Assembly (NCBI GenBank): GCA_963848545.1 | Contig: CAWKEZ010000082.1 | Coordinates: forward strand, 1 to 55,605 | DNA length: 55,605 nucleotides | Origin: an uncultured Thermoleophilia bacterium | Lineage (GTDB): Bacteria > Actinomycetota > Thermoleophilia > UBA2241 | Reading direction: 5' to 3' | Part shown: positions 1 to 55,605 of the stretch, piece by piece | How the letters are laid out: each line of letters begins with the position of its first letter | How positions within the stretch are numbered: the stretch's first letter is position 1 | Notes under the pieces: generated by a model | Database searches by the model: none | The model's input: only the letters and a program-made list of their open reading frames with translations | Told to the model about the DNA's origin: nothing | Translations under genes and position numbers: made by a program

Positions 1-210
1 ACAGTTGCAGACATCATGCGCGGCGTTTTCGCAAAAGCGGTAGCGGACGTTCGCCTTGGCGAGCGCCTGCCAAACCGCATCGCCCGCCGGCTTCAACGCT
101 GTAACGGTCGCCTCGCGCGGCAAATAGCCAAGCCGCGCGCCGCAGCTTTCGCATTTGATGTTTTCAAAATAAAGCGGCTGGCCGCAATTCTGGCATTCGA
201 ACAATTTCAT
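1..210 (-). CDS. N-terminal part of a zinc-ribbon / putative zinc-binding metallopeptidase protein (runs off the window edge)
   Basis: Manual translation from ATG at 210: MKLFECQNCGQPLYFENIKCESCGARLGYLP...RFCENAAHDVCN. Two CxxC pairs plus FEN and LGYLP. Not in the ORF track because it is open at the edge. Confidence 0.75.
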   Translation of the reverse strand, partial: MKLFECQNCGQPLYFENIKCESCGARLGYLPREATVTALKPAGDAVWQALAKANVRYRFCENAAHDVCNC

Positions 211-509
211 AAATTGCCAAGCCTTTTTGTGCCGAAATTGAACGATCCAGGGTCGATAAAGTTTCGCGAAGTGTGGAGCTATGGATTCCGGACGCTGTTC
301 GCAAGCGCGCTGGTTGTTTTACGTATGGGCTCGGTTGCGGCGCGGTTGCGATCGCCTGTGCGAAGCGCGGTAGAACGTCGCGATGCAATCAGCCGTAGGC
401 CGGCTTGGCTACTGCCCATAATCCCCGTAAGGGTGACGCCTAAGGTCGGGGACAAAGCCCGAGATAAGGGCGACGCTCGATCATCGAGCGAGAACGGGGG
501 AGGATAGCC

Positions 510-1493
510 ATGATCAATAGACGCGCGCTTCTTTCCAGCGCGGCGTCGGCCGGCGCCGCTGTGGGCCTCGGCGTGGCGGCGGCGGTCCGGGCGCTTGCGG
601 ACCAGTATCCATCACGCCCCATTCACTTCGTCCTGCCGTTTCCAGCCGGCCCGACCGACGTCGTCATCCGGCTCTACGCGGATAAAATATCGCGGGACTG
701 GCATCAGCCCGCTGTGGTCGACAATCGGCCCGGCGCCACGGGTTCGATCGGCACCGAGCTCGTGGTTCAGGCCAAGCCGGACGGCTACACGTTCCTGTTC
801 ACGGTCGACCTGCCGATCTCGATGGCGCCCAATCTGATCAAGGTGCCGTATGATCCCGCGCGGGATTTGCGTCCGATTTGCGCCGTGGTCGAGAGCAGCG
901 GTGTCCTGGTCGTCAATGCCTCGACCGGCATCAAGACCCTGGCGCAGTTCATCGCCGCCGCCAAAGCCAAGCCTGGCACTTTGACCTATTCGTCCGCCGG
1001 CATTGGCTCGCCGGCGCACTTGTGCGGCGCGATGATGGCGCAGCAGGCCGGCATCGACATCACCCACGTGCCTTACAAGGGCGCCGGCCCGGCGATGAAC
1101 GCGGTTCTGACCGGCACTGTCACCGCGTTCTGCGGCCCGATCGCCCAGTCGCTGCAATACATCAAAACCGGAAAGTTCAATGCGCTCGGCGTTTCGGGGC
1201 CGCGAGCGTCGCCGTTATTGCCGGACGTGAAGCCGATGTCGGTGTCGTATCCGGGACTCGTCATTTCCAACTGGTTCGGCCTGATGGCGCCGGCCCACAC
1301 GCCGGCCGACATAACGAAGGCGTTGCGTGACGAGTTCAAGAAGATCTCCGACGAGCCGGACATTCGGACCAAGCTCATGGCAATTGGACTGCAGCCGGAA
1401 TGGCTGGAGGGTGAGGCGTTCACGGCAAGAATTGCGAACGACACCAAAAAAATTCGGGATTTCGTCGTGGCGGCGAAAATCCATACCGAGTGA
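510..1493 (+). CDS. Bug/TctC family tripartite tricarboxylate transporter substrate-binding protein with Tat signal
   Basis: NRRALL twin-arginine leader, YPSRPIHFVLPFPAG, VDNRPGATG, KPDGYT and HVPYKG motifs. GGAGG Shine-Dalgarno (SD) upstream. Confidence 0.9.
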   Translation: MINRRALLSSAASAGAAVGLGVAAAVRALADQYPSRPIHFVLPFPAGPTDVVIRLYADKISRDWHQPAVVDNRPGATGSIGTELVVQAKPDGYTFLFTVDLPISMAPNLIKVPYDPARDLRPICAVVESSGVLVVNASTGIKTLAQFIAAAKAKPGTLTYSSAGIGSPAHLCGAMMAQQAGIDITHVPYKGAGPAMNAVLTGTVTAFCGPIAQSLQYIKTGKFNALGVSGPRASPLLPDVKPMSVSYPGLVISNWFGLMAPAHTPADITKALRDEFKKISDEPDIRTKLMAIGLQPEWLEGEAFTARIANDTKKIRDFVVAAKIHTE

Positions 1494-1511
1494 AGCGGGA
1501 GACAGCACTGC

Positions 1512-3110
1512 ATGACACGGCCGAATTTCGTTCTGTTCATCACCGATCAGCATCGGGTCGATTACCTGTCCTGTTACGGCCACCCGGTGCTGAAAACACC
1601 GCACATCAATTCGATCGCGGCGCGCGGCACGCGGTTCGAGAATTTTTACGTCGCCGACGCCGGTCTGTATGCCCAACCGCGCGACCTTGATGACCGGTCG
1701 CATGCCGTCGGTGCACGACGGCCGCGGCAACGGCCTGCCGCTGCCGCTTTCCTCCAACACCTTCGTCGACACGCTGCGCGCCGCCGGCTATGCGACCGCC
1801 CTGGTGGGCAAGAGCCACCTGCAGAATTTCACCGGCTTTCCGCCCATTCAGAAGCGTGCGCCGGCGCGCGACGGCGACCGCGTACTCGGCGCCGAATTCG
1901 CCGAGGCGAAAAAACCGCTCGCGGGTGATGGACCTTACGATCAGGAAATTCCGGCGCGTTGGTCTTCGGGCCATGACTTTAACATGAAGTTGCCGTTCTA
2001 CGGCTTCGAGCATGTCGATCTGTGCACCGGCCACGGTGATCAGGTCGGCGGCCATTATTATGTCTGGCTGAAATCGAAGCGGCCCGATGCCGACGCGCTG
2101 CGCGAAGCAAAAAATCAGCTGGCGCACGATTACGTCTGCCCGCAGGCGATCCGCACCACGATCCCGGAAGAATTTTATCCGACGAGCTACATCGCCGACA
2201 AAGCCTGCGAATGGCTCGGCGGCTACGCGCGCGGAAAAGCGCAGCGATCCGTTCTTTCTGATGGTGTCGTTTCCCGATCCGCACCATCCGTTCACGCCGC
2301 CCGGCCATTACTGGTCGATGTACCGGCCCGACGACATGGCGCTGCCGAAAAGTTTCGAACACGGCAACCGCCCGCTGGCGCGCTCGGTGGCGTGGGCGCT
2401 GGCGCAGCGCGAGAGCGGCAAGGCCGATACGAAAGGGCAGGCGCCGTTCGCGGTCAACGAACGCGAGGCGCGCGAGGCCATGGCGCTATCGTGCGGCATG
2501 ATCGCGATGATCGACGACGGCATCGGCCGCGTGCTGGCAGCACTCGCCGCGTCAGGCGCGGGCAACGATACGGTCGTGATCTTCACCACCGATCACGGCG
2601 ATTATCTGGGCGATCACCGGCTGTTGTTGAAGGGACCGGCGCATTACGAGGGCATCACCCATGTGCCGTTCATCTGGGCCGAGCCGGGCGAGCACGCACC
2701 GCAGCGCAGCGCCGTGATGGGCGGCACCCTCGACATCGCGCCGACCATTCTCGATCGCGCGCGCATCCAGCCGTATAACGGTGTTCAGGGGCTGAGCCTG
2801 TTGCCGGCCATCTACGGCGAAACGCTCGCGCGCGAACTCGATGGTGATCGAGGACGATCAGCAGCGCGCCATCATGGGCTTTACCGCGCCGCCGCGGCTG
2901 CGCTCGCTGATCACCAAACGCTATCGCCTCACCGTCGCCGACGGCGATTCCTACGGCGAGCTTTATGATCGGCAAAACGATCCGGACGAAATGGACAACC
3001 TATTCGACGATCCGGCGCACCGCGCGCTGCGCGGCGAATTGTTCGAGCGGCTCGCCTTTCGGGAGATGGAGCTGGCCGACCGCTCGCCGCTGCCGAGCGG
3101 CCGGGCGTGA
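1512..3110 (+). CDS. Sulfatase-family hydrolase (Cys-type), broken by about 3 indels
   Basis: RPNFVLFITDQ start. Removing one base near 1657 restores YVATPVCMPNRATLMTGR (CxPxR). Also GKSH, SFPDPHHPF, FTTDHGDYLGDH and ELYDRQNDPDEMDNL across ORFs 1512/1669/2087/2841. Confidence 0.85.
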
Positions 3111-3111
3111 T

Positions 3112-3214
3112 CGTCATTCCGGATCGCCGCGCAGCGGCGAGTCCGGAATCCATATTCGCTGACCTGTGGTTATCGGATTTCGGGCTCGCGCTTGCAGCGC
3201 GCCCCGGAATGACG
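3112..3214. repeat. Alphaproteobacterial REP/RPE-like palindromic element
   Basis: Terminal inverted repeat CGTCATTCCGG...CCGGAATGACG with internal hairpins, between convergent genes. Confidence 0.75.
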
Positions 3215-3215
3215 G

Positions 3216-4085
3216 CTACCGCTGCAGCAGCGCGATCAGGCTTGACGTGTCCCAGCGCTTGCCGCCCATCTTCTGCACTTCGGAATAGAACTGGTCGACC
3301 AGCGCCGACACCGGCAGGTGCGCGCCGTTGCGCCTCGCTTCATCGAAGCAGATGCCGAGGTCCTTGCGCATCCAGTCGACGGCGAAACCGAAATCGAATT
3401 TCCCCGCCACCATGGTCTTGTAGCGGTTCTCCATCTGCCAGGACTGCGCCGCGCCCTTCGAAATCGTCGCGACCAGCTTCTCGATGTCGAGGCCGGCCTT
3501 TTGAGCGAAATGCAGCCCCTCGGCGAGGCCCTGCACGATGCCCGCAATGCAGATCTGGTTGACCATCTTGGCGAGCTGGCCGGAGCCCGAGCTGCCCAGG
3601 AGATTGCAGGCGCGCGCGTAGGCCGCGATCACCGTTTCGGCCTTGGCGAAGGGCGCCTCGTCGCCGCCGCACATCACAGTAAGCACGCCGTTCTCGGCGC
3701 CGGCCTGGCCGCCCGACACCGGCGCATCGATGAAATCGAAGCCGTGTTTTTTTGCGTCGGCGTGCAACTCGCGCGCAATCGCGGCGGAAGCGGTGGTGTG
3801 ATCGACGACGATCGAACCCTTGCCGGCGCCCGCATAGATGCCGTGCTCGCCGAGCATCACCTCGCGCAGATCGTTGTCGTTGCCGACGCAAGCCATGACG
3901 AAGTCCTGGCCTTCGGCTGCCGCTTTCGGCGTCGGCGCGCGCTTGCCGCCATACTGTGCGACCCATTTGTCGGCCTTGGCGCCGGTGCGGTTATAGACCG
4001 TGACGTCGTGGCCGCCCTTGTTTTTCAGATGTCCGGCCATCGGGTAGCCCATCACGCCCAAGCCGACAAACGCCACCTTCGCCAT
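3216..4085 (-). CDS. NAD(P)-dependent beta-hydroxyacid dehydrogenase (3-hydroxyisobutyrate / tartronate semialdehyde reductase family)
   Basis: AFVGLGVMGYPMA Rossmann motif, FIDAPVSGG, KMVNQ, FAVDWMRKDL. Confidence 0.9.
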   Translation of the reverse strand: MAKVAFVGLGVMGYPMAGHLKNKGGHDVTVYNRTGAKADKWVAQYGGKRAPTPKAAAEGQDFVMACVGNDNDLREVMLGEHGIYAGAGKGSIVVDHTTASAAIARELHADAKKHGFDFIDAPVSGGQAGAENGVLTVMCGGDEAPFAKAETVIAAYARACNLLGSSGSGQLAKMVNQICIAGIVQGLAEGLHFAQKAGLDIEKLVATISKGAAQSWQMENRYKTMVAGKFDFGFAVDWMRKDLGICFDEARRNGAHLPVSALVDQFYSEVQKMGGKRWDTSSLIALLQR

Positions 4086-4119
4086 GGTTTCCTCCCAAAA
4101 TCGATTGCTCGATTCTGAA

Positions 4120-4225
4120 CCGTCACCCTGAGGTGCGGGCGCAGCGAGCCTCGAAGGGCGACGGCCCGGGCGCCGGTAGCCGCATCCTTCGAGGCGCGCC
4201 TTTGGCGCGCACCTCAGGAAGACGG
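4120..4225. repeat. Second alphaproteobacterial REP-like palindromic element
   Basis: CCGTCACCCTGAGGTGCG...CGCACCTCAGGAAGACGG terminal inverted repeat with internal GCCTCGAAGG / CCTTCGAGGC pair. Confidence 0.75.
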
Positions 4226-4275
4226 AATAAGTCCGTCATGGCCGGACGGCCGGGGCCAGTCAACCGGGCGAGCGA

Positions 4276-4302
4276 TTGACCGCGCCGTCGCGGGGCCTAT
4301 GT
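4276..4302 (+). promoter_or_regulatory. Rhizobiales-type sigma70 promoter for mrp (near-leaderless)
   Basis: TTGAC-N16-CTATGT ending 8 nt before ATG 4311. Resembles the CTTGAC-N17-CTATAT alphaproteobacterial consensus. Confidence 0.45.
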
Positions 4303-4310
4303 AGAGCGCC

Positions 4311-5397
4311 ATGGCAATCTCTAAAGATGACGTCCGCACGGCGTTAGGCAAGGTTTCGGGGCCCGACGGCAGGCCGCTGCCCGAAACCGGCACGCTGTCC
4401 GATATCGTCGTCACCGACGGCAAGGTGTTTTTCTCCATCACCGTCGATGCGGCCGCGGTGCCGCAGTGGGAGCCGGTCCGCGCGCGCGCCGAGCAAGCCG
4501 TGCGCGCGATTCCGGGCGTCACCTCGGCGCTGGTCGCTTTGACCGGGGAACGCGCGCCGGGGGCCGCGCGGCCACCGGCCGGCCCGCAAGCGCAAGCCGC
4601 GGCGCCGCGCCCGCAGCCTGGCGGCCGCGCGCCGCAGGCGCCAACCGGCATTCCCGGCGTCGGCGCCATCATCGCGGTCGCCTCCGGCAAGGGCGGTGTC
4701 GGCAAATCGACCACGGCGGTCAATCTCGCGCTTGGGCTGCGCGATCTTGGACTGAAAGTCGGTATCCTCGACGCGGACATCTACGGCCCATCGCTGCCTA
4801 AGCTGCTTGCGATCCGCGAGCGGCCCGAGGTCATCGGCGGCACGCGGCTCAAACCCATCGTCCGCCACGGCATGCCGGTGATGTCGATCGGTTTCCTGAT
4901 CGAGGAAGAGACGCCGATGATCTGGCGCGGCCCGATGGTGATGTCGGCGCTGACCCAGATGCTGCGCGAAGTCGAATGGGGAGCGCTCGACGTCATGGTG
5001 GTGGACATGCCGCCGGGCACCGGCGACGCGCAGCTCACCATGGCGCAGCAGGTGCCATTGAAGGGCGCCGTCATCGTTTCGACGCCGCAGGATCTGGCAC
5101 TGATCGACGCGCGGCGCGGCATCGCCATGTTCCGCCGGGTCAACGTGCCAGTGCTCGGCATCGTCGAGAACATGAGCTATTTCCTGTGCCCGCATTGCGG
5201 CGGCCGGACCGACATTTTCGGCCATGGCGGCGCGCGCGCCGAGGCCGAGCGGCTCGATGTGCCGTTCCTCGGCGAGGTGCCGCTCGACATGGAAATTCGC
5301 GAAAGATCGGATTCGGGCCAGCCGGTGGTCGCCACCCTTCCGGACGGCCCGTATGCGCAGATCTATCGCGACATTGCGGCCCGCGTGCGCGACGCCG
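4311..5397 (+). CDS. mrp: Mrp/NBP35/ApbC iron-sulfur cluster carrier ATPase; extreme C-terminus replaced at the junction
   Basis: VASGKGGVGKST P-loop, DADIYGPS, MIWRGPMV, DMPPGTGD, ENMS-CPHCG. After RDIAARVRDA the frame reads into out-of-frame dnaE. Confidence 0.88.
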
Positions 5398-5398
5398 A

Positions 5399-7693
5399 GA
5401 TATTGACCCGCTCAAGTACGATCTGCTCTTCGAGCGCTTTCTGAATCCAGGCCGCAAGAGCATGCCCGACATAGACATGGACTTCAGCGTGGCTCGCCGC
5501 GAAGAGGTCATCGACTACGTGGCGGGCAAGTACGGCCGCGACCGCGTGGCGCAGATCATCACCTTCGGTACCATGGCGGCCCGCGCCGCGGCGCGCGACG
5601 CCGCCCGCGTGATGGGCAAGCCCTACGCCGTCGGCGACAAGATCGCCAAGATGATCCCCGAGCAGGCGCCGCCGGCGACCTTCAGCCAGGCCATGCTGCC
5701 GGGCGGCGAGCTCAAACAGGCCTACGACGCCGATGAAGAGGTGAGGGAGGTCGTCGACCTGGCGACGGCGCTCGAGGGGCTCATCCGCAACGACTCCATC
5801 CATGCCGCCGCAGTGGTGATCAGCGACCAGCCGCTCACCGAGTACCTGCCGCTGCAGCAGAAGGGCGACGCCGAGCTGGTCACTCAGTTCGACATGAACG
5901 ATGTCGCCGCGCTGGGCCTGCTCAAGATGGATTTCCTCGGCCTGCGCAACCTCGACGTCATCGAGGCGGCGCTGGAGATCATCGAGGAGACGGACGGCGT
6001 GTGCATCGAGATCGACCGCTTGCCGTTGGACGACGAGAAGACCTACAAGATGCTGGCCCGCGGCGACTCCACCGGCGTCTTTCAGTTCGAGAGCGCCGGC
6101 ATGCGCGAAGCGCTGCGCGACGTCGGCCCCACGCAGTTCGAGGACCTCATCGCTATCGGCGCCCTCTACCGCCCCGGGCCGATGCAGTACATCCCCACCT
6201 ACGCCCGCAACAAGAAAGACCCGGCCTCGGTCGTCTACGACCACGAGGCCTTGCGCCCCATCCTCGAGCCCACGCACGGCGTGACCATCTACCAGGAGCA
6301 GTATATGGCCATCGCGCGGCGCGTGGGCGGCTTCTCGCCGGCCCAGGCCGACGACTTGCGCAAGGCCATCAGCAAGAAGAACCGCCAGCTCATGGCCACG
6401 CTCAAGGAGCCGCTCATGAAGGGCCTCGCGGCGAGCGGGGTGCCGCCCGCCGTGAGCCAGAAGCTGTGGGCCAACTTCGAGGCGACCGGCGATTACTCGT
6501 TCAACAAGAGCCACGCCGCCTGCTACGCCATGATCAGCTACCGTACCGCCTGGCTCAAGGCCAACTACCCGGTCGAGTACATGGCGGCGCTGGTGAGCAG
6601 CGTCATGAACACCAAAGACAAGGTGCCGTTCTACGTGAACCAGTGTCACGAGCTCGGCATCGAGGTACTGCCGCCCGACGTGAACGAGAGCGCCGTGGGC
6701 TTCACCGTGGTGGGGGGCAAGATCCGCTTTGGCCTGAACGCCGTCAAGGGCGTGGGGCGCGGCGCGATCGAAGAGATCATCGCCGCGCGCGCCGCCGTGC
6801 CGTTCACCAGCATCTACGACTTCTGCGCCCGCGTCGACGCGCAGATGGCCAACAAGCGCGTGCTCGAGGCGCTCATTCGCAGCGGCGCCTTCGACAGCAC
6901 CGGCGACCCGCGGCAGGGCATGCTCGAGGCTCTGCCGGCGGCCATGGCCGACGGCGAGCGCCGCCGGCGCGACCGCGAGCAGGGGCAGGTCGGCATGTTC
7001 GACCACCTCGACGCCGGCGACAGCGCGGGGGCGCAGGCGCCGCAGGTGCCGCAGCGGGAGTTCGACCAAGCGACCCGCCTGAAGGGCGAGAAGGAGGCGC
7101 TGGGCCTCTACGTGTCGGCGCACCCACTGCAGGGCCTGCGCGAACAGTTGCGCGACGAGATCGAGGTGCCCGTGAGTCAGCTCGACGACTCCGGCGACGG
7201 CGCCGTGCTGTGGACCGGAGGCATCGTCGCCAACGCGCAGAAGAAGGTGAGCAAGAACGGCGGTGTATGGCTGGCCTTCCGTCTCGAAGATGTAGACGGC
7301 GGCGTGGAGGGCCGCGCCTGGCCGGCGACCTACGAGCAGTACAAGGATCTGCTGCACGAAGACGCCATCATCAAGGTGAAGGGGCGCGTGGAACGCAAGA
7401 GCGAGGGCGAGACGACCCTTATCGCCATCGAGGTGCAGCCGTTCAGCGGCGTGAGCGAGTATCGCCCGCTCACGGTGACGATCGACGCCCGCCGCGTGCG
7501 ACCCAGCGTGCTCGACGACCTCAAACGCATCTTCGCCGACTTCCCCGGGCAGGTACCCGTGGTGCTGCACATGGTGCGCGATGAGCAGCGCGCCCGGCTG
7601 CGGGTGGGCGACGGCTTGCGGGTGGCGCCGGTGGCCGGCCTGTATGCCGAGCTCAAGGCATTGCTGGGCGAGAGCTGCATCGGGGTCAGTTAA
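5399..7693 (+). CDS. dnaE: DNA polymerase III alpha subunit, N-terminally truncated (PHP domain absent)
   Basis: DIDPLKYDLLFERFLNPGRKSMPDIDMDF, HAAAVVI, GLLKMDFLGLRNL, GVFQFES, FNKSHA and a C-terminal OB fold. Starts abruptly mid-protein. Confidence 0.93.
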   Translation, partial: DIDPLKYDLLFERFLNPGRKSMPDIDMDFSVARREEVIDYVAGKYGRDRVAQIITFGTMAARAAARDAARVMGKPYAVGDKIAKMIPEQAPPATFSQAMLPGGELKQAYDADEEVREVVDLATALEGLIRNDSIHAAAVVISDQPLTEYLPLQQKGDAELVTQFDMNDVAALGLLKMDFLGLRNLDVIEAALEIIEETDGVCIEIDRLPLDDEKTYKMLARGDSTGVFQFESAGMREALRDVGPTQFEDLIAIGALYRPGPMQYIPTYARNKKDPASVVYDHEALRPILEPTHGVTIYQEQYMAIARRVGGFSPAQADDLRKAISKKNRQLMATLKEPLMKGLAASGVPPAVSQKLWANFEATGDYSFNKSHAACYAMISYRTAWLKANYPVEYMAALVSSVMNTKDKVPFYVNQCHELGIEVLPPDVNESAVGFTVVGGKIRFGLNAVKGVGRGAIEEIIAARAAVPFTSIYDFCARVDAQMANKRVLEALIRSGAFDSTGDPRQGMLEALPAAMADGERRRRDREQGQVGMFDHLDAGDSAGAQAPQVPQREFDQATRLKGEKEALGLYVSAHPLQGLREQLRDEIEVPVSQLDDSGDGAVLWTGGIVANAQKKVSKNGGVWLAFRLEDVDGGVEGRAWPATYEQYKDLLHEDAIIKVKGRVERKSEGETTLIAIEVQPFSGVSEYRPLTVTIDARRVRPSVLDDLKRIFADFPGQVPVVLHMVRDEQRARLRVGDGLRVAPVAGLYAELKALLGESCIGVS

Positions 7694-7732
7694 GGCCGGG
7701 CGGATGAGCGCAGACAGGGGCGCGAGACAGGA

Positions 7733-8931
7733 ATGATCCCCGAAGGCATGCACGACGTGCTCCCTCCCGAGGCGCGCGAGCTGCGCGCCATCGTGACGGC
7801 GCTGTGCGGCCGTTTCGAGGCCTACGGCTACGGCGAGGTGAGCACGCCCTGGCTGGAGTTCGCCGAGACGCTCGAGATCGCCGGCGACGACACCCTCGAG
7901 GCCGGCTACCGGCTGCACGATCAGCAGGGTCATGAGCTCATGCTGCGCACCGACATGACGGTGCCCGTGGCGCGCCTCGCCGCGTCGCACTACCGCGACG
8001 CGCCCCTGCCGCTGCGCTTCTTCTATGTAGCGCCTTCCATACGGCCGTGGGCGCCGCAGCGCAGCCAAGACGGTGAATTCGTGCAGGCCGGTGCCGAGCT
8101 TCTGGGTCTGCATTCGGCGGCCGCCGACGCGGAGTGCGTGACACTGCTGTGCGACTGCCTCTCATCGCTGGGCGTGCGCGACTACCGCGTGGCGCTGGGC
8201 ACGGTCGATTTCTACACGGCGCTGGTCGATGCCCTTGGTCTGGCCGCCGTAGATCGCGAGAAGTTCCTGGAGGCGCTCTCGGATCGCGACTACCCGCTGC
8301 TGGAGAGCATCGCCGGCAAGGCCGAGGCAGACGGTGCCGCCCTCGACGCCCTGTGGTGTACGCTCGAGTTGAGCGGCACGCGCGACAGCCTGTCACAGGC
8401 GCGCAAGCTCGCCCGCAGCCCCGCCATGGAGGCCGCCATTGAGCATCTCGTCACCGTGCGCGATCTAGTGGAGGTGGCGGGCTTCGACGACGCCGTCACC
8501 TTTGATTTCGGCCTGTTCCAAGACCTCACGTACTACCGGGGCGTCATCTTCGAGGCCTACGCCCCGGGGGTGGGGCTGCCCATCGCCTCGGGCGGGCGCT
8601 ACGACGGTCTCTGGCGCGCTTCGACTGGGACGTGCCCAGCGTGGGCTTCGCCATCGCCCTGGATCGGCTGCAGGAGGCTCTCGAGGAGGTCGGGACGGCG
8701 CTGGCTCCGGCTCCGGCTCTCCTGGCCTACGTCGGCGGCGTCGCAGACCCGTCGCGGGCGGCCGAGCTGCGCCGCGCGGGCCGGGCGGTGGTGGCCCTGC
8801 CCGAGGGCACGCCCTGGGCCCTGCGTCCGCTGCTGCGTCGTGACGGCGGTGCCTTCCGCCTGGAGCTGGCCGACGGCACCGTGGTGACCGGGGGCTGGCG
8901 CGACGTGCTGCGCGCGCTGGGACGTGCGTGA
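7733..8931 (+). CDS. hisZ: ATP phosphoribosyltransferase regulatory subunit (one indel near 8610)
   Basis: IPEGMHD, LRTDMTVPVAR, EFVQAGAELLG, YYRGVIFEAY, SGGRYD, then PSVGFAIALDRL in the next frame. First gene of the his cluster. Confidence 0.88.
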
Positions 8932-9548
8932 AGATCGGCATCGCCTGCGATGAAGGGCGGGCAGCGGCCGAGGTAATCGACCTCCTGGCGGCGGCAGGAC
9001 TGCCCGCCGCGCCGCTGCGCGGCGTGGCTTCTCCGGCGCTGGTGACGGCCGCCGAAACTACCTGGCTGCTGGCCGGCGCCGCCGACGTGCTGGCCGGCTG
9101 CAGCCATGGCGGGCTGGACGCCGCCGTGGCCGGCAAAGGGGTACTGCTCGAGCTCGAGCCGGGGGTGTCTGAAGTGCTCGACCTCGGGGTCTGCGCGGAT
9201 GCCCTCGTCTACGCGACGCCGAACGCGTACCCGCCGGCCACCGGCCGCGCGCGGCCGCGCGTCGCTACCCCCTACCCTCGGGTGACACAGAGGTACTTCG
9301 CCGCCGCGGGGCGTCAGGTTGAGGCGTTACCGTTCGCCGCCGCCGCCCTGGCGCCGGCCTTGGGGCTGGCCGAGGGTGTAGTGGATCTGCGCACGCGCCT
9401 GGCCGTGTCAGGTGTGGCCCTGAACGAGCGCGAGCAGGTCGCCCTCAGCAGCGCCCGTCTGGTCGTGGGCCGTGCGGCGCGCACGTTGCGCGCTCGAGAT
9501 ATCGCCGAGCTGATCGCCCGCCTGCGGGCACTGCTGGAGGGAGCATGA
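8928..9548 (+). CDS. hisG: Short-form ATP phosphoribosyltransferase homologue with degenerate active-site motifs
   Basis: Lies between hisZ and hisD with GTGA/ATGA overlaps. Retains GLDAAVAGKGVLLE, VLDLG, RVATPYP, LAPALGLAEGVVD and SSARLVV, but lacks GSVE and the [ST]GxT loop. Confidence 0.75.
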   Translation: MKIGIACDEGRAAAEVIDLLAAAGLPAAPLRGVASPALVTAAETTWLLAGAADVLAGCSHGGLDAAVAGKGVLLELEPGVSEVLDLGVCADALVYATPNAYPPATGRARPRVATPYPRVTQRYFAAAGRQVEALPFAAAALAPALGLAEGVVDLRTRLAVSGVALNEREQVALSSARLVVGRAARTLRARDIAELIARLRALLEGA

Positions 9549-10879
9549 GGCGGCTGGATTGGTCTGACGACGTTGCCGTGACCGTGGCGGCGCTGCGTGG
9601 CTTTGCGCCACCGCCCGCCGGGGTGCGGGCCGCCGTCACCGCGATCATGGACGACGTGCGGGCGCGCGGCGACGATGCCGTGCGCGAGCACACGCAGCGC
9701 CTGGACGTCGTGGGGCTGCCGCCAGACTATGCGGTCCCGGTGCCGCAGATGCGCAAGCGGCTCGACGCGCTGGACCCCGCGTTGCGCGCGGCCCTGGAGC
9801 TGGCCGCCGCCAACGTGCGCGCCTATCACGAACGCGAGGCTCCTCATGCCTGGCGCGAGACATTTCCGCAAGGCCAGATGGTAGGCCAGGAGGTGATCCC
9901 GCTGGCCGTTGCCGGCCTCTACGTACCGGGAGGGCTCGCCAACTATCCGTCCTCGGTGCTCATGACGGCCATCCCGGCCCTGGTGGCCGGGGTCGGGCGC
10001 ATCATGGTGTGCTCGCCGCCGCGCCGCTGGAAACGCACGGCCTCCGAGGGTCAGGAGGCCGCGAGCCAGGCCGGCGAGCCCATGGCGAACGCGGCGCGCC
10101 CACCCATTGCCGTCGCGCACGGCGTGGCGGCCGCGTGCGCGCTGCTCGGCCTCAGCGATCTATACCCCATCGGTGGGGCCCAGGCTGTGGCCGCCATGGC
10201 CTTCGGTACGGCCACGGTCCCGCGCTGTGACGTGATCGTGGGTCCCGGCAACGCCTACGTTACCGAGGCCAAACGGCAGGTGATTGGTGAGGTGGGCATC
10301 GACGCGCTGGCGGGCCCCAGCGAGGTGCTCATCATGGCCGACGAGGGCGGCAACCCCGCCTGGCTGGCGGCCGATCTGCTTGCTCAAGCAGAGCACGGCG
10401 CCGGCGCCATGGCCTGCCTGGCCGACATCGGCGGCGCTCTGGCGGCACCAGTTGCGGCCGCGCTGACCGAGCTCGCCACCGAGCTCGGCGTTACGACGGA
10501 CAACGTGGCCATCGTGAGGTGTCCTGGCCGCGCCGCCGCCGTGGAGCTGTGTAACGCCTTCGGCCCGGAGCACCTCGAGATTCACGTCGCCGACCCGGGC
10601 GCACTGGTGCACCTCATCCGCAACGCCGGCGCCATCTTCGTGGGCCCGTACGCAGCCACCGCCTTCGCCGACTACGCGGCCGGCAGCAACCACGTGCTGC
10701 CCACCGGCGGCTCGGCCCGCTTCGCCCAGGGCCTGAGCGTGGCCGATTTCCAAAAGAGGGTAGCTGTGGTAGAACTCGACCGCGCCGCCGCCGCCGCCCT
10801 GGCTCCCCACGTGGCGGCCATCGCCGGCGACGAAGGGCTGCGCGCCCACGCGCGCTCCGCCTCCCTGCGCGCCGAATGA
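9545..10879 (+). CDS. hisD: Histidinol dehydrogenase
   Basis: GLYVPGG, GGAQAVAAMAFG, VGPGNAYV, AGPSE, DLLAQAEH, PEHLE, GSNHVLPTGG, EGLRAHA. Confidence 0.93.
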   Translation: MRRLDWSDDVAVTVAALRGFAPPPAGVRAAVTAIMDDVRARGDDAVREHTQRLDVVGLPPDYAVPVPQMRKRLDALDPALRAALELAAANVRAYHEREAPHAWRETFPQGQMVGQEVIPLAVAGLYVPGGLANYPSSVLMTAIPALVAGVGRIMVCSPPRRWKRTASEGQEAASQAGEPMANAARPPIAVAHGVAAACALLGLSDLYPIGGAQAVAAMAFGTATVPRCDVIVGPGNAYVTEAKRQVIGEVGIDALAGPSEVLIMADEGGNPAWLAADLLAQAEHGAGAMACLADIGGALAAPVAAALTELATELGVTTDNVAIVRCPGRAAAVELCNAFGPEHLEIHVADPGALVHLIRNAGAIFVGPYAATAFADYAAGSNHVLPTGGSARFAQGLSVADFQKRVAVVELDRAAAAALAPHVAAIAGDEGLRAHARSASLRAE

Positions 10880-10889
10880 GGAGTCCAGT

Positions 10890-11480
10890 ATGAGTACGCG
10901 CCGCGCCGAGGTGCACCGCAGCACCAGCGAGACCGATATCACCCTGTCGCTGGCGCTCGACGGTACGGGCACGGCCGAGGTGAGCACGGGTATCGGGTTC
11001 TTCGATCACATGCTCACCTTGTTTGCCCACCACGGCGGCTTCGACCTGCGCCTGCAGGCCAGCGGAGACCTGAACGTTGACGGTCACCATACCGTGGAGG
11101 ACGTCGGCCTGGCCTTGGGCGAGGCTCTCAAGGAGGCGCTCGGCGACAAGCGCGGCATTCGGCGCTACGGCGCGTTTCTGCTGCCCATGGACGAGGCGCT
11201 TGCCATGGTGGCGCTCGACCTCTCCGGGAGACCGTATTTCGTCCACGACCTGCGGCTCGCGGGGGTGCGCATCGGCGAGTTCGAGGGCAACCTGGCGGCT
11301 CATTTCCTGCACTCGCTGAGTACGGCCGCGGGAATGACGCTGCACGTACGTTTGCTGGCTGGCAGCGACGCGCACCACATCGTCGAGGCGGTCTTCAAGG
11401 GCGTCGCGCGAGCACTCTCCCAGGCCTGCGAGCGGCACGGGCGCGACGATCATGTGCCATCGACGAAGGGCGTCCTCTGA
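10890..11480 (+). CDS. hisB: Imidazoleglycerol-phosphate dehydratase
   Basis: RSTSETDI, TGIGFFDHML, DGHHTVED, LPMDEA, HHIVEAVFK, PSTKGVL. Confidence 0.95.
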   Translation: MSTRRAEVHRSTSETDITLSLALDGTGTAEVSTGIGFFDHMLTLFAHHGGFDLRLQASGDLNVDGHHTVEDVGLALGEALKEALGDKRGIRRYGAFLLPMDEALAMVALDLSGRPYFVHDLRLAGVRIGEFEGNLAAHFLHSLSTAAGMTLHVRLLAGSDAHHIVEAVFKGVARALSQACERHGRDDHVPSTKGVL

Positions 11481-12133
11481 AGGCCACGCCGTCTGCTGCC
11501 CAGCCGCGCATCGCCGTGGTCGACTACGGCATGGGCAACCTGGCGAGCGTGCTCAAAGCGCTCGAACGCAGCGGCGCAGAGGTGCGCGTCACGCAGAGTC
11601 CGTCGGCGGTGCGCGCTGCCGCCGCGGTGGTGCTGCCCGGGGTGGGAGCCTTTCGTGACGCGACGACGCGACTGGCGACCAGCGGCTTGGGAGCCGCCGT
11701 ACTCGAGCGCATCGCCGCCGGCGTGCCGTTTCTGGGCGTGTGCCTGGGCCTGCAGCTCCTCTTCGAGCGCAGCCGCGAGGGCGGCGACTGGCCTGGTCTG
11801 GGCGTGTTCGGCGGCGTCGTAGACAGGCTGCAGACGCCGCTCAAGGTGCCCCACATCGGCTGGAACACCCTCGACTGGGAGCCGGCCGGGGATGGCATGG
11901 CGAGGGGGCTGCCGGTGCCGGCTGCCGTCTACTTCGTACACTCGTTTGCCGCCGTCCCGGCCGACGCCGCGGTGGTCGCCGCCACCACCGACTACGGCGG
12001 TCGTGTCGTGGCCGCCGTCGCGCGGGATAATGTGTGGGCGGTACAATTTCACCCCGAGAAGAGCTCCCGCGTGGGCCTGCAGCTTCTGGCCAACTTCGTG
12101 GGACGAGTGAAGCAGGAGGCGCGCCAGCCATGA
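11477..12133 (+). CDS. hisH: IGP synthase glutamine amidotransferase subunit (start uncertain: CTG 11477 or GTG 11516)
   Basis: RIAVVDYGMGNL, LPGVGAF, LGVCLGLQ, VPHIGWN, YFVHS, QFHPEKS. Confidence 0.92.
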   Translation: MKATPSAAQPRIAVVDYGMGNLASVLKALERSGAEVRVTQSPSAVRAAAAVVLPGVGAFRDATTRLATSGLGAAVLERIAAGVPFLGVCLGLQLLFERSREGGDWPGLGVFGGVVDRLQTPLKVPHIGWNTLDWEPAGDGMARGLPVPAAVYFVHSFAAVPADAAVVAATTDYGGRVVAAVARDNVWAVQFHPEKSSRVGLQLLANFVGRVKQEARQP

Positions 12134-12855
12134 TCGTCTTTCCGGCCATAGATATTCAGGGCGGCAAGGCGGTGCGCCTGCGACGCGGCGACTTTCACGA
12201 CGTCACCGTGTTCAGTGACGATCCCGTGGAGCTCGCCCGCCAGTGGCGGGCCGAGGGGGCGGAAGCACTCCACGTCGTCGACCTCGACGCGGCCCGTACC
12301 GGCGAGCTCGTCAACTTCGGGATCGTCGAGGCGATCGTGAAGACAATCGACATCCCAGTGCAGTACGGCGGCGGCATCCGCAGCGCCAAGAGCCTGGCAC
12401 TGGTGGCCGGCATCGGCGTGCACTGGGTAGTGATGGGCACCGCGGCGGTCACGGCTCTCGATCTGCTCGACGACGCCGTGAACTGGCTGGAGGAGCGGCT
12501 CGTGGTGGGGCTCGACTGCACTGACGGAATGGTCGCCACGCATGGCTGGCAAGAACGCTCGCAGATGACTGCCATTCACTTCAGCAAGGTGTTGGCCGAG
12601 CACGGTGTGAGGCGCGTCGTGTACACCGATACGTCGCGTGACGGCATGCTCGGCGGACCCAACCTCATCGGGCTTCGCGACCTGGCCGAGGTGACACCGC
12701 TCGAGATCATCCTCTCCGGCGGCGTCGCTCTGCTCGACGACCTGCGCCGCGTGAAGAAGCTCAATGCCCCTAACGTGGTGGGTGTCATCGTCGGACGCGC
12801 ACTCTACGAGAAGGCGTTCACGCTGCCCGACGCGCAGATGGTCTTCGCCGGCTGA
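12130..12855 (+). CDS. hisA: ProFAR isomerase
   Basis: [45 protein letters not shown] overlap with hisH. Confidence 0.93.
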
Positions 12856-12884
12856 CAGTCGGCGCGGCGGGGGAAGGGCGACAC

Positions 12885-13691
12885 ATGCACATGAAGCGCA
12901 TCATCCCGTGCCTCGACGTGCGCGACGGGCGGGTGGTCAAGGGTATCAACTTCGTCGGCTTGCGCGACGCCGGGGACCCCGTGGAGCTCGCGGCGCGCTA
13001 CGACGCCGAGGGCGCCGACGAGCTCGTCTTCCTCGACATCACCGCCTCGCACGAACGGCGCGAGATCATCGCCGACCTGGCGGCACGCTGTGCCGAGCAG
13101 GTGTTCATCCCGTTCACCATAGGCGGGGGTCTGGCCAGTGAGGACGATGTGCGCATGATCCTCGCCGCCTGCGCCGACAAGGTGACCATGAACACGGCCG
13201 CGGTGGAGGACCCAGACCTGGTGCGTCGCTGCGCCGAGCACTTCGGGGCACAGTGCATCGTCGTGGCCATCGACGCCAAGCAGGTGGCCGGCAGCGGGGA
13301 AGACGGCCGGCTGGCGCGCTGGGAGGCGTTCGTGCACGGCGGGCGCACGGCCACTGGCATCGATGCCGAGGAGTGGGCCGTGCGCGCCGCGCAGCTCGGT
13401 GCCGGCGAGTTCATGCTCACCAGCATGGATCGCGACGGCACGCTGGAGGGCTACAACCTCGCGCTCACGCGCACCATCGCGCGAGCCGTAGACGTGCCCG
13501 GGATCGCCTCCGGCGGAGTGGGCACGCTCGAGCACCTCGCGGAGGGGCTCACCGAGGGCGAGGCCGACGCGGTGCTGGCGGCCAGCATCTTCCACTTCGG
13601 CACCTACTCGATCGCCGAGACCAAGGCATACCTGGCGGCGCGCGGCATCCCGGTACGGCAGGCTCCAGGACCAACCGTCGGCGGGCTGTGA
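12885..13691 (+). CDS. hisF: IGP synthase cyclase subunit
   Basis: [50 protein letters not shown]. Confidence 0.95.
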
Positions 13692-14407
13692 GCGCGCCGC
13701 GCGAAGCGCCGCCCGAGACGCCGTCAGGCGCGGCCCCGGTTTCTCTCGCGGCCCTGCCCGAGTCGCAGTTTCGGCGCGTGGCCGGCGAGCTTGCCGCCGC
13801 GCGTCTTGCGATCTTTCCCACCGACACCGTCTATGGCCTGGGCGGTTTGCTCACGCCGAGCGTGCTGGCCGCCGTGTACGCCGCCAAGAACCGCGTCGCG
13901 GGCAAGCCGCTGCAGGTCATCTTTCCCACGGTCGAGTTCCTGGAGAGCGCCCTGGCCCTGCCACCCAAGCTGGCCGACGCCGTGCGCCGCCTGCTGCCCG
14001 GTCCTTTTACGCTGCTGCTGCCGTATCCGCCGGGCCTCGGCTTCCCTCCTCCCGGCGAGGCGTCTCATCACGTGCACACCACGTTCGGTGTGAAGGTGGA
14101 GAAGGTCGCCACACTGGGGGTGCGGGTGCCGCTGTGGCCCGACGCTGAGCGCTTCATGGCCAGCCTGCCGTTTGCCCTGCTCGCCTCCAGCGCCAACCCC
14201 AGCGGGGGCAGCGCGCCGCGCGCCCTCAGCGAGGTGGATCCCAGCCTGCTGAAGGCCTGCGATCTGGTGCTCGACGGCGGCCTCCTGAGGGGTCTGGCTT
14301 CGTCCATCGTCGATCTCAGCACATACGCCGCCGACGGGCACTGGCGTCTGCTGCGCACGGGTAGCGTGGGCGAAGAGGGCATCGTCGCGCTCCTGACCAC
14401 TGGGTGA
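13688..14407 (+). CDS. tsaC: L-threonylcarbamoyladenylate synthase (TsaC/YrdC short form)
   Basis: [47 protein letters not shown] overlap with hisF. Confidence 0.85.
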
Positions 14408-14426
14408 GGGGAGGTCGCGACCGGAA

Positions 14427-14435
14427 TGATAGAAT
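14427..14435 (+). promoter_or_regulatory. Extended -10 promoter for rpiB-glyA
   Basis: TGaTAGAAT in an intergenic gap of otherwise very GC-rich DNA. Confidence 0.5.
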
Positions 14436-14519
14436 TGACAGCCCACGAAACCCTGCGGCGCGGGGTCGCAGCTCTCATCACCAAGACCAACCGTAATTGC
14501 CGACCGAAGGGGACTCACC

Positions 14520-14966
14520 ATGAAGATCGCCGCCGGTGCTGACCATGGCGGATACGCGCTCAAGCAGGCCGTCGTGCGGCGCTTGCGCTCACAGGGTCAC
14601 GAAGTGGTAGACGTGGGCACCGATTCCGACGAGGTCAGTGTCGACTACCCCGATTTCGGTCACCGTGTGGCGGCCATGGTCGCCTCCGGCGAGGCCGAGC
14701 GCGGCCTGCTCGCCTGTGGCACCGGGCTGGGCATCTGCATGACGGCCAACCGTCACGCCGGCGTGCGCGCCGCCGACTGCTTCACACCGTACCTGGCCGA
14801 GATGTCGCGGCGCCACAACGACGCCAACGTGCTCTGCCTGGGTGGGCGCATCCTCAGCGAGGACGAGGCCTGGGCGATCACCGAGGTGTGGATGGCGACC
14901 CCCTTCGAAGGTGGTCGCCACCAGCACCGTGTAGAGCTCATCGACGCCGCGGACGGCGGGCAGTGA
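14520..14966 (+). CDS. rpiB: Ribose-5-phosphate isomerase B
   Basis: [40 protein letters not shown]. Confidence 0.95.
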
Positions 14967-16231
14967 GCCCCGTCGGCAGGGAGTGGCGGCGCGAGCCGCT
15001 CTACCATCTCGACCCTGAGCTCAACGAGCTGCTGCGCTGCGAGCTCATCCGCCAGCAGGAGACGCTGGAGCTGATCGCCTCCGAGAACTTCGCCAGCCGC
15101 GCCGTCCTGGAGGCCACGGGTTCGGTGCTCACCAACAAGTACGCGGAGGGCACGCCCGGCGCCCGCTACTACGGCGGCTGCGAGACCGTCGACAAGGTCG
15201 AGCAGCTCGCCATCGACCGCTGCAAGGCTCTCTTCGGGGCCGAACACGTGAACGTGCAGCCGCACTCCGGCTCGTCGGCTAATCTGGCCACGCTCTTCGC
15301 CTTGCTCGACCCCGGCGACACCGTGATGGGCATGGAGCTGGCTCACGGCGGCCACCTCACCCACGGCCTCGACATCAACTATTCGGGTCGCACGTACAAC
15401 GTGGTGCCCTACCACGTACGCGCCGACACTGAGACCATCGACTACGACGAGGTGCGCGAGCTGGCTCTCGCCCACCGACCGAAGCTGATCATCTGCGGCT
15501 ACAGCTCGTACCCGCGCACCATCGATTTCGCCGCCTTTCGCGAGATCGCCGACGAGGTCGGGGCCCTGCTGATGGCCGATATCGCCCATATCGCCGGGCT
15601 CGTCGCGGCCGGCGTGCACCCCAACCCCGTGCCGCACTGCGACGTTGTCACGAGCACCACGCACAAGACGCTCACCGGACCGCGGGCCGGGCTCATCATG
15701 TGTCGTGCCGAGCACGCGCGGGCGATCGACCGGGCGGTGTTTCCGGGCATGCAAGGCGGCCCCTTGATGCACGTGATTGCCGCCAAAGCCGTATGCCTGC
15801 GCATCGCCGCGAGCGAGGAGTTCCGCCGCCTGCAGCGCCAGATCGTGATCAACTGCGCCGCGCTGGCCGAGACGCTGGCCGACGGAGGGCTGCGCCTCGT
15901 CTCGGGCGGCACCGATACTCACCTTGCCCTGCTCGACCTGCGTAGCACCGGCCTTAACGGCCTCGAATGCCAGAACCTCCTGGAGAGCGTGCACATCACT
16001 GCCAACCGCAATGTGGTGCCGTTCCAGGAAGGGTCTTTTAACGTGGCCAGCGGGCTGCGCGTGGGGTCCCCTGCGGTCACCACTCGCGGCTTCATGGAGC
16101 CCGAGATGCGGCAGACCGGCGCTCTGATGCTGCGCGCCCTCGAGGCCCGCGACGACGCCGCCGCTCTGGCCGAGATCGGGCACGAGGTAGTCGAGCTCCT
16201 CGACCGCTTCCCGCTTTACGAGTTCCTGTGA
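14963..16231 (+). CDS. glyA: Serine hydroxymethyltransferase
   Basis: [41 protein letters not shown] (PLP lysine), QGGP. Confidence 0.97.
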
Positions 16232-16731
16232 GCGAACCGGGCGACAAGCGCGAAGAAGCGGAGAGCTCGCGCGCGCCGCGGCCGAGCTGGAACCAGTACT
16301 TCCTGCAGCTCGCCCGGCAAGCCGCCACCCGATCCACCTGTCTGCGCCGTCAGGTCGGAGCCGTGCTGGTGCGCGACAAGCGTCTGCTGGCCACGGGCTA
16401 CAATGGAGCCCCGCGCGACACGGCGCACTGCCTCGACGTGGGCTGCCTGCGGGAGCAGCTCGGTATCCCCTCGGGCGAGCGTCAGGAGTTGTGCCGCGCC
16501 ATTCACGCCGAGCAGAACGCCATCATCCAGGCCGCCGTGCACGGCGTGGCCATCGACGGTGCCACGCTGTACACAACGCTGCAGCCGTGCATGCTGTGCG
16601 CCAAAATGCTCATCAACTGCGGTGTAAAAGAGATCTACTACCTCGACGGCTACCCCGACGACCCCGATGGTCTGGCGCTACAGATGTTCGCGGAGGCCGG
16701 CGTCACCCTCCGCAAGGAGGATCTGCCATAG
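16228..16731 (+). CDS. dCMP deaminase / ComEB family zinc deaminase
   Basis: [36 protein letters not shown]. Confidence 0.9.
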
Positions 16732-17838
16732 GCGGTCTCATCAACTTGACGAGTCCCATCCGCACGGCTGTGCTGGGCTTCATCGTCGCCGCGGCGCTCG
16801 TCTACCTTCTCACCCCGTTGATGGGTCGTCTGGCGAACAGCACGGGAGCCGTCGACAAGCCCACCGACGGCCGCCGCATGCACGTGCTGGCCACGCCATT
16901 GCTCGGCGGCTTGGGCATGTACCTAGGCTGGATGATCACCGTGATGCTCCTGGTCAAGGTCGACCGGCCGGTGTGGGGCATCATCGGCGGCGCCACGATC
17001 GTGGTGGCGGTGGGCCTCTTCGACGATCTCTACGAGCTCGAAGCCCAGCGTCAAGTTCATCGGTCAGCTCCTGGCGATCGGCGTGGCCATCTTCTTCGGC
17101 ATCCGGGTGAACCATATGGGGCTACCGTTCACGCATGTCATGCTGCACTTCCCACTCAGTGTCTCGGTGCTCGTCACGGCGTTCTGGACGGCCATGATCA
17201 TCAACATGGTGAACTTCATCGACGGCCTCGACGGGCTCGCCGCCGGAGTGTGCGGCATCTCGGCGCTCACCTTCTCGATCATCTCGCTCAGCACTGGGTT
17301 TCCGGCCGCCGGCGTGATCGCCGCCGTGCTGGCCGGCGCGACCTTCGCCTTCTTGCGCTTCAACTTCCATCCGGCGAGCATCTTCATGGGCGACGCCGGA
17401 TCCATGCTGCTCGGTTTCGTGCTTGCCTGCATGAGCGTGCAGAGCGTGATGAAGGGCACCGCGGCAGTGGCCCTGGTGCTACCTCTGCTGGTGCTGGGGG
17501 TGCCGTTCGTCGACCTGTTCCTCATAGTCTGGCGCCGCTGGCGCCGCGGCGTGCCGTTCTACTCGCCGGGCCAGGACCACGTGCATCACGACCTGGTCCT
17601 GGTGCACGGTTTCTCGCAGCGGAAGAGCGTCTTGCTGCTCTACGTGTGGTGTCTTCTCCTCAGTGCTCTGGCGATCGCCATGCAGCGCGGCACGGTGTGG
17701 GCCATAGCTGTGCTCGGCGTCGCGGCCACGATCGCCACCGTGTATATGGCTCAGCTTCTCAGTCGCTATCGCTCGCGCCGTCACGGGCTGCCCGACCCAC
17801 TGGGGCAGCAGCCGCCCGGCCACCCCGGCCTCAAGTGA
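16728..17838 (+). CDS. MraY/WecA/TagO family undecaprenyl-phosphate GlcNAc-1-phosphate transferase (indel near 17047; start ATA 16728 or TTG 16746)
   Basis: GAVDKP..RRMH...[44 protein letters not shown]. Confidence 0.88.
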
Positions 17839-17854
17839 CGGCCGCGATTGCGCG

Positions 17855-17883
17855 TTGCGAGCACCGGGACCGGCAGGTATAGT
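17855..17883 (+). promoter_or_regulatory. Sigma70-type promoter of the atp operon
   Basis: TTGCGA-N17-TATAGT directly upstream of the first atp gene. Confidence 0.7.
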
Positions 17884-17937
17884 GTGACGCCTGAAACACC
17901 GAACGACGACAAGGGCGACCGTCAGCGAGGCCCGTCC

Positions 17938-18105
17938 GTGTCGGCTGAGTCGATCGCCTTCTTGCTTCTGGCGGGTGTGGCCGTGGGCCTTGGGTTCGGG
18001 GCCGCCGTCGACTGGCTCGTTCACACATTTCCGTTATTTACGGTAGTCGGCGTGTTCGTGGGGTTCGCCCTGGCACTCTACGCCGTGTACCTGGAGACGA
18101 AGTAG
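17938..18105 (+). CDS. AtpZ/AtpI family small membrane protein
   Basis: GLGFGAAVDWLVHTFPLFTVVGVFVGF two-helix pattern at the head of the atp operon. GTG start after GAGG (start inferred). Confidence 0.75.
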   Translation: MSAESIAFLLLAGVAVGLGFGAAVDWLVHTFPLFTVVGVFVGFALALYAVYLETK

Positions 18106-18126
18106 ACCGCTCAAGGAGGACGAGAC

Positions 18127-18507
18127 ATTACTCGCAAGCAGACCATCGCTCCGCTCGTTCTCGCCGGCATGGTGCTGGTGTGTGCGTGCGTGGCAGCTTT
18201 GATCGGCAGACCAATCTGGGCCGCCGCGGCGGGGGCCGGCCTCACCATCGTCTATTGGGGGCTGGAAGTACTCACCTGGCATCGCGCCCGCGAGCGGCAC
18301 GACCTGGCTCTGGGGCTCGCCATCGGGGGCATGGTCGTGCGCTTACTCGTGGTGCTCGCCGGTCTGGCCGCCGTCGCGCTGCTGGCGCATGCCGCCGCCG
18401 GGACGGCGACGCTCTCGTTTCTCGCCGGCTTCACCGTCTACCTGGGCCTTCGTCCACTCACCTACAGCGACCCGGCCCGTCCTGCTCCCAGGGCAGGTGT
18501 GAGATGA
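18127..18507 (+). CDS. ATP synthase protein I-like membrane protein (probable ATT start)
   Basis: About four hydrophobic segments with GMVVRLL. ATGA overlap with atpB. AAGGAGG sits 7 nt before the in-frame ATT at 18127. Confidence 0.65.
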   Translation: MTRKQTIAPLVLAGMVLVCACVAALIGRPIWAAAAGAGLTIVYWGLEVLTWHRARERHDLALGLAIGGMVVRLLVVLAGLAAVALLAHAAAGTATLSFLAGFTVYLGLRPLTYSDPARPAPRAGVR

Positions 18508-19358
18508 AGAAGGGCATGAAGTGGATCTGGCTGCTAGTGGCGCTCCTGGCGTTGGTCGGCCTGTTCCTCATCCCCGGCGGGCACAAGCAGACGGTGCAGG
18601 TCGCGCAGGAGTTCCAGCTGGAGCCCATCATCAAGCTGCCGGCCATCGGACCGATCGACCTCTCGGTGACCAAGGCCGTCATCTACCTGTGGCTCACCAC
18701 CGCCATCCTGGTGGTCGTGGCCCTCGTCGTCGGGCGCAGCCTCAAACAGCGGCCCGGCCGTTTCCAGGCGTTCCTCGAGGTGCTGTACTCACTGGCGCGC
18801 GACGGCATCGTGCGCAGCACCATGACGAGCGGCTCTGAGACCTGGTTCCCATACGTCGGGGCCGCCTTCTTCTTCGTTCTCGTCTGCAACTTGCTGGGTC
18901 TCATCCCGATGCCCTTCGGCGATCACCATCAACTCTCGTTCTACGCGGCCACCGGCAACCTCAACGTAACCATCGCGCTGGCCCTGCTCACGTTCATCTT
19001 CACCCACTACGCGGGTGTCCGTAAGAAGGGCGCCGTCGGCTACCTGCGAAGCTGGGCCATTCCCTCGGCGCCGCCGGTGCTGCGACAGCTCATCTGGGCC
19101 ATGCACATCATCAGCGAGATCTTCCGCCTCGTCTCGCTGTCAGTCCGTCTCTTCGCCAACATGCTCGCCGGCCACGCCATCCTGGCCGTGTTCTTCGCCA
19201 TGGCCCTCGTGTTCCAGAGCTACCTCATCGCCGGTGTGTTGCAGGCCGGGTCTGTGCTCCTGTATCTGTTCGAGATCTTCATCGCCTTCATTCAGGCGTT
19301 CATCTTTGCCATCCTGTCGGCGGTCTACATCGGTGGAGCGCTCGAGGAGGAACACTGA
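18504..19358 (+). CDS. atpB: FoF1 ATP synthase subunit a
   Basis: PGRFQAFLE, NLLGLIP, ATGNLN, SLSVRLFANMLAGH, FIQAFIFAILSAVYI. Confidence 0.96.
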   Translation: MKKGMKWIWLLVALLALVGLFLIPGGHKQTVQVAQEFQLEPIIKLPAIGPIDLSVTKAVIYLWLTTAILVVVALVVGRSLKQRPGRFQAFLEVLYSLARDGIVRSTMTSGSETWFPYVGAAFFFVLVCNLLGLIPMPFGDHHQLSFYAATGNLNVTIALALLTFIFTHYAGVRKKGAVGYLRSWAIPSAPPVLRQLIWAMHIISEIFRLVSLSVRLFANMLAGHAILAVFFAMALVFQSYLIAGVLQAGSVLLYLFEIFIAFIQAFIFAILSAVYIGGALEEEH

Positions 19359-19368
19359 GACAGATTGA

Positions 19369-19656
<288 letters not shown>

Positions 19657-19699
19657 GCGGGCGGGTCGTGCTCGCGGCCGGAAGAGAGATGAGTGTGGC

Positions 19700-20206
19700 A
19701 TGCTGAATCTGTCTTGGGGTCTCATGGTATGGACCCTCATCACGTTCGGTATCTCGGTGTTCGTGCTGTGGCGCTACGCGTTCAATCGACTCAAAGCCCT
19801 CATCGACCAGCGCCGCCAGACGGTTCAGGATAGCCTCGACGCGGCCGAGCAGACGCGCGCCGAGGCACACCGTCTCCTCGACGAGTACAAGGAGACGCTC
19901 GCCAAGGTTCGTGGCGAGGCTGAGGAGATCCTCGAACGCTCGCGCACCACGGCGAGCACGCCGAAAGCGAGCTCCTCGCCGAGGCGAAGGCGCAGTCGGA
20001 GCGCGTGCTGACCCAGGCGCACGAGCAGATCGAGCGCGACACCCGTGCCGCGTTGCGGGAGCTCAGGCCAGATCGCCGAGCTCACGGCTCTGGCCACCGA
20101 GAAGGTGACGGCGCGCACCCTCGACGAGGCCGATCAGCGGCGTCGCATCGACGAGGCGCTGGCCGAGCTCAAGATCGAAGAGCTCGGCATGGAGAGCCAG
20201 GCGTGA
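19700..20206 (+). CDS. atpF: FoF1 ATP synthase subunit b (2 indels)
   Basis: WTLITF..LWRYAF transmembrane helix plus a charged coiled coil across three frames. Follows atpE. Confidence 0.85.
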
Positions 20207-20750
20207 GCGCAGAGCAGATCGCAGAGGTCGACGCGCGCGGCCGTTCGCCGCCGCCGGCGAAGCCGGCGTGGCCGCGCCGGTGCGCCGCGAGCCGGGCGAG
20301 TCCACCGCCGCACTTCGGCCTCGCCGTCTCTGCGTGACGTGCTCGCCAACCCGCAGGTAGAGACGGCCGCCAAGCAGCGCATCGTCGCCGAGCTCACGCG
20401 GGCGCACAGCCGCTGTGGGCAACACCCTGCTGGTGCTGCTCGAGCGGGCGCCTCGCCCTCGTGGACGATGTTCAGGCCGCCTATGAGGCACTGGCGTCGG
20501 CCGAGGCTGAGCTGGTGCAGGTCGGGGTGACCTCCGCCGTGAAGCTGAGCCCCGAGGCACGCCAGAAGATCGCCGCGCGGGTCGCCGAGACCACGGTCGT
20601 CGGGTGGAGCTCGCCGAGAGCGTCGACCCAGGCATTGTAGGTGGCCTCGTGTTGCGCGTTGGCGACGTGATCGTCGACGGCAGCGTGCGAGCCCGTATCC
20701 GCCAGCTGCGCCGCCGGCTGGCGACCGCTGAAATCGAGAGGTGACGTGGA
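20203..20750 (+). CDS. atpH: FoF1 ATP synthase subunit delta (heavily indel-damaged)
   Basis: Fragments [23 protein letters not shown] and [26 protein letters not shown]. Lies between atpF and atpA. Confidence 0.75.
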
Positions 20751-22289
20751 GTGAGCTGCGCCCAGAAGAGATCGCCTCGGTCCTCAAGTCGCAGATCGAG
20801 AACTACCACGCCGAGGTGGAGGTCGACGAGGTCGGCACCGTGCTCAGGGTGGAGACGGGATCGCCCGCATCTACGGCCTGCGCAACTGCATGGCCATGGA
20901 GATGCTGGAGCTGCCCCACGGCGTCACCGGTCTGGCCCTCAACCTCGAAGAGCAGAACGTCGGGGCGGTGCGGCTCTGGCGAAGACACTCTCATCAAGGA
21001 GGGCGATTCGTCAAGCGCACCGGCCGCGTGCTACGGGTGCCTGTTGGCGAGGCCATGGTCGGTCGCGTGGTCGACCCGCTGGGCCGGCCGCTGGACGAGA
21101 AGGGCTCATCGAGACCGCCGACTACCGCCCGATGGAGTTCAAAGCCCCGGGCGTGGTGGAGCGCCAGCCGGTCAAGGAGCCGCTGCAGACGGGTATCAAA
21201 GCCATCGACTCCATGATCCCCATCGGCCGCGGGCAGCGCGAGCTCATCATCGGCGACCGTCAGACCGGCAAGACGTCGCTAATCGTCGACACGATCGTCA
21301 ATCAAAAGGGCCAAGACGAGATCTGCATCTACGTGGCCATCGGGCAGAAGGCCTCTACGGTCATGCAGGTGGTGCAGAAGCTCGAAGAGTACGGCGCCAT
21401 GGAGTACACGATCATCGTGGCCGCCACCGCTTCCGCCGCGGCGCCGCTCAAGTTCCTGGCGCCCTACGCGGGCGCCGCCATGGGCGAGTATTTCCTCTAC
21501 AGCGGGCGCCACGCGGTGTGCTTCTACGACGACCTCAGCAAGCAGGCCGACGCCTACCGGCAGATGTCGTTGCTGCTGCGCCGGCCGCCGGGCCGCGAGG
21601 CCTTCCCCGGCGACGTGTTCTACCTGCACTCGCGCCTGCTGGAGCGCGCCGTCAAGCTCAACGACGAGCTCGGCGGCGGCTCGCTCACCGCCATCCCCGT
21701 GATCGAGACGCAGGCCGGCGACGTGTCGGCCTACATCCCCACCAACGTGATCAGCATCACCGACGGCCAGATCTTCCTGCAGAGCGACCTGTTCTACAGC
21801 GGCGTGCGGCCGGCGGTGAACATCGGCATCTCGGTGAGCCGCGTGGGTGGTCACGCGCAGATCAAGGCCATGAAGCAGGTCGCCGGGCGCCTGCGCATCG
21901 ACCTGGCGCAGTTCCGCGAGCTGCAGGCGTTCGCCTCCTTCGGCTCCGACCTGGACGAATCAACGCGGCGCAGCCTGGCGCGTGGCGAGCGCATGATCGA
22001 GGTGCTCAACCAGGGTCGTTTCGACCCCATGCCGGTCGCCGAGCAAGTGGCCGTGATCTACGCGGGCAACCAGGGCTTCATCGACGACATCGACGTGGAG
22101 CGTGTGGCGGCCTTCCGCGAGGGCTTGCGGGAGCATCTGCGTAGCCAGAACGCCGAGCTGCTGGCGTCGATCACCGCCGAGAAGGAGCTCTCCGCCGAGC
22201 ACGAGGCCCAGCTGCGCGAAGCCATCACTGCCTTCCACAACTCGTTCGCCCCCGAGGTGGCCGCGCCCGTCGTGGAGGCGGAGGCCTGA
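20751..22289 (+). CDS. atpA: FoF1 ATP synthase subunit alpha (several indels in the first 350 nt)
   Basis: [60 protein letters not shown]. Confidence 0.96.
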
Positions 22290-22290
22290 G

Positions 22291-25072
<2,782 letters not shown>

Positions 25073-25163
25073 GTCGCTCGCCGCGGGGTGCCGGGGGGCG
25101 CTTTGGCCCTGCCCGGGGCCACGGCGGCGCGGCGGCGGCACACGCTATACTTGTGGGCGTCTG

Positions 25164-26507
25164 ATGAATGGCGCGATCGAACACGGCCCGCGCCTGCGGG
25201 TGCGGGGCGGCCAGCGGCTGGAGGGCGAAGTCGTTCTCGCGGGGGCCAAGAACTCGGCGCTCAAGCTGCTGGCCGCCAGCTTGCTTACCGACGAGCCTTG
25301 CGTGATCCGTCGGGTGCCGCGCATCACCGACATCGACACTATGGTGCAGATGCTGCAGGCCCTCGGCGCCGACGTGAAGGTCGCCGGCGACACGCTCTGC
25401 GTACAGGCTGGCGCGGCGCTCAGCGGCTGTGCCCCCTACGAGCTGGTGCGCACCATGCGCGCCAGCATCATCGTCATGGGGCCCCTTGTGGCGCGACTCG
25501 GCGAGGCGGTGATCGCCATGCCGGGCGGCTGCAACATCGGACCGCGGCGGATCGATTTTCACATTCGCGGCCTCGAGAAGCTGGGTGCCACCATCGAGAT
25601 CGACCACGGCTTCATCAAGGTGCGTAGCGCGCAGCTCAAGGGGGCTGTGGTCCCGCTCGACTACCCCAGTGTGGGCGCTACCGAGAACCTCCTCATGGCG
25701 GCCACCGCCGCCACCGGCGAGACCGTGATCGAGAACGCCGCCCGGGAGCCCGAGATCGTCGATCTCTGCGAGTTCCTCGGCGGCATGGGCGCGGTCATCG
25801 CGGGCGCCGGTACCAGCACCATTCGCATCGAGGGCGGTCACGCTCTTCGTGGCGTCGACCACGAGGTGGTCGCCGATCGCATCGAGGCTGGTACCTACCT
25901 CATCATGGGCGCCTGCTGCGGAGGCGAGGTTACCACCGTTGGGCTCGATCCCGTGCATCTCGAGCTGTTCCTGGCCAAGCTGCGCAGCATGGGCGCGCAG
26001 GTCACCGAGGGCGCGCGGCGCATCACCGTGCGGCGCGACGGCCCACTGTCTCCCATCGACGTCTCGACACTGCCTCACCCGGGCTTCGCCACCGATCTGC
26101 AGGCCCAGACGATGGTGCTGCTGTCGCTCGCCGAGGGAACGTCCATCGTCACCGAGAACGTCTTCGAGAACCGTTTCGTGGTGGTCGACGAGTTGAACCG
26201 CCTCGGGGCCGGCATCACCACCAGCGGTCATCACGCGGTGGTGGCGGGGCCTCGAGTGCTAAGCGGCACCGTCGTTGAAGCTCCGGACCTGCGTGGCGGC
26301 GCTGCCCTGGTGACAGCCGGGCTGGTGGCCGAGGGCATCACCGAGGTGCGCAGCGTGGACCACGTCGACCGTGGTTACGAAGACCTGGTAGGCAAGCTCG
26401 GCCGGCTCGGCGCCGCCGTCACGCGCGTGACCAGCGGTGAGCGCACGAGCGCTGAGGCGGAGGCATCGCCCTGCTCGTGCGACGATGGGGAGCCACCGGG
26501 CGCCTGA
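25164..26507 (+). CDS. murA: UDP-N-acetylglucosamine 1-carboxyvinyltransferase
   Basis: GAKNSAL, MRASI, PGGCNIG (Cys-type), SVGATEN, NAAREPE, FENRF, DLRGGA, DRGYE. Confidence 0.96.
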   Translation: MNGAIEHGPRLRVRGGQRLEGEVVLAGAKNSALKLLAASLLTDEPCVIRRVPRITDIDTMVQMLQALGADVKVAGDTLCVQAGAALSGCAPYELVRTMRASIIVMGPLVARLGEAVIAMPGGCNIGPRRIDFHIRGLEKLGATIEIDHGFIKVRSAQLKGAVVPLDYPSVGATENLLMAATAATGETVIENAAREPEIVDLCEFLGGMGAVIAGAGTSTIRIEGGHALRGVDHEVVADRIEAGTYLIMGACCGGEVTTVGLDPVHLELFLAKLRSMGAQVTEGARRITVRRDGPLSPIDVSTLPHPGFATDLQAQTMVLLSLAEGTSIVTENVFENRFVVVDELNRLGAGITTSGHHAVVAGPRVLSGTVVEAPDLRGGAALVTAGLVAEGITEVRSVDHVDRGYEDLVGKLGRLGAAVTRVTSGERTSAEAEASPCSCDDGEPPGA

Positions 26508-26531
26508 CAGGAGCGCCGGCGTCGGGGGAGC

Positions 26532-28577
26532 ATGGCGAAGTACCGAGTCTACAGGGTTGGTGAGGCCGAGCCCGTGCGGGTGGAGGCCTACACGCCGCGC
26601 AGCGACGCGCGGGACGCATCGGGTCCCGCCGCCCGGCGCCGTGCGGCGGACTCCGGCGGCGCGCGACGCTCATGGTTGCTGCGCAGCGTCGCTGGCGTGG
26701 CCCTGGCGGGCGGCGCCTTCTTGCTCTGGTACTACGGTCGCGACGCCGTGGGCAACGCCCGCGCTGCCCTCGACATCGCCAGTCTGTCGCACAAGGTACC
26801 GCACTGGGTCATGATCGGCGCGCCCGTGGCGGTAGCGGTGCTCGTCGTGGCGGTGACCGCCTACCTCGCCTTTGGCAGGCGTCTGGCCCTCAAGGTCGTG
26901 GGCCTCGTGGCGATCGCTCTTGCCCTGGCGGCGCCGGGTCTGGCCCTGGGATGGGCTAACGGCACGGTCAGTCAGGTGAGCGTTACGAGCGCCAAGGAGG
27001 TGGAGGTGGCGAACGTCCGCAAGAGCCTCACGCGGCCGCTGCCGGGCAGGGCCATGAACATCTTGCTGATCGGCTCGGACAAGTCGCAGACGCCGGGCGA
27101 TCCGGGGCGGTCAGACACGCAGATGCTGGTGCGCCTTGACCCCGAGACCAAGAGCATCTCCATGCTATCTGTGCCCCGCGACCTGCAGGTGAACATCCCG
27201 GGGGTCGGCTTGGGCAAGATGAACTCCGCCTATTCCTACGGTGGCGCGGCCGGCGCCGTAAAGGCCTTCAAGACACTAACCGGGCTGCCCATCAACCACT
27301 TCATCGAAATCGACTTCGCCGGCTTCTGGCATGTCGTCAACCTCCTGGGCGGCGTCTACCTACCCGTGGATCATCGCTACTACGTGCCGGTGGGCGCCGG
27401 CTACAAATCGATCGACCTTCAACCCGGCTACCAGTTAGTGCACGGCAAGCAGGCCTTGAACTTCGTGCGCTTCCGCCACGATCAGAAGGGCGACTTCACG
27501 CGCATGCAGCGTCAGCAGCTCTTCTTGCGGGAGCTGCAGCGGCAGTCGCGACGCTGGAGCGGAGACTGGCACGAGGTACTTGCTCTCATCAAGGCGGTCA
27601 CCGACCAGACCACCTCGGACATCGACTCGCTCAAGGCGCTCGAGCCCCTGGTCAACTTGATCTTTCAGGTGAACACCTCGAAGATCAACGCCGTGCATCT
27701 CGAGGGGGCCACGCCGATGATCGACGGCGTGTCGTATGTGACCGACACGCCGCAGAGGTGCCAGCAGGCCGTCGATGAGTTCCAGAACCCCGCGACGCCG
27801 CCGCTGCCCACCAAGGGCCCTACCGTCACCAAGAAGATGTACCAGGTGAAGGTCTACAACGGTAGTGGCATCGCGGGGCGTGCCACGGCCGCCGCCGGCC
27901 AGCTCTCGGCGCTCGGCTACAATGCCACCGTCATGTTCGATGCCACAGAGTTCCCCGACAAAGAGACCGCGGTGTGCGCACCGCAGAGCCTGGCCGCGCA
28001 AGCCGAAGCCATTGCCGCGCTGATGGCGCCCGCGCATGTCCGGCTGCTCGGCCGCGCGCCCGGCACAGACGCCACCGCCGTCAGGGTATTCGTCGCCTCG
28101 TCGTTCACCGGCACCCTCGTCACGCCGCAGGTTCAGCAGCAGACCCAGCAGCGGGTGCAGCAGAACGTGCGCTACGACGCCGCTTCCTGGCGGGCGCTCG
28201 CCGCCAGGACCTCGCTGCCAATCGAGATGCCCACCGCCTGGTCTTCCGGCTTCACCTACGACCAGTTCCGCACCTACAGCGTGGAGACGGCGCCTCACAA
28301 GTATGCCGCGGCGGCGGTGGCCGTCATAGACACGCCCGGCGGCGGGTACGCCGATGTGCAGGCCATGCGCTGGCTCCACCCTCCGGCCATCGACGAGCCC
28401 ACCGCGACGCAACTCATCGCCGGCAGGCGCTACCTGCTTTTCTATCAGAGCGACCATTTGCACATGGTGGTCTGGCAGGCCCACAACACGCTCTACTGGG
28501 TGCTGAATACCCTCGACAACCAGCTCTGCAATACGTTCATGCTGGGTCTTGCGACCTCGTCCAAGCCAGTGAAGTGA
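26532..28577 (+). CDS. LytR-CpsA-Psr (LCP) family glycopolymer transferase with LytR C-terminal and an extra C-terminal domain
   Basis: N-terminal transmembrane helices, NILLIGSD, RSDT, SVPRDL, FVRFRH, DFTRMQRQQ, VYNGSGIAG. Confidence 0.9.
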   Translation: MAKYRVYRVGEAEPVRVEAYTPRSDARDASGPAARRRAADSGGARRSWLLRSVAGVALAGGAFLLWYYGRDAVGNARAALDIASLSHKVPHWVMIGAPVAVAVLVVAVTAYLAFGRRLALKVVGLVAIALALAAPGLALGWANGTVSQVSVTSAKEVEVANVRKSLTRPLPGRAMNILLIGSDKSQTPGDPGRSDTQMLVRLDPETKSISMLSVPRDLQVNIPGVGLGKMNSAYSYGGAAGAVKAFKTLTGLPINHFIEIDFAGFWHVVNLLGGVYLPVDHRYYVPVGAGYKSIDLQPGYQLVHGKQALNFVRFRHDQKGDFTRMQRQQLFLRELQRQSRRWSGDWHEVLALIKAVTDQTTSDIDSLKALEPLVNLIFQVNTSKINAVHLEGATPMIDGVSYVTDTPQRCQQAVDEFQNPATPPLPTKGPTVTKKMYQVKVYNGSGIAGRATAAAGQLSALGYNATVMFDATEFPDKETAVCAPQSLAAQAEAIAALMAPAHVRLLGRAPGTDATAVRVFVASSFTGTLVTPQVQQQTQQRVQQNVRYDAASWRALAARTSLPIEMPTAWSSGFTYDQFRTYSVETAPHKYAAAAVAVIDTPGGGYADVQAMRWLHPPAIDEPTATQLIAGRRYLLFYQSDHLHMVVWQAHNTLYWVLNTLDNQLCNTFMLGLATSSKPVK

Positions 28578-30300
28578 GATTCTTGCGCGCAGTGCTGGGG
28601 CGCCTCGACCCGTGGGCGGCTCTCTTGCTCGGCGTCCTCGTCGCCCTCGGCATCGTCATTCTTCTCGCGACCCCAGGCCCGTGGCATACCGTCGTCGGCC
28701 CACCCGCTAACGTGAAGCTGGCGCCGTCGCCACCCACTGATGTGGCGGTCTTCGCGACCAGCAGCTCAGGCGCGTGTTCCGCCGTGCTGTGGCTGCATAT
28801 CGACCATGCCGCGCCCTCGCTGTCGGCGGTCGTGGTCGCCCCCGACACTCAGGGCTTCGTGCCGGGCGCGGGCTTCTCGCCCCTGCACGCGATCGTGGAC
28901 GAGGTTGGGCCCGGAGTCGCGGCTCAAGCCCTCGGCCGTGTGCTCGGCGTCAGCATGGATGCCTGGGTAGAGCTCGACGAAGACGCCCTGCGCCTGGCGC
29001 TCGAGCCTATGTATCCGGCGCTCGACGCCCGCGCCAGCCTGCTTCAGTACTTGGCGGCAAGCGTCGCGTGGGAGGGCCGCGCTGGCCCTCGGAACGCCTG
29101 GGTGCAGCAGTACCGGGCGCTGCAGATCGGCCTGTCGCGCGTGGCCTACGACCGGCTCAACGTGGTTACGTTCTCCAACTACGTTCTGGGCTTTGGTCAC
29201 GTGCGCAGTAGCCTCGACCTGGAGGGTGCCACCGGGATCGCCACCGTGCTGACCGCCCTGGCGCCTGCCGACGTCCACGCCCGCACCACGGGAGCCGTTG
29301 TTCTGACCTGCCGCCGGCGGCCAGGCCTGGCAGGTGAACAACGGCGTGGTCGAACAGCTCAGGCAGTCGTTTACGCTGGGCTCGGCGCCGGTCGAAGACG
29401 AGCCCGCAGTGCGCACCCAGCCGGTGTCGGCGCGGGTGCTGGTGGTGCTGCCGGGCACGTGGCGGAACTCCAGTGTGTACCTGGCCAAGGTGCGCCGGCG
29501 CCTGCGGCGCTCGGCCGGCGCGCCGGTGGCCGTGCGGGCCCTAACCGTGTCGACATGGAGCCGGCTCGTGCCGCGGGTCGCCGCCATGACCCAGTCGTGG
29601 CGACCTCTGGCGGTGCTGGTGGGTCCGCCCAGGGTGACGCCGGCCGACGCCGCGCCGGCCGCCGCCGCGCTGCGCGGCCTGGGCGCGGATCTGATCGCGG
29701 CGGGGCAACCCGCGGTGATGAGCAGCCGCCTGCCCTTGCCGGTCGCAGTGGCCAGCGAGACGGCCGCCGTACAGGCCGCTCAAGCCCAGGTGGACGCGGC
29801 CATCAAGGGCTCCGGACTGCCGATCTCGCAGCTGTTCGCGGAGCAGGGAGCGGCAGGCACCGGCGGCTTGACGTCGCCGGCGGCCGCCTCGTCCGACACG
29901 GCCGCCGCCGCGACCACTGCGGCGGCCCGCCAGCGGGCCGCCGCGCGAGCCAACGTGGACACTCTGGTGCGCGCCTGCTGGCCGGGGACGCTGGCGCCGC
30001 GGTTGGCGTCCACTCGCCTGAACTTCTGGTTCGCGGCCCGACGGCGTACAGACGGTGGGGGTGGTGGCGCCATCCGCGGCGCCTGCGAAGCTGGTCGCGG
30101 CGCGCCTCGGCGTGTGGGGCTACCGGACGACCGTGCTGAGCCTCACCGCGTGGTCGCAACGCAGCGCGGCAACCACGGTGTACTACCGCGGGGGCATGCG
30201 CCGCGCCGCGCTTGCGCTGGCGGGCGACCTGGGGCTGCGGACCGGGTCCGTGATCGCCGACGCCAGCGCGCCCGTGGCGCTTACGCTAAGTCTGCGCTGA
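28574..30300 (+). CDS. Degenerate LCP-like membrane protein with LytR C-terminal-like domain (about 2 indels)
   Basis: Transmembrane helix, then LWLHID...SAVVVAPDT.GFVPGAG...LGVSMDAWVELD aligning by eye to the LCP core. Ends in TTVYYRGG..AALALAGDLG. GTGA overlap with the LCP gene. Confidence 0.6.
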
Positions 30301-30309
30301 CGACGTACA

Positions 30310-30350
30310 ACGGACGGGGCGCCTCCCGTGCCGGGAGGCGCCCCGTCCGT
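30310..30350. terminator. Perfect 19-bp hairpin, probable bidirectional terminator
   Basis: ACGGACGGGGCGCCTCCCG-TGC-CGGGAGGCGCCCCGTCCGT between convergent genes. Confidence 0.8.
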
Positions 30351-30374
30351 ATAGTGCGTCTTAAAGAAACGCCG

Positions 30375-30743
30375 CTATGCTCGTGCTCGGCGAAGACGCA
30401 AGAACGCGCCTGTTCCGATGAGACCAGCACCGGCTCCGAGGATCACGAGGATCTCGCTGCCGGTGAAGGCGAGCTGGCCGCTTTGCTCCCCCGGCGACTG
30501 CAAGCTGGCGAGGTAGTCCTGGAGGACTCCCTTGAGGTCGGAATACTGCGTCAGGGTTGGATTGTTCTGGAGGTATACCAGCGCCGCGTGGATCTGAGCA
30601 GACGTCCAGTGGCCGCTGATGGTGCCGTCCTGAGCGTCTTTGAGGATCGCCTGGGTAGTGGCCAGCGAGGCCGTCGCCACCGCGGCGAACACAAGAACGA
30701 TCAGCAGGGCTACCGTAACGGCACCCAAGAACTTGGCTATCAT
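30375..30743 (-). CDS. Small secreted protein with sortase-type sorting signal (LAFTG)
   Basis: Signal peptide MIAKFLGAVTVALLIVLVFAAVATA; C-terminal LAFTG, hydrophobic helix and RLRRARA tail. G-rich SD before ATG 30743. Confidence 0.75.
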   Translation of the reverse strand: MIAKFLGAVTVALLIVLVFAAVATASLATTQAILKDAQDGTISGHWTSAQIHAALVYLQNNPTLTQYSDLKGVLQDYLASLQSPGEQSGQLAFTGSEILVILGAGAGLIGTGAFLRLRRARA

Positions 30744-30902
30744 AACTTCACCCCCCCTCACCACACTTCCGGCTGCTTCTCGCCGGACTTGGATTCCAGC
30801 TTATAGCACGACCCCGCCACGAACACCACTGTTGAGTACCCGGCGAGGTAGTACTGTAACCGTCCCCGCGGCCGCGGTTCGCGACCCTCCAAAGCATGCC
30901 AG

Positions 30903-30908
30903 TATAAT
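30903..30908 (+). promoter_or_regulatory. -10 box of a probable leaderless transcript
   Basis: TATAAT 7 nt before in-frame ATG 30916, with no SD. Confidence 0.6.
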
Positions 30909-30915
30909 CCCGTGG

Positions 30916-32938
30916 ATGGAGGCAGACGTAAACACCGCCCGCGTTGAGCGCCCGTTGCCGACGAGGGTCCGCAACGTAGTGCCGTTCCTGATCACCTTGG
31001 TGGCCGTGGGTCTGTTCTCGTTCCTCTCCGGCGGCTACATTCTCACGCGCAGCGCTCCGGTGGCTATCGTATACCTGCTGCTCACCGCGGCGTGGCTGGG
31101 GTTTCTGCGGCGCCGCTCGCGGCCAGGCACGCTGCACCTTCTGGCGCTCGCCGCGTTCGGACTGTTCGTCGCCTGGGCCGGGCTCTCGGTACTGTGGTCG
31201 TACAGGTCCCGATCTAACGTGGGTCGCCTTCGACACCGCCGCCCTGTACCTGGCCGCCGTCGCAGTGCTTGGCTTCACACCGGTACGCGGGTTGCAACTG
31301 CGCCTTGCGGTGTGCGGGTTGCTGGCCGTTATTGTTGCCGTCGCGGTATACGCTTATTTGGGCAAAGTGCTCCCGGACGTTGTCGCGGACGCGCACGTCT
31401 ATGCACGGCTCGCCAGCCCGGTGGGCTACTGGAACGTGCTCGCCTTGATGATGGTCATGGGCATCGTGATCGTCCTCGCCGTGGCCGGCGACCGCGCCGT
31501 CCACCCAATCTGGCGGGCCGCCGCCGCCGCCGGTGGCGTGGTGCTGGCCTTCACGTTCTTCTTCGCTCTGTCGCGTGGCGGCTGGGTGGTGCTCCTCATC
31601 GCCCTCCTCTTGTACTTCGCCTTCACCAGCACGCGTCTCGCCAGCTTCGCCACGCTCGTGGCGGTCGCGGTGCCCGTGGTCGTCGTGCTGCTCAAGGTCC
31701 GTCATCTGGGCACGCTCTTTAGCGCGACCAACGATGACGCGCTGCGTACTTTGCAGGGGCACGCGCTGCTGCGCTACTCGCTGGCGGCTCTGCTCGTCGC
31801 CGGGGGCGTTCAGGCGGCCATCGCCCTCGTGCAGCGCGCAATGCCCTGGTCCAGGCGCCTGCGAGTGGCAGCCGGCGTGGCGCTGATCTGCGTGATCGTT
31901 CTGGGTGTGGGGGGCGGCACCTGGCGCTTCGTGGAGGCCCGCGGCGGCCTCGCCTACCTGCACTCCCGTGTCACCGCGCTTGCCTCGGACAGCGGTCAGG
32001 GCGGCAGCACCAACAACGTGGTGCGGCTGGAGTCCCTGAACACCGGTCGGCCGCCGTTGTGGCGCGAGGCCCTCGACCAATCTGCCCACAACCGTCTGCT
32101 CGGCACCGGCGCCGGCACCTTCGTGTTCACGCACTACCGCTTCCGCCTCACGGGCGGTGTGGTGAGGCACGCCCACAGTGAGTGGTTCAACGTGCTCAGT
32201 GAGCTCGGCGTCGTGGGGCTCGTGCTGTTCGTCGCGGCGATGGCGCTGCTGGTCGCGGCGGCGGTGGGCAACCCGTTCGCCGACCGCGGCGACCCCATGC
32301 ATCCCGCCCTGGTGGCGCTGCAGGCCGGCATCGCGGCCTTCGTGGTGCACATCTCCTGGGACTGGGACTGGGACATGGCGGCGGCCGGCGTGATGTTCTT
32401 CTTCCTGGTTGCGGTGTGCTCTTCCTACCTGACGACGCGGAAGGCCGACCAGCGTCGCCTTGCGCTTGCGCACGAGGAAACCACGAGTAAGACTCCGCCA
32501 CGACGGCACTCCTCGCAGTGGCCGCTGCGCGCCGTCGCCGCCACGGCGCTCGTGATCCTGGCGCTCAGCTGGCTGCTGCCGTATCTGTCGGCCAGAGCGG
32601 AGAACGCCGCGGTGAATTCCGCCGGCAACGGCGACGCCACCCTTGCTCTGGCGCAGACGCGCCACGCCGCGAACCTCGACCCGCTGGCCGTCGACCCCCT
32701 GATCACCGAGTCGCTGGTGCTTCAGCAACTCGGCGAGAACCGCGCCGCCCTGCAGGTGCTCAACAATGCTGCTCGTCTACAGCCGAACAACTACGAGGTG
32801 TACTACGGAGAGGGCGTGCTGCTGCTCACTGCTTATGGGCGCAAGCAGGCGGCCATCGCCGCCTTCAAGCATGCCCTGGCGCTCAACCCTCTCGACTACG
32901 ACACGCAGAACGAGTTGGCGGTCGCGGTGGGGAGCTAA
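30916..32938 (+). CDS. O-antigen ligase (Wzy_C) family membrane protein with C-terminal TPR-like repeats (indel near 31205)
   Basis: RLASPVGYWN, LSRGGW, RPPLWREAL, LLGTGAGTF, HAHSEWFNVLSELGVVG. C-terminal AARLQPNN...ALALNP helical repeats. Confidence 0.82.
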
Positions 32939-33112
32939 GAGCCTATCCGATAGGCCTGCACGCCCGGATGCGCTCGTGGGCACATCGCAGATGCGGCGCC
33001 TCCGACAGCGTCTCCAACGGCCTGCCGTGGGCGTCCGCGCAGCCGCCGCGAAGCCCTATGGTAAACTTCGCCCTGGCGCAGTCGCCGAACCTACATGGAG
33101 GTACTCTCTCGC

Positions 33113-34429
33113 ATGGATGCCCCTGCCCCGATCGGCATCGTCGGCACCGGGTACGTAGGCCTTGTCTCGGCGGTGTGCTTCGCGCATCTCGGTCACCGCG
33201 TGGTGTGCATGGACATCGACGCGGCCAAGGTCGAGCGGCTCAGGAACGGCCAGGTGCCCATCTACGAGCCGGGGCTCGAGAAGCTCGTCGAAGACAACGC
33301 CGCGCGACTCTCGTTCACGACCTCCTACGACGATCTCCTGGCCGCCTGCGCGATACTCTTCATCGCCGTCGACACGCCGCCCTCGCCGTCGGGCGACGCC
33401 GATCTCTCGCGTGTGCACTACGCCACCCGCGAGATCGCCAAGCGTGGCGGGCAGCGTCTGCTGGTCATGAAAAGCACCGTTCCGGTGGGCACCGGCGAGA
33501 AGGTGATGCATGAGCTCGAGGCGCTGGGCGCCTCCGCGATCACCTATGCCTCCAACCCCGAGTTTCTCCGTGAAGGCGCGGCCATTCAAGACTTCCTCGA
33601 GCCTGATCGCATCGTGATCGGTGCTTTTCGTGACGCCGACGCCGACGCCGTCGAGGCGCTCTATCGCGGCATCGACACCGACATCGTGCGCTGCAGTGTG
33701 CCTACGGCCGAGATGATCAAGTACGCGTCCAACGCCTTCCTGGCCACCAAGATCTCGTTCATCAACGAGATCGCCAACGTGTGCGAGCAGGTGGGCGCCG
33801 ACGCGCGCGCCGTGGCCCACGGCATGGGTCTCGACCATCGCATTGGGCCGCACTTCCTGCAGGCCGGCATCGGCTACGGCGGGTCGTGCTTCCCTAAAGA
33901 CGTGCAGGCGCTCAAACAGCTGGCCGGCAACACGGGCTATCACTTCCAGCTGCTCACCGCGGTCATCGAGGTCAACGCTCTGCAGAAGCGCCGCGTGGTG
34001 GGCAAGCTCATGGGGCATCTCGGCAAACTGCACGACAAGACGGTGGCGTTGCTGGGGCTCACGTTCAAGCCGCAGACAGACGATCTGCGCGAGGCGGCCT
34101 CCATTGTGCTGGCCGGCCGCCTTATCCATGAGGGCGTCCAGGTGCGTGCCTACGACCCGATGATGGCCAGCGGCGAGCACGAGCTCTTCCCCGGCGTGAT
34201 CATCTGTGACGAGCCGCTGGCGGCCCTGGAAGGCGCCGACGCGGCTGTGCTGGTCACGGAATGGCCGGAGTTCGCGCGCCTCGACTGGGCCGCCGCCGCC
34301 GCCGCGATGCGGCGCCCGCTGCTCATCGACGGACGCAACTTCATAGATCCCGCCGTGGCTATGGCGGCGGGGCTTGAGTACGAGGGCATCGGCCTCGGCG
34401 AGCCCGTGCCGGCGCCCGTCGCAGGCTGA
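33113..34429 (+). CDS. ugd: UDP-glucose/GDP-mannose 6-dehydrogenase
   Basis: GTGYVGL, PIYEPGL, KSTVPVGT, NPEFLREG, GYGGSCFPKD, FKPQTDDLR. Confidence 0.93.
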   Translation: MDAPAPIGIVGTGYVGLVSAVCFAHLGHRVVCMDIDAAKVERLRNGQVPIYEPGLEKLVEDNAARLSFTTSYDDLLAACAILFIAVDTPPSPSGDADLSRVHYATREIAKRGGQRLLVMKSTVPVGTGEKVMHELEALGASAITYASNPEFLREGAAIQDFLEPDRIVIGAFRDADADAVEALYRGIDTDIVRCSVPTAEMIKYASNAFLATKISFINEIANVCEQVGADARAVAHGMGLDHRIGPHFLQAGIGYGGSCFPKDVQALKQLAGNTGYHFQLLTAVIEVNALQKRRVVGKLMGHLGKLHDKTVALLGLTFKPQTDDLREAASIVLAGRLIHEGVQVRAYDPMMASGEHELFPGVIICDEPLAALEGADAAVLVTEWPEFARLDWAAAAAAMRRPLLIDGRNFIDPAVAMAAGLEYEGIGLGEPVPAPVAG

Positions 34430-34443
34430 CCTCGCGGGCACCG

Positions 34444-35601
34444 GTGAACGCGGCGCGCGACATCCCATGTCAGGCTGTGATCCTCGTGGGCGGGGAAGGC
34501 ACGCGTCTGCGTCCCGTCACCTCGCGCGTGCCCAAGCCCGTGGCCCCGGTGGTAGAGAGGCCTTTCGTCGCCTACATCCTCGATAATCTGGCCCGCCACG
34601 GGGTGGAGCGCGCGATCTTCTCCACGGGGTATCTCGCCGAGGCTATCGAGGCCGAGATCGGCGACGGTGCCAAGTACGGCCTGCAGGTGGACTACGCCGT
34701 GGAGCACCAGCCGCTCGGTACCGCGGGGGCCATCGCCAACTGTGAGAACAAGCTCGGCGCCGGCAGCTTCTACGTGTTCAACGGCGACGTGCTGAGCGAC
34801 GTCGACCTCGGCGCGCTGGCGCGCCTGCACGTGAGCAAGGGTGGCATGGGAACCATCTTCCTCACGCCGGTCGAAGACCCGCGGCGCTACGGCCTCGTCG
34901 AGCTTCGCGACGACGCCAGCGTCGTCAACTTCCTGGAGAAGCCGAGCGAGTACACGGGCACGGCGCTCATCAACGCCGGCGTGTACGTGCTCGAGCCCGA
35001 GGTGCTCGAGATGATACCGAGGGGCCGGCTGTTCTCGATCGAGCGTGGCGTGTTCCCAAAGCTGGCCGCGGTGGGGTCGCTCTACGGCTATGTCGACCAC
35101 GGCTACTGGCGCGACATCGGCACCCCCGACAGCTACCTGCAGGCGCACTTCGACATCCTCGAGCACACCGTCGACACGGTGGTGGCCGAGTCTCTCGGCC
35201 CTGAGTATGTCTACGTGGCGCCCAACGCGACGATCGGCGCCCAGGCGCGCGTGGTGCCGCCCTGCTACGTGGGCGACGGCGCGCGCGTCGCGGCGGAGGC
35301 GCGCGTTGGGCCTCTGACCGTGCTGGGCGCGGGGGCGGTAGTGTGCGAAGGCGCCACGGTTCTCGAGTCGGTGGTTCAGGCCGGCGTCGTGGTGGGCGCG
35401 CACGCTCGCGTGGAGGCCAGCATTCTGGTGCGCCACAGCAGTGTCGGCGCCGGCACCCAGGTTTCCGGAGCCGTGCTCGGCGAAGGCTGCCGCGTGGGTG
35501 CCGGCAACCGCCTCGCCGGCGGCATCTGCGTGTACCCCGAGATCACGCTGCCCGACAACTCGATCCAGTTCGACGAACAGCTTCGCGGAAGGGATGGCTG
35601 A
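34444..35601 (+). CDS. NDP-sugar synthase (mannose-1-phosphate guanylyltransferase-like) with hexapeptide repeats
   Basis: ILVGGEGTRLRP..PKP, PLGTAGA, NGDV, EKP, INAGVY, WRDIGTP. Confidence 0.88.
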   Translation: MNAARDIPCQAVILVGGEGTRLRPVTSRVPKPVAPVVERPFVAYILDNLARHGVERAIFSTGYLAEAIEAEIGDGAKYGLQVDYAVEHQPLGTAGAIANCENKLGAGSFYVFNGDVLSDVDLGALARLHVSKGGMGTIFLTPVEDPRRYGLVELRDDASVVNFLEKPSEYTGTALINAGVYVLEPEVLEMIPRGRLFSIERGVFPKLAAVGSLYGYVDHGYWRDIGTPDSYLQAHFDILEHTVDTVVAESLGPEYVYVAPNATIGAQARVVPPCYVGDGARVAAEARVGPLTVLGAGAVVCEGATVLESVVQAGVVVGAHARVEASILVRHSSVGAGTQVSGAVLGEGCRVGAGNRLAGGICVYPEITLPDNSIQFDEQLRGRDG

Positions 35602-36950
35602 TGACGATCCCGGATGGCATCTTCAAGGTGTACGACGTGCGCGGGCTCTACCCAGAGGAGCTCGACGAAATCGGCGCCGAGCGCATCGGGTTTGCCCTGG
35701 CGCAGCAGCTCCGGGCCCGGCGTCTGGGCGTGGGCATGGATCCAAGACCATCTTCGATCAGCCTGCTCGAGGCGTTCGCGGCGGGTGCCGCGGCGGCCGG
35801 CGCGGGCACCGTCGACTTCGGGCTCGTGCCTACCGAGATGCTGTACTTCGGGGTGGCTTCCCGGGGCCTCGACGGCGGGGCCATGGTTACCGCGTCGCAC
35901 AATCCTCCGCAGTACAACGGCATGAAGCTGGTCGCCGAGGGCGCCCTGCCGTTGAGCGGTGACCAGGGCATCCCCGAGCTCAAGCAGCGCAGTCAGGCCT
36001 TGGACGACCTGCCGCTGGTGCTGGGCGGCGGCGACCGTGAGCGTCTCGACCTCTACCCGGCTTACGTGCGTCATCTGCACGAGCTCGTCGATGTGACCTC
36101 CTTCAGGCCCTACAAGGTCGCCATGGACGCCGCCAACGGCGTGGCCGGCAAGCTGGCGCCAATGGTGTTCGACGGCACGGCCATCGCCCGCGTGGAGATG
36201 TACTTCGAGGTCGACGGAACCTTTCCGAACCACGATCCCAACCCCTTGCTCGAGAAGAACAGCCAGGAGATCCGTGAGCGCGTGGTGGCCGAGCACGCCG
36301 ACCTGGGCATCGCCTGGGATGGCGACGCCGACCGCTGCTTCTTCGTCGACGAGACCGGCGAGTTCGTGCCCGGCGACTTCGTCACGGCGCTGCTCGCCGA
36401 GGCGCTGCTGCTCAAGAACCCCGGGGCCGCCATCCTCTACGATCTGCGCGCCAGCCGGGCCGTGCCCGACGTGATCCGCGCCAACGGCGGCGTGCCCCTG
36501 CTCAACCGCGTCGGGCACGCTTTCTTCAAGCAGCGCATGCGCCGCGAGCACGTATTGTTCGGCGGTGAGGTGTCGGGCCACTACTACTTCAGCGCCAACT
36601 ACAACGCCGATTCAGGCTTCATCCCGGCGCTGCTCATCCTCGAGCTGCTCTCCGAGAAGCGCGCCACCATGGCGGAACTGCTCGAACCGCTGCGCAGCAG
36701 GTACTTCATCAGCGGCGAGATCAACTCGACGGTGCCCGACGTGGCGGCCGCGCTGGCGCGCCTCGAGCGGCGTTTCAGCGATGGTCAGATCACGCGGCTG
36801 GACGGCATCTCGGTAGACTACGAAGGCTGGCACTTCAACGTGCGCCCCTCCAACACCGAGCCGTTGCTGCGGCTCAACCTGGGCGCCGATAGCTCCGCGC
36901 TCATGGCGGAGAAGCGCGATCTGGTCCTAGGGGTCATTCGTGAAGGGTGA
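35601..36950 (+). CDS. Phosphomannomutase/phosphoglucomutase
   Basis: FKVYDVRG, TASHNP, DGDADR, GEVSGH, VRPSNTEP. Confidence 0.94.
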   Translation: MTIPDGIFKVYDVRGLYPEELDEIGAERIGFALAQQLRARRLGVGMDPRPSSISLLEAFAAGAAAAGAGTVDFGLVPTEMLYFGVASRGLDGGAMVTASHNPPQYNGMKLVAEGALPLSGDQGIPELKQRSQALDDLPLVLGGGDRERLDLYPAYVRHLHELVDVTSFRPYKVAMDAANGVAGKLAPMVFDGTAIARVEMYFEVDGTFPNHDPNPLLEKNSQEIRERVVAEHADLGIAWDGDADRCFFVDETGEFVPGDFVTALLAEALLLKNPGAAILYDLRASRAVPDVIRANGGVPLLNRVGHAFFKQRMRREHVLFGGEVSGHYYFSANYNADSGFIPALLILELLSEKRATMAELLEPLRSRYFISGEINSTVPDVAAALARLERRFSDGQITRLDGISVDYEGWHFNVRPSNTEPLLRLNLGADSSALMAEKRDLVLGVIREG

Positions 36951-38079
36951 CGTGGGTGCGGCGCAGGGAGGGGGGCGTCAGCCGGACGCGGCCGAAACCC
37001 CGGCTTTCGCGGCTCAGCGCATCGCGGCGCTCGACCGGGCGGACATGCTGGGTGCCATCGCCGCTATGCCCCGCCAGCTCGTGGCCGGCTACGCGGTGGC
37101 CCGGGAGTGCTTGCGTGCCGCCTTCGCGGCCGCCGCGGACGGCCGTGCCGCGCCTGCGCCGCCCACCGGCCTCGCCGTCTGTGGCATGGGCGGCTCGGCC
37201 ATCGGCGCCGATCTTGTGCTGGCCACGCTGCCGGAGCTACCCGTGCCCGCCGCCGTGGTGCGCGGCTATCGGCTGCCCGCGTGGGTGGGGCCGCAGACGC
37301 TGGTTGTGGCGGTGAGCTACTCGGGTGACACAGAAGAGACGCTGGCCTGCGCCTCCAGCGCCGTGGAGCGTGGCTGCGCGCCGGTGTGCGTGGGTTCGGG
37401 CGGCCGGTTGGGCGCCCTGGCCGAAGCGAAGGGCCTGCCATTGATCAAGGTCCCCGGGGGAAGCCAGCCGCGGGCCTCGCTGGGGAGCCTGGCCACGCCC
37501 CTGCTGGCCACGCTGGCGGACGCGGGACTGTGCAGCGACCCGCAGGCCGACGTGGACGAAGCCGCCGCGCTGCTGCGCTCCGGCTGCGCGGAGCTGGGGC
37601 CCGAGACCCCCGAGCAGGCCAATCCCGCCAAGCGCCTGGCTCTGCGGCTGCGCGATCACCAGGCAGTAGTGTACGGCGCCGGCCTCACGGTGCCGGCGGC
37701 ACGCCGCTGGAAGGGTCAGATCAACGAGAACGCCAAGGCTCCTGCCTTCTGGAACGAGCTTCCCGAGCTCAACCACAACGAGCTCATGGGCTGGACCAGC
37801 CTTCCGGCGTTGACCGCCAGCACCGTCGCCGTGTTTCTCGAGGACGAGCGGGGAGATGCGCGGCTGGTTCGTCGCACGGAGCTTACCGCCGCGGAGCTGA
37901 GCGCCCACGGCGTCGCGGTGGAGCGTGAGGTCGCGCGCGGCAGATCGCCCCTTGCGCGCCTGTTCTCGCTGGTGCAGCTCGGCGACTACGTCTCGTACTA
38001 CCTGGCCCTGCTCTACGGAGTCGATCCCACACCGGTCGCGGCGATCCAGGATTTCAAGGCCAAGCTGGCCGGCGGCTGA
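36940..38079 (+). CDS. Bifunctional phosphoglucose/phosphomannose isomerase (SIS family); start may be GTG 36952
   Basis: GMGGSAIG, SYSGDTEET, QPRA, RWKGQINENAK, PELNHNE, GVDPTPV. Confidence 0.9.
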   Translation: MKGDVGAAQGGGRQPDAAETPAFAAQRIAALDRADMLGAIAAMPRQLVAGYAVARECLRAAFAAAADGRAAPAPPTGLAVCGMGGSAIGADLVLATLPELPVPAAVVRGYRLPAWVGPQTLVVAVSYSGDTEETLACASSAVERGCAPVCVGSGGRLGALAEAKGLPLIKVPGGSQPRASLGSLATPLLATLADAGLCSDPQADVDEAAALLRSGCAELGPETPEQANPAKRLALRLRDHQAVVYGAGLTVPAARRWKGQINENAKAPAFWNELPELNHNELMGWTSLPALTASTVAVFLEDERGDARLVRRTELTAAELSAHGVAVEREVARGRSPLARLFSLVQLGDYVSYYLALLYGVDPTPVAAIQDFKAKLAGG

Positions 38080-38083
38080 GGCC

Positions 38084-39924
<1,841 letters not shown>

Positions 39925-39940
39925 GCCGGCAGACGCGCTG

Positions 39941-41119
39941 ATGGCCGACGAACGACCCGCGCCCACGCCCGCCGGCGGCCGAGCCGCCGAAACGCAGGCC
40001 CGCGCCGGTGCGCCGGCCCGTGAGGTGGCGAGCTCCGCTGCGCCGGGAGCCTCACGTCTCAGGGTGCGCACGGTCGAGATCTTGCCCGACGAGGTCGTGC
40101 TCATCGATCAGGTGGCGCTGCCTCACGAGGAACGCTACGTGCACTGTCGCACCTGGCAGGAGGTCGCTGCGCGCATCGCCGACATGACGGTCCGCGGCGC
40201 GCCGGCCATCGGCGTCACGGCGGCCGGGGGATTGGCGCTGGCGGCTCGCGCCGCCGCCAGCGCGCATCCCGACGACCTTGCCGGCTTTCGGGCCGCGCTC
40301 GAACAGGCCGCGAGCGGCCTGCTGGCCACGCGGCCTACCGCCGTCAACCTCAGATGGGCGGTCGACGAGATGCGACGTGAGTGGCAGGGCTGCCAAGGAC
40401 CACCCGGCGTCTGTGCCGCACGGCTGGAGCGACGCTCCCACGTCATCCTTGACGACGACGTCCAGCGCTGCCTGCGCATCGGCGAGCACGGTTCCGAGCT
40501 GTTCGGCGCCGGAGACTGCATCCTCACCCACTGCAACGCCGGCGCGCTGGCTACCGCCGGCTACGGCACCGCCCTCGGCGTGGTGCGCACCGCCTTCGCC
40601 CGGCACGGCGACATCTCGGTGCTGGTCGACGAGACGCGTCCCTGGCTGCAGGGCGCGCGGCTCACCGCTTGGGAGCTCGAGGTGGAGGGCATCCCGTACC
40701 GTCTCATCAGCGACAACATGGCGGGTCACTTCATTCAGCGCGGCGCCGTGCAGGGTGTTGTGGTAGGCGCCGACCGTATCGCCGCCAACGGCGACACGGC
40801 CAACAAGATCGGCACCTATATGGTCTCCGTCCTGGCCAAAGAACACCGCGTGCCGTTTTACGTCGCGGCGCCGCTGTCGACCGTCGATCTCACGCTGCCA
40901 GATGGCGCCGTCATCCCTATTGAGGAACGCGCCGAAGCCGAAGTCACCTCGTTCCGCGGTCAGCAGGTGGCGCCTCTCGGTGCGCGTGCTCTGCACCCCG
41001 CGTTCGACGTCACGCCGGCCGCCAACATCACCGCCATCATCACCGAGGCCGGCGTCTTGCGGGCACCGTTTGGTCCCGCTCTGGCGGCGGTGTGCGCGGC
41101 GGGGGAGTGCTGGCCGTGA
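39941..41119 (+). CDS. mtnA: S-methyl-5-thioribose-1-phosphate isomerase
   Basis: VRGAPAIG, RPTAVNL, THCNAGALAT, DETRPWLQGARLT, GADRIAANGDTANKIG, PAFDVTP. Confidence 0.95.
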   Translation: MADERPAPTPAGGRAAETQARAGAPAREVASSAAPGASRLRVRTVEILPDEVVLIDQVALPHEERYVHCRTWQEVAARIADMTVRGAPAIGVTAAGGLALAARAAASAHPDDLAGFRAALEQAASGLLATRPTAVNLRWAVDEMRREWQGCQGPPGVCAARLERRSHVILDDDVQRCLRIGEHGSELFGAGDCILTHCNAGALATAGYGTALGVVRTAFARHGDISVLVDETRPWLQGARLTAWELEVEGIPYRLISDNMAGHFIQRGAVQGVVVGADRIAANGDTANKIGTYMVSVLAKEHRVPFYVAAPLSTVDLTLPDGAVIPIEERAEAEVTSFRGQQVAPLGARALHPAFDVTPAANITAIITEAGVLRAPFGPALAAVCAAGECWP

Positions 41120-42261
41120 GTGCCGCCGCCCCTAGGGCCTATCTGATGGCCGCCGGCCTAGGCACGCGCTTGCACCCGCTCACGGGACTCACGTCGAAGC
41201 CGATGGTACCCATCCTCAACCGTCCGGTGATGGAGCACATCCTGCATCTCCTGCGCCGCCACGGCGTGAGCGAGGTAGCCGCCAACCTGCACTACCATCC
41301 CGAGAAGATTCGCGCTTACTTCGCGGACGGCACGGACTTCGGCGTGAAGCTGCGCTACCACGTCGAGCCGCAGCTGCTGGGCACCGCCGGCGGCGCCAGC
41401 GCCTTTCGCGAGTTCCTCGGCCAGGGCACCTTCTTCGTGGTCAGCGGCGACGGCCTCACCGATATCGATCTCACCGCGTTCCTCGCCGCGCACCGCGCCA
41501 ACGGCAGCGTCGCGACCATGGCCGTCACGCAGGTCGCGAACCCCTCGCTGTACGGCGTGGTCGTGCACGACAGTGCCGGGCGCGTCACGGGCTTTCAGGA
41601 GAAGCCGCCGGCCGCCGAGGCGCTGTCTGATCTGTGCAACTGCGGCATCTACGCTTTTGAGCCCGAGATATTCGAGTACGTCGCCCCCGACTCGTTCGTA
41701 GATTGGGCCAGCGACGTGTTTCCCGCGTTGCTCGCCGGCGACGTGCCGTTTCACTGCTGGCGTCTCGAGACCTACTGGAACGACGTCGGCAACATCGAGC
41801 AGTACCGTATCGGCAACTTCGACGCCCTGCTCGGCAGGGTTAAGCTCGACGTGCCGGGGCGCCAGATCGCGCCCGGCGTGTGGGTTGGCGACGGCACGCT
41901 CATCGATCCTGGCGCGCGCCTGGAGCCGCCCATCCTCATCGGCGCCGGGTGCCTCATCGAGTCCGAGGCGGAGCTCATTGGTCCCCTCATCGTCGGCGAT
42001 GGCTGCGTCATCGAGCGCGGTGCCGTGCTCGAGGGCGTCATTCACTGGGACGGCGTCAAGGCCGGGCGCGGCTCTCGCGTGGCCGGCAGCATACTGGGGC
42101 GCAACGTGGTGGTGCACCACGAGGCCGTGGTACGTGAAGACGCCGTGATCGGCGACCGCACCAGCGTGGCGGCCAATGCGCTCGTCGCCCCTGGGGCACG
42201 GTTCGAGCCGCGCTCGCGCGTGGACCAAGACGGACTCTGCGACGGCGAGCAACGCCCCTGA
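41116..42261 (+). CDS. Second NDP-sugar synthase (mannose-1-phosphate guanylyltransferase-like)
   Basis: MAAGLGTRLHPLT..SKPM, LLGTAGG, SGD, FQEKP, NCGIY, YWNDVG and a hexapeptide tail. Confidence 0.88.
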   Translation: MSAAAPRAYLMAAGLGTRLHPLTGLTSKPMVPILNRPVMEHILHLLRRHGVSEVAANLHYHPEKIRAYFADGTDFGVKLRYHVEPQLLGTAGGASAFREFLGQGTFFVVSGDGLTDIDLTAFLAAHRANGSVATMAVTQVANPSLYGVVVHDSAGRVTGFQEKPPAAEALSDLCNCGIYAFEPEIFEYVAPDSFVDWASDVFPALLAGDVPFHCWRLETYWNDVGNIEQYRIGNFDALLGRVKLDVPGRQIAPGVWVGDGTLIDPGARLEPPILIGAGCLIESEAELIGPLIVGDGCVIERGAVLEGVIHWDGVKAGRGSRVAGSILGRNVVVHHEAVVREDAVIGDRTSVAANALVAPGARFEPRSRVDQDGLCDGEQRP

Positions 42262-42287
42262 GCGACGTCCTTGAGACGAGATCGCCG

Positions 42288-43161
42288 ATGGTAGAAGACG
42301 GGGTAGTCGACGGTCTCATCGACCTCCTTCTCCCCAAACGCTGTGTGCAGTGCGACGCCGTCGGGAGCTGGCTCTGCGAGCCCTGTGCCGGGCGGCCTTC
42401 GCGCGCTGCCGCCGGTGCGCTGCCCGCGCTGTGCGCCCTCGGGCGCTGGACGCCGTGCGGCGCCGCCGGCCGTGCTCTGCGCCGCGCCTGTGCCGCGACC
42501 GTTCGAGGGGCGCCCGCGCGGCGTGGGTCGCCCCTGCCCGGAGTGTGCCGGCCGCGAGCTGGCTTTCGTAGCCGCGGTCGCCGCCTTTACCTACGAAGGC
42601 CCGGCACGCGCGCTGGTGGCGGCCTGCAAGTTCCGCGGCCTGCGCTCCGTGGCCGCGGAGATGGCGCGCCTCGCGGAACCGGCCTTCGGCGCCGCCTTCG
42701 CTGGCACCCCGCCGGCCGCCTTCGGCGGCTCGCCGGCGGGCTCGGCCCTCACCCTGATCACCTGGGTTCCGGGCCACCGCGGGCGCGGCCTGAGCGGGGT
42801 TTCAACCAGGCCGAGCTGCTCGCCCGCCGGCTTGCGCGCGACGCGGGGTTGCCCTATGCTCCGCTGCTCCGCCGTGTGCGCCATGGGGCCCGTCAGAGCG
42901 GGCTCAACCGGGCCGCACGGGCCGCCAACGTCCAAGGCACCTTCGCGTTGCGGGAGGATGCGAACCGGGTACTAAAGAATCTCAAGCGAGTAGTCGTAGT
43001 TGACGACGTATACACCACAGGTGAAACGTTGAATCATTGCGCCGAGGTACTCGCTCAAGCAGATTCTCGAACCCCACGTTTTCACATTCGCGCGCACCGT
43101 CCGCGCAGCTTCCTCTCAAGCATCGCTAGACCACGCCTTCCAGAAGGAGCGATGTCGATGA
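42288..43161 (+). CDS. ComF family protein (double zinc ribbon plus PRTase domain), about 3 indels
   Basis: DLLLPKRCVQC...LCEPC, RCPRC...CPEC, ERGFNQAELLA, VVVVDDVYTTGET. Stop overlaps the hpf start. Confidence 0.85.
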
Positions 43162-43770
43162 AAACTCAGGTCAACGTCACCGTCACTGACGCTCTGCAGG
43201 ACTACGCCAACGGGAAGATCGAGCATGTCCACAAGCTCCTGCAACAGCGCAAGATCGACGAGGTGACGAGGGAAGAGCTCGAGCTCAAGGTGGAGAAGAA
43301 CCCGGAGCATCCCCTGAGCCGCGCATCGCCGAGGCGACGGTGTTCACGCGCGGGCCCGTGATCCGTGCCCGCGAGTCGTCGACCGACATGTACGCGGCCA
43401 TCGATCTGGTAAGTGACAAGCTCGTGCGTCGTGTGAAGAAGTACCACGACAAGATGCATGGCAAGACGCGCCACGGTCACGAGAAGCTGGTTACCGACGT
43501 TGAGCCCGAGGCCGAGTTGGCGCCGGTCGCGGCCGCAGCGGCGATCGCCGACGAGCTCACGGGCGAGTTCGCTCACGCCGGCGACAACGGGCGCATCGTG
43601 AAGACAAAGCAGTTCGCGCTGAAGCCGATGTCGGTGCACGAGGCCACGTTGCAGCTTGAGCTCGTGGGCCACGACTTCTTCGTGTTCACCAACGCCGAGT
43701 CCAACCGCACCAACGTGGTGTATCGGCGCAAGGATACCACTACGGCCTCATGAAGCCGGCCGACAACTGA
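43158..43770 (+). CDS. hpf: Ribosome hibernation promoting factor (long HPF/RaiA), about 2 indels
   Basis: VTDALQDYA..KI, DMYAAIDLV.DKL, KPMSVHEATLQLELVGHDFFVF, VVYRRKD..YGL. Confidence 0.9.
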
Positions 43771-43849
43771 AGCGGCTTCCGCAGGCCGTTCGTTGTCTGA
43801 GAGCGTCGCCGTGCTGACAAGTGCGGCCGCCGGGAGGTGTGTCGCATGT

Positions 43850-43876
43850 GATCGGCGGCTTTCAGCCGCCGATCTT
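43850..43876 (+). terminator. Hairpin after hpf, possible terminator
   Basis: GATCGGCGGCT-TTC-AGCCGCCGATC perfect 11-bp stem with only a short T tail. Confidence 0.5.
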
Positions 43877-43953
43877 CGAGATGCACGCAGTGCCCGACTG
43901 TGTGCGAGAATACGTACCGAGGCCAAGTTACGCGACCCGGGAGAATTCCGTCT

Positions 43954-46632
43954 GTGATCAAGATCGTCGACAAGCTGCTGCACGCCGGTGAGGGTCGTCG
44001 CCTCAAAGCCCTCGAGGAACAAACCGCCAGGGCCTGCATCCGGCTGGAGGCCGGCGTTGTCGGCCTCACGGACGAGGAGCTGCGGGCCAAGACAGACGAG
44101 TTCCGTCAGCGCTACCAGAACGGTGAGCTTCTCGACGACTTGCTCTACGAAGCCTTCGCGGTCGTTCGCGAAGCGGGCAAGCGGGCCTTGAATATGCGGC
44201 CCTTTGACGTGCAGGTGCTGGGCGGCATCGTCCTTCACGAGGGCGACATCGCCGAGATGAAGACCGGCGAGGGCAAGACCCTCGTCGCCACCATGCCTAT
44301 GTACCTCAACGCCCTGTCCGGCAACGGCACTCACCTGGTCACCGTCAACGATTATCTGGCCAAGCGCGACGCCGAATGGATGGGCCAGGTCTACCGCTTC
44401 CTCGGTCTCCAGGTCGGTGTCATCCAGGCCAACATGACGCCCGAGGAGCGGCGCGCCCAGTACAACGCCGACGTGACCTACGGCACCAACTCCGAGTTCG
44501 GCTTCGACTACCTGCGTGACAACATGACGATGCGCCGCGAGCACATGGTGCAGCGCGGCCATCACTACTGCATCGTCGACGAAGTCGACTCCATCCTCAT
44601 CGACGAGGCGCGCACGCCGTTGATCATCAGCGGCGCCCCCGAGACGGCCGCCGACACGTATCGACAGTTCGCCCGGGTAGTGCCGCGTCTGCACGCCGCC
44701 GAAGACTACGAGGTAGACGAGAAGCAGCGCACGGTGGCGGTCACCAAGAGTGGTGTGGCCAAGGTGGAGCGCGCCCTCGACATCGACAACCTCTACAAGG
44801 ACTCAAACGGAGGCCTCGTCAATCACCTCATCCAGGCGTTGCGCGCCGAGTCGCTCTACCACAAAGACGTCGAGTACGTGGTGCAGAACGGCGAAGTGCT
44901 GATCGTCGACGAGTTCACGGGCCGCATCCTCGACGGACGGCGCTACTCCGAGGGTCTGCACCAGGCCATCGAGGCCAAGGAGAGGGTGCCCATCCGCGAA
45001 GAGAACCAGACGCTCGCGACCATCACCTTGCAGAACTACTTTCGCATGTACGAGGTGCTGGCCGGCATGACCGGTACCGCCAAGACCGAGGAAGACGAGT
45101 TCCGTCGGATCTACGGCCTCGAGGTGGTGCAGATCCCCGCCAATGCACCGATGGTGCGCAAAGACGAGAACGACTTCATCTTCACTACCGCCAAGGAGAA
45201 GTTCGCGGCTGTGGTCGACGATATCGTGGGCCGCTACGAGAAGGGCCAGCCGGTGCTCGTAGGCACGGTCTCGGTGGAGGTCAGCGAAATGCTCTCGCGT
45301 CTGCTCGAACGTCACGGCGTGCCGCATAGCGTGCTGAACGCCAAGCAGCACGAGCGCGAGGGCGAGATCTCAAGACCGCGGGCCAGAAGGGCGTGGTGAC
45401 GATCGCCACCAACATGGCCGGCCGCGGTGTCGACATCAAGCTGGGCGAGGGGGTCGTCGCGGCCGGCGGTCTCTACGTGCTGGGCACGGAGCGCCACGAG
45501 AGCCGGCGCATCGACAACCAGCTCCGCGGCCGTTCCGGCCGCCAGGGCGACCCGGGTGAGAGCCGCTTCTATCTCTCGGCCGAAGACGAGCTCATCCGCC
45601 TGTTCGCCGGCGATCGCATGTACCGTATCCTCAGCAGGCTGGGCCCGCAGGAGGGCCAGCCGCTCGAGGCGAGGATGCTCAGCAACGTGGTCGAGAAAGC
45701 GCAAGTGAAGGTCGAAGAGCTCAACTTCATGCGACGCAAGAACGTGCTCAAATACGACGAGGTCATGAACGAGCAGCGGCGCGTGATCTACGACCAGCGC
45801 AACCGCATCCTGATGGGCGAAGACTTCGGCGGCCAGGTGCGAGAGATGATCCGCGAGCTGGTCGAGGGTACCGTGGGGGGCGCGCTGGGAGGCGTGCAGT
45901 TCTCCGAAGACTGGGACATGGACGGTCTCTTCATCGGGCTCGCGCAGATCTACGATCCCAAGGTCAAGAAGAACGATATCGACATCGCGTCAGCGACCGA
46001 AGACGACATGGTCGACCTCTTCGCAGACGACGCGCTCGACCAATACGACGAGCGCGAACGCATCATCGGCGTCGAGCAGATGCGCACCGTGGAGCGGGCC
46101 GTGATGCTGCAGGTCATCGACGCGCGCTGGAAAGACCATCTCCTCGACATGGACTACTTGCAGGAGGGCATCCACCTGCGCGCCCTCGGGCAGCGCGACC
46201 CCCTGGTGGAGTACAAGAACGAGGGGTTCGAGCTGTTCCAAGACATGTCCGAGGGCATCAAGCTCAGCACCGTCACCACGCTCATGAAGAACAGCCCTGA
46301 AGACCTCGCCGTGTTCACCGCGGTGATTCTTCGAGGAGCCGCTCGTGCAGCTCAACTACACGAGCGGCGACGACCTCATCACGCAGACCTCGTTCCACGG
46401 CGCCGCTCAGGCCGCCGGCGAGTATGCCACCCCAGACGGAGACGGCTTCGCCGACGAGCCTCCACCGAACCTGGCCGCCGGCGGCGGCCGGCGCGGCGGC
46501 GCCAGCACCACGACGAGCACCGGCGGCGCCAAGGTGCAAGTGCAACAGAGGGTGGTCTACGAGAAGGTCGGGCGCAACGACCCGTGCCCGTGCGGCAGCG
46601 GGAAGAAGTACAAGAGGTGTCACGGGGCCTAG
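43954..46632 (+). CDS. secA: Preprotein translocase ATPase SecA (indels near 45372 and 46331)
   Basis: [81 protein letters not shown]. Confidence 0.97.
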
Positions 46633-46738
46633 CACGTGCCGCGTGCCGGTGGCCGGGTGCGGGGGCTCGCTGCGCATGTATCGGCTGGTTCTGTGCTCGG
46701 CTGAAGCCATGCCGCATTTCGGGTACACTACCGGAGTC

Positions 46739-47900
<1,162 letters not shown>

Positions 47901-47947
47901 GCCGGCGGCCTTACGGCCGTCGCCAACCGCTGCGCGCCGGCGGCCAC

Positions 47948-48871
47948 TCACAGCCCGAACTGCTCGGTGTTCACCCAGTCGAGGCTCAGCAGCGACCAGA
48001 AGTCGCTGGCCAGCCGATCGAGGACGTACTGGTAGGGCAGCCACCCATAACCTTTGTCGCCCCAGGTGTCTCCCCAGGAGTTGCGCAGCATGATGGCGCC
48101 GGTGGTGGCGGCGTTGTCGACGGTGTTCGTGATGACCACCTCATCGTCGTACCCCACGGCGGCCACGGCGTGACCCCAGATCGCCCGCTCCCCGTGGCAG
48201 GGATACGGTATGGCGCCCGCCAGGTCCGCCTTGCTCCATGAGGGGAAGCCCCAGAAGCCGAACATCGCGGGGATGCCGCCTGCCAGGCTGGTCTTGAGCG
48301 AATTCAGCACGGCCTGAGGATCTGGCTGTTGAGCCTGCGGATCGTGGCAGAAGTACTTGAGGGCTCTGAACTCGTCGCCCAGCGCGTAGCAGAACGCCGG
48401 TGGCTCCACGTCGAAGTCTGGCGACTTGTCGGTATATGGCCAGTACTTCTCCTCGGGGACGCCGCACAGGGCGATGGCGCCCATGACCGAGCGCAGGAAA
48501 GCCCCCGTGTCGCCCTTGACGCGCATCAAGTTGCGCGTCGCCTTGTAGACGAAGAGGCGCGATCCGTCGAGGTATTTGCCGAAGGCCCGGCGCTCGTAGT
48601 ACTCGACGATGCCCACCGCCGCGTGGGCGGTGCAGGCGCCCAGCTGGCCCTGAGACTCGATCGGCGAGCACCACGTTCGCAGGTCGACCTTCTGCGGCAG
48701 CGACGGGGCGGAGGCCGGCGAGCCGGCCAGACCGAGCCTGGCGGTCATGGCCGCCACCTCGGGATGTGCCGCGTCGTAGTCTCTGAGGTCGGGGAAGGAT
48801 GGCAGCCATCCCGTGCCTAGCGACGGGCCGACCGATCCCGGGATTATCACGTCTTCATACAGCTCGTACAT
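47948..48871 (-). CDS. Papain-like C1 family cysteine peptidase
   Basis: VDLR, QGQLGACTAHA (Gln/Cys), SRLFVY, GHAVAAVGYDD (His), RNSWG..WGDKGY (Asn). AAGGAGG SD. Confidence 0.92.
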   Translation of the reverse strand: MYELYEDVIIPGSVGPSLGTGWLPSFPDLRDYDAAHPEVAAMTARLGLAGSPASAPSLPQKVDLRTWCSPIESQGQLGACTAHAAVGIVEYYERRAFGKYLDGSRLFVYKATRNLMRVKGDTGAFLRSVMGAIALCGVPEEKYWPYTDKSPDFDVEPPAFCYALGDEFRALKYFCHDPQAQQPDPQAVLNSLKTSLAGGIPAMFGFWGFPSWSKADLAGAIPYPCHGERAIWGHAVAAVGYDDEVVITNTVDNAATTGAIMLRNSWGDTWGDKGYGWLPYQYVLDRLASDFWSLLSLDWVNTEQFGL

Positions 48872-49047
48872 GGCCCCTCCTTGGTAGGTGCATGGTGCGT
48901 TCTCGGCCTGACGGTATGGTTAAGCAGGTACGCTCTACGTATCGGAGAGTTGATCTACACCAGGCGCTGCGTCGGCGCAAGCTGCGGGCCGTTTGCCGCC
49001 GTGGGCCGCGCGCGACAGGCGGCACCCGCCTCTGGTACCCTGCCGGC

Positions 49048-49572
49048 ATGAGCAGCAGACCTCCCACCTTGCGCGGTCGTCAGGTGACGCTGCGTCCTCT
49101 CGAGCCCGACGATGCGCCCCTCCTGATTGCCATCCTGGCGCAGCCAGAAGTGGCCGCCTGGTGGCGGCGCGACGAGTGGGAGCGCTTGGACGAGGACGAC
49201 GCCGTCACGTTGGCGATCGCCCGCGAAGGCGCGGTGGTCGGCTGCATCCAGTTCAATGAGGAGACGGACCCCGACTACCGGTCGGCCGCCATCGATATCT
49301 TCGTGGCGGCGTCGGCCCACGGCCGCGGGATCGGCTCCGACGCCCTGCGCACACTGATCGGCTGGCTCATCGCGGCGCGCGGGCATCACCGCTTCACCGT
49401 TGACCCGGCCGTGGCCAACGGGCATGCCATTCACGTCTACGAGAAGCTAGGCTTTCGCCCCGTGGGCGTCTTGCGTCGCTACGAGCGCGTGGCCGACGGC
49501 ACGTGGCGCGATGCCCTGCTCATGGAACTGCTCGCCGAGGAGCTCGTCGGTGAGGAGGCCGGGCGGCGATGA
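49048..49572 (+). CDS. GNAT acetyltransferase (RimJ/AAC(6')-like)
   Basis: VTLRPL, PEVAAWW, IDIFV...HGRGIG, DPAVAN..AIHVYEKLGF. Preceded by TGgTACCCT 6 nt before the ATG. Confidence 0.85.
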   Translation: MSSRPPTLRGRQVTLRPLEPDDAPLLIAILAQPEVAAWWRRDEWERLDEDDAVTLAIAREGAVVGCIQFNEETDPDYRSAAIDIFVAASAHGRGIGSDALRTLIGWLIAARGHHRFTVDPAVANGHAIHVYEKLGFRPVGVLRRYERVADGTWRDALLMELLAEELVGEEAGRR

Positions 49573-50572
49573 CCGCGGCCGTCATGTACCCCAAGATGGA
49601 GCTCCACGTTCACCTGGAGGCGACGGTGCACCCGGAGCGCCTCCTCGAGATGGCACGGCGCAACGACGTGCGGCTGCCGGCCAGGGACGTGGCGGGGCTC
49701 AGGCGATTCTGCCGGTTCACGGATTTCGACCATTTCATCCGCGTCTGGATCAGGACCACCCGGGCACTGTGCCATGAACGCGACTTCCGCCAGGTCGTGG
49801 TCGACTACGCCGCCGACCTGGCGGCACAGGGCTGCGTGTACGCCGAGGCGCTGTTCTCGCCTTCAGAGCCGGTCGCGCGCCGTGGCACGCCGTGGCAGGA
49901 GATCTTCGAGGGCTATTGCAGTGGTGCCCAGGAGGCCCGGGAGACGCACGGCGTGGAGATCAGATTCACGCCCGACATCACGCGCGACTTCCCCGTGGAG
50001 ATCGCCGACCAGGTGGTGAGCTGGGCCGTGCGCTACCGCGCACGCGGGATCGTGGGTATCAGCCTCGGCGGCAGCGAAGCCAGGTTTCCGCCGGAGCTCT
50101 TCGAGAGGCCCTTCGCCGCGGCGCGCGCGGGAGGTCTCAAGGCCGCGCCCCACGCCGGCGAGATCGCCGGGCCGGCCTCGGTACGCGGCGCCCTGAACGT
50201 GCTGCACGCGGATCGCCTGCGGCACGGCGTGCGCGCCGCGGAGGATCCCGGGCTCTCGCCGAGCTGGCCGCGCGTGGTATCGTCTGCGACGTGACGCCCA
50301 CCAGCAACGTGCTCACCGGAGCTGTGCCCTCGCTGGCGCGGCACCCGCTGCCGCGCCTGCTCGCGGCCGGCGTGCGCTGCTCCATCTCGTCGGACGATCC
50401 CGTGCTCATGAACACCCACCTCAGCCGTGAGTGCACCCTCGCCACCGGTCTCGGGCATGCGCCCCGGAACATGTTCGCCCACGCTCTCGCCGGAGCCTTC
50501 TGCGACGACGGTCTCAAGGCGAGATTGCACGCCGTCGGGGAGGCGTTCGACTGGGGCAAGGCTGGGGCATAG
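49569..50572 (+). CDS. add: Adenosine/adenine deaminase family protein (indel near 50255)
   Basis: PKMELHVHLE, PHAGE, RLRHG, PTSN, SSDDP. Confidence 0.88.
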
Positions 50573-50621
50573 GAGAGGCACAGGTCTTCCACGAGGGGAG
50601 CAGGCTGTGCGTAACCCGCGC

Positions 50622-51858
50622 ATGAACGGGGCCCTCGTCGCGTTCGCTGTCATCTTCGGTTTGGCCGCCTTGACCTTGCCGCTGGCGGGGATCGAGCTGC
50701 TGGGCGTGGGGCTCGTCGTGGCGGGAGCCTATTTCGGCGGTGTGCGCGGCGGCCTCGTGACCGCCCTGTGGGCGGTGTTCGTCGCCACGGTGGGCTACTT
50801 CGTGCTGGCCAGCGGCGATCTCACGGCCTTCATCTTCAGCCTCATTGCCTACGGCGCCGTAGGCGTCGGCCTGGGTGTGGGCGTCGATCGCTTCGTGGCA
50901 CAGCGCCGGCGTCTGGAGGATGTCGCCGAGCGTGCCGAGGCGGCGCGTCGCCAGCTCAAGGGTAGCCAGGCGCGCTACCGCCTGCTCTTCGAAGTGAGCA
51001 ACGACGCGGTCTACCTTCACGGCCTCGACGCCGGCGGCGAGCCCACTCGCTTCATGGCCGTTAACGATGCCGCCTGCAAGCTGCTCGGCTACACGCGCGA
51101 AGAGATGCTGGGCCTTACCCCGCGCGCCGTCGAGACGCCGGCCCGGCCGGGGCAGTTGCGCGAGATCATGCAGCGTCTGCTCAAGGAGGAGCGGGTGGTG
51201 TACGAGAGCGTGCGCCAAACGCGCGACGGGCGGCGTGTGCCGGTGGAGATGGGCTCGAGCCTCACCGACGTGGACGGTGAGCTGCTCGTGCTGTCGATCT
51301 CTCGCGACATCACCGGTCGCAAGAAGGCCGAACGGCAGCTCGGCGCTCACCCTGCGCGACGAGCTCACCGGTCTGCTCAACCGGCGCGGTTTCTACGTGA
51401 TGCTCCCCGAGCAGAGCAAGCGGGCCAAGCGGGCCGGCAGCCGTTCTGCTGGTGCTCTACGGCGACATTGACGGCTTCAAGGCCATCAACGACAGATTCG
51501 GCCATGGGCAGGGCGACAAGGTGCTGCAGGCCGTCGCCGCAACTCTGCGCGGCACGTTTCGCGACACCGACCTGTTGGCGCGTCTCGGGGGCGACGAGTT
51601 CTGCGTAGTGGCCGAGGCGACCGTGGACGCCGACCCTGCAGCGCTGACGGACGCCTCGATGAGGCTGTTGCCACCGCCGGCCGCGGGCTCGACCTAAACC
51701 TGAGCCTCAGCCACGGCGCAGTGATTGCCGATTGGAGGGGTCTCGAAGATCCCGACGAGCTGTTGACACGCGTCGACATGTTGATGTACGAGGACAAGCG
51801 CGCGCGACAGCGGGGCAGAGTGAGAGACGCTTCCGCTGAGGTATCCGAGGAAGACTAA
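50622..51858 (+). CDS. Membrane-bound PAS-GGDEF diguanylate cyclase (about 3 indels)
   Basis: Transmembrane helices, PAS (VNDAACKLLGYTREEMLG...RDITGRK), DELTGLLNRR, DIDGFKAIND.FGH, RDTD inhibitory site, RLGGDEF, MYEDK. Confidence 0.88.
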
Positions 51859-51875
51859 ACGCCGGGCGGCCGGGC

Positions 51876-52873
51876 GTGCCGGAGGACGTGGTGGGCACAG
51901 ACGACAGGCGAGCGCACGACCTGCAGGTGGTGCTGGGTGCCGGCGGGGGCATTGGCGGGGCGGTGGTGCGCGAGTTAGTGGGGCAGGGGCGGCGTGTGCG
52001 CGCCGTCACCCGTGGCGGCTACCCCGCCACGGGCGACGGCGCGCAGCCCCCCGCCTCGTACGAGGATTGCGCCGCCGACGTGACCGAGCGCGGGCAGCTT
52101 CGCCGCCGCCCTCGCCGGCGCCGCGTGGTGCTACCACTGTGCCCAGCCGCCTTACCGGCGCTGGCCCAGGAGTTCCCGGCCATGACACGCGGGGTCATGG
52201 AAGAGAGCGCGCAGCCGGCGCGAAACTGGTGTTCGCCGACAACCTCTACATGTATGGCCCCGCCGCCAGCCGCCTCACGGAAGACACGCCGGTGGCGGCG
52301 CGGAGCAAGAAGGGCCGGGTGCGCGCCGCCATCGCCGAGGAGCTCCTGGCGGCGCACCGCGAGGGCCGGCTGCCGGTGGTGATTGCCCGGTCTTCCGACT
52401 ACTACGGGCCGGGCGGTGCCAATTCTGTGGTGGGCGCGCGCTTCTTCAGGGCGGTGCTGGCGAGCAGGAAAGCCCGGTGGTTCGCCGACCTCGACCAGCC
52501 GCACACGCTGGGCTACCTTCCCGACATGGCCCGGGCCTTCGTGACACTGGGCGAGGACGCGACGGCCGATGGCCAAGTGTGGCATCTGCCCGCGGCTCCG
52601 CCTCTAACGGGCCGGCAGTTCGTGGAGCTCGCGGCGCGGGTGGCCGGCTCGTCCGCAATTCCGGCGGTGCTGGGCCTGCGCGGCGTGCGGCTGCTTGGGC
52701 TAGTGGTACCGGTCTTGCGCGAGTTTCCGGAGATCATGGATCAGTGGGACCGGCCGTTCGTCAGCGATACGGGGAAGTTCATGGCAGCCTTTGGACCCTT
52801 CGCGGTTACCCGCCACGAAGACGCTCTGCGAGAGACTCTCGACTGGTACCGGCGCCGGCGCCGCGGCGCCTGA
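51876..52873 (+). CDS. NAD-dependent epimerase/dehydratase family protein (about 2 indels)
   Basis: VLGAGGGIG, LVFADNLYMYG, KKGRVR, RSSDYYGP, YLPDMARA. Confidence 0.85.
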
Positions 52874-52954
52874 TCCGGCCGGTCGCGGGCCGAGGGACGG
52901 CCGGCCGCTGGCGGCGATCGCAGCTGCCGCCCGCGCGGGGGTGCGTCACCAGGC

Positions 52955-52983
52955 TTGCCAGAGTAAACCAGACCTGATAAGGT
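52955..52983 (+). promoter_or_regulatory. Sigma70-type promoter for the DEAD-box helicase
   Basis: TTGCCA-N17-TAAGGT with a TGn extension. Confidence 0.6.
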
Positions 52984-53246
52984 CGGTTTGTGGTAAGGGA
53001 GCCGGTTTCTTGCCCGCGCATCTGGCGCTGGGCCTTCCTCCTCACTCAGACCCCAGACTCTGTGGCAACCGGGCAGTGGTCTGAAAGCGAAAGGAACACT
53101 CGTACCTAAAGAGTCAGGGCGCCCCGAGGGCGACCCCCCAATAGACGTATTCCCGCACATCCCGCAACCCGCCGGTGAGCGGTTTCGCGCGCCCGCGAGT
53201 GATGATGCGCGGCAGGATGCGGAGTCGTCGAGGAAGAGAGCATCTG

Positions 53247-54949
53247 GTGAATCCAGTAAGTGACCCCACCATGGAGAAGAGCGCCCAACCCCAGGGCGAA
53301 GGCGTCTCGCAGCGCCGTCGCCGGCGCGGTGGCCGCGGCCGCGGTCGCGGCGCCGGCGCCGCGACAGGCGCGAGCGCGGCAAGCGGCGTGGCGGGCGCCA
53401 CCGTGAACGCCCAGGGCGCTGCCCCTGCCCGGCCGCAAGCCTCTGACGGTCCCCAGACCGAGCAGCGCACAGACGTGCAGTCTGAGCGCCAGCCTCGGCA
53501 GGGCCAGCATGAGCGCCACGGCCGCCTGGGCGGCGGGTCTGGTCGCGACCACTCCGCTCGCGACCGGGCCCGGGGTCCGCGCCGCGAGCGCGACGATCGC
53601 CGCGGCCCCGGCGTGGATGAGAGCTACCACGAGCGCACTCACGCCGAGCGACCCGCCGGCCCCACGCCGGAGGTCGACCTGCCGCTGTTCGCCGCGCTTG
53701 GCCTGAGCGGCGACCTTCTGGCCGGCGTCGCGGCCATGGGGTACAAGACGCCCACTCCCATCCAGGAGCAAGCCATCCCCCGCGTCCTTGCCGGACGCGA
53801 CGTGGTGGGCTGTGCGCAGACCGGTACCGGCAAGACGGCCGCCTTCGTTCTGCCCATAGTGCAACGCATGAGCAGGCCCGACCGTCGCCGACGGTCGCAC
53901 CGCCCACCCGTCTGCCCTGGTGGTTACGCCCACCCGCGAGCTTTGCGGCCAGATCGAGGAGGTAGGCGAGACCCTCAGCACCTACACCCGTCGCACCGTG
54001 GTGGCCGTGTTCGGTGGGGTGCCATACGACCCCCAGGCGAGGAAGGTGCGCAAGGGCGTCGACCTGCTGGTGGCCACTCCGGGCCGGCTGCTCGACATGC
54101 TGCGGCAGGGCGACATCCTGCTCGACAAGGTCAGCACGCTCGTCCTGGACGAGGCCGACCGCATGCTCGACATGGGCTTCTGGCCAGACGTGAAACGCAT
54201 CATCAACGCCATCCCGTCGAAGCGTCAGAACCTGTTCTTCAGCGCCACCATGAGCAAGCAGGTGCTGAGCATCATCGAGGATACGCTGCACCAGCCGGTG
54301 TTTCATCGAGCTGGGGGGCAGCGCCACGCCAGTGGAGAGCGTGGAGCAGAAGGTGCTGCCGGTCAACCATGACCAGAAGGTCGACCTGCTGGTGGAGTAT
54401 TTCCGCCACCACGACCCCGAGCGCACCCTGGTGTTCACCCGCACGCGACGCCGCGCCGAACGCCTGGCGCGCACCCTCAACAAGGCCGGGATCACCTGTG
54501 AGGCGATCCACGGCGACCGTTCACAGGGCCAGCGCCAACAGGCGCTCGACGGCTTCAAGAAGGGCAAGATCGCCGTGCTGGTGGCCACCGACGTGGTGGC
54601 CCGCGGCATCGACGTAGACGACATTACGCACGTGATCAACTTCGACATCCCCACGAACCCGGAAGATTACGTGCACCGCATCGGGCGCACCGCCAGGGCG
54701 GGCGCCAGCGGCATCGCCGTGAGCCTGCTCACGGGGGAGGACGTGCACGAGCTCAAGGCCATCAAGCGTCTCATCGGCGCCACCCTCGAGCGCCACGACC
54801 TGCCCGAGTTCGACTACGACAAGCGCGCCATCCCGGAGTCACACCAGGTGCAGGCACGTCCAGGCAAGCTGGTGTGGAACGGCGGCGCCCGGCGCTCTGC
54901 CTCTCGAGGCATCAGGCCGCGCGTGCCGCGCCGCAGCGCGGCGCGCTAG
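53247..54949 (+). CDS. DEAD-box RNA helicase with long Arg/Gly-rich N-terminal extension (about 2 indels; start GTG 53247 or ATG 53271)
   Basis: Q motif [60 protein letters not shown]. Confidence 0.93.
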
Positions 54950-55069
54950 GCCGGGAGCCTGCGAAGGGCGGCGGGTCGCTGGCATCCGCCTGATGGGCCG
55001 AGGAGCGGGGCGACGGCCGAAGCCGGCAGGCGTTCGCCTGCCGGCTAGCGCCGCCGCCGCCGCCTTCGC

Positions 55070-55075
55070 TATACT
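55070..55075 (+). promoter_or_regulatory. -10 box upstream of tRNA
   Basis: TATACT 13 nt before the tRNA 5' end. Confidence 0.5.
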
Positions 55076-55088
55076 GCCGTCTCTGCGT

Positions 55089-55164
55089 GGGCGACTAGCT
55101 CAGTTGGGAGAGCGCCAGCTCGACAAGCTGGAGGTCGTTGGTTCAATTCCAACGTCGCCCACCA
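55089..55164 (+). tRNA. tRNA-Val(GAC)
   Basis: 76-nt cloverleaf: GGGCGAC/GTCGCCC acceptor stem, GCTC/GAGC D stem, CCAGC/GCTGG anticodon stem with loop TCGACAA, GTTGG-TTCAATT-CCAAC T arm, encoded A-CCA. Confidence 0.93.
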
Positions 55165-55605
55165 CGTGCGCGGCCAGGCCGTACCGCGGGGGTATAGGGA
55201 CCGGCAGCGCAGGGGAACGAGTTTGCCACACTCGCCCTTTGCTGTGAGCTGGACACGCCTCGCCACTTGCGGTAGTCCACCAGCTGTTACCCCTCGCTGT
55301 GCTGCCGCCGACTGAGTCCCGGGCTGCGATTAGTCTACCGCGAGGCCATGAAGGCGACACGAATCTGGGGTGACGGCTCAAGGGGCTACTCAAAATGGCG
55401 GAGGCGGTGAGCGCTGACGAGGGTTCGGAGAGCAGCGTGACTCTTGCGCTTCTCGACGGTCCGACCGACGCAGTCAAGGCTCTTCCGTCTCGCGTCGATA
55501 GTAGTATTCCGGCTATCGTGTCGATTGTGATGGGAGGCAAGGTATGCCAATTCTGCGTGCAATGCGGCCACCCCACTATGCCGCCTGAGCCTCTTAGCGG
55601 TGATG

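Follow-up and report, generated by a model that had tools for sequence, protein, structure and literature searches.

What does a gene do that has kept its place and reading frame within an operon when the active site of the enzyme it ought to encode has degenerated? The question is raised by a stretch of 55,605 nucleotides from an uncultured Thermoleophilia bacterium (referred to here as the window), in which a degenerate short-form hisG, designated hisG′, lies between hisZ and hisD of a histidine operon (Table 1). A first-pass annotation, made from the sequence alone, had described an intact, translationally coupled frame of 206 codons and had proposed a pseudo-enzyme, perhaps a structural or regulatory partner for HisZ and for a catalytic HisG encoded elsewhere.

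Both the frame and its two four-nucleotide overlaps, GTGA and ATGA, were found on the sequence as described. The coupling to hisZ stands in part only: because hisZ is broken in the window by a one-nucleotide deletion near 8611-8613, which had been overlooked (relatives read GGRYDGLLARFDWD and the window GGRYDGLWRAS), the GTGA overlap joins hisG′ to the downstream hisZ frame and excludes the upstream one. The first frame is recognized by HisZ profiles (PF13393, 243 bits; TIGR00443, 260.8 bits), the second matches the HisZ C-terminus of relatives in sequence, and 17 of 20 genus loci have hisZ unbroken in a single frame. Other genes of the window are broken as well, with dnaE, atpD, secA, and a DEAD helicase truncated or split. 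The order dnaE-hisZ-hisG-hisD is conserved family-wide in the fetched loci; dnaE lies 5′ of hisZ in L059 and L061 (by Pfam) and 5′ of a his operon that has no hisZ in L088 and L089. The hisZ-hisG′ pair is always located directly 3′ of dnaE.

Table 1. Features of the his operon and its 5′ neighbor in the window
Feature	Position	Strand	Evidence or remark
dnaE, C-terminal ~760 aa	4802..7693	+	Pfam DNA_pol3_alpha, finger, HHH_6 domains; directly 5′ of hisZ
hisZ, HisRS-like regulatory subunit	7733..8931	+	Two frames: 7733 to ~8612 and ~8613 to 8931
GTGA stop/start overlap hisZ/hisG′	8928..8931	+	Read from sequence; GTG of hisG′ overlaps TGA of last hisZ frame
hisG′, degenerate short-form HisG, 206 aa	8928..9548	+	GTG start 8928, TGA stop 9546-9548; PF01634, TIGR00070, model, residue mapping, ω
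ATGA stop/start overlap hisG′/hisD	9545..9548	+	Read from sequence; TGA of hisG′ overlaps ATG of hisD
hisD, histidinol dehydrogenase	9545..10879	+	PF00815, 425.5 bits; TIGR00069, 419.5 bits
hisB, imidazoleglycerol-phosphate dehydratase (IGPD)	10890..11480	+	PF00475, 213 bits
hisH, glutamine amidotransferase	11516..12133	+	PF00117, 78 bits; position within his operon
hisA/priA-type isomerase	12130..12855	+	PF00977, 228.5 bits; ATG 12130 inferred from relatives, listed ORF from 12034
hisF	12885..13691	+	PF00977, 265.7 bits

The profile alignment that the first-pass annotation had recommended places HisG′ among the short-form HisG proteins, with a degenerate active site: PF01634 scores 70.6 bits against a cut-off of 25.5, over residues 51-200 and profile positions 2-157 of 158, and the HisG equivalog TIGR00070 scores 75.3 bits, below its curated cut-off of 75.75. 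An AlphaFold model of the protein (pLDDT 94.7, pTM 0.89) has its best Foldseek matches in the short-form HisG (HisGS) of P. arcticus, A. baumannii, and L. lactis (TM 0.80-0.84), the structures 6fca, 6fu7, and 5m8h being matched with E of 1e-17 and TM of 0.81-0.84. HisG′ is predicted from this model to keep the two-domain HisG fold.

Within this fold, residue-by-residue HMMER alignments to 2vd2, 5m8h, and 7z6r place DEGR, ATPYP, AAAALAP, and VVDLRTRLAV of HisG′ against (S/P)KGR, ATKYP, GS(V/I/M)ELAP, and (I)VD(I/V)VxTGxTL of canonical short HisG. The degenerate motifs listed at first reading (EGR, ATPYP, AAAA, and D-L-R-T-R-L-A-V) are thereby borne out, and the scaffold motifs said to survive (VLDLG, LAPxLGLA, and SSARL) are all present, the second as LAPALGLA; compared with canonical HisG, one residue is also missing ahead of AAALAP, which had escaped notice. 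The PROSITE signature for PRPP binding reads E ... G-x-[SAG]-x2-[IV]-x-D-[LIV]-x2-[ST]-G-x-T-[LM], and the window sequence A-A-L-A-P-A-L-G-L-A-E-G-V-V-D-L-R-T-R-L-A-V does not match it.

Twelve substrate or catalytic positions, taken from the residues named in the accessible parts of PMC9734150 and PMC10795190, were mapped through the HMMER alignment to P. arcticus HisGS, and the canonical residue is missing from the window protein at 9 to 10 of them. In P. arcticus numbering, R32, D176, and T180 (as T) are kept, and substitutions are found for R56 (P), K57 (A), R73 (G), C115 (D), K137 of ATKY (P), E163 (A), D179 (R), G181 (R), and T183 (A). The accessible text of these sources presents R32, R56, K57, and C115 as conserved catalytic or leaving-group residues of HisGS (PMC9734150) and R73 as a contact to the γ-phosphate of ATP (PMC10795190). 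Across 48 clade members, none of the 12 positions shows the canonical residue in the majority of rows, D176 alone surviving (as E/D), and R32, kept in the window protein, is P, A, or G in most members. Mean entropy is 1.89 at the 12 active-site positions and 1.50 at the remaining positions of the same 48 rows, and the residues that occupy the lost positions are not conserved. HisG′ appears to have lost both PRPP/ATP binding and catalysis, and it is called dead here on grounds of sequence and distribution.

It could be argued that such motifs arose from errors of assembly or sequencing in a noisy metagenome-assembled genome (MAG), and the broken genes of the window, including the hisZ frameshift, would fit such a view. 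The two other frames of 9315-9430, however, contain stops and none of the canonical motifs, so that they do not restore the loop, as had been stated from the start. Moreover, a degenerate hisG′ with an intact frame and the same residue states separates hisZ from hisD in 20 of 20 loci fetched from independent genus genomes, and these states recur in 38 metagenome proteins of 50-75% identity. Orthologues with intact GSVE and STGxT would have spoken against the pseudo-enzyme; the orthologues instead share the degenerate states, and they already refute an artefact, the chance of which we regard as negligible. The degenerate gene is also present across an uncultured Thermoleophilia family, intact in the fetched loci of other genera. 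Because the same gene is found in all 20 genus loci and across the family, hisG′ is not an assembly error, nor is it a case of fresh decay.

All operon HisG proteins of the family form one clade (support 100/99, in trees built on subsets of sequences) whose basal member is near-canonical (GPVEAAP, DLVRSGETL), and hisG′ is probably the in-place descendant of an ancestral HisGS. Classified by eye from the alignment, about 23 of the 150 best representatives are of the dead type; motif regexes for sorting dead from canonical proteins were dropped as too strict, as they flagged canonical proteins as motif-less. The clade occurs in a widespread Thermoleophilia lineage of soil, peat, and freshwater. 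Among the sequencing runs listed for 7733-9548, none is of RNA, and four DNA runs have small shares.

Whether the gene still matters to its carriers can be judged from selection. Maximum-likelihood estimates of ω for the genus are 0.131 for hisG′ (21 rows), 0.048 for the N-terminal part of hisZ (19 rows), 0.117 for its C-terminal part, 0.075 for hisD (15 rows), and 0.035 for a canonical long-form hisG encoded elsewhere (21 genes), loci with frameshifted hisZ or hisD being omitted. Fixing ω at 1 for hisG′ lowers lnL from -8909 to -9523, a rejection by about 600 units. In a sister genus, ω is 0.065 for hisZ, 0.133 for hisG′, and 0.074 for hisD, and ω = 1 is again rejected for hisG′ (2ΔlnL = 536; 10 of 11 rows, L060 being absent for want of a tblastn HisG match). 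Purifying selection therefore acts on hisG′, and ordinary decay, with the dN/dS near 1 that the first-pass annotation had suggested looking for, is not seen. At the same time, constraint is clearly relaxed, with ω two to four times that of the neighbors and selection some four times looser than on the long form.

This relaxation is what would be expected if hisG′ were a functionless relic in slow decay, its frame held by operon coupling to hisD or by too little time since a takeover by the long form. The same can be said of the long branches of hisG′ in the tree, a GC content above that of the surrounding locus, the place of the former active-site positions among the more variable ones, and the fact that its deletion need not entail loss of the pathway. 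An ω of 0.13, with ω = 1 rejected in both genera, nevertheless indicates constraint at the amino acid level beyond the keeping of a frame, the fold is predicted with high confidence (pLDDT as above), and the frame has stayed intact between genera whose HisG′ proteins diverge by up to 60-70%. Since hisG′ also remains intact where the downstream hisD is deleted or broken (G013, G015, G054, and G058), coupling to hisD cannot be the reason for its retention. A relic is, on balance, an unlikely explanation. HisG′ combines lost catalytic residues, purifying selection, and long-term retention, as is expected of a pseudo-enzyme.

If HisG′ is dead, the first step of histidine synthesis would have to be catalyzed by another protein. 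A canonical long-form HisG of about 289 amino acids (LPKGSL, SWGATE, VEVTETGSSL), with its own regulatory C-terminal domain, is a strong match (141-154 bits) in 44 of the 53 other genus genomes and occurs together with HisG′ in 38 of the 53. The idea of a catalytic HisG elsewhere thus holds for the relatives, but the long form was not found in the MAG of the window itself, an absence that is uninformative because that MAG is 54% complete. Median pairwise identity over 10 genomes is 85% for the long form, 68% for HisZ, and 53% for HisG′. In GC content the long-form gene falls just 2-4 points short of its flanks, and no horizontal transfer is claimed.

The long form also tracks the pathway, for which hisI and IGPD served as markers. 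Among 40 genomes at least 90% complete, a set that ignores contamination of up to 8% and would shrink to 32 genomes in a stricter quality class, 28 have both the long form and hisI, 11 have neither, one has hisI only, and none has the long form only. G092 (92% complete) has hisI and IGPD with no long form detected, as do four less complete genus genomes (80-86%). The hisE gene was set aside as a marker because PF01503 had no match in G007 and, in five high-quality genus genomes, only weak ones, within a frame of 385-421 amino acids that we presume to encode a MazG-like protein. The ATP phosphoribosyltransferase (ATP-PRT) step of this family would then be performed by a separately encoded, self-regulated long-form HisG, and HisG′ would no longer be needed for histidine synthesis.

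This distribution bears on the proposal that HisG′, perhaps only when bound to HisZ, remains an ATP-PRT by way of a rebuilt, noncanonical active site. According to the accessible part of PMC9734150, HisZ can rescue HisGS active-site mutants that are severely impaired; hisD remains under selection in the sister genus, where HisG′ is the only HisG, and both D176 (as E/D) and an S or T at position T180 are encountered fairly often among clade members. Set against this, the PRPP loop, E163, R56/K57, R73, and K137 are lost together with no conserved replacements, and pathway presence follows the long form in the four classes above. Genomes with HisG′ only are also without HisI, HisA/F, and IGPD, and PRATP would therefore have no onward route. 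We consider a rebuilt site very improbable.

The pair is set apart from histidine synthesis by its persistence where the pathway is gone. Intact hisZ and operon hisG are kept by 10 of the 11 pathway-less genomes, and pathway-less genomes occupy at least five separate places on the HisZ tree, likewise built on a subset of sequences; G010, which has no hisZ, hisG′, or IGPD, was excluded as a clean case, its operon being perhaps unassembled. The pathway has been lost at least five separate times with hisZ-hisG′ kept. In the sister genus, long HisG, HisI, IGPD, and HisA/F are all missing from four high-quality genomes (100, 96, 95, and 92% complete), and the same four keep hisZ-hisG′-hisD. The pathway-less genomes that keep the pair are MAGs, and the four losses inside the genus are recent, perhaps leaving little time for decay.

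These losses weigh on the idea that HisZ-HisG′ serves only as an accessory regulator of the long form or of the his operon, for example in a histidine-dependent heteromer with long-form HisG. The idea is attractive in that the two HisG forms so often co-occur, the pair heads the his operon, and HisZ is described as a mediator of histidine inhibition in the accessible text of PMC10795190. Yet the pair is kept, with ω unchanged, in the sister genus that has no long HisG, HisI, IGPD, or HisA/F, and, within the genus, in four or more separate lineages without the pathway; the long form has a regulatory domain of its own; and R56, which the accessible literature describes as lent by the HisG subunit to the site of its dimer partner, is lost in HisG′. 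We regard such a role as decidedly unlikely. Because the pair survives loss of the pathway, the role of HisG′ as a partner of HisZ is probably not regulation of histidine synthesis alone.

That HisG′ is a partner of HisZ is suggested by several observations, in agreement with the structural or regulatory partnership proposed at first reading. Of 40 related loci with both genes, 26 have the 4-nt hisZ/hisG′ overlap. Deletion is joint: one 98%-complete genome with the full pathway has dnaE, a 63-bp gap, an 89-amino-acid hisG′ remnant, and hisD, with no hisZ, and in a 97%-complete genome dnaE is followed by a 172-bp gap and then hisD. HisZ itself is of the ordinary type, with TIGR00443 scores of 260-318 bits in the family and 3OD1 as best fold match. 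When the HisG-HisZ complex was modeled, as had been proposed, with the proteins of the closest intact relative, it passed its controls, scoring 0.66 against 0.43 for the best of three; as the family has solved complexes, this attests likeness and not binding. The runs agreed in at least 91% of contacts with partner pLDDT of at least 87, and 116 of 157 solved complexes, as against 2 of 215 mismatched pairs, reach the mark. The pass may possibly come from likeness to solved HisZ-HisGS complexes. Predicted interface residues are slightly, and not significantly, more conserved than the rest, with 2,659 of 20,000 random sets as low for HisG′ and 1,340 of 20,000 for HisZ. Formation of a complex is predicted from this model.

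Taken together, we think it likely that HisG′ is a conserved pseudo-enzyme partner of HisZ, with ATP-PRT catalysis no part of its role. The pseudo-enzyme reading of the first-pass annotation is upheld by the combination of a kept fold, active-site residues gone without conserved replacement in 48 members, and ω far below 1. HisG′ would be retained with HisZ as a translationally coupled gene, both being under purifying selection, lost only together, and kept through repeated losses of the pathway, and it would most likely act as a noncatalytic structural partner in a hetero-oligomer with HisZ, analogous to the HisZ4:HisGS4 octamer. Ligand binding, probably of histidine, would fall to HisZ, and the complex would sense or regulate some target apart from ATP-PRT catalysis. 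The degenerate HisG′ and HisZ are kept together even in relatives that no longer make histidine, and the pair probably has a noncatalytic job. More tentatively, and with somewhat less than even confidence, it could be speculated that two pseudo-enzymes, a dead aminoacyl-tRNA synthetase paralogue and a dead phosphoribosyltransferase, together form a stand-alone small-molecule sensor or regulator outside histidine biosynthesis, probably for histidine, that is kept even in histidine auxotrophs.

These observations have consequences for annotation. Clade proteins are named ATP phosphoribosyltransferase in at least five sources, and metabolic reconstructions would therefore wrongly score the first histidine step as present, apparent histidine auxotrophs included. 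The family also offers a natural series at one orthologous locus, from near-canonical HisGS through intermediates to fully degenerate forms, after takeover by the long form. HisZ-HisGS is a model of allosteric activation, and a version in which both subunits appear inactive yet are conserved may indicate that the assembly does something other than catalysis.

Two active ATP-PRT isozymes are reported for Geobacter sulfurreducens. The HisZ of Geobacteraceae has an anticodon domain (PMC2923632). In our literature search, no paper was found that pairs HisG with the term pseudoenzyme, and in the accessible part of the hisZ/hisG literature "catalytically inactive" refers to HisZ (PMC10795190).

The closest known system is the HisGS-HisZ hetero-octamer (P. 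arcticus 5M8H/6FU2, A. baumannii 8OY0, L. lactis 1Z7M, T. maritima 1USY), with which HisG′ shares the fold (TM 0.80-0.84), the length class, the gene order hisZ then hisG with translational coupling, and a predicted interface with HisZ. It differs in the loss of R56, K57, R73, C115, K137, E163, G181, and T183, which serve PRPP/ATP binding and leaving-group stabilization, and in that HisZ-HisG′ coexists with a long-form HisG, is dispensable for the pathway, and persists in genomes that lack it. Long-form HisG (HisGL; M. tuberculosis 1NH7, C. jejuni 4YB7, M. thermautotrophicus 2VD3), the form used by the relatives, has catalytic domains homologous to HisG′, which in contrast has neither the C-terminal regulatory domain nor the active site; the long form lies at another locus and is under far tighter selection (ω 0.035 versus 0.131). 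Organisms are said to need either hisGL or hisGS plus hisZ (PMC8305728), and those with hisGL are assumed there to have no hisZ, whereas in this Thermoleophilia family hisGL coexists with hisZ and a dead hisGS. A precedent for an enzyme fold kept as a noncatalytic regulatory subunit exists in the same system in HisZ, as described in the accessible text of PMC10795190; HisZ-HisG′ would differ from it in that the second subunit, too, appears noncatalytic, giving a complex without any active site.

The degenerate short-form HisG studied here, HisG', is encoded downstream of dnaE and is followed on the 3' side by hisD, hisB, hisH, hisA, hisF, a Sua5/YrdC-like open reading frame (ORF) and rpiB. At its 5' end it overlaps the hisZ stop codon (GTGA) and at its 3' end the hisD start codon (ATGA), so the coupling to both neighbors proposed in the first-pass annotation holds at the overlaps, although a frameshift that breaks hisZ in this sequence had been missed. 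HisG' scores 70.6 bits against Pfam HisG and 75.3 against the NCBIfam hisG equivalog, just below its cut-off of 75.75. A search of positions 7400-11000 for promoter-like or terminator-like sites gave none. The end of dnaE lies about 40 bp before hisZ, and the adjacency of dnaE is found family-wide, even where hisZ-hisG' is deleted.

Features located in the window
Feature	Position	Strand	Remark
hisG'	8928-9548	+	GTG start, 206 aa
hisZ, 1-nt deletion	8611-8613		about 8612
dnaE end to hisZ	7694-7732		~40 bp
Broken housekeeping gene	4305-7693		
Broken housekeeping gene	23885-24628		
Broken housekeeping gene	43852-45396		
Broken housekeeping gene	49554-50291		
Broken housekeeping gene	53872-54949		

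The source metagenome-assembled genome (MAG) is 54% complete in 112 contigs. Within the window, the N-terminal part of dnaE is missing and the rest overlaps an Mrp/ParA-like frame, atpD is present as its C-terminal part only, secA and adenosine deaminase are truncated, and a DEAD-box helicase is split over two frames. With several genes broken (hisZ, dnaE, atpD, secA and the helicase), the assembly is therefore noisy, and the breaks look like indel noise rather than genome decay.

The active site was mapped with HMMER alignments of HisG' to the solved short HisGs 2vd2, 5m8h and 7z6r, in the numbering of the Psychrobacter arcticus short form (HisGS). R32, D176 and T180 are kept; R56 and K137 (the K of ATKY) read P, K57, E163 and T183 read A, R73 reads G, C115 reads D, and D179 and G181 read R. 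In two papers from the da Silva laboratory, D179 is among the residues named for P. arcticus HisGS and E163 bonds the PRPP 3'-OH (PMC9734150), and one arginine, R73, contacts the ATP gamma-phosphate (PMC10795190). Across 48 rows of the HisG' clade, the canonical residue is in the majority at 0 of the 12 mapped positions, D176 persisting as E/D, and mean entropy is 1.89 at these positions versus 1.50 in the rest of HisG', making them the more variable. Both remaining frames are interrupted by stops and lack the motifs, which agrees with the earlier remark that they do not restore the loop. A structure model from 54 sequences (pLDDT 94.7, pTM 0.89) superposes on the P. arcticus, Acinetobacter baumannii and Lactococcus lactis HisGS with TM of 0.80 to 0.84. 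The HisG fold is thus predicted by the model to be retained, and the catalytic chemistry appears to be gone.

The same states recur in relatives. A search of 5.8 billion proteins returned 38 at 50 to 75% identity that share them (KGR lost, AT[PR]YP, AAALAP with a one-residue deletion, and DL-R-S-R), and four canonical proteins at 32 to 38%. All 20 same-genus loci fetched carry an intact ORF of 202 to 218 aa with these features between hisZ and hisD or hisB, in line with the earlier expectation that close orthologues would lack canonical GSVE and STGxT, and 25 of 27 related loci in the species-genome collection come from MAGs labelled Thermoleophilia, Actinomycetes or Actinomycetota. When 1.84 billion representatives were searched with a profile, 45 proteins reached an E value of 1e-30 or better; both motifs are missing from every one of the top 12 (at least 188 bits), and about 23 of the best 150, judged by eye, are of this dead type, the remainder being canonical. 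An artefact is refuted by these orthologues, and the degenerate HisG' is neither a sequence error nor a one-off. That it could still be an active enzyme is contradicted by the concerted loss of every binding motif and by the distribution of the long form and the pathway among genomes described below. Among the representatives, P0067, P0080, P0098, P0099 and others of ~540 aa have a canonical HisG domain as their last 200 residues and may be HisZ-HisG fusions. In P0118, which does not belong to the clade, PKG, GSLE and the R/K region are preserved but DIPNWYVG replaces the D-x-x-x-TGxT loop; this HisG may have become partly degenerate independently.

A whole-genome Pfam HisG search of the genus yields two types of match: a weak one (34-83 bits), corresponding to the operon gene, and a strong one (141-154 bits, open frames of ~290 aa or more), which is a long-form HisG with LPKGSL, SWGATE and VEVTETGSSL at a locus apart from the his operon. 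The first-pass annotation had raised the possibility of a catalytic HisG elsewhere, and the long form is indeed present in 44 of 53 other genus genomes (operon form in 47, both in 38); in the window's own MAG only the weak match was found, which at 54% completeness says little. In 16 genomes from other families of the class, the weak type is absent (0/16), with one strong match in 15 and two in 1. The ATP-PRT reaction is most likely carried out by the long form, which is by far the better conserved, with a dN/dS (omega) of 0.035 over 21 genes; across 10 genomes, pairwise identity has a median of 85% for long HisG, 68% for HisZ and 53% for HisG'. In four genomes (G019 contig C206, G063 C362, G080 C5 and G050 C13), hisI, long hisG and hisB sit together within ~2 kb, forming a second, compact cluster separate from the main operon; among the four is the sole member of an otherwise pathway-less sister genus with long HisG and hisI.

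NG86 pairwise omega over the 25 closest pairs is 0.20-0.78 for hisG', 0.06-0.30 for the N-terminal part of hisZ and 0.18-0.23 for hisD. Maximum-likelihood values over the genus (GY+F3X4) are 0.131 for hisG', 0.048 and 0.117 for the N- and C-terminal parts of hisZ, and 0.075 for hisD. Fixing omega at 1 for hisG' costs ~600 lnL units (best null -9523 vs -8909, kappa scanned 1 to 3), and this dN/dS check, proposed in advance, rejects ordinary decay. Constraint on HisG' has therefore loosened two- to four-fold but is still plain in the protein sequence. The order comprises a single family of 89 genomes, including the window's own, whose operon HisGs form one clade (support 100/99) with a near-canonical member (GPVEAAP, DLVRSGETL) at its base and long terminal branches (0.2-1.7); the family's long forms have short branches and group with those from another family of the class. 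This tree and the conserved order dnaE-hisZ-hisG-hisD together show in-place degeneration of an ancestral HisGS.

The pair can be lost from genomes that make histidine. A 98%-complete, two-contig genome encodes the long form and a complete pathway but no hisZ, with an 89-aa C-terminal hisG' remnant between dnaE and hisD; in a 97%-complete genome of another genus, dnaE is followed by a 172-bp gap and then hisD. It follows that histidine synthesis does not need the pair and that hisZ and hisG' go together. The HisZ of the closest intact relative was modelled with pLDDT 85.4, its best match being the Bacillus halodurans HisZ structure 3OD1. Its complex model with HisG' scores 0.66 versus 0.43 for the best of three controls (among 157 solved complexes 116 attained the pass mark, as did 2 of 215 mismatched pairs), with contacts agreeing in at least 91% across runs and partner pLDDT of at least 87; because HisZ-HisGS complexes are already solved, this denotes likeness and not proof of binding. 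The earlier proposal of HisG' as a HisZ partner is favored by the joint loss, the complex score and a 4-nt hisZ/hisG' overlap in 26 of 40 loci, but not by contact conservation, the predicted contact residues being slightly, not significantly, more conserved than the rest.

All 89 genomes were scored for hisI (PF01502), IGPD (PF00475) and HisZ (TIGR00443). Of the 40 with a listed completeness of 90% or more (contamination up to 8%), 28 have both long HisG and hisI and 11 have neither; hisI occurs alone in 1 and long HisG alone in 0. Presence of the long form thus goes with presence of the pathway. HisZ and the operon HisG are still present in 10 of the 11 pathway-less genomes, nine with the dead type and one canonical-looking up to a run of N, and such genomes fall at no fewer than five separate places on the HisZ tree. 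In the sister genus, long HisG, HisI, IGPD and HisA/F are absent from four genomes (100, 96, 95 and 92% complete), whose locus has the order dnaE-hisZ-hisG'-hisD-phzF-rpiB, and HisZ occurs in 12 of 12 genomes there. Omega in the sister genus is 0.065 for hisZ, 0.133 for hisG' and 0.074 for hisD, matching the genus that has the pathway, with omega = 1 rejected (2dlnL of 1346, 536 and 1330). The idea that the pair is a pathway-bound regulator of the long form is contradicted by its retention without the pathway. A neutral relic is contradicted by these omega values and by pathway-less genomes in which hisD, too, is deleted or broken and hisZ-hisG' is intact.

In sister-genus loci L059-L067, L086 and L087, the constrained hisD adjoins hisZ-hisG' in genomes without hisB/H/A/F/I, and histidinol salvage is one possible role for HisD there; three members keep a divergent IGPD (136-141 bits). 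Within the genus itself, the his operon has decayed in G054, G055, G058 and G015 (L079-L081, L023), with hisA kept and hisD, hisB, hisH and hisF lost or reduced to remnants. In Actinomycetota, HisA has a dual PriA role in tryptophan synthesis, which fits this retention. No clear HisE (PRA-PH, PF01503) was found in six high-quality genus genomes (G007, G002, G061, G069, G072 and G023), only weak matches inside a 385-421 aa open frame that we guess to be MazG-like; step 2 may be performed by a non-canonical pyrophosphohydrolase in this genus.

Taken with the lost residues, the modelled fold and the constraint, HisG' appears, as first suggested, to be a pseudo-enzyme kept with HisZ. Most likely, the two would form a complex without catalytic function that serves the cell in some way other than ATP-PRT activity, and histidine sensing via HisZ would be the obvious guess for its role. 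Among the papers searched, none joins HisG with 'pseudoenzyme'; a catalytically inactive paralogue in the context of hisZ and hisG came up only in PMC10795190 and PMC9734150, and in the former 'catalytically inactive' refers to HisZ. In PMC8305728, organisms with hisGL are assumed to have no hisZ, whereas the family described here combines hisGL, hisZ and a dead hisGS.
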